Of a stretch of 24,000 nt of DNA, positions 1 through 24,000 are shown one piece after another. Both the position numbers and the translations under genes were made by a program. The notes beneath the pieces were generated by a model. That model was not told the DNA's origin. It saw only the letters and a program-made list of their open reading frames with translations, and did no database searches. Each line of letters opens with the position of its first letter. Within the stretch, counting starts at the first letter, position 1. The DNA is from an uncultured Dehalococcoidia bacterium. Its GTDB lineage: Bacteria > Chloroflexota > Dehalococcoidia > Lucifugimonadales > Lucifugimonadaceae. Location: the NCBI GenBank assembly GCA_951812795.1, contig OX638325.1, positions 1,488,277-1,512,276 of the forward strand, given 5' to 3'.

Positions 1-1
1 A

Positions 2-628
2 ATAGCCAATTCAGTCGAGGACAACCGCGTGCGTGCCACCGGACGCAGTCTCGTTCGGTCAGATGAAACTTTGGGTCTCATCGAGGAACTTAAGCGAGAA
101 CTGCCCAAGGTCACATCGCTTTCCGACCAGATCGTAACCAAGCGCGATCAAATGCTCAGCGATGCAGAAGACTTCATGCAGACTGCCAGAAACGACGCCA
201 TGAGCGAGGCGGAGCAACTCCGGCAGCGCGCCGAAGAGGAGCGCGACATCATTCTCGCCCAAGCCCGCAAGAAGGCAATGGAGACGATCGACCAGACGTC
301 GGTAGTCAACGCCTCCAAGGAAGAGGCCAAACGCATCATCAACGAAGCTGGCGAAGAGGCGGAAAAGCTACTCATCAGAGCCAAACGCGAAGCCAACACA
401 ATCGTCGAGAACGCGGACGAACGTTCACATCGTCAGACCAATGAGACCGACGAGTACTCCCGGCGTATGTTAATGAGGCTAGAAGAGCGCCTTTCGCAGA
501 CACTGATGCAGGTCCGGCAAGGGATCGACATGGTCAACGAGAGCATGGAAGACCGCAAACAGAAACAGGCGCAGAACATGACCATCCAAGCGTCCAAATT
601 CAATCCGCACAACAACTACTCGCGTTAA
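2..628 (+). CDS. Charged coiled-coil protein, 5'-truncated by the window edge (ATP-synthase-b / V-ATPase-H-like helical protein, function unknown)
   Basis: The frame is open from base 2 to the TAA at 626-628, so the track's GTG at 29 is probably internal. The product is a highly charged helical repeat sequence (EEAKRIINEAGEEAEKLLIRAKREANTIVENA). No catalytic motif is visible. Confidence 0.55.
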   Translation: MANSVEDNRVRATGRSLVRSDETLGLIEELKRELPKVTSLSDQIVTKRDQMLSDAEDFMQTARNDAMSEAEQLRQRAEEERDIILAQARKKAMETIDQTSVVNASKEEAKRIINEAGEEAEKLLIRAKREANTIVENADERSHRQTNETDEYSRRMLMRLEERLSQTLMQVRQGIDMVNESMEDRKQKQAQNMTIQASKFNPHNNYSR

Positions 629-779
629 TGTGCGAGCCGTCCAACGAGCCGACATCTCCGCATCTAACCTCCCCTCTCCCGGAGCCGGGACAGGCGAGGT
701 TTAGTGACAGAACTCACATCAGTTTGACCGAACCTCAATGAAATGAGGATCGTTGCGTCTGACGCGCGAACTCCGATAG

Positions 780-1274
780 CTAACTGTCGTCACCAGTTGA
801 GCTTGCCCACATGCCCTGGGCGATGATCACGAGCCACGACACCCCGACAACGCCGAAGTAGGTAGTGTGCCAGATGAGCGGCGTCGGGCGCGCTGCGGTA
901 ACAACGTTCGCGAACGTGAATACCACAAAGATCAGGGCGCTAACGAAGAGTCCGAACAGGATCCATGGTTGACGTGCGGCCGGACCGGATCGCATGATGA
1001 ACTGAATCAGTGCCCAGGTGAAGACTAAGCCCAACAGCAGTTCGACCACGCCGGTGAAGTAGAACGCGAAGTCTCCGAGTCCCGTTCCCCAACCCATCTT
1101 GTCGAGTGTTCCCGCGAAGGGGTTCATCTCGCCTTTCTCGGCGAATTTCACACCGATGTGAACCCCTGGTATCAGCTTCGCCAACCCGTTCGCAAGCCAG
1201 AACAGCATCCAAAAGATCACAGTGATTAGCTCGAGCGAGCCCAATCGAACCATGTAACTCTTCATTCCATCCAT
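780..1274 (-). CDS. Integral membrane protein, about 4 hydrophobic segments, family not recognised
   Basis: The track ORF runs 780-1376. I prefer the ATG at 1274 (MDGMKSY...) because AAGGAGG sits 7 nt upstream on the minus strand. Several 20-residue hydrophobic stretches are present (LITVIFWMLFWLANGL, FYFTGVVELLLGLVFTWALI, ILFGLFVSALIFVVFTF, FGVVGVSWLVIIA). Confidence 0.6.
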   Translation of the reverse strand: MDGMKSYMVRLGSLELITVIFWMLFWLANGLAKLIPGVHIGVKFAEKGEMNPFAGTLDKMGWGTGLGDFAFYFTGVVELLLGLVFTWALIQFIMRSGPAARQPWILFGLFVSALIFVVFTFANVVTAARPTPLIWHTTYFGVVGVSWLVIIAQGMWASSTGDDS

Positions 1275-1468
1275 CGCGGTGCCTCCTTGAGCAACGGTTT
1301 TGGAGACGTTTGGTGCGCGCAGTTTACCACCTTTGTTAAATCTCGGTTTAATTGACCGGCTCTCGAGAACGTACAACTTTTTTGAATCTCAGACCGTCGC
1401 GATCGAAGTCTCCCTGAGCCGTTGCAGGATCCGTTGCGCTTGATTCCCACAACCCGCGGAACACTTTT

Positions 1469-2293
1469 TCAATCGCGTCGCCAGCCCCGAACCGTGACGC
1501 TCCTTACCGCCGAGGCATAATCGGTCCCGTCCGATCGCGAGCGCATCGGTACGTTCGACAGTATCTCGATATTCACGAATCCCGACCGTTCCATTCGACC
1601 TAGATAGCGTGAAAACAGATCAGCCCCGCCGACACAAGACACCCATTCCTCAGCCGACGATCGAATTTCGTCCGGCAATTCTTCGGTCACAACCATGTCC
1701 GATACCACGAAGCGCCCACCGGGTTTCAAGATGCGAAAGATCTCATCGAATACGCGATCTTTGTCCTGAGAGAGGGCGATGACACAATTCGAGATTACGA
1801 GATCAATAGTGGCGTCTTGCTGAGGGATAGCTTCGATTTTTCCGAGCTTGAAAACGACGTTGTGCGCTTCGAGTTTTGCGGCGTTTTGGCGTGCGAGATC
1901 AACCATGGCGTGTGTCATGTCTACGCCTATGACGTGACCTGAGACACCCACGCGCTCTGCTGCCAAGAAGCAGTCGATGCCGCCGCCGCTGCCCAAGTCC
2001 ATGACCGTTTCGCCCGGTTTTGCGTCCGATAATCCGATCGGGTTCCCGCACCCGGCCGATGCCGCCATCGCCTCCGGGGTTAAGGCCTCGAGGTCATCGG
2101 AATCGTATAGGATGCCCGCGACCACTGCCGAAGGTGCGTCCTCGCCACAACACCCTGAGCCAACTTCGTCGGCACAGCATCCAGACGCGGCCACACCGCG
2201 TTCCGCAACCTGTGTGTAGCGGTTCTGCACCGCCTTCTCCAACGAACCAGCGTCGAATTCCTCACGACTGTAGACTTCACCGAGCTTGGTCAA
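1469..2293 (-). CDS. arsM: Arsenite S-adenosylmethionine methyltransferase (ArsM-type class I SAM methyltransferase)
   Basis: It has the Cys-rich N-terminus (SGCCADEVGSGCCGED), GCGNP followed by the SAM motif VMDLGSGGGID, then ISNCVI, ILKPGGRFVVSD and WVSCVGG. This matches the ArsM layout and its conserved cysteines. Confidence 0.85.
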   Translation of the reverse strand: MTKLGEVYSREEFDAGSLEKAVQNRYTQVAERGVAASGCCADEVGSGCCGEDAPSAVVAGILYDSDDLEALTPEAMAASAGCGNPIGLSDAKPGETVMDLGSGGGIDCFLAAERVGVSGHVIGVDMTHAMVDLARQNAAKLEAHNVVFKLGKIEAIPQQDATIDLVISNCVIALSQDKDRVFDEIFRILKPGGRFVVSDMVVTEELPDEIRSSAEEWVSCVGGADLFSRYLGRMERSGFVNIEILSNVPMRSRSDGTDYASAVRSVTVRGWRRD

Positions 2294-2446
2294 TGCGTAG
2301 GTTCTCCTCGTTTGGTGGATATGAATCCATCATACGCCGATGCGCGTAATGCTTTTGGGCGGCCTCGCCTAAAAGGTGGCATCTGCGTTACCATTCCCAC
2401 ACAGCGTCGAAGGCGACGCGTGCAACACTCGAAGGAGATCCAACTG

Positions 2447-3169
2447 ATGGGTAACGAAACCCCACTGAAAGAACGCATCCAGCGCGGAGATATCGTAATC
2501 GGCGTTGGAACGGGGATGGACGTAACGAAATCGCAACTCGAAGACATCCTCAGCAAAGACGACTACGGCTTCGTATCCACCGACAGCCAACACAGTCCAT
2601 TCTCCGAGCACAAGCTTGTCGAGTTCTGCTACCTCGCCGATGAAGTTGGCATCCCCGTCCACTTCCGCATCAAGCACACTAGGTTCGCATTCCAAGTCGG
2701 AAACCTCGCCGATCTCGGACCCGCAATCATCGAAGTTCCGTTGGTAGAAGACCCAGCGGTGGTCCGCGAAGCCCTCGAATGGTTCTACTTCCCGCCCGAG
2801 GGTCGACGAAGTTTCGTTGGCGGTCCGAGATGGGGTGCTGAACTCGGGCACGACCGAACTGGCTACGCCGAGTGGTGGAACACCCACGGAATGCTCATGA
2901 TCCAGATCGAGACGCTCCACGCGATCGAAAACATCTCGACCCTCTCACTGCCCGGAGTAGATATGTTCTCGTGGGGTCCTGCAGACCTCGAGTTCGACCG
3001 CGAGATGCACCCGCATCACCCGCTCAAGACCGACGACGACTGCATCGAGCACGTGATGGCGCAGCTGGCCTCGGAAAAACCGCGCATGTGCTACCGCTCT
3101 TACGACCCCAACCTGCGCAACAAATATCTCGACCTGGGCGTAACCGTCCTCATGGAAACGGCGAAATAA
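2447..3169 (+). CDS. HpcH/HpaI-family aldolase-like protein, paralog A
   Basis: I place the start at ATG 2447, preceded by GAAGGAG. The track's 2312 start would consume the divergent intergenic region. Motifs DSQHSP, IIEVPLVEDP, YFPPEGRRS, IQIETLHAIEN and PGVDMFSWGPADL fit the HpcH/HpaI (2-keto-3-deoxyacid aldolase / citrate-lyase beta-like) TIM-barrel pattern. Confidence 0.75.
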   Translation: MGNETPLKERIQRGDIVIGVGTGMDVTKSQLEDILSKDDYGFVSTDSQHSPFSEHKLVEFCYLADEVGIPVHFRIKHTRFAFQVGNLADLGPAIIEVPLVEDPAVVREALEWFYFPPEGRRSFVGGPRWGAELGHDRTGYAEWWNTHGMLMIQIETLHAIENISTLSLPGVDMFSWGPADLEFDREMHPHHPLKTDDDCIEHVMAQLASEKPRMCYRSYDPNLRNKYLDLGVTVLMETAK

Positions 3170-3205
3170 CTGAGCTCAGTTCAACACACTCCAAGGAGAA
3201 ACCCA

Positions 3206-3928
3206 ATGGGTAACGACACCCCACTCAAAGAACGCATCCGCCGCGGCGACGTCGTCATCGGCGTCAGCATGCCTATCGGTACCACCAAGTCGGAGGCCGA
3301 AGACATCCTCGGCAAAGACGACTATGGCTTCATCACCTGCGACAGCCAGCACAGCCCCTTCTCGGAGCACAGGCTGGTCGAGCATTGCAACATGGCCGAC
3401 GAACTCGGCATCGCCGTCCACTTCCGCATGAAGCACCCTGAACTCGCATTCCTAATCGGTAACATTGCCGACCTCGGTCCCGCCTTCATCGAGATCCCTC
3501 TCGTCGAAAATCCGGCGACCGTGCGGGAAGCTCTGGAGTGGTTCTACTTCCCGCCCGAAGGACGCCGAAGCTGGGTAGGCGGCTCCCGATGGGGCGCCGA
3601 ACTCGGACACGACCGCCCTGGTTACGCCAAGTGGTGGAATGAAAACGGCATCCTCTGCTTACAGATCGAGACGCTCAACGCCATCGAGAACATAAACACC
3701 CTCGCCATGCCGGGCGTCGACTTGTTCTCGTGGGGCCCCGCTGACCTCGAATTCGACCGCGAGATGCACCCGCACCACCCGCTCAAAACCGATGACGACT
3801 GCCTGAAGCACGTCATGGACCAGGTCAACGACAACCCCGTCCGCATGAGCTACCGCTCCGGCGATCCCGACCTCCGCAACAAATACATCGACATGGGCGT
3901 AACCGTCTTGATGGAACGCGCACAGTAA
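3206..3928 (+). CDS. HpcH/HpaI-family aldolase-like protein, paralog B (tandem duplicate of 2447-3169)
   Basis: ATG 3206 is preceded by CAAGGAG. The product is 240 aa, the same length as paralog A and colinear with it. My by-eye count gives 62 mismatches out of 240 positions. Confidence 0.75.
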   Translation: MGNDTPLKERIRRGDVVIGVSMPIGTTKSEAEDILGKDDYGFITCDSQHSPFSEHRLVEHCNMADELGIAVHFRMKHPELAFLIGNIADLGPAFIEIPLVENPATVREALEWFYFPPEGRRSWVGGSRWGAELGHDRPGYAKWWNENGILCLQIETLNAIENINTLAMPGVDLFSWGPADLEFDREMHPHHPLKTDDDCLKHVMDQVNDNPVRMSYRSGDPDLRNKYIDMGVTVLMERAQ

Positions 3929-3975
3929 ATCTACAGCCTCAACCGGCGCAAAACCATACCAACCAACCGCATCAC

Positions 3976-4006
3976 CACAGTCATCACAACCTGAAAGATG
4001 ACTGTG
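3976..4006. terminator. Hairpin between convergent genes (possible bidirectional terminator, no U-tract)
   Basis: CACAGTCATC (3976-3985) pairs perfectly with GATGACTGTG (3997-4006) around an 11-nt loop. It lies between the aldolase B stop (3928) and the HIT stop (4062). Confidence 0.3.
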
Positions 4007-4061
4007 CGCAAGATCTGTCGTACAAGCAACCCAACCATGGTTGCCATCAGTGTATCCGACG

Positions 4062-4385
4062 TTACGCGCTCATCACATGCGCGTGCAGATGAAACACCTC
4101 CTGCCCTGCGCCGCGTCCCTGGTTGAACTGCACGCGATACCCCGAACCCGTAATGTCGTTCGCCGATGCCACTTTACCAACTCCCACCAATATCCGTCCG
4201 AGCATACCCACCTCCGCTTCGTCGCTCTCGTGCAACCTGTCGAAATGGACCTTCGGCACTACCAGCACATGCACCCGAGCCTTCGGATTGATGTCGTTGA
4301 AAGCTAGAACATGGTCGTCTTCGTAGACCTTGCTGCTGGGGATATCACCACCGATGATCTTGCAAAAGATACAGTCGTCAGACAT
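4062..4385 (-). CDS. HIT-family (histidine triad) nucleotide hydrolase/transferase
   Basis: The start MSDDCIFCKII is at 4385. The upstream part of the track ORF runs into the 3' end of the neighbouring gene. The N-terminal CxxC and the C-terminal histidine triad HLHAHV are both present. Confidence 0.85.
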   Translation of the reverse strand: MSDDCIFCKIIGGDIPSSKVYEDDHVLAFNDINPKARVHVLVVPKVHFDRLHESDEAEVGMLGRILVGVGKVASANDITGSGYRVQFNQGRGAGQEVFHLHAHVMSA

Positions 4386-4425
4386 ATTCGGGCCTTTTAG
4401 GTTCCAGTCTTCGCTGGAATGACGG

Positions 4426-5550
4426 TTAAAGCGTTCGGCCAAGGATCTCGATGTGCGAATCCGAATCTCCAAAATCGGCTCGCCACGAAAGCACTCGCCG
4501 AGTGTAGAGATGCAGATCGTGTTCCCAAGTGAACCCGATCGCTCCATGCGACTGATGCGCCTTCCACACGATGTCGTGCATCAATGTATTCGCCGTCCAC
4601 TTCGCCTGAGACACAGCCCTCGAAGCTGAAGCACTGTCGATATCAGCGCTCAGAGCCCAAGCCGCCCGATTAACCAGGTGCTGCGCAGATTTCACCTTCG
4701 TTGCCATATCAGCCATGTAATGCTGTATCACTTGGAACGCACCAATCGGCCGACCGAACTGTCGTCGGTCTTTCACATACTCGATCGTGCGATCCGTGAC
4801 TGCGCTGCCCGCACCAACCATCTGCGTCGCCCGAGCCGCGGCTCCGTACAACATCATCTGACCGACCACATCGGCCCCACCACCAGCTTCGCCTAATACC
4901 GCAGCTGCCGGAACCACGACCTCGTTCAACTCGATATCGCAAGCCGGTGCTCCAGACGCCATCTTCACCCTATTGACATTGACCGTTCCCTCAGCGGACT
5001 TCACTGGCACCGCGAACACCGTCACGCCAGCGTCAGTCTCGGCCGGCATCAACACAAGGTCGGCAGAGTTCCCGTACGGAACAAACCTGCTCGTACCGCT
5101 CAGCACCCAACCATTCGATGTCTCCGAAGCCCGAACACCCATCGCGCCCGGATCGGTCGATCCATCCATCCCGACCAACGAAGGAACCACAACCATCTCG
5201 CCCGTCGCGATTGTCGGCAACCATTCCCGCTTTTGGGAATCTGAGCCAAAGTTTCCGATCGCCGAGGCAGAAACAACGGCCGATTCAACCAGAGGCCCTG
5301 GTGCTAAGGCGGCGCCCCATTCGGCCAACAACACGGCCATATCCGACATATCCATGCCGGAACCGCCGTGCTCCTCTGACACAATCAATCCCAGCCATCC
5401 CAGCTCGCCAATCTCACGCCAAAAATCATCGGTATATCCGCGCTCATCCGTCGCCATCGCCCGCACGAAGTCAGACGGCGAACGATCCGACAAATATTCC
5501 GCCGCGCTGCTCCGGATCAGTTCCTGCGTTTCGTTAAGCCCAAAGTCCAT
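4426..5550 (-). CDS. Acyl-CoA dehydrogenase family protein (possibly the non-catalytic partner subunit)
   Basis: This 374-aa product has ACAD-like N-, middle and C-terminal regions (GWLGL, SGTSRFVPYG, RRQFGRPIGAFQVIQH, HGAIGFTWEHDLHLYTRR). I see no Glu at either usual catalytic-base position by eye. Confidence 0.75.
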   Translation of the reverse strand: MDFGLNETQELIRSSAAEYLSDRSPSDFVRAMATDERGYTDDFWREIGELGWLGLIVSEEHGGSGMDMSDMAVLLAEWGAALAPGPLVESAVVSASAIGNFGSDSQKREWLPTIATGEMVVVPSLVGMDGSTDPGAMGVRASETSNGWVLSGTSRFVPYGNSADLVLMPAETDAGVTVFAVPVKSAEGTVNVNRVKMASGAPACDIELNEVVVPAAAVLGEAGGGADVVGQMMLYGAAARATQMVGAGSAVTDRTIEYVKDRRQFGRPIGAFQVIQHYMADMATKVKSAQHLVNRAAWALSADIDSASASRAVSQAKWTANTLMHDIVWKAHQSHGAIGFTWEHDLHLYTRRVLSWRADFGDSDSHIEILGRTL

Positions 5551-5645
5551 GGTTTAGCGCTCTCGTCCTTCGCCTCTGGTTCCCGGCATTTGTGAACCCC
5601 ATTTATGAAACCACTGGGGCCGGAATGGCGCCAGAGTGTCCGTGT

Positions 5646-6824
5646 TCAGCGTCGGGGCAACTCAAGCCCACGATACGCGATGATGTTTTTCTGTATCTCG
5701 TTTGTTCCGGCCAAGATCGGGCCCGATGTTTGGTACATCCTCATCTTGAATATCCGGCCGGCGAGGTCTTCATGTTCGTCAGGGTCATCAATGAGGCCGG
5801 GCAATCCGAGTAACTCAACACCGAAATCGAGTACCGCGGTGTTCACTTCCGTAGCCGCGATCTTGCACATGCTGGCCTCGGTCGACGGCGGATGTCCGAG
5901 GGACTGGAGCCATGCAACCTCGTAGGTGATGTAACGGGCCATCTCGATCTCGGCTTCCAACTCAGCCAACCGGCGCCTGACCTTCATGTCGTCGATCATC
6001 AATGAACCGTCAAAGCGTCGAGTCGTTGCGGCGTAGTCGCGGATCTCTTCCCATGACCTCTGCGCCCACGACACATAGTCGATGTTCCCCCGCTCAAAGT
6101 TGAGCAGATTCATCGCGACGTTCCAACCATCGTTGAGTTCGCCGACGAGATTCTCAAGCGGAACGCGCACATCGTCGAACATAACTTGATTAAAGCTGTG
6201 TGCACCGGCGATGTTGACGATGGGATTGACTTGCACACCCGGCGACTTCATGTCCAGGAGCAAGAAACTGATACCAGCATGTCGTTCCGCATCGCGATCA
6301 GTGCGAACCAACATGAACATCATGTCCGCACGGTGCGCCATCGAGGTCCAGATTTTTGAGCCGTTAATGACGAACTCGTCGCCTCGAAGTTCCGCGAAGG
6401 TTTGCAACGACGCCAAGTCGGACCCGGTGTTCGGCTCCGAATACCCCTGACACCATTGGATCCCGCCTTGGGCAATGTCCGATAAGTATTTGCGCTTCTG
6501 CTCATCAGTCCCGAACACCATCAACGTCGGTCCCAACATCCGCGTGCCGAAGCGATCGTTGCCCGGTGCGCGGCGGTACGACATCTCCTCGGCGAAGAGG
6601 AGGCTGATCATTGGTGACGCCTCTTGCCCGCCGTACTCCTTCGGCCACGTCATGGTGAGCCAGCCGCGCTCGGCGAGCTTGCGTCGCATGCGGCAGTACA
6701 GATCCCAACCCTCATCGCTCGATTCGTCATTCGGACCAATCCAACCATCGGGGAGTTCTTGGTCAAGGAACTCTTTTAGTTCCTCACGAAATGCGATCTC
6801 TTCTTCGTTAAATTCAAACCACAT
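5646..6824 (-). CDS. Acyl-CoA dehydrogenase family protein
   Basis: This 392-aa product carries WCQGYSEPNTGSDLAS, INGSKIWTS and the C-terminal AGTNEIQKNIIAYRGLELP typical of FadE-type ACADs. LNFERG supplies a Glu at the IVD/LCAD-type catalytic position. Confidence 0.85.
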   Translation of the reverse strand: MWFEFNEEEIAFREELKEFLDQELPDGWIGPNDESSDEGWDLYCRMRRKLAERGWLTMTWPKEYGGQEASPMISLLFAEEMSYRRAPGNDRFGTRMLGPTLMVFGTDEQKRKYLSDIAQGGIQWCQGYSEPNTGSDLASLQTFAELRGDEFVINGSKIWTSMAHRADMMFMLVRTDRDAERHAGISFLLLDMKSPGVQVNPIVNIAGAHSFNQVMFDDVRVPLENLVGELNDGWNVAMNLLNFERGNIDYVSWAQRSWEEIRDYAATTRRFDGSLMIDDMKVRRRLAELEAEIEMARYITYEVAWLQSLGHPPSTEASMCKIAATEVNTAVLDFGVELLGLPGLIDDPDEHEDLAGRIFKMRMYQTSGPILAGTNEIQKNIIAYRGLELPRR

Positions 6825-6835
6825 GACGTATTAAC

Positions 6836-7075
6836 TTAGTCTGCGGTTACCGCCAAGCTGGTGATGGTCTTAATGATGCCGCCGACTTGGTGCATCTTGG
6901 TGCTGACGATCCCGCCGATGTCGACGAGATTGTCCGCCTCGACCACTGCGATGATGTCGAATGGACCGGTGACCATGTCGACGGCCATCATCTGGTCTAT
7001 CTTTCGCAACTGCTCTGCGACCTGATGAGTGCTGCCGACGGACGTCTCAATCAAAATGTATGCTCGGGTCTTCAT
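6836..7075 (-). CDS. Stand-alone Lrp/AsnC ligand-binding (RAM) domain protein without an HTH
   Basis: The start is MKTRAYILIE at 7075, with GGAGG 12 nt upstream. The 79-aa beta-alpha-beta pattern (AYILIETSVGSTHQVAEQLRKIDQMMAVDMVTGPFDIIAVVEA) matches the AsnC-type C-terminal domain. There is no room for a DNA-binding domain. Confidence 0.65.
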   Translation of the reverse strand: MKTRAYILIETSVGSTHQVAEQLRKIDQMMAVDMVTGPFDIIAVVEADNLVDIGGIVSTKMHQVGGIIKTITSLAVTAD

Positions 7076-7171
7076 TTCTTTGGGGGACCTCCTGCTGAGG
7101 GGTGTTTTGTATTGCATATGCTAATGTGCGAAACGCATATTGGCTACATATCAACCGACTCGATGTCGAAA

Positions 7172-8491
7172 TCAGAAATCAAGGACTGCATCGAGGGTAG
7201 ACCAATCGCTCACCGGCCCTACCGTCGACAACACAAACTTGCCGGCGTCGACCACGTCGAGAGCGACGGACTGGACATCTTCAAGCGTTACGGCATCTAG
7301 AGTCTTGATGCGCGAATCCAGTGTTTCGATACTCCCTCGCAATAGTTCCTGCGCAGCCAAATCGTGGCCAACCGCTCTGCTTTCCTCCATTCCCAAGATC
7401 ATCCGGCCTTTCGCCAACTCTCGCGCATCGTGCAGTTCTTCCTCCGTTATGCCGTTCCGAATCTTCACGAGTTCGTCGACGATGACCTGCATCACTTCGA
7501 CCGCTTTCGGAGGTTCGACGCCGGTGTGAATGTCAACCACTCCACAGTCCGACAACGTGTGCATAGAACTGCCAATGCCGTACGCCAAGCCGCGCTTCTC
7601 CCTTACCTCCTCGAAAAGTCGGCTACTCATACTCCCACCCAACACGACGGTCATGATGCGCAGGGCCGCACGGCGTGGATCGTTCATGCTAACGCCCTTG
7701 AAGGCCATCGACATATGCATCTGCTCAAGATCCCGCTGGCTGCAACTGATACTCGGACCGGCGAGATTGTCGTCGTGCGGGAACATCTCCCTCGGTTCGC
7801 CATCCGGCAGATCTGACAACAATGCATCGATCTGATCAACAACTTCGTCGTGCTCCACGTTCCCGGCAACCGCGACGACTAGATTACGTCCGACGTACTG
7901 TTCGCGGTGATAGTCAATCATCACCGAGCGGGGAATCGCCTCGACGCTTTCAATCGTGCCGGCCACATCTCGCCCAAGCGGTTGGTTGGGCCACAGTGCC
8001 GCATCGAGCAGCATCCCGGCGAGGGCACCCGGCGAGTCGTGAGAGGCTCTGATCTCTTCCAACACCACATGCTTCTCTTGGGCGATGTCGTCATCCCGGA
8101 ACAACGGCTCTTTGATGATGTCTGCGAGGACTTCGACCCCGCCGCGATAGTGAGGCGATGCCATTCGGCACCAATATCCGGTGCATTCACGATCCGTAAA
8201 TGCGTTGATGGCACCACCGACTCTCTCGACCGAGCCGCTAATATCCCTCGGGCGCGGCCTACTCGGCGTCCCCTTGAAGAGCATGTGCTCGAAGAGGTGC
8301 GAAACGCCAGCCTCATCGTCCGTCTCATAGCGACTTCCCGCGCCCACCAAGAAGACCACACTGACGGCCTTCGTATGCGTCATTTGACTGGTAACTACTC
8401 GGATTCCGTTGTCCAGAACAGATCGTCGGTAAGGAGTATTAGTTTCGAGTTCGGTAGCTGAGGCGTGCAAGAACGACGGCATTGGTTTCAC
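7172..8491 (-). CDS. M16-family zinc metallopeptidase (pitrilysin/insulinase-like)
   Basis: The inverted zinc motif HxxEH is present as GVSHLFEHMLFKGT, with a downstream E-containing region. The 439-aa two-lobed size is typical of bacterial M16B peptidases. Confidence 0.85.
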   Translation of the reverse strand: MKPMPSFLHASATELETNTPYRRSVLDNGIRVVTSQMTHTKAVSVVFLVGAGSRYETDDEAGVSHLFEHMLFKGTPSRPRPRDISGSVERVGGAINAFTDRECTGYWCRMASPHYRGGVEVLADIIKEPLFRDDDIAQEKHVVLEEIRASHDSPGALAGMLLDAALWPNQPLGRDVAGTIESVEAIPRSVMIDYHREQYVGRNLVVAVAGNVEHDEVVDQIDALLSDLPDGEPREMFPHDDNLAGPSISCSQRDLEQMHMSMAFKGVSMNDPRRAALRIMTVVLGGSMSSRLFEEVREKRGLAYGIGSSMHTLSDCGVVDIHTGVEPPKAVEVMQVIVDELVKIRNGITEEELHDARELAKGRMILGMEESRAVGHDLAAQELLRGSIETLDSRIKTLDAVTLEDVQSVALDVVDAGKFVLSTVGPVSDWSTLDAVLDF

Positions 8492-8560
8492 AAATCAGTT
8501 TCTTCGCGGTTGAAAACTAAGAGTAGCACTCACGCTGTCAAAACCAATGTCGCTCCGTTG

Positions 8561-10144
8561 TCAGACTCTCGGCAAATCCACCTCGTCGCCTGTCGCAGCT
8601 TGCCAGATCCTTATCCGGGCTGCCATGTCGCGAATCCGGTCGCGGTGTTCCGGATCGTCGTACAGGTTGTTCAACTCATGCGGATCCGTGTTTAGGTCGT
8701 ACAGCTCGCATTGATCCGCTGGACAGAGATTTAGTTTCCAGCGATCGGGAGTGATCACCGTCCGCCAGTGCATCGAGGCCATGCGATTAATCTCTGGCGT
8801 CCCCAAGTTGCGATCGCCCATTCCGTTCCACTGCACGAATACGTCGTTGCCGCTCAAGTCCGCATCGCCATTCAACACCGGCGCCAAGCTTTTGCCTTGC
8901 ATCTCCCAACCGTTCGAGCCATTTGAGACCGCCAGTGCGAAGCCGTCGCCCAACAATCCATCGCTCGTCTCTTCTGTACGCGACTCGCTCAGGTCGAGCA
9001 ACGTGGGTACCAGGTCGACAAGCGAAACCGAGCCACTGATCCTTTGTGACTCGCCAGCCTTATCGGGTTCGGACCCGGGCACACGAATGAGCAGCGGGAC
9101 GCGGGACGCCTCTTCATACATCGAGCGTTTCTCCAGCATCCCGTGATCACCAGCCATTTCGCCGTGTTCGCTCGTGAATACGATCACCGTATTGTCAAGC
9201 TGCCCAGTTTCGCGCAGCGCATCAAGCATCTTGCCCACCTGCCGATCCACCAACGTGACGTTGGCGAAGTACTGCGCGCGCAGTCGGCGCCAACCGTCTT
9301 CAGCCGTCAAATCGTGATAGTCGTCGATACCCAGCGGGTTTAATTGGCCAGACATGTAGTAGTCTGCGCGCAGTCGGTTGAGCAGAGAACCGTCGTCAGG
9401 TCGTTTCAAGAACGCCGGGCCGACCGATATATCTTCTGGATCGTAGAGATCATTGAGCGGCCCGGTATAAGGCGGGTGCGGTTCGAAGAACGAGACGTAG
9501 AGCATGAACGGCATGTCGCTGCCCCCTTTACTTTTCCCCCAATCTTTGGGGGAAACACAATGGGGGTAATTCCGGATGAAGTCCGCGGCACTGTCACCCA
9601 AGAAATATGCCTGCGTCTGCTCTTCAGTGAGATCCGCAGTGGCAAACCAGTTTTCGTACGACCGATTAATACCCGGCGGCTCGATACCGTGCTTCCTGAG
9701 ATGATCGTTGTAATGCGCCTCAACGTTTCGATGCTCCCGCTTGGTGGCCCGAACCCGGTGGAAATCTTCCACACTTATCCACTCGTCGAAGCCATGTTGC
9801 TGGATCATGTCGTTGCCAAGGTGCCACTTGCCAAAATAGGCGCAGTAGTAGTCCTCGCTGATACGTTCGGCGATGGTCGGGCAGTCGGCAGGCAACGGGA
9901 TGTTGTTGCGATGGAGACCGACGGCGTGCGGATACAGACCAGTCATAATTGATGCCCGACTCGGCGTGCATACCGGTTGGGTTACGTAGGCGTTATCGAA
10001 TACAAACGATTGGTCGGCGATGCTGTCGAGATTTGGAGTTTCGATCCAGTCGTTGCCGTAACAGGCCAGCGAATCTTGGCGTTGCTGGTCGGTGAGGATG
10101 ACGAGGATGTTTGGCCGGTCGGAGGAGTTGGGAGTAGTTGTCAT
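8561..10144 (-). CDS. Cys-type sulfatase (arylsulfatase A / formylglycine-dependent family)
   Basis: The N-terminus reads PNILVILTDQQRQD, followed by the sulfatase signature CTPSRASIMTGLYPH (the C-x-P-x-R formylglycine site). FGKWHLG and FTSEHGEMAGDHG are also present. No N-terminal signal peptide is visible. Confidence 0.9.
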   Translation of the reverse strand: MTTTPNSSDRPNILVILTDQQRQDSLACYGNDWIETPNLDSIADQSFVFDNAYVTQPVCTPSRASIMTGLYPHAVGLHRNNIPLPADCPTIAERISEDYYCAYFGKWHLGNDMIQQHGFDEWISVEDFHRVRATKREHRNVEAHYNDHLRKHGIEPPGINRSYENWFATADLTEEQTQAYFLGDSAADFIRNYPHCVSPKDWGKSKGGSDMPFMLYVSFFEPHPPYTGPLNDLYDPEDISVGPAFLKRPDDGSLLNRLRADYYMSGQLNPLGIDDYHDLTAEDGWRRLRAQYFANVTLVDRQVGKMLDALRETGQLDNTVIVFTSEHGEMAGDHGMLEKRSMYEEASRVPLLIRVPGSEPDKAGESQRISGSVSLVDLVPTLLDLSESRTEETSDGLLGDGFALAVSNGSNGWEMQGKSLAPVLNGDADLSGNDVFVQWNGMGDRNLGTPEINRMASMHWRTVITPDRWKLNLCPADQCELYDLNTDPHELNNLYDDPEHRDRIRDMAARIRIWQAATGDEVDLPRV

Positions 10145-10254
10145 GTGGCTTTGCGAGTGCTAAGGGCCCCAGAGGGGACACCAAAGGTCGATTAACGTAG
10201 GATTTAGCTTACTACTTTCGATCAACACCCCAGTCGGGCTCAACGCCTTCATTC

Positions 10255-10662
10255 ATGCCTGAAGAACCGACATCTGCACAACCAATCGACGCCGCAAGTG
10301 TGCGTCGCGCACGAAACCCGCGCCGTGAAGAACGTCCGTGGGGATCGTACGAGGTGTTGACTCGTGGCCCGGGTTTTCAGGTGAAGCGGTTGAGCGTCAA
10401 GCCCGAGTGCCGGCTCTCGTATCAATGGCACCGGCACCGGTCCGAGACTTGGACAGTGGCGCGCGGGATTGCCAAGGTGACGATCAACGGCGAAGACCAG
10501 ATGCTCGGCCCATCACAATCGATCTACGTTCCACGCACCCACAAGCACCGGATCGAGAATCCCTCGTCGGTTGAGCCGCTGGAGATTATCGAGGTTCAGA
10601 CGGGGGATTACTTGGGCGAGGATGACATCGTTCGGGAGGCGGATGATTTCGGGCGGGCGTGA
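10255..10662 (+). CDS. Cupin-domain protein, type II phosphomannose isomerase (ManC C-terminal)-like
   Basis: RPWGSYEVL...FQVKRLSVKPECRLSYQWHRHRSETWTV..G...V and YVPRTHKHRIENP match the cupin_2 / mannose-6-phosphate isomerase motif pattern. Confidence 0.75.
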   Translation: MPEEPTSAQPIDAASVRRARNPRREERPWGSYEVLTRGPGFQVKRLSVKPECRLSYQWHRHRSETWTVARGIAKVTINGEDQMLGPSQSIYVPRTHKHRIENPSSVEPLEIIEVQTGDYLGEDDIVREADDFGRA

Positions 10663-10717
10663 ACCGCGGCTCGGCACATGACGCCAATCTGCCTCGCTCA
10701 ACGGTAGACTCGCTCGC

Positions 10718-11179
10718 ATGACCGAGCGCAACAATCATCCGGTAGCCCCTCCCGCCTCCGACGAAGGCACGCGTCGTTCGATGATGTCCAACCGCCGCAC
10801 GGACACGAAGCCCGAGATCGCCTTCCGAAGTATGTTGCACCGTTCCGGACTCCGATTTCGAAAAGATCGCTACGTAAAACTCGAAACTCGAGGCGTCAAA
10901 GTCGACGTCGTGTTCCCGACGCAACGCGTCGCGGTCTTCATCGATGGATGCTTTTGGCACCGCTGTCCCGAGCACGGAACGATGCCAACACGCAACTACG
11001 AATATTGGCTGGCGAAATTCCGAAGGAACATGGACCGGGACGCGGCTAACAATGAAAATCTGCGACGTATCGGTTGGCGCGTGTTGAGGGTTTGGGAGCA
11101 CGAAGTGAAAGACGATGAACTCGCGCAATACGCGGTGGACAGGGTCAAAACTGCGGTTCGACTGGTTGCGAGATCGTAA
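10718..11179 (+). CDS. vsr: Very-short-patch repair endonuclease (Vsr, T:G mismatch endonuclease)
   Basis: SNRRTDTKPEIAFRSMLHRSGLRFR, VDVVFPTQRVAVFIDGCFWHRCPEH, TRNYEYWLAKFRRNMDRD and GWRVLRVWEHEV make a colinear match to the Vsr family signature blocks. Confidence 0.85.
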   Translation: MTERNNHPVAPPASDEGTRRSMMSNRRTDTKPEIAFRSMLHRSGLRFRKDRYVKLETRGVKVDVVFPTQRVAVFIDGCFWHRCPEHGTMPTRNYEYWLAKFRRNMDRDAANNENLRRIGWRVLRVWEHEVKDDELAQYAVDRVKTAVRLVARS

Positions 11180-11264
11180 TCCGTACTAGCAGAAATCGCC
11201 GAAGATATAGAATTTGCAGGCGTTCTCAACGCGCCTGCGGACCTCGCAACACCCGAAAACCCCG

Positions 11265-11930
11265 ATGCCTACCGACCTCAATGAACACCAGATCGTTGCG
11301 ATCCTCGAGTCCGCCTATTCCGGCGCAGTCTACGACGCGATGCGGGAGCTTGGCCTCGATGCCGGCATCTTGCCCAACGACATTCGCCCAGTCGATCCGA
11401 CAACCGTGGTGGTTGGAAAGGTATGGACCTGCAGCGGTGGAATGGTTGATGGGTTGTCGCAAGATGATTCGTTGCTCTCGTGGACAGGTATGCTCAGCGC
11501 CGCCCCTTCAGGCTCAGTGGTCGTCTGCCAACCCAACGACTCGACGATTGCACACATGGGAGAGTTGTCTGCCGAGACTCTCAAATTCCGTGGCGTCAAA
11601 GGCTACGTAGTTGACGGCGGCAACCGCGACACTGATTTCATCCTCAAACTCGGGTTCCCAGTATTCTGCCGATACCTTACGCCGTCAGATATCGTTGCTC
11701 GTTGGCAGGTTCAATCCATGGGCGAACCGATAAAGATCGGCGATGTTCGGATTCAAACCGACGATTTCATCCTTGGCGACCGCGACGGAGTGGTTGTCAT
11801 ACCGGCATCGGCGGCATCCAACGTAGCAAATCTCGTCCACGAAGTGATGAACACCGAGAACCAGCTTCGCAACATGATCTTGAATGGAATGGATCCGCAG
11901 GAAGCGTATATCAAGTTTCAGCGGTTCTAA
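11265..11930 (+). CDS. RraA-family protein (RNase E regulator / 4-hydroxy-4-methyl-2-oxoglutarate aldolase-like)
   Basis: AHMGELSAETLKFRGVKGYVVDGGNRDTDFILKLGFPVFCR and GDRDGVVVIP are typical of the RraA/demethylmenaquinone-methyltransferase-like fold. I prefer ATG 11265 to the track's TTG 11214, which lies inside the hairpin 11216-11238. Confidence 0.7.
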   Translation: MPTDLNEHQIVAILESAYSGAVYDAMRELGLDAGILPNDIRPVDPTTVVVGKVWTCSGGMVDGLSQDDSLLSWTGMLSAAPSGSVVVCQPNDSTIAHMGELSAETLKFRGVKGYVVDGGNRDTDFILKLGFPVFCRYLTPSDIVARWQVQSMGEPIKIGDVRIQTDDFILGDRDGVVVIPASAASNVANLVHEVMNTENQLRNMILNGMDPQEAYIKFQRF

Positions 11931-11932
11931 AG

Positions 11933-12463
11933 ATGAGCGAGCCGGTACAAGAATCACCGAACTTCACCGAAAGCCTCAGAGCGCCCGGGTGGATGTTCGC
12001 ATTCCTTGGCCTGATGCTAGGTGTCACCTCCGGCGTACTGACCGCCGTTGGCATCCGAAGCCTCGGCGACGATCCATTGGTTTCGGGTCCCGAAGCGATG
12101 ATCTTCTACATCAGCTTCGCCATCGCCATTCTCGGAATCGTGTACGTCATGCTAGGTTCGACCCTCATGCAAACGACTGTGACGCCAGAAGGAGTAACCG
12201 TGGGTCTGGGCATATTTGGGACGCACCGCAATTTTGTATGGACCGATATCACCGCGATACGCGCGACCAACCACAACATCGCCCGCCACGGCGGACGCGG
12301 TAACCCATTCGCTCCATCCTCGCGAAAATCATGGACGATGTACGGGATTCGGAGCGGAGTCGAGTTGGAGATCGCGGATGGGAGCAGTAGTCACATCGTG
12401 TTTGTTTCGAGTCTGCGTGGGGATGAGTTGGTCAAGGTTGGCGAAGCGTACTCGCAAGCCTGA
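11933..12463 (+). CDS. Hypothetical membrane protein (two N-terminal TM helices plus a small soluble C-terminal domain)
   Basis: ATG 11933 lies 2 nt after the upstream gene's stop codon. The track's 11702 start overlaps that gene in another frame. The hydrophobic segments are WMFAFLGLMLGVTSGVLTAVGI and MIFYISFAIAILGIVYVMLGS. I do not recognise the family. Confidence 0.55.
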   Translation: MSEPVQESPNFTESLRAPGWMFAFLGLMLGVTSGVLTAVGIRSLGDDPLVSGPEAMIFYISFAIAILGIVYVMLGSTLMQTTVTPEGVTVGLGIFGTHRNFVWTDITAIRATNHNIARHGGRGNPFAPSSRKSWTMYGIRSGVELEIADGSSSHIVFVSSLRGDELVKVGEAYSQA

Positions 12464-12559
12464 AAACGATTGGGCATCACCGCGGAACTCAATCCGCCCC
12501 ACTGCTATCATCACACCCAATCGACGTCGATCCGCGCATCTTGATGGAGCTACACGCCC

Positions 12560-13639
12560 ATGACCACCTCGACTCTCGCCGCAGTTATCTACAAGCAGGG
12601 CGAACCTGCAATCGTCGAATCTTTGGAGCTTGATGACCCGGGACCGGGAGAGGTTATGGTCAATATCGGCGGCACCGGCGTCTGCCACAGCGACCACAAT
12701 GTCTACTCCGGATACAGACACACCGACGCATTGCCGGCCATATTAGGTCACGAGGGTGCTGGCATCGTCGAAAAGATCGGCGCGGATGTTCATGGGCTTG
12801 AACCGGGCGACAAAGTGGTGTTCGCTATTCGCCCGATGTGCGGACGTTGCAAATACTGCTCAACTGGACGTTGGAACCTTTGCGATCCGATCTCGTCGCA
12901 CTCGCCAACCGCACAGTTCCGCAAAAACGGCGCTCAGTACCACGCCGGATTGGCAACATTCGCGGAGCACACCGTGGTTTGGGAGAACAATGTCGTTAAA
13001 GTCGATCCCGACGTCCCGCTCGATCGCGCCGCGCTCGTCGGATGTGCAGTAATCACCGGCGTCGGCGCAGTCGTCAATCGGGCCAAAATCGAAACTGGAT
13101 CGACCGTGGCCGTTTGGGGTTGTGGCGGCGTGGGTCTCAACGTAATTCAAGGCGCGCACCTCTCCGGGGCATTGAGGATCATCGCCGTCGACACCAATCC
13201 CTCCAAGTTCCAATACGCCACGAAGATGGGCGCCACCGACACCGTCGACGCATCCAATGACGATGCCGTAGAGGCGATCCGAGATCTTACTGACGGAGGT
13301 GTTGACTACGCGTTTGAGGTAATCGGACAGCCCGCGACCCTGCGACAAGCGTTAGAAGCTACCTGTGACGGCGGGACGGCGGTTCTTGTCGGCGCGGCCC
13401 CGGACGGCGGCGAGGTCATGATCCCGATGCGCCATCTGTTTCTCGACCGTGCTTTAATCGGATGCAGTGCCGGTACCGGAAGTCCTAGGCACGATTTCCA
13501 GTGGCTGATCGCTCTGTATCAGCAGGGTCGGTTGAACCTCGACGACTTAGTTACGCGGACGCGTCCGTTGACGGAGGTTAACGAGGCATTTAGGGATATG
13601 GAGGCCGGTGCGGTCGCGCGGACAGTGTTGGTGCCCTGA
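12560..13639 (+). CDS. Zinc-dependent alcohol dehydrogenase (MDR family, class III / formaldehyde-dehydrogenase-like)
   Basis: The catalytic-zinc region is GVCHSDHNVYSG...LGHEGAGIVEKIG and the structural-zinc Cys cluster is CGRCKYCSTGRWNLC. The Rossmann motif is VAVWGCGGVGLNVIQG. Confidence 0.85.
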   Translation: MTTSTLAAVIYKQGEPAIVESLELDDPGPGEVMVNIGGTGVCHSDHNVYSGYRHTDALPAILGHEGAGIVEKIGADVHGLEPGDKVVFAIRPMCGRCKYCSTGRWNLCDPISSHSPTAQFRKNGAQYHAGLATFAEHTVVWENNVVKVDPDVPLDRAALVGCAVITGVGAVVNRAKIETGSTVAVWGCGGVGLNVIQGAHLSGALRIIAVDTNPSKFQYATKMGATDTVDASNDDAVEAIRDLTDGGVDYAFEVIGQPATLRQALEATCDGGTAVLVGAAPDGGEVMIPMRHLFLDRALIGCSAGTGSPRHDFQWLIALYQQGRLNLDDLVTRTRPLTEVNEAFRDMEAGAVARTVLVP

Positions 13640-13656
13640 GCACCCAACCGCTCGAA

Positions 13657-13866
13657 TCAATCACCGCTCGCGCTGACCTGGCTCTGAAAACCGGTGCGGA
13701 TGTGAGAATTGTCGCAGTAGGGCTTGGTGTTGGAGATACCGCATCGGCAGAGCCGAACTTTTCCGTGTTGCTTGAACTCGCCACCTTCAGAATCGCGCAA
13801 CTCGAAATCTCCGACCACCTGTAAGGCGTCGTTATTCCAGACGTATATGCGGGTTGGTTCGGTCAC
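13657..13866 (-). CDS. CDGSH-type iron-sulfur domain protein (variant CDNSH)
   Basis: This 69-aa product carries CRCGISNTKPYCDNSH, which matches C-x-C-x2-S-x3-P-x-C-D-x-S-H. It starts 3 nt after the stop of the upstream CDGSH gene. Confidence 0.75.
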   Translation of the reverse strand: MTEPTRIYVWNNDALQVVGDFELRDSEGGEFKQHGKVRLCRCGISNTKPYCDNSHIRTGFQSQVSASGD

Positions 13867-13869
13867 GAT

Positions 13870-14067
13870 TTATGCCCTGCAAGCGTCGCTGAAACCGGCT
13901 AGGTTGTGTGATCCGTCGCAGAACGGCTTTTCCTCAGACTGCCCGCAACGGCACAGGTATGCCTCGCCTTGAACGGGAAACTCGTTGCCATCCGCATCGG
14001 AGACGACGAAATTGCCGCTGACCCAATACGGTCCGTTGTCGGATGTTGTCACTGTGGTGTCTGCCAT
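13870..14067 (-). CDS. CDGSH-type iron-sulfur domain protein
   Basis: This 65-aa product carries CRCGQSEEKPFCDGSH, an exact match to the canonical CDGSH 2Fe-2S motif. Confidence 0.8.
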   Translation of the reverse strand: MADTTVTTSDNGPYWVSGNFVVSDADGNEFPVQGEAYLCRCGQSEEKPFCDGSHNLAGFSDACRA

Positions 14068-14271
14068 CTAATTACTCTCCCGCTCTGGAGCGTTTTTGGC
14101 GCTGGAATGTTCTTGTAACCGCATTGTAACGCGTATCATTCCATGAGACTATTGTCCCGCCATTCTCGTTGGAGGGATCTTGGATCGGTAGGGGCAGGTT
14201 TCAAATCTGGCCTATGGCGTTCCGGCATTCAAGGAAATGACTTGGTTTGGCGCGATACGACCGCGAATATC

Positions 14272-14296
14272 CCCTCTCCCGCTCGGCGGGAGAGGG
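14272..14296. repeat. REP-like GC-rich hairpin in the 5' intergenic region
   Basis: CCCTCTCCCGC (14272-14282) pairs perfectly with GCGGGAGAGGG (14286-14296) around a 3-nt loop. TTAGGGTGAGGG follows immediately. A partial copy of the left arm (CCCCTCTCCCGG) occurs at 671-682. Confidence 0.5.
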
Positions 14297-14312
14297 TTAG
14301 GGTGAGGGCACT

Positions 14313-15470
14313 ATGAAAATCACTGAAATCAAAACCTTCCTGATGTCCGGAGGCGGCAGCCGCAATTGGTGCTTCGTTAAGGTCTACACCGATGCGGGGA
14401 TTTATGGAGTTGGCGAGGGTTCAGGTTGGCCGCGTGTGGTCCAGACGGGGGTGGAGGATCTGGCCAACATCGTCGTGGGTGAGGATCCGACCGATATCGA
14501 GCGACTGCATCAGCAAATGATCGTGGCGATCATGGGCCATGGAATGACGGGAACGCCAGGGTCTGGCGCGATCAACGCGATCGACATGGCCCTCTGGGAC
14601 ATCAAAGGCAAAGTGTTGAACACGCCAGTATGGAACCTGATCGGCGGAAGGGTTCGCAAACGGATACGCACGTATGCTCATGCCGGAACGCCAGAACGCG
14701 CGCTCGAGATGCGCGACCGCGGGATCACCGGCGTGAAGACCGGCGGAGTTTATCGGACGGTCGAACGAGTCGAAGCTATCCGGCACGCGGTGGGCGATGA
14801 GATGGACATTATGGTCGACGCTCATGGTCCGCCGTGGTTCACTGCCAAAGACGCCATCATCGTCGGCAAAGGGTTGGAGCCCTACAATCTGCTGTTCTAC
14901 GAAGACCCGGTGCCGCCGGAAAACACTGAGGCGATGCGGCGGGTTCAGGAAAATGTCGATATTCCGATTGCAGCCGGGGAGCGACATTCTTATCTCTGGG
15001 GAGTCCGCGAAATCATCGAGGACGAGATCGTAGATGTTGTGCAACCAGATTCCGGTCGAATCGGCGGTATCACGCAGTTGAAGAAGATCGCAGCGTTGGC
15101 AGAGGCGCACTACATCAACGTTGCTCCGCACTCAGGGACGTTGGGCCCGGTGGCCGAATATGCCGCGATTCACATCTTGGCGGCAATTCCGAACGCGTTG
15201 ATACTGGAGCGCTTGGAGGACGATGTGCCGCAGCGGTACGAGGTGATCCTGCCGCATCTGCCGACGGTTGATGGCTACATCACGGTGCCTGAAAAGCCAG
15301 GCTTAGGTGTTGATTTCGACGAGGATGTCGTGGCGGCGAACCCGCCCGAACCGAACGTACGAACCGGTCCAGATCCGTCGAGTGGACACTACGAGTTTGG
15401 CACCGACGAGGAATATGTCTACTACCAGCAGCGGTACCGCCGAGGACGGGAATTGCCGCGTCTTAAGTGA
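14313..15470 (+). CDS. Enolase-superfamily enzyme, mandelate racemase/muconate-lactonizing family (galactonate-dehydratase-like acid-sugar dehydratase)
   Basis: The N-terminus MKITEIKTFLM...NWCFVKVYTDAGIYGVGEG is capping-domain-like. AIDMALWDIKGK is present. The metal-ligand series is MVDAHG, FYEDP, AAGER, followed by VVQPD. Confidence 0.85.
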   Translation: MKITEIKTFLMSGGGSRNWCFVKVYTDAGIYGVGEGSGWPRVVQTGVEDLANIVVGEDPTDIERLHQQMIVAIMGHGMTGTPGSGAINAIDMALWDIKGKVLNTPVWNLIGGRVRKRIRTYAHAGTPERALEMRDRGITGVKTGGVYRTVERVEAIRHAVGDEMDIMVDAHGPPWFTAKDAIIVGKGLEPYNLLFYEDPVPPENTEAMRRVQENVDIPIAAGERHSYLWGVREIIEDEIVDVVQPDSGRIGGITQLKKIAALAEAHYINVAPHSGTLGPVAEYAAIHILAAIPNALILERLEDDVPQRYEVILPHLPTVDGYITVPEKPGLGVDFDEDVVAANPPEPNVRTGPDPSSGHYEFGTDEEYVYYQQRYRRGRELPRLK

Positions 15471-16128
15471 GGTGGGCGTCGCGTTTGCGCACCAAGGTGA
15501 TGCCATCTCGAATGGTGAGCATCACGTTGTTGACCCGGTCGTCGCTTTGGATGATTTCGTTCATCGACTGAACCGCACGAGTCGATGCCGCACGCGGGTT
15601 GTCATCGGCTACGGGCTCCAGAACTCGACCGCCTTGGAAGACGTTATCAATGACGATAATTCCGCGGGGCGAGAGTAGGTTTAGGGACTTTTCGTAGTAG
15701 ACCGGATAGTTGTCTTTATCGGCGTCGATGAAGACGACATCGAAACCGGCTTCGAGAGTATCGAGGGTTTCGGCTGCGGGCCCTAGAATGAGTTGGATTT
15801 TGCTTCCGGCTGGGTGCTTTGCCCAGTGTTTGCGGGCGATGCTTGTGAATTCATCGCTGACGTCGAGGGTGATGAGTTCACCGTCTTCGGGGAGAGCGGT
15901 GGCCATCATCAGTGCACTGTAACCGACGAATGTTCCGATTTCAAGAACGCGTTTGGCTCCCGAGATGGTTACGAGGGTATTGAGAAAGTACCCAACGGTG
16001 CGGCCCGACATCATGCCAGCGGAGGGAGTTGTCTGCGCATCATTGGCGATGGCGTCGAAAATGCTGTCGGGGATCGTAGTGTGGATCTCGGCGTAGTCGG
16101 CGATTTCCGCTTTTGATGGGCTTTGCAT
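15463..16128 (-). CDS. Class I SAM-dependent O-methyltransferase (caffeoyl-CoA OMT-like, family 3)
   Basis: VLEIGTFVGYSALMMA, LITLDVS, FDVVFIDADKDNY and LLSPRGIIVIDNV form the typical cation-dependent OMT pattern. I place the start at ATG 16128 (MQSPSK...) rather than the track's 16203. Confidence 0.8.
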   Translation of the reverse strand: MQSPSKAEIADYAEIHTTIPDSIFDAIANDAQTTPSAGMMSGRTVGYFLNTLVTISGAKRVLEIGTFVGYSALMMATALPEDGELITLDVSDEFTSIARKHWAKHPAGSKIQLILGPAAETLDTLEAGFDVVFIDADKDNYPVYYEKSLNLLSPRGIIVIDNVFQGGRVLEPVADDNPRAASTRAVQSMNEIIQSDDRVNNVMLTIRDGITLVRKRDAHLT

Positions 16129-16323
16129 GGTTGGTCTTTCTTCCGTGATCGTTGGTCCGGATGCAGTAGATGGAATAGTAACGCCTCCGTTTAACTCGAA
16201 CACGGCATGTCGAGTCTGCTCAGATACACATCGCCTCGATTTTGTTTATGGTTGATAGATGCAAATCGATGAGCGCCGGAGTTGGTGCGAGCGAAGAATA
16301 TTGATGGAGCGAGGATAGGATAG

Positions 16324-17388
16324 ATGTCCCTCAAAGTTGTGGTTGCCTGTGAGACTTTCGTTGATGTCAAAGGCATCATCGAGTCGGCCGGCGATATTGA
16401 AGTGGAACTACTTGACCCGTTCGAAGAGACGGAACCGTATATCGAGGCGATGAAGGATGCCGATGGTGCTCTCGTCGCGACATGGCCGCTGACGGGTCGG
16501 GATGTTTTGGAGGCCTGTTCCAAGTTAAAGGTCGTTAGCCGCATGGGAGTCGGCGTGGACTCGATCGACCTCGATGCCGCGACTGAGCTGGGCGTGCTGG
16601 CCTGCAATGTGCCGGGCGTTAACACGGTTGAGGTTGCGGATCACGCGATGGCGATGATGCTATCGATACTGCGCCGCATCCCGGAAACCGTTGCGGCGAC
16701 GCGCGAAGGGAAGTGGTCAGACGATCCGGCATTGATGCGCGAATACCAAGAGACGGTCGACCGCGTTGGTGGAAAGACGGTCGGGATTCTCGGATTCGGC
16801 AACATCGGAAGGGCGTTTGCTCAGCGAGTCTCCGGCTTCGGCCCCAAGCGCATAATTTCGTTCGATCCATACGGTTACCAATCGTCCGCCGACCTCTACG
16901 GCGTGCAACTGGTCGACCTCGATGAACTCTGGGCAGAGTCAGACATTATCACTATCCATGCCCCACACACAGAGGCGACAAACCACATCATCAACGCGGA
17001 ATCGTTGGCGAAGATGAAGTCGACTGCGATCCTCATCAACTGCGCCCGCGGAAAGTTGGTCGACCAAGTAGCGCTTCATGCCGCGCTGCGCGATGGGCAG
17101 ATCGCATTCGCCGGAATCGACGTGACGGAGGTCGAGCCAGTGGCATCAGAGGATCCGATACTGACGTTGCCGAACTGCTTTGTTACTCCTCACTTGGCCG
17201 GTTACTCGCCCACGTTCTTGGAGGAGTGCGGGCAGAAGCAGGCAGAGAACGTGAGCTTTGCACTGACGGGACGTGCGCCACATGGTCTGGCGAACCCGGA
17301 TGTCATTAAGACGATCGCTGTTCAGCGCTCCGGCGACGGCGGCCGATGGGCGGGGATCCCGGACTTTTCGACGGGGTTGCCGTTCTAA
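16324..17388 (+). CDS. D-isomer-specific 2-hydroxyacid dehydrogenase (PGDH/CtBP-like)
   Basis: The NAD-binding motif is GKTVGILGFGNIGRAFAQR. IITIHAPHT and LINCARG (with the catalytic Arg) are present. The Glu/His pair lies in DVTEVEP...PNCFVTPHLAG. Confidence 0.85.
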   Translation: MSLKVVVACETFVDVKGIIESAGDIEVELLDPFEETEPYIEAMKDADGALVATWPLTGRDVLEACSKLKVVSRMGVGVDSIDLDAATELGVLACNVPGVNTVEVADHAMAMMLSILRRIPETVAATREGKWSDDPALMREYQETVDRVGGKTVGILGFGNIGRAFAQRVSGFGPKRIISFDPYGYQSSADLYGVQLVDLDELWAESDIITIHAPHTEATNHIINAESLAKMKSTAILINCARGKLVDQVALHAALRDGQIAFAGIDVTEVEPVASEDPILTLPNCFVTPHLAGYSPTFLEECGQKQAENVSFALTGRAPHGLANPDVIKTIAVQRSGDGGRWAGIPDFSTGLPF

Positions 17389-17414
17389 ACAACCCGAGCA
17401 TCAACGCAACTCAA

Positions 17415-18650
17415 TCACCCCAAAACCGTCATCATCACCACCCGGTTCGTGTTTGTGCCGCGTCGGTTGTTGGTGACGCCCCAAGTGTTTGAGGTCTTCG
17501 TAAAGTCTTGCTGGTTTACGAGGACCCCGATTACTTCGACGGGAAGTTGGGCATCTCGAATTGCTGCGTAAACTAGGTCTTCAAGTTTGATGGTTGAGTT
17601 GCGGACCTCGCCGACTTCGTAGCAGATCGTACCGCCGGGTTTGACGACTCGGCAAAGCTCTCGCAAAGTTTCGGCGGTGAAACGTTGCCAATTTTCGGGG
17701 TTTTGCAGGATTGCGATTGGTTGCGCGTCAATGTCTATGTCGGCGAACCACGCCCGAACGTGGTTGTCGGACCGGTAGTCGACGGTGTCAAGGAACGGAG
17801 GCGATGTCACAATCAAATCGACCGAAGCTGTTTTGATCTCTGGCGTGGATGTCGAGTCGCCGCAGATCAGATCAAATTGGGTGTAGTTTAGTCCCCCATG
17901 ACGGAGCAAAGATCGACTCTTCCGCAATATCAATTCTTTGACGTCACGTTCAGAGGGAGTCTGTCCGCGCTTTTCGTTGATGCGCGACTGGCTTTCGATT
18001 GATGCCGCTTGATTTGGGGGTAGCGTGTAAACGGAAAAGAAACCGGGGGAGTGTCCGGTCAATCGACTCATCGCCACCAACCGGATCCAGTCATCGACAG
18101 AATCAAACGTGCCTGTTGTATCGCGTTCGCTTAACCAAGATCGGAGTGCGACGATTTGTCGGAGCGTCGCGGGGTGAAAGAAGACAGCGAATCGCTCATC
18201 GGATTCCGTTGGCTCTACGGCACCCCATGGCACTTCTCGCAACCGGGTTTCGATTTCGCGCAGTTCGGGGGTGTTGAGCCGCGGCCGCGTCATCATGATC
18301 GAAATAGGATTCGCGTCGTTACCGACTGCATGTCGATTCATGAGGGCCGCCTGAATCGGTGTCGTGCCTCGTCCCATGAATGGGTCGTATACGACGCCCT
18401 CGGGATCGGTCAGTCGGGCGATGAAAAACTCGGGGAGTTGTGGTTTGAAGCATGCTCGGTAGCTGATTTCGTGCAAAGCGTGACCGGCCCGCTGTGCATG
18501 CGTCCAGAACTCGTTGACGTAATAGACGAGTGGAAGCGCGTCGGAAGATGAAGTAACTTCGACGACTTCGGTTTTATTTCCAAAGTCGTCGAAGTTGGTC
18601 AACCCGTCGACGAAGTTGTCGACGCGGCTGCGATGTTCCAGACTGATCAC
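17415..18650 (-). CDS. Site-specific DNA methyltransferase (N4-cytosine/N6-adenine class, SPPF catalytic motif), orphan
   Basis: The AdoMet motif I is VYDPFMGRGTT (aa 88-97; DPFMGRG itself is aa 89-95). It is preceded by the HEISYRACFKPQLPEFFI block. The catalytic motif IV is LIVTSPPFLD (SPPF is aa 283-286). No adjacent endonuclease-like ORF is visible. Confidence 0.75.
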   Translation of the reverse strand: MISLEHRSRVDNFVDGLTNFDDFGNKTEVVEVTSSSDALPLVYYVNEFWTHAQRAGHALHEISYRACFKPQLPEFFIARLTDPEGVVYDPFMGRGTTPIQAALMNRHAVGNDANPISIMMTRPRLNTPELREIETRLREVPWGAVEPTESDERFAVFFHPATLRQIVALRSWLSERDTTGTFDSVDDWIRLVAMSRLTGHSPGFFSVYTLPPNQAASIESQSRINEKRGQTPSERDVKELILRKSRSLLRHGGLNYTQFDLICGDSTSTPEIKTASVDLIVTSPPFLDTVDYRSDNHVRAWFADIDIDAQPIAILQNPENWQRFTAETLRELCRVVKPGGTICYEVGEVRNSTIKLEDLVYAAIRDAQLPVEVIGVLVNQQDFTKTSNTWGVTNNRRGTNTNRVVMMTVLG

Positions 18651-18792
18651 TCCGCGAGATTGTAAGTAACGACCGGGCGATCAGTACGGGGGCAGTGCAG
18701 ACCTGCTACCTGCTGTATCCGGTGCTGGATGCGGTTTCGACATTGTCGACCAATGAATTCAACACGAATTCGAAGTCCTGGTACGCGGCGGA

Positions 18793-21198
18793 TTAGACGG
18801 ACGACGAAGGTTCGTCGGGTTCTTCAATTTCGGTTTCTGGCACCGCCATCACACTCGCCATGCGGCGCCGCCGACGGATCCAGAAACGGATCGCGAAGTA
18901 GATGCCCGCACCGAGGATCAGCCAGATCGGCGAGGTCGTCGCGATCCAGATCGCCGCCGTGCCTGCAAAGGTGAAGAACGCGACCAGAACGTTGAGTCCT
19001 TGTGTGGCGGTGTCTCCGGGTTCGAATTCGGACGAGTTCACTGTTGGCGATGCCGTGACGTATATGTCGATGAAATGCGTTTCGCGCACTTCGCCGGCAT
19101 CGCTGTCGCCCCATATCTCGAACTTGACGAGGTACGAATCGGGCCTAAACCGGTCGAATGCATGATCGATCTCGACGCGAGTCACGTCGGTACCGATCGG
19201 CTCTTCGGTGATCTTCGAACCGTCACGGAAGTCCCACCGGTGCATCAAGTTCCGTACCGTCTCCGGATGGTTGAAGGTCGCGGTGAATCTGACCGTTTGG
19301 TTCTCTTCTATGGTGTGTTGAGAGGCCGACAGGTATGCTTCGATCTGTGGCAGTTCCGAGACATGTGCCCACAGCTGGTCACCGCCTTCGGAAACACCTC
19401 TGTCAGACGATGCTTTGACTTTTACCGTCACTACGTATGGCGAGAACGCGTCATTGGTGTAGGTATGGACGACCGGCGCGCTCAAGTAGCTCGACGCGTC
19501 CTGAGTCTTTAACGCCGAATGGACCGTCTGAGACCCGGTTCCGTCGCCGAAATCCCAAGTGATCTCGAAACGATCGTATCCTTCGGGCGGAATGAAGCGC
19601 GCGGTGTACTGCCGTTGCACGTTCGTACCGACGCCGATGTCTTCTCCAGCGTCTACTTCAACCGCTATGGGAGCGACGTTGACCCAGAACTTGTCTCTCC
19701 CGTGTGCCACGCCTTGGTCAGAAGACGCATTGACGTTGACCGACACGACGTACGGTGAGAACCTGTCGGTATCGTAAGCGTGAACTACAGGGACGCTAAG
19801 GTAACCTTGGTTGTCTCGAGTACGCAGCGCTGATCGCACGATCTTCTGTCCGGAAGCGTTGCCGAAGTCCCAGGTGATCCTGAAGTTATCGTAACCCTCC
19901 GGCGGATTGAACCGCGCAGTGTACTGGTTCTGTTCGTGGACACCGACATCGATATCGCCACCCGCATCGACGTTGAACGAGACCGGCGCGACGTGCGCCC
20001 AGATTTTGTCTTCACCTTGTGCCACGCCGTTTTCCGAGTACGCCTTGATGTTGACCGTTACGACATAGGGGGAGAAGCCGTCGCTGCTGTAGCTGTGAAC
20101 TACCGGCACGCTCAACAACCCTTCTTCGTTTTGGGTCCTGAGGGCAGACTTGGCGGAACTAGGTGGTGATCCGTCGCCGAAATCCCAGACGATCTCGTAC
20201 GTGTCGTACCCTTCTGGCGGATTGAAACGCGCAGTGTATTGTCGCTGGGTCGATAGCCCCACGCGGATGTCTGGGCCAGCATCAACCTGCATCGGGATTG
20301 GCGAGAGGTTTACGGTTACCTCCAATTTGGAGAAGTTCGCGGATTGACTGATGAACCGCAATCGTCCGTCAATGCTTTCGAGTTCGGTCTGCCAACTGGT
20401 TATCTCCTTTTGCACTTCCAACAGTTCTTCGACGCTGTCGTACTCGGCGGTTTTCAGTAGCTCCGTCAAAGCGTTAACGGTTTCTTGAACCGTCGTTTGT
20501 CGGGCAGTGAGATCGATGAACTCTTCGGTGAAGTCCGCGCTCGTTGAATTGACTTTTTCAACCTTCGCCACGGAATTTGAGATCTCGTCGATGACGGCAT
20601 CTAAGATTTCAGCGGGCACTCGGATCGTGATGCTGTACGAACCTCGATCATTGGCGGTGCTGTCGACGATCCAACCTCCGCGGTCATTGGCAAGATCGCC
20701 GATTGCGTCGATGGTTGCGCTCGGGTCATCGGATTGCACCGTCATTTCTGCATTTCGGACGATCACTCGTGCCTGTGGTTGGAACGAGATTTCGTCGCTT
20801 TGCGCAGTACCTTCTGAGCCGGATTGGGATTCAACCGATTCGTTTGGGGCTGGCGCCGCGGAACTAGCCGGTTGGACCACACTCTCGCCAGCGACCTCAA
20901 CCTCCTTCAAGACCTCAACAACGCTCTCGACTTCGACCTCCCTCATGACTTCAATTTCGCGCTCGACCACGACGGTCTGGACTACGATTTCGCTTGAAAC
21001 CATCACCTCTTTTTCAACTACTACGGTCTGAATTATTGTTTCACCTTTAACTTCGCGCTCAACCATAAAAGCATCGTTACTCGGTTCCCCATCGCTAGAG
21101 CCGCCGCAATTGACAACCATCAATGCTGCGAACATAAAGCTGAATAGGCTGAGGAAGATTTTCGGTCGCTGAGCGACCATGTCTATTGCGTATGTCAT
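18793..21198 (-). CDS. Envelope protein: N-terminal anchor, V/E-rich linker, DUF4349-like domain, 4 PKD domains, C-terminal membrane anchor
   Basis: AGGAG sits 8 nt upstream of ATG 21198. The hydrophobic N-terminus ends in VVNCGG. VVQTVVVEKEV-type repeats span aa 45-110. The region aa 140-300 (RVIVRNAEMTVQSDD..., ITIRVPAEILDAVIDEIS, SADFTEEFIDLTAR, IDGRLRFISQSANFSKLEVTV) resembles DUF4349 as I remember the family. Three 105-aa repeats carry WDFGDG/WDFGNA, followed by a fourth divergent one with WDFRDG (PKD signature). A hydrophobic segment of about 40 residues is followed by RRRRR and an acidic tail. Confidence 0.8.
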   Translation of the reverse strand: MTYAIDMVAQRPKIFLSLFSFMFAALMVVNCGGSSDGEPSNDAFMVEREVKGETIIQTVVVEKEVMVSSEIVVQTVVVEREIEVMREVEVESVVEVLKEVEVAGESVVQPASSAAPAPNESVESQSGSEGTAQSDEISFQPQARVIVRNAEMTVQSDDPSATIDAIGDLANDRGGWIVDSTANDRGSYSITIRVPAEILDAVIDEISNSVAKVEKVNSTSADFTEEFIDLTARQTTVQETVNALTELLKTAEYDSVEELLEVQKEITSWQTELESIDGRLRFISQSANFSKLEVTVNLSPIPMQVDAGPDIRVGLSTQRQYTARFNPPEGYDTYEIVWDFGDGSPPSSAKSALRTQNEEGLLSVPVVHSYSSDGFSPYVVTVNIKAYSENGVAQGEDKIWAHVAPVSFNVDAGGDIDVGVHEQNQYTARFNPPEGYDNFRITWDFGNASGQKIVRSALRTRDNQGYLSVPVVHAYDTDRFSPYVVSVNVNASSDQGVAHGRDKFWVNVAPIAVEVDAGEDIGVGTNVQRQYTARFIPPEGYDRFEITWDFGDGTGSQTVHSALKTQDASSYLSAPVVHTYTNDAFSPYVVTVKVKASSDRGVSEGGDQLWAHVSELPQIEAYLSASQHTIEENQTVRFTATFNHPETVRNLMHRWDFRDGSKITEEPIGTDVTRVEIDHAFDRFRPDSYLVKFEIWGDSDAGEVRETHFIDIYVTASPTVNSSEFEPGDTATQGLNVLVAFFTFAGTAAIWIATTSPIWLILGAGIYFAIRFWIRRRRRMASVMAVPETEIEEPDEPSSSV
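19342..20286 (-). repeat. Three tandem 315-nt coding repeats (PKD domains 1-3)
   Basis: The repeat units start at the VDAG(P/G/E)D codons at 20286, 19971 and 19656, giving an exact 315-nt period. Conserved blocks are QYTARFNPPEGYD, WDFG, SVPVVH and FSPYVV(T/S)V. Confidence 0.85.
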
Positions 21199-21239
21199 GA
21201 TGAGTTCTCCTTCGTGTGGATTGGGTTCATATAGGAGTT

Positions 21240-21265
21240 GACGCTGGGGGATGCTATTTTGTTCC
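21240..21265 (-). promoter_or_regulatory. Putative ECF-sigma-type promoter P1 (GGAAC-N17-CGTC)
   Basis: The minus strand reads CAGCGGGAACAAAATAGCATCCCCCAGCGTCAAC. The -35 GGAAC is at 21265-21261 and the -10 CGTC at 21243-21240, with an exact 17-nt spacer. There are 41 nt from the -10 to ATG 21198. The GCGGGAACAAA block is identical to that at 23470-23480. Confidence 0.55.
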
Positions 21266-21308
21266 CGCTGAAACGCAGTTTTTCTGAACCTGTTGCGTGT
21301 CCAATAAC

Positions 21309-21344
21309 GAAGACGCCCTCGCGCTATGGAACGAGGGCGTCTTC
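21309..21344 (-). terminator. Stem-loop downstream of the vWA gene (probable terminator, weak U-tract)
   Basis: GAAGACGCCCTCG (21309-21321) pairs perfectly with CGAGGGCGTCTTC (21332-21344) around a 10-nt loop. On the minus strand it is followed by GTTATTGG. It lies between stop 21415 and promoter P1. Confidence 0.45.
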
Positions 21345-21414
21345 TTCGCTTCTCACCGTCAGACTCGCGACGATGAGCGATATCGAAGGCAATGAGCCTT
21401 CAGAGGTCTGCTGA

Positions 21415-23412
21415 TTACCTGCTGTAACCGGTGCGTGGAACTGGTTGGACGCTTCCGACCAGCGAGTCGAGCACGAACTCGAAGTCGTTATAGGCGTCGG
21501 TGCCCGAGATCGGGGAGCCTAGCGATCGAAGCCGCGCTTGGAGGTAGGAGAGATCGTTGTGGATCGATCCGGGGTGGTCGCTGCCGTATTCGTGCCGGCC
21601 GCTGTAGCGATCAGCTGCAAGCGCGACGATGGCACCGAAGTCGGTTGTCGAATCGCGGTTTGACAGGGCGGCCTCGATCTCGCGGTGTTGGCGATTTCCT
21701 TCACCCGTGTTGGGGGTGACCCAACGGACCTCGACATTGCCGAGTGTTTCGTTTCCGTTTCGAAGCACGTACGGGTCGACCAGCTCTAGCTCGAAGAAGA
21801 CCGTAGTTGCGGCACCAGCAGGAAGCTCGGCGAACTTCTTCTCCGCACGAGTGAACGACTCGTCAGAGGTGACGCGGTTTTCGTATCCGATCATTCGCCA
21901 GCTACGAACATGCTCCTCGTCCCAGACAACTTGGGCGCGTGTCTGGTCGGCAAATGGCACGGACAGAGCGTGCCAGTTATCGCGGTCGAAGAGCATGCGT
22001 CCCTCGTCAGGCGAACTGAGGTACCGGTACCAACCGTTCCCATGTTGGGCGAGTTGTTCGAGGAGGACATCGTTGTAGTTGTTGATGCCGACACCGATGG
22101 TGATCAGTCGGATCGGGTTGGCTGGGTTGTCGTCGCGGGCCGATTCGAGGATCGCGAACGGGTTGGTCGCGTCGACGTTGGCCACGCCGTCAGACATGAG
22201 GATCACGTAGTTATACGCGTTAGGTCGCTGCCTGCGCATCTCGTCTGCCAGTTGCACACCCTGGTTCAACCCGGCTTGAACATTGGTTCCTCCACCGGGG
22301 TAGAGGTCTCGAATGGAGTTGCGGAGCGCCGTGCTTCCGGGGTCGTCGTCTTCTACGGTCAAGCCGCGCTTCACGTTGTTGTCGAAGTGAACGATCGACA
22401 TTCGATCATCTCGACCTAGGCTCGTCCGGATGGTCTCGGCGGCTGCGCGCGCAATCTCGACCCGATTTCCGTCGGACATCGAGCCGGAGCCGTCGAGGAC
22501 GAGTGTCACGTTCAACGGGAGGTCGACTACGATATCTGGCGCTTGGAACGCGACGCGAGCTAAGTGGAGGCCGTTGTCCAGCGGATGGGCCATGATGTCG
22601 GTCTGTATGTTGAAGGAATCGTCGTGACGAGGCATCTCGTAGCCGTAATTGAACGCGTTGATCCACTCTTCCGCACGGACGGATGCTGGGTCTACCTCGT
22701 ATCCAGCGCGCGTCCAGTTGAGGGCGAGTTGGAACGAAGTGCGATCGGTGTCGAGGCTGAAGGTCGATGTGTCGTCCTGAGACGTTAGAGCGAAGTTGCT
22801 GCGGGTTGTGTTCTGGAACGTAATCGCGCCGGGTTGGAAGGATTGGCTTGGCGAACTCGGCGGCGATGTCTTGACGACGGGTGTCGGTGCGCTATGCGAT
22901 GCCGCGGTTGCTCCTGGCGCGGCGGTCATGGCTTCGGCTTCTACGATTTTCTCGACCTCAACCTCCAAGACTACTTCCTTGACGATTTCCTTTTCGACAA
23001 TCACAGTTGCTACCGGCGGTTGAGGTGCCGTAGCAGCCGCGGCTTCTCCCGCAGGGCGCGCGGTGGGAACGGGCATGCCCGGTGCTCCGGGTGGTCCGGG
23101 TGCCCCCGGCGCTCCGGGCGCTCCGGGCGATCCCTTTTCGACCAATGTTTCCCCGGCAACCTCGACCCTTTTTTCCACGATGACCGTCTGAACCACCGTT
23201 TCACCCGGCACAGACACTTCCTTTTCGACGATTACGGTTTGGAGCACCGGTTGTCCGGGCACTGATTTTTCGACCACTACCGTTTGCACCACGGTTTCGT
23301 TTCCGCCACACGCGATCGTCGCGGCGACGACCGTGGCGGCGATCACGAGTGCGATGGCCGTCATCGGTTTAGTTACGAGAGTCTTGAGTTGCTCTGTTTT
23401 GTTGATCATCAT
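21415..23412 (-). CDS. Secreted/anchored von Willebrand factor type A protein (YfbK-like: N-terminal vWA-associated domain, vWA, C-terminal DUF3520-like region)
   Basis: GGAG sits 7 nt upstream of ATG 23412. The hydrophobic N-terminus ends in TIACGG. V/E-rich repeats and a Gly-X-Y run follow. The block FSLDTDRTSFQLALNWTRAGYEVDPASVRAEEWINAFNYGY is typical of the YfbK-type N-terminal domain. The MIDAS motif is LVLDGSGSM, with later GGTN and LMSDG. Confidence 0.8.
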   Translation of the reverse strand: MMINKTEQLKTLVTKPMTAIALVIAATVVAATIACGGNETVVQTVVVEKSVPGQPVLQTVIVEKEVSVPGETVVQTVIVEKRVEVAGETLVEKGSPGAPGAPGAPGPPGAPGMPVPTARPAGEAAAATAPQPPVATVIVEKEIVKEVVLEVEVEKIVEAEAMTAAPGATAASHSAPTPVVKTSPPSSPSQSFQPGAITFQNTTRSNFALTSQDDTSTFSLDTDRTSFQLALNWTRAGYEVDPASVRAEEWINAFNYGYEMPRHDDSFNIQTDIMAHPLDNGLHLARVAFQAPDIVVDLPLNVTLVLDGSGSMSDGNRVEIARAAAETIRTSLGRDDRMSIVHFDNNVKRGLTVEDDDPGSTALRNSIRDLYPGGGTNVQAGLNQGVQLADEMRRQRPNAYNYVILMSDGVANVDATNPFAILESARDDNPANPIRLITIGVGINNYNDVLLEQLAQHGNGWYRYLSSPDEGRMLFDRDNWHALSVPFADQTRAQVVWDEEHVRSWRMIGYENRVTSDESFTRAEKKFAELPAGAATTVFFELELVDPYVLRNGNETLGNVEVRWVTPNTGEGNRQHREIEAALSNRDSTTDFGAIVALAADRYSGRHEYGSDHPGSIHNDLSYLQARLRSLGSPISGTDAYNDFEFVLDSLVGSVQPVPRTGYSR

Positions 23413-23452
23413 TGCTGTTCTCCGTGACGTTGTTTTGGGTCACTGAAGAACA

Positions 23453-23478
23453 GACGACGGTGGGTGAGTATTTGTTCC
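23453..23478 (-). promoter_or_regulatory. Putative ECF-sigma-type promoter P2 (GGAAC-N17-CGTC)
   Basis: The minus strand reads CTGCGGGAACAAATACTCACCCACCGTCGTCTGT. The -35 GGAAC is at 23478-23474 and the -10 CGTC at 23456-23453, with a 17-nt spacer. There are 40 nt from the -10 to ATG 23412. Confidence 0.55.
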
Positions 23479-23497
23479 CGCAGAACTCGAAATCGTC

Positions 23498-23536
23498 AAA
23501 AATAAAAAGGCTCGGGACCGATTGCGGTCCCGAGCC
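23498..23536 (-). terminator. Rho-independent terminator of the edge-truncated upstream gene
   Basis: GGCTCGGGACCG (23509-23520) pairs perfectly with CGGTCCCGAGCC (23525-23536) around a 4-nt loop. On the minus strand TTTTTATTTTT (23508-23498) follows. The stem begins 24 nt after the stop at 23560-23562. Confidence 0.8.
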
Positions 23537-23559
23537 CTGTTAGTTTTTGTGCAGGAAAC

Positions 23560-24000
23560 CTATGCTGGTGTCCTAGCATCATCGGTATCACCGGCATCCG
23601 GCTCATCGTCCGTTGATGAAGGCACAAACACCGCACGCGCAACGTTACGTTGCCGACGAATGATAAAGCGGACGATGAAGAAGATGATTACGCCCAGAAT
23701 GATCCAGATCGGCGACGTGATGGCGAGCCAGATGCCGGCGGTTCCAGCAAAGGTGAAGACACTGATGAGGACGTTTACGGCGTTTGTTGCGGTATTGCCG
23801 GGGGCGAAATCGGATGATTCGATCTCTGGCCCCGGATAGACGTAAACGTGGGCATAGTGCGTCTCTTCAACCTCGCCGGCATCGCTGTCGCCACGGATCT
23901 CGAAGACGATCTGGTATGACTCTGGACGGTGCCGATTGAAGATGTGCTCGATTTCGATGCCGGTTTCGCCGGCGTCAACCGTTCCTTCGACGACGGGAGA
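23560..24000 (-). CDS. C-terminal 146 aa of a second PKD-like/C-terminal-anchor envelope protein (paralog of 18793-21198), 5' end beyond the window
   Basis: This ORF is absent from the track because it has no start codon in the window. My own translation of the minus frame reads ...IEIEHIFNRHRPESYQIVFEIRGDSDAGEVEETHYAHVYV...NVLISVFTFAGTAGIWLAITSPIWIILGVIIFFIVRFIIRRQRNVARAVFVPSSTDDEPDAGDTDDARTPA, ending at TAG (23562-23560). It is colinear with the last ~130 aa of the 801-aa protein. Confidence 0.75.
   Translation of the reverse strand, partial: SPVVEGTVDAGETGIEIEHIFNRHRPESYQIVFEIRGDSDAGEVEETHYAHVYVYPGPEIESSDFAPGNTATNAVNVLISVFTFAGTAGIWLAITSPIWIILGVIIFFIVRFIIRRQRNVARAVFVPSSTDDEPDAGDTDDARTPA

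Follow-up and report, generated by a model that had tools for sequence, protein, structure and literature searches.

A copy-number-variable tandem array of DUF4349-PKD and YfbK-like vWA surface-protein genes with predicted ECF-sigma-type promoters in a sponge-associated SAR202 bacterium

ECF envelope-stress regulons of the sigma-E and sigma-W type are recognizable by an 'AAC' element at -35 and a 'CGT' element at -10. Proteins of the E. coli YfbK type combine three domains (PF12450, PF00092 and PF12034); we know of no function established for YfbK, and our literature search found no functional study of it. Canonical members of the DUF4349 family (PF14257) are lipobox proteins of about 300-350 aa with a C-terminal tail anchor flanked by an Arg-rich segment, as in Methylobacterium WP_056088981.1 (PMC10924467, candidate 9). 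A vWA+DUF3520 ectodomain is carried by the anti-sigma factors of group ECF289 (PMC7826278, Casas-Pastor et al. 2021).

The window considered here (the whole analyzed stretch of 24,000 nucleotides) comes from a sponge-associated SAR202 (Dehalococcoidia) bacterium. SAR202 bin127, a genome from the sponge Aplysina aerophoba, is the nearest named one, at 89% amino acid identity. Sponge symbionts of the SAR202 group are devoid of peptidoglycan genes and inhabit the host matrix. Three consecutive minus-strand genes, correctly delineated by the sequence-only reading, belong to two types, which we designate D (DUF4349 with PKD domains) and V (YfbK-like vWA protein). G1 (18793-21198, 801 aa) is a long-form D, G2 (21415-23412, 665 aa) is a lipoprotein-type V with vWF_A, VWA and YfbK_C domains, and G3 (23560-24000) comprises the final 146 codons of a short-form D whose open frame exits the window. 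The possibility that G3 might be a truncated pseudogene is refuted by its intact ortholog of 571 codons (L004:5514-7229), located in a contig with 98% identical DNA. Directly abutting the G1 stop codon is an 87-nt remnant of a fourth gene (18706-18792, minus strand), consisting of the closing 28 codons and the stop of a V gene (…AYQDFEFVLNSLVDNVETASSTGYSR*) and showing 82% nucleotide identity to positions 14528-14713 of L001 (where the second V gene ends and the methyltransferase region begins), a locus that retains the order D-V-D-V-MTase. The D-V-D order and the scar represent three-and-a-bit members of a lineage-specific tandem D/V array of variable copy number. Our preferred reading, to which we assign a probability of roughly 0.6, is that the array encodes inducible, ECF-regulated surface ligand-binding proteins of both types.

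The domain assignments proposed from the sequence alone (DUF4349, PKD, MIDAS-containing vWA and DUF3520/YfbK_C) were all borne out by Pfam matches above gathering scores. In G1, the DUF4349 core (20305-20769, minus strand; aa 144-298) aligned to positions 1-156 of the 213-position profile (E = 2e-33; 116 bits versus a cut-off of 27.7), and the end of the profile (positions 152-213) aligned, with E = 0.1, only to the last 120 aa of G1, ∼420 aa beyond the core and separated from it by PKD domains, so that the domain is not contiguous. The intervening segment consists of three tandem PKD-like repeats revealed by repeat alignment (19354-20298, minus strand; aa 301-615, 105 aa each, 60% mutual identity) and a fourth PKD domain (19051-19353, minus strand). 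The Pfam matches of G1 to PKD and PKD_4 (PF00801 and PF18911; 50.9 and 63.7 bits; E from 1e-13 to 1e-17) understate this content, as the full-length scan under-called the repeats; beyond these matches, the repeat region gave three PKD stretches (E = 5e-11) within aa 301-620, and the WDFG of the WDFGDG signature of PKD domains is found in all four. D is thus a DUF4349 protein in which two to four PKD/Ig-like domains (about 200-420 aa) separate the core from the tail anchor, G3 being the short form with two PKD domains and a tail anchor. A PKD-type insertion is common to 61 of the 117 nearest DUF4349 cluster representatives.

At the N-terminus of G1, a signal helix leads to Cys31, which is invariant in alignments of 18 and 39 homologs albeit within an atypical, non-canonical lipobox (VVNC), and is followed by a disordered stalk (aa 31-139). 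At the C-terminus (18796-19020, minus strand), a hydrophobic helix is followed by RRRRR and an acidic tail. From this lipobox-type signal and Arg-flanked tail anchor, D proteins are predicted to be tethered to the membrane at both ends. The AF2 models of G1 (pLDDT 85 for the core and 73 at full length) display four beta-sandwiches and a helix at residues 727-780; the DUF4349 core is modelled as a ferredoxin-like alpha/beta unit with a coiled-coil hairpin, for which the solved structures gave no significant relative (best Foldseek E = 0.07). The two D genes are paralogs, as their shared C-terminal region confirms: the G3 fragment aligns colinearly with aa 661-795 of G1 at 53% identity (E = 5e-41). 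This region had also been taken for a special link between them, and here it turned out to be the normal tail-anchor end of DUF4349 proteins (PMC10924467). The N-terminal module common to G1 and G2 (E = 1e-10) likewise lost its special status: a substrate-binding lipoprotein encoded in a related genome also has this Cys followed by a stalk of VVQTVVVEKEV repeats, and the module is best read as a lipoprotein signal with a generic V/E-rich stalk of Chloroflexi.

In G2, this N-terminal signal ends in ATIAC-GG, its Cys being kept in nearly all V homologs, and the V/E-rich stalk includes a collagen-like GAPGAPGPPGAPG stretch (detected by TRF). Three domains follow (all minus strand): vWF_A (22561-22821; E = 4e-16, 59.2 bits versus a gathering score of 25), VWA with the MIDAS residues (22036-22512; E = 1e-18, 68.4 versus 23.8) and YfbK_C (21775-21954; E = 1e-8, 36.1 versus 25). 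The MIDAS site is complete (D307/S309/S311/T376/D408), and all 118 homologs in the alignment have the same residues. The closest solved relatives of the vWA region are ITIH1 and ITIH4 (E from 2e-9 to 3e-5). Assignment of G2 to the marine proteobacterial sortase targets (TIGR03788) was rejected, since only its vWA core matches and the score of 48.6 bits compares with an equivalog cut-off of 551.65.

The upstream motif that had been noticed before both complete genes is not confined to this window. Defining a candidate promoter as a -35 GGAAC and a -10 CGTC separated by 16-18 nt upstream of a start codon, we located GGAAC-N17-CGTC at 21240-21265 for G1 and at 23453-23478, followed by T, for G2 (minus strand, 41 and 40 nt upstream of the respective ATG); the only exact matches of GCGGGAACAAA (21258-21268 and 23471-23481) both extend to this motif. 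In 38 non-redundant related loci, the motif precedes 76 of the 90 D/V genes at a distance of 35-46 nt, including the whole G3 ortholog in L004, the long-form D orthologs of L001, L004, L013, L016, L027 and L028, and, at the same distance, the V orthologs of about 30 loci. GGAAC, CGTC and the T after CGTC are fixed across loci, with a variable spacer sequence that is divergent among these V orthologs. D/V promoters account for 78 of the 122 matches in 748 kb, the remainder corresponding to the chance expectation. On its consensus and conservation, the motif is a predicted ECF-sigma-type promoter. Because the promoter is common to D and V genes, they would be co-regulated, and the comparative data greatly strengthen this link; the description of the locus as a co-regulated envelope or surface module is a fair one.

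Each gene also appears to be a separate transcription unit, as originally proposed. Of the two hairpins invoked for this, the one following G3 (23507-23538, minus strand) is a canonical intrinsic terminator, with a 14-bp stem that contains 10 GC pairs and, after it, the U-tract UUUUUAUUUUU (-28.7 kcal/mol, z = -6.4). The other, downstream of G2 (21309-21344, minus strand), has a strong 14-bp stem (-28.3 kcal/mol, z = -4.5) with a weak U-tract; the consensus terminator scan did not report it, and it is a probable G2 terminator. No significant hairpin was found in the 142-nt spacer between G1 and the adjacent gene for a Type II-like N6/N4 DNA methyltransferase (17415-18650, minus strand; Pfam N6_N4_Mtase), which may be co-transcribed with the array. 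The methyltransferase gene is a conserved downstream neighbour; in nearly all loci of the clade it comes next after whichever V or D gene ends the array, as part of the backbone synteny.

The strongest competitor of the preferred reading, which we consider possible though clearly less probable, is that D and V are functionally uncoupled: common surface-protein genes that act independently, lie by chance in the same recombination hot spot in one lineage and belong, along with many genes elsewhere, to a broad envelope-stress ECF regulon. Indeed, the loci of 33 Dehalococcoidia/SAR202 genomes represent a single orthologous syntenic hot spot (flanking genes 80-95% identical), and each of the two families is very large, with 13,804 representatives of DUF4349 and over 2,300 homologs of V. 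The expectation of a conserved neighbourhood held within this one syntenic lineage and failed in more distant genomes, where D and V are unlinked; since D-V adjacency is so confined, it is by itself weak evidence of physical cooperation. D occurs without V in four loci (L007, L008, L034 and L037) and V without D in one (L042). Order and copy number vary freely (DVM, DVVM, DVVVM and DVDVM, among other forms), a single array having as many as four V copies, and the window itself lost a V copy while the rest stayed. The arrangement of two paralogs bracketing a vWA gene, emphasized in the sequence-only reading, is accordingly an accident of this genome. On the other hand, D and V copies have multiplied together in alternating order (DVDV, DVVDV) and not in independent runs only. 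In seven genomes, a divergent V gene (V') begins 26-60 nt past the D stop codon and lacks a separate promoter, giving a D-V' operon. Moreover, within ±10 kb of the 38 loci the strict motif marks D and V genes only, and both keep it even when unlinked, as for the lone D of L008 (33% identity) and the lone V of L042, which lie ∼57 kb apart on one chromosome.

Less probable still is a role in signalling, with lipoprotein-type V proteins competing, as decoys or co-sensors, with a vWA-type anti-sigma factor for its ligand (a negative feedback on the ECF pathway) and D modulating the pathway instead of binding external ligands. This explanation draws, as does the preferred reading, on anti-sigma-like V-type proteins of other Chloroflexi (L043, L044 and L045), which have an ectodomain 56% identical to that of G2 with the same MIDAS, carry about 65 cytoplasmic residues at the N-terminus with a conserved MERALREHF… and are encoded by genes coupled to, or overlapping, an ECF sigma gene, in an arrangement that matches the ECF289 vWA+DUF3520 anti-sigma factors. 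The presence of V genes under an ECF-type promoter would also be a classic feedback layout. However, our searches of the window lineage retrieved neither an ortholog of the vWA-coupled ECF sigma nor a sigma/anti-sigma pair, and no ECF sigma (sigma70_r2/r4) or anti-sigma gene is present in the window or within 10 kb of the 38 D/V loci. The coupled sigma gene has GGAAC-N17-CGTA in its own upstream region, and this -10 end, CGTA and not CGTC, precludes claiming that sigma factor as the regulator of the D/V genes; these findings on sigma genes weigh against the preferred reading as well. Furthermore, an anti-sigma or signalling domain is absent from all 117 of the nearest DUF4349 representatives, and up to four V copies seem too many for feedback. 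We also rejected G2 itself as an ECF289-type anti-sigma, as it has 16 residues ahead of the membrane helix versus about 65 in those proteins, with a sigma gene absent nearby; G2 would be controlled by an ECF sigma factor and not be that factor's anti-sigma.

A defence or exclusion island, in which a variable surface array blocks phage adsorption or senses infection, is very improbable: the array adjoins a Type II-like methyltransferase gene, its copy number varies as in defence islands and some flanks contain toxin-antitoxin and AAA_15/21 genes, but G1 and G2 match no PADLOC defence-system model (the methyltransferase alone matches MTase_II, 506 bits), no linked nuclease or effector is present, the methyltransferase belongs to the conserved backbone and not to the variable part, and an ECF promoter with lipoprotein topology suits envelope physiology better.

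Under the preferred reading of an inducible ligand-binding array, nearly every D and V gene has its own predicted ECF-sigma-type promoter; the genes would belong, as its local members, to a single ECF regulon and would for that reason be induced together, once an extracytoplasmic signal frees the ECF sigma factor. The V protein would be tethered to the membrane in a lipoprotein-type manner, its stalk presenting the vWF_A-VWA-YfbK_C ectodomain, whose complete MIDAS metal site may bind an external ligand. D would expose its PKD binding surfaces near the membrane, and the two types together may constitute an inducible layer on the surface that serves in capture or adhesion. Selection by variable external ligands, possibly of the host matrix, might drive the tandem duplication, divergence and loss of their genes.

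The suggestion of an undescribed system was too strong, as both families are already annotated, albeit uncharacterised, and vWA+DUF3520 is known as a sensor domain of ECF anti-sigma factors (ECF289, PMC7826278); the locus represents a predicted regulon of modest novelty, not a new type of system. With regulons of the sigma-E and sigma-W type it shares the GGAAC/CGTC elements at a 17-nt spacing directly upstream of envelope-protein genes, and it differs from them in that the known local regulon comprises D and V genes only, in a variable-copy tandem array. G1 resembles canonical DUF4349 proteins in its core match, lipobox-type Cys, C-terminal hydrophobic helix and RRRRR stop-transfer, the difference being the splitting of the domain by inserted PKD domains. 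G2 shares with the YfbK-type proteins the three-domain ectodomain, the lipoprotein-type signal at the N-terminus and the intact MIDAS, but is distinguished by its long V/E-rich collagen-like stalk, ECF-type promoter and tandem amplification beside DUF4349-PKD genes. The inter-alpha-trypsin inhibitor heavy chains ITIH1 and ITIH4 likewise possess a MIDAS vWA with an N-terminal accessory domain; however, they are eukaryotic secreted matrix proteins with no membrane tether, and their likeness to G2 spans about 180 residues. Finally, the ECF289-type anti-sigma factors have an ectodomain of the same family as that of G2, which, unlike them, lacks both a cytoplasmic segment for sigma binding and a neighbouring sigma gene.

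The region 18793-24000 of the window is filled by three minus-strand reading frames: G1 (18793-21198, 801 aa), a long-form gene for a DUF4349-PKD protein (type D); G2 (21415-23412, 665 aa), encoding a YfbK-type vWA protein (type V); and G3 (23560-24000), a short-form D gene whose last 146 codons lie in the window and which continues past its end. The remainder holds ordinary metabolic enzymes, one DNA methyltransferase and one Vsr mismatch endonuclease (10718-11179, plus strand), and no sigma factor gene. The domain content proposed in the sequence-only reading of this DNA was borne out by Pfam, with all matches above gathering scores: DUF4349 (E 2e-33; aa 144-298, profile positions 1-156 of 213) and PKD in G1; vWF_A, VWA and YfbK_C (formerly DUF3520) in G2. 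The colinear C-terminal module claimed for G1 and G3 was recovered as well (53% identity between G1 aa 661-795 and G3, E 5e-41), as was the N-terminal likeness of G1 and G2 (E 1e-10). An exact-sequence look-up returned no database record for G2, and its genomic context was reached via homologs of G1. Overall, our analysis shows two families, predicted to be exported and membrane-tethered, that are encoded in a dynamic tandem array with a putative ECF-type promoter for each gene.

The module common to G1 and G3 had been viewed as a separate C-terminal anchor. A second match to the DUF4349 profile, covering its end (positions 152-213, E 0.1), lies in the last 120 residues of G1 and is exactly complementary to that of the core. 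As canonical DUF4349 members carry a lipobox and, at the C-terminus, a tail anchor flanked by Arg (PMC10924467), the two matches argue that the supposed module is simply the C-terminal part of DUF4349 itself, and that the PKD domains are inserted inside the DUF4349 architecture. Such an insertion occurs in 61 of the 117 nearest cluster representatives, among which the notion of frequent DUF4349 fusions to zf-HC2 anti-sigma domains found no support. G1 has four PKD domains: residues 301-615 form three tandem 105-aa repeats, mutually 60% identical, which are divergent PKD domains (PKD_4 E 5e-11, WDFGDG signature), and the fourth shares 29% identity with them. Predicted structures agree with this layout. 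The core (AlphaFold2, pLDDT 85) is modelled as a beta-alpha-beta-beta-alpha-beta unit with a long hairpin of antiparallel helices and a closing strand; in full length (pLDDT 73) the model runs from a signal helix through a disordered stalk (aa 31-139), the core and four beta-sandwiches to one long C-terminal helix (aa 727-780), behind which come RRRRR and an acidic tail. For the core, the PDB gave no sequence relative and Foldseek no significant solved structural relative (best E 0.07). In a protein of 1515 aa (P0366), 15 tandem stretches resemble the core in its first alpha/beta subdomain (aa 15-78) only, and this subdomain can thus exist alone as a repeat unit. The N-terminus of G1 (21198-21100, minus strand) carries a conserved atypical lipobox, LMVVNC-GGSS, with the Asn at -1 that is typical of long-form D proteins; these have an N-region of 12 residues ahead of the lipobox segment, and short-form D and V proteins have the canonical A/G at -1. 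G1 could be either lipidated or held by an uncleaved signal anchor.

The metal site (MIDAS) of the G2 vWA domain is complete, with D307, S309, S311, T376 and D408 invariant in 118 aligned homologs. Among solved structures, G2 comes closest to the vWA domains found in inter-alpha-trypsin inhibitor heavy chains. All D homologs and nearly all V homologs keep the Cys that closes the N-terminal hydrophobic segment. This Cys and the VVQTVVVEKEV-type repeats behind it had been described as a module shared by G1 and G2, but they proved generic. The related locus L008 encodes (16786-18939, minus strand) a 717-aa substrate-binding lipoprotein, beside ABC permease genes, with some 150 aa of ETVVVEKEVIKTVEVPG repeats after the lipobox Cys, a stalk even longer than in D or V; the V/E stalk is therefore general in exported lipoproteins of these Chloroflexi, and we rejected it as a system-specific module. 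The likeliest role of the repeats is that of an extended stalk common to Chloroflexi lipoproteins in general, at times mixed with collagen-like GxP repeats. Collagen-like GAPGAPGPPGAPG tracts with a 9-nt DNA period are found at 23081-23133 (minus strand) and in the stalks of many D and V homologs, several of which (P0016, P0178, P0183, P0188, P0193) match Pfam Collagen.

The promoter motif that had been noticed upstream of the two complete genes reads GGAAC-N17-CGTC; a -35 GGAAC with a -10 CGTC is the pattern by which ECF sigma promoters are recognised. An exact copy stands 35-46 nt upstream of the start codon in 76 of 90 D and V genes from 38 non-redundant related loci. Of the 122 matches in 748 kb, 78 belong to D and V genes, and the rest equal in number what shuffles give by chance; when N17 is required strictly, the motif singles out essentially D and V genes alone (within ±10 kb). 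Its spacer varies freely, both elements and the following T being fixed. No credible housekeeping promoter was found upstream of the genes in a sigma-70 consensus scan. The motif is also kept on the L008 D gene, only 33% identical, and on the L042 V gene, about 57 kb from it on one chromosome, which provides evidence of co-regulation independent of gene adjacency. A V copy in L013 (16373-17200) has an intact GGAAC-N17-CGTC, but its ORF ends after only 254 aa and the vWA-homologous region resumes further on; this copy is probably frameshifted and decaying. Both hairpins reported between the genes are present, the one after G3 being a textbook intrinsic terminator and the one after G2 a strong stem with a poor U-tract.

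All 269 detectable homologs of G1 are DUF4349-PKD proteins and, where named, come from Chloroflexi/Dehalococcoidia. Scanning one genome from each GTDB species with an alignment of 9 closer sequences yielded 33 loci, all in Dehalococcoidia MAGs, among them "SAR202 cluster bacterium bin127", which lives as a symbiont in the sponge Aplysina aerophoba (PMC5649159). In 33 of 33 loci the array is enclosed by the same genes, whose proteins are 80-95% identical (upstream a sulfatase, ion channel, PaREP1 and epimerase; downstream a methyltransferase and 2-hydroxyacid dehydrogenase), which makes them a single orthologous locus within one lineage. The window's closest relatives have, between PaREP1 and the epimerase, an 873-aa ORF with no Pfam match (L004 1593-4214 and L005 2002-4623, both plus strand), absent from L001. 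With M for the methyltransferase, the layouts are DVM (commonest), DVVM, DVVVM, DVDVM, DVVDVM, DVVVD…M and D alone. In L004, whose proteins are 98% identical, the counterpart of G3 is an intact short-form D gene of 571 codons (lipobox FAFGC, stalk, DUF4349 core, two PKD domains, tail anchor), so that the third gene is no truncated pseudogene. Directly behind the G1 stop, 87 nt (18706-18792, minus strand) correspond in frame to the last 28 codons and stop of a V gene, with 82% DNA identity to the 3' end of the second V gene of L001. This 89%-identical relative has the order D-V-D-V-methyltransferase, its fourth array gene lying at 12863-14608; the window is thus D-V-D plus the deletion scar of a fourth gene. 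Seven genomes (L010, L016, L020, L024, L027, L028, L033) contain a divergent V paralog, V', at ~11.7-13.9 kb of each locus (55-61% identity to G2; very long VQTVVVEREITVxPE stalk), which follows the D stop by 26-60 nt without a GGAAC-N17-CGTC of its own and would thus form a D-V' operon.

Conservation of the neighbourhood in other genomes, suggested earlier as a check, therefore holds across one syntenic lineage and fails outside it, where D and V are unlinked: D-V adjacency as such is lineage-specific. It is plausible that D and V are independent surface proteins in a hot spot, sharing merely a broad regulon. This explanation is weakened mainly by the D-V' operon variant and the alternating co-amplification, on which, together with the shared promoter, the case for a functional D-V link rests.

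A link to signalling is suggested by a V homolog of L043 (P0209; 56% identity to the G2 ectodomain), which has a ~65-residue cytoplasmic N-terminal segment before its membrane helix; the start of its gene and the stop of an ECF sigma gene (Sigma70_r2 + r4_2) overlap (pair at L043 9454-12079). The same pair, with MERALREHF… conserved in the N-terminal segment of the vWA protein, recurs with unrelated flanks in two more genomes (L044 6001-8509; L045 6001-8806), and GGAAC-N17-CGTA precedes all three sigma genes at about -72. Elsewhere, the ectodomain family of G2 thus provides an ECF pathway with its extracytoplasmic sensor. An attractive alternative is that V copies may act as decoys or co-sensors feeding back on a vWA anti-sigma pathway. 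The -10 elements of the two promoter types differ in the last base (CGTA vs CGTC), and tblastn against all loci with E. coli RpoE, B. subtilis SigW and the L043 sigma gave no credible ECF sigma match in the flanks. Nor were window-lineage chromosomes among the best 120 matches to the L043 sigma, an unusually conserved family (identity is 63% or higher for every one of the 120). An L043-type sigma is at most a candidate driver of the D and V promoters.

The Type II-like N6/N4 DNA methyltransferase (17415-18650, minus strand; PADLOC MTase_II, 506 bits; L001 equivalent 14664-15899) follows the last V gene by ~55-60 nt in nearly all loci of the clade, and G1 by 142 nt in the window. These 142 nt contain no significant hairpin, so the methyltransferase may be co-transcribed from the ECF-type promoter. 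A restriction enzyme to partner it was not seen nearby. A defence island beside it is the least likely alternative, PADLOC finding no match for D or V.

Returning to a joint function of D and V, the most probable mechanism is one in which an outside signal would release an ECF sigma factor and the cell would then make both proteins: V as a stalked, MIDAS-dependent ligand binder, and D as a scaffold anchored at both ends, with 2-4 Ig-like PKD modules and a coiled-coil hairpin that could oligomerise. Together they would form an inducible binding layer on the cell. Sponge-associated SAR202 bacteria reportedly are without peptidoglycan genes and live in the host matrix (PMC6306507). The array might serve such wall-less symbionts for adhesion to the host matrix, as an inducible system that diversifies rapidly, a reading to which, taken whole, we assign a probability of roughly one in eight. 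As parts of this joint claim, the vWA/YfbK ectodomain of the ECF pathway would detect a host extracellular ligand (e.g. a matrix component that is acidic or collagen-like), the paralogous vWA lipoproteins would be induced along with the DUF4349-PKD scaffolds anchored at both ends, the two would bind the same ligand as a complex, and copy-number changes would tune host specificity.

If true, this would give a first function to DUF4349 and to YfbK-type proteins. Both families are annotated but, to our knowledge, have no known function, with ~14,000 cluster representatives at 50% identity for DUF4349 and a similarly large YfbK-type vWA family. The locus offers a handle on regulation, with a sharply defined ECF-type promoter for each gene, and lets the joint amplification of both families be followed as a natural experiment; it also ties free vWA lipoproteins to an ECF anti-sigma sensor domain by direct homology. 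Should D and V cooperate in ligand capture or host-matrix adhesion, they would shed light on the interaction between sponge tissue and SAR202 symbionts that lack peptidoglycan; otherwise the locus is still a clean example for ECF regulon prediction in uncultured Chloroflexota.

One of the closest known systems is group ECF289, whose anti-sigma factor has DUF3520 fused to a vWA domain (PMC7826278). The sigma-coupled vWA proteins of the L043 type fit this description. G2, on the other hand, has neither the cytoplasmic segment nor a sigma neighbour and is therefore not an anti-sigma factor. ECF anti-sigma factors with a vWA-DUF3520 ectodomain are already known, as are envelope regulons under ECF control, whereas the specific D-V pairing, the PKD insertion in DUF4349, the promoter for each gene and the copy-number dynamics, including a deletion scar, are new.

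Follow-up and report, generated by a model that had tools for sequence, protein, structure and literature searches.

The window, by which we mean the whole stretch of 24,000 nucleotides analysed here, contains two complete genes for envelope proteins that are preceded by closely similar short sequences, and the question is whether these are promoters and, if so, which sigma factor reads them. The first, P1 (21236..21269), is the predicted ECF-type promoter of gene B and reads CAGCGGGAACAAAATAGCATCCCCCAGCGTCAAC on the minus strand (21269-21236); the second, P2 (23449..23482), is that of gene A and reads CTGCGGGAACAAATACTCACCCACCGTCGTCTGT on the same strand (23482-23449). The −35 box GGAAC occupies positions 21265-21261 in P1 and 23478-23474 in P2, the −10 box CGTC positions 21243-21240 and 23456-23453, and 17 nt lie between the boxes in both. 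The distance from CGTC to the ATG is 41 nt for gene B and 40 nt for gene A. Both sites contain the 11-mer GCGGGAACAAA, of which there is no other copy in the 2,609,140-bp genome, and they are the sole matches in the genome to GGGAACAA-N14-16-CGTC. Our reading of the minus strand thus agrees on the common 11-mer, the N17 spacing and the distances to the ATG with what a sequence-only reading had described. Within the window, three matches to the motif with one mismatch were observed against 0.59 expected. The likeness between P1 and P2 runs on through the 5′UTR (TGA(A)CCCAA, ACGnAGGAGAAC), so that the 11-mer identity beyond GGAACAAA may partly represent a duplicated 5′ region and not independent convergence; as they may share ancestry by duplication, P1 and P2 are not two fully independent observations. 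No match to a sigma-70-like promoter was found in either intergenic region carrying them. The predicted transcription start lies 7-9 nt downstream of CGTC, at about 21231-21233 for P1 and at about 23444, an A, for P2.

Gene A (21415..23412, minus strand, 665 amino acids) encodes a lipoprotein-type exported protein with the lipobox ..IACGG, an ETVVQTVVVEKxV stalk, a collagen-like PGAPG run and vWF_A, VWA and YfbK_C domains (Pfam matches at 4.1e-16, 1.2e-18 and 9.7e-9, respectively), and has orthologues in 30 of the 31 genus genomes. Gene B (18793..21198, minus strand, 801 amino acids) combines a signal/lipobox, a VVEKEV stalk, a DUF4349 domain (2e-33), PKD domains (PKD_4, 1.7e-17) and a C-terminal membrane anchor; full-length orthologues are present in only five of the 31 genomes. 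A third gene, gene C, enters the window with its 3′ part (23560..24000, minus strand) and is a paralogue of gene B, DUF4349/PKD-like and with a C-terminal anchor. The start codon of this gene, which runs off the window, is now corrected to the ATG of MSTLRI..., beyond the window edge. Two 14-bp hairpins on the minus strand lie between these genes. The first, G+C-rich and located 3′ of gene A just upstream of P1 (21309..21344; −27.8 kcal/mol, z = −4.75), has a weak T tail (GTTATT) and is likely a terminator, in which case gene B would form its own transcription unit. The second, followed by TTTTTATTTTT and located 3′ of gene C just upstream of P2 (23507..23538; −28.7 kcal/mol, z = −6.41), was also found in a terminator scan and looks like an intrinsic terminator.

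GGAAC-N17-CGTC also occurs before gene C, as P3 (C1:1513612-1513587, minus strand, outside the window), 35 nt before the ATG, and at four sites elsewhere in the genome, which precede a putative anti-sigma gene, a SIMPL/DUF541 gene, the gene for a triple-META lipoprotein and the gene for a small, strain-specific lipoprotein with no orthologue in 30 genus genomes (site S6). All seven sites lie on the coding strand, 35-76 nt before start codons, and the products behind them have signal, lipobox or transmembrane N-termini or are the anti-sigma. When intergenic GGAAC-Nn-CGTC was counted for n = 8-27, eight occurrences fell at n = 17, the only enriched spacing, against a mean of about 2.2 at the others (six against about 0.4 for the GGAACA version). 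In a weight-matrix scan, the kind of check that had been proposed, the seven sites scored 27.8-33.2 bits and the next best 19.0. The predicted consensus is (T/G)GGAAC(A/T)(A/T)(A/T)T at −35 and CGTC(T) at −10, 17 nt apart. One more candidate, S7 (C1:1961437-62), lies 283 nt before a RelE-like gene and was set aside as a probable false positive. Very probably the motif marks a conserved regulon of this SAR202 (Chloroflexota) bacterium, made up of seven or eight genes for exported proteins. A small ECF regulon of surface proteins had been anticipated from the window; the targets are indeed exported or membrane proteins, but the regulon goes beyond two genes and would comprise seven or more transcription units.

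What the computations show directly is the geometry of the motif, its genome-wide specificity, its conservation and its association with the locus of one ECF sigma, termed ECF2. Among the genus genomes, GGAAC-N17-CGTC with variable spacers lies upstream of the gene A (vWA) orthologue in 29 of 30 loci, the sole exception being cut by a contig end. P3 is kept at 24 of 25 gene C (DUF4349/PKD) loci, each of the five genomes with a true gene B orthologue has the motif 40-41 nt ahead of the ATG, and the META gene retains the boxes beside variable spacers at 13 of 14 loci. All 20 of the 20 ECF2 loci carry two sites each. The boxes remain invariant and the spacers diverge even between orthologues with protein identity as low as 49-58%, with spacer columns at or below 0.3 bit save for two positions beside CGTC at 0.4-0.5 bit. 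Since the core boxes are fixed by the search pattern, it is the locus counts that provide a non-circular measure of conservation, and these counts overstate independence because the compared genomes are kin. Geometry, orientation, distance to the start codon, the intergenic peak at N17, conservation in 20-30 related genomes and the presence of an ECF sigma with the motif at its own locus all support the original proposal that P1 and P2 are ECF-type promoters, and very probably they are real promoters read by an ECF sigma.

No sigma-70 family gene lies inside the window, as had been noted; the four in the genome are at 266 kb, 372 kb, 589 kb and 2,075 kb. The expectation that the regulator is encoded elsewhere is consistent with ECF2, about 920 kb away, but the suggestion that it might sit just beyond position 24000 did not hold, as the next 8 kb contain gene C and unrelated ORFs and neither a sigma nor an anti-sigma gene. 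Two ECF sigmas, and only two, are detectable in the genome, ECF2 (C1:588645-589232, 196 amino acids) and the SigK-like ECF1 (C1:265966-266541). ECF2 consists of Sigma70_r2 (1e-16) and Sigma70_r4_2 (1.2e-12), the make-up with sigma-2 and sigma-4 only and about 170-220 residues that defines such factors, and scores 94.8 bits against TIGR02937 (cut-off 42.9). It exceeds no curated equivalog cut-off (RpoE, SigE, SigW, SigM, SigK and others); its best equivalog match is PRK12513, with 117.7 bits against a cut-off of 206. The ECF2 operon carries the motif at the junction of the sigma and anti-sigma genes and before the SIMPL gene. An autoregulated sigma/anti-sigma operon had been expected, and the junction does have a promoter-like site, but none was found upstream of the ECF2 gene itself, where a conserved GCAAT-N3-ATTGC palindrome is shared with the divergent lepB. 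The sigma that reads the motif is most likely ECF2.

Of the other readings, the one that fares best, although it is unlikely, accepts the sites as ECF-type promoters and assigns them to ECF1 or to both sigmas. ECF1 is the sole other ECF sigma of the genome, it is the more conserved of the two within the genus (89-100% against 57-96% identity), and GGAAC/CGT-like boxes are often common to ECF sigmas of different groups. Two genus genomes (G010 and G019) keep P2 and ECF1, and ECF2 was not found in them. These same genomes, at 88-93% completeness, also lack the adjacent SIMPL gene and the essential neighbour lepB, so the absence of ECF2, which would otherwise speak against the assignment, most likely represents missing assembly rather than gene loss. 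At the ECF1 loci of 25 genomes no GGAAC-N16-18-CGT site is conserved, as against two sites at each of the 20 ECF2 loci; what is conserved upstream of ECF1 is a hairpin and a stretch of different sequence. The junction motif, moreover, accompanies ECF2 homologues across phyla.

We consider it very unlikely that a transcription factor, rather than a sigma factor, binds the conserved dyad and that the real promoters lie elsewhere. Conservation alone cannot separate an operator from a promoter, but the boxes form neither a palindrome nor a direct repeat, they match canonical ECF −35 and −10 elements, and they are always 17 nt apart, point the same way relative to the gene and keep to a distance of 35-76 nt from the start codon. 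The short intergenic regions of P1 and P2 gave no match to a sigma-70-like promoter, and the motif recurs at sigma/anti-sigma junctions in distant phyla. That the likeness of P1 and P2 is a functionless remnant of a tandem 5′-end duplication, or chance, is scarcely credible: the similarity does span the 5′UTR and the signal peptide, and gene B, found in five of 31 genomes only, looks like a recent chimera, but the same boxes precede non-paralogous genes (SIMPL, META lipoprotein, anti-sigma), they stay invariant where spacers diverge between orthologues of 49-58% identity, and the spacing distribution peaks at 17 only.

The preferred reading, in which ECF2 reads the motif, is probably correct as a whole: the motifs would be ECF-type promoters recognized by ECF2, itself restrained by the membrane protein encoded downstream, and at least seven units for exported or membrane proteins would be under its control. 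From the computed features we infer that ECF2 recognizes the motif, where transcription starts, that the downstream protein acts as an anti-sigma and what kind of signal induces the circuit. ECF2 would be kept inactive by a single-pass membrane protein with a degenerate class-I anti-sigma N-terminus, one transmembrane helix and an extracytoplasmic stalk. Upon a signal that is presumably envelope-related, released ECF2 would direct transcription of at least seven separate units, all for exported or membrane proteins, namely genes A, B and C, the SIMPL/DUF541 gene, the triple-META lipoprotein gene, the gene for the small strain-specific lipoprotein and the anti-sigma gene. With no motif promoter at the sigma gene, the circuit appears wired for negative feedback, by making more anti-sigma, and not for positive autoregulation. 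Most ECF sigmas autoregulate (PMC7826278), and ECF2, without the motif upstream of its own gene, differs from them in this respect.

The protein encoded directly downstream of ECF2 has one transmembrane helix and an extracytoplasmic stalk, and its position and topology fit a class I anti-sigma. In this genome it matches Pfam RskA_N at E = 0.039 only, below the cut-off, and is without the HxxxCxxC zinc motif; positional homologues in distant loci match the zf-HC2 anti-sigma domain at 1e-10 to 2e-5. The VVQTVVVEKEV/collagen-like stalk that the putative anti-sigma shares with genes A and B was considered as a regulon-specific sensing link and rejected, as it recurs in about 20 of the exported proteins that the genome encodes.

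Among known systems, E. coli sigma-E (RpoE) with RseA is similar in its gene order, with a single-pass membrane protein (here the putative anti-sigma) right after the ECF sigma, in a −35 element that starts with GGAAC and in a regulon of envelope proteins, and ECF2 matches the sigma-E structure (PDB code 1or7) at 2.3e-18. The likeness extends to the junction, since in E. coli the sigma-E-dependent promoter rseA P3 directly feeds the anti-sigma gene (PMC8595263). In E. coli a further sigma-E-dependent promoter precedes rpoE, whereas none is seen before the ECF2 gene; the E. coli −10 element is TCAAA rather than CGTC, the host is a proteobacterium and not a member of the Chloroflexota, and the regulon content is unrelated. 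ECF2 is not an RpoE orthologue, as it scores 98.5 bits against the RpoE NCBIfam model with its cut-off of 236. The best sequence matches in the PDB, the closest solved ECF sigmas, are Mycobacterium tuberculosis SigE (1.1e-23) and SigH (1.7e-18), which read GGAAC-type −35 boxes with spacers of about 16-18 nt. Here, by contrast, the putative anti-sigma is without HxxxCxxC, the regulon is another one and autoregulation of the sigma appears to be absent. Against PRK09647, the SigE equivalog model, ECF2 scores 110.7 bits with a cut-off of 265. Bacillus subtilis SigW/RsiW has, as is proposed for ECF2, a membrane anti-sigma downstream, its regulon likewise consists of membrane or exported proteins, and SigW-type −10 boxes read CGT(A/C). 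ECF2 matches SigW models at 3e-26 and PDB entry 5wuq at 7.8e-18, but its 92.4 bits compare with a SigW equivalog cut-off of 209, all scores being below equivalog cut-offs. The −35 box of SigW is TGAAAC, and SigW directs its own operon, sigW-rsiW, from a promoter that precedes sigW.

An ECF sigma acting through a GGAAC/CGTC promoter on an envelope regulon is a textbook principle, and the circuit is well supported but of an ordinary kind for bacteria; its value therefore lies in annotation and hypothesis and not in a conceptual advance. It provides a concrete regulon prediction for uncultured SAR202/Dehalococcoidia, made up of a single sigma and a single anti-sigma, a promoter consensus, and seven to eight targets, which are exported proteins of unknown role (vWA/YfbK-like, DUF4349-PKD, SIMPL, META). 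It would also place proteins of the DUF4349 and YfbK types in a circuit for envelope signalling; in the literature we found no paper naming DUF4349 together with ECF, and the main text of the ECF re-classification paper mentions neither Chloroflexi nor GGAAC nor DUF4349.

To a specialist, only the junction promoter with its putatively coupled uORF might seem unusual. GGAAC-N16-18-CGT[CAT] is present at the sigma/anti-sigma junction in 41 of 79 loci of ECF2 homologues (33-96% identity; Dehalococcoidia, Anaerolineae, Chloroflexia and Clostridia), against a background of 0.015 per 170 nt. A tentative joint reading, to which we give somewhat less than even odds, is that of an ECF module widespread in Chloroflexota, and present in some Clostridia, that dispenses with positive autoregulation and has the operon's only sigma-dependent promoter at this junction; in sponge-associated SAR202 it would add a leaderless uORF transcript and coupled anti-sigma synthesis, and would control vWA, DUF4349/PKD, SIMPL and META surface proteins. 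At the junction site of the SAR202 genus, CGTC is followed at exactly 8 nt by an ATG that would open a uORF of about 23 codons, and the transcript may be leaderless, with this ATG as its first codon. The uORF is conserved in length and variable in sequence, and its stop overlaps the GTG or TTG start of the anti-sigma gene (NTGA), so that anti-sigma synthesis from the junction promoter would rely on termination-reinitiation coupling.

Seven exported-protein genes in the source genome, a single contig (C1) of 2.609 Mb and 56% G+C on which the window spans C1:1488277-1512276, are preceded by a conserved two-box motif with ECF geometry, GGAAC-N17-CGTC, which is exclusively associated with one of the genome's two ECF loci. 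The two copies described in the sequence-only reading, P1 and P2, were reproduced exactly on the minus strand, in string and coordinates. In P1, GGAAC lies at 21265-21261 and CGTC at 21243-21240, 41 nt before the ATG of an 801-aa ORF (gene B, 18793-21198, minus); in P2, they lie at 23478-23474 and 23456-23453, 40 nt before the ATG of a 665-aa ORF (gene A, 21415-23412, minus), and both spacers measure 17 nt. No further copy of the 11-mer GCGGGAACAAA exists in the genome, and GGGAACAA-N14-16-CGTC is likewise confined to these two sites. Each site stands a few tens of bases 3' of a strong hairpin terminating the preceding gene (21309-21344, -27.8 kcal/mol, z -4.75, for P1; 23507-23538, -28.7 kcal/mol, z -6.41, with a T run after it, for P2), so that genes A and B each need their own promoter; no sigma-70-like promoter match was found in either intergenic region. 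A third copy, P3 (atGGAACttatctcggccaaccaaCGTCtaga), is hidden inside the longest reading frame of gene C, which runs off the window end (23560-24000, minus), 35 nt before an internal ATG opening a typical lipoprotein signal, MSTLRITILIALATTLAFAFGCGG. The motif is therefore common to all three adjacent genes.

Over both strands of the whole genome there are 43 copies of GGAAC-N17-CGTC, a number comparable with the 34-58 found at any other spacing. In intergenic regions, GGAAC-Nn-CGTC was found 8 times at n = 17, versus a mean of ~2.2 across n = 8-27, and the GGAACA variant 6 times versus ~0.4. The scan that the sequence-only reading had proposed yielded sites before further genes, all intergenic and correctly oriented: S4, 13 nt past the stop codon of ECF2, an ECF sigma gene, and before a downstream membrane protein; S3, 63 nt before the SIMPL/DUF541 gene next in that locus; S5, 58 nt before a triple-META lipoprotein; and S6, before a small lipoprotein. 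Gene calls were crude longest-ORF calls with over-extended starts, so intergenic sites are under-counted, as happened with P3 and S6. With a weight matrix derived from them, the seven sites (P1-P3, S3-S6) scored 27.8-33.2 bits and the next best 19.0, a gap that is indicative only, because the matrix was trained on those same sites. An intergenic GGAAC-N17-CGTT, GATGGAACAAAATCCACGTCGAGAACGTTTATC (C1:1230698-1230730, minus; 18.6 bits), stands 63 nt ahead of the gene (C1:1226991-1230638) for a membrane-anchored protein of 1215 aa, which may be an eighth member of the regulon.

Within the genus, which consists of SAR202/Dehalococcoidia metagenome-assembled genomes, both boxes are kept while the spacers differ freely. 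A site precedes vWA orthologues of gene A (55-95% identity) in 29 of 30 loci, the sole exception being cut by a contig end, gene C orthologues in 24 of 25 loci, all five true gene B orthologues and META-lipoprotein orthologues in 13 of 14 genomes (identity as low as 49%), and S4 and S3 are both present in 20/20 ECF2 loci, although these counts are not independent trials, the genomes being kin. Since the search pattern fixed the core, the fraction of orthologous loci with a site is the non-circular measure. The consensus of 115 distinct pooled sites reads A(T/G)GGAAC(A/T)(A/T)(A/T)T ... CGTC(T); spacer columns are mostly uninformative (<=0.3 bit), and only the two positions adjoining CGTC reach 0.4-0.5 bit. 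At 9 nt after CGTC an A is favoured, which is likely the transcription start.

Of the four sigma-70 family proteins that the genome encodes, two are long and two are ECF-sized (192 and 196 aa). One of the latter, ECF1 (C1:265966-266541), is SigK-like with a score below the cut-off, and no GGAAC-N16-18-CGT site was found in any consistent position at its 25 loci. The other, ECF2 (C1:588645-589232), reaches no curated equivalog cut-off and always has two motif copies at its locus. Among 79 loci of ECF2 homologues (33-96% identity, species-representative collection), the motif lies at the end of or just after the sigma gene, before the next gene, in 41, against a background of 0.015 per 170 nt, and upstream of the sigma gene in just 5 of 78. 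Among these 41 are loci from Anaerolineae, Chloroflexia, Ardenticatenaceae and Clostridia, and in the distant ones the next gene encodes a zf-HC2 anti-sigma factor; the protein downstream of ECF2 here has the same position and topology, with a sub-threshold RskA_N match (E = 0.039). Because, of the two ECF loci, only that of ECF2 carries the motif, which at distant homologous loci lies ahead of anti-sigma genes, it is probably read by ECF2. The regulator does not lie just beyond position 24000, which the sequence-only reading had thought possible; ECF2 is ~920 kb from the window. P2 is kept in two genus genomes in which no ECF2 was found; both are incomplete, and the adjacent SIMPL and lepB genes are missing from them as well, so an assembly gap is the most likely explanation.

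GGAAC/CGTC promoters, membrane anti-sigmas and envelope regulons form the textbook ECF pattern; the finding is solid as annotation and modest in surprise. In the proposed circuit, ECF2 would be sequestered by the membrane protein encoded downstream until an envelope-related cue freed it, and its holoenzyme would start transcription 7-9 nt after CGTC. The sequence-only reading had proposed looking for autoregulated sigma/anti-sigma operons; here the motif is absent before the ECF2 gene and stands instead between it and the anti-sigma candidate. The sigma-dependent promoter of the operon would hence feed the anti-sigma and SIMPL genes and not the sigma, giving negative feedback. In this ECF2 differs from most ECFs, which autoregulate (PMC7826278). 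The rseA P3 promoter of E. coli offers a precedent for such an arrangement (PMC8595263).

Only the junction promoter, with a uORF that is probably coupled to the next gene, is out of the ordinary. An ATG exactly 8 nt after the CGTC of S4 opens a small ORF of ~23 codons (L002:3524-3595, minus, = C1:588523-588594; also loci L005-L022, L071 and L072); the stop of this ORF and the GTG/TTG/ATG start of the anti-sigma gene overlap (NTGA). Its position and length are kept in 18/20 genus loci and two more distant genomes, while the peptide sequence is not conserved; this pattern suggests a leaderless uORF in translational coupling with the anti-sigma. The ECF2 gene and the divergent lepB (signal peptidase I) are 53 nt apart, and between them lies a palindrome, GCAAT-T(C/G)T-ATTGC (L002:4267-4279 = C1:589266-589278; loci L004-L023), kept across most genus loci and broken by arm substitutions in L014 and L018-L023; it may control sigma expression, either as an operator or as a promoter element shared by the two genes. 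The ~70 nt upstream of the ECF1 start (C1:266542-266620; loci L134-L158), between that gene and the one before it, contain a stem-loop preserved through compensatory changes (GTGACGTGTATTCGTCAC, GCGGTGCTGTAAGTGCCGC and GGCTGTTCAATAGCC are examples) and, after it, a conserved GGAGAAnGGAAGCCATATC stretch; the stem-loop may act as a terminator or regulatory hairpin.

Gene A combines a lipoprotein-type N-terminus, an ETVVQTVVVEK stalk, a collagen-like PGAPG run and vWF_A, VWA and YfbK_C domains; in several relatives the cluster holds 2-4 vWA paralogues in tandem. Gene B, of which gene C is a paralogue, resembles gene A at the N-terminus and carries DUF4349, PKD domains and a C-terminal anchor. Present in only 5/31 genus genomes (loci L159-L163), gene B has a promoter, 5'UTR and signal/stalk like those of gene A (the first ~100 aa are 33% identical) and a body 58% identical to gene C, plus an extra ~200 aa, and so looks like a recent chimeric duplicate. 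Directly downstream are a DNA methyltransferase-like ORF (N6_N4_Mtase, 2.1e-18; 17415-18650, minus) and, near its start, a 17-bp inverted repeat (18555-18596). An ETV(V/I)QTVVVEKEV repeat stalk opens ~20 exported proteins genome-wide, mostly of 620-820 aa with a ..ACGG lipobox (for example C1:2249187-2251322, 1089943-1091910 and 600564-602723). The extracytoplasmic part of the anti-sigma candidate is made of this stalk too, which in this lineage seems to serve as a general module for tethering.
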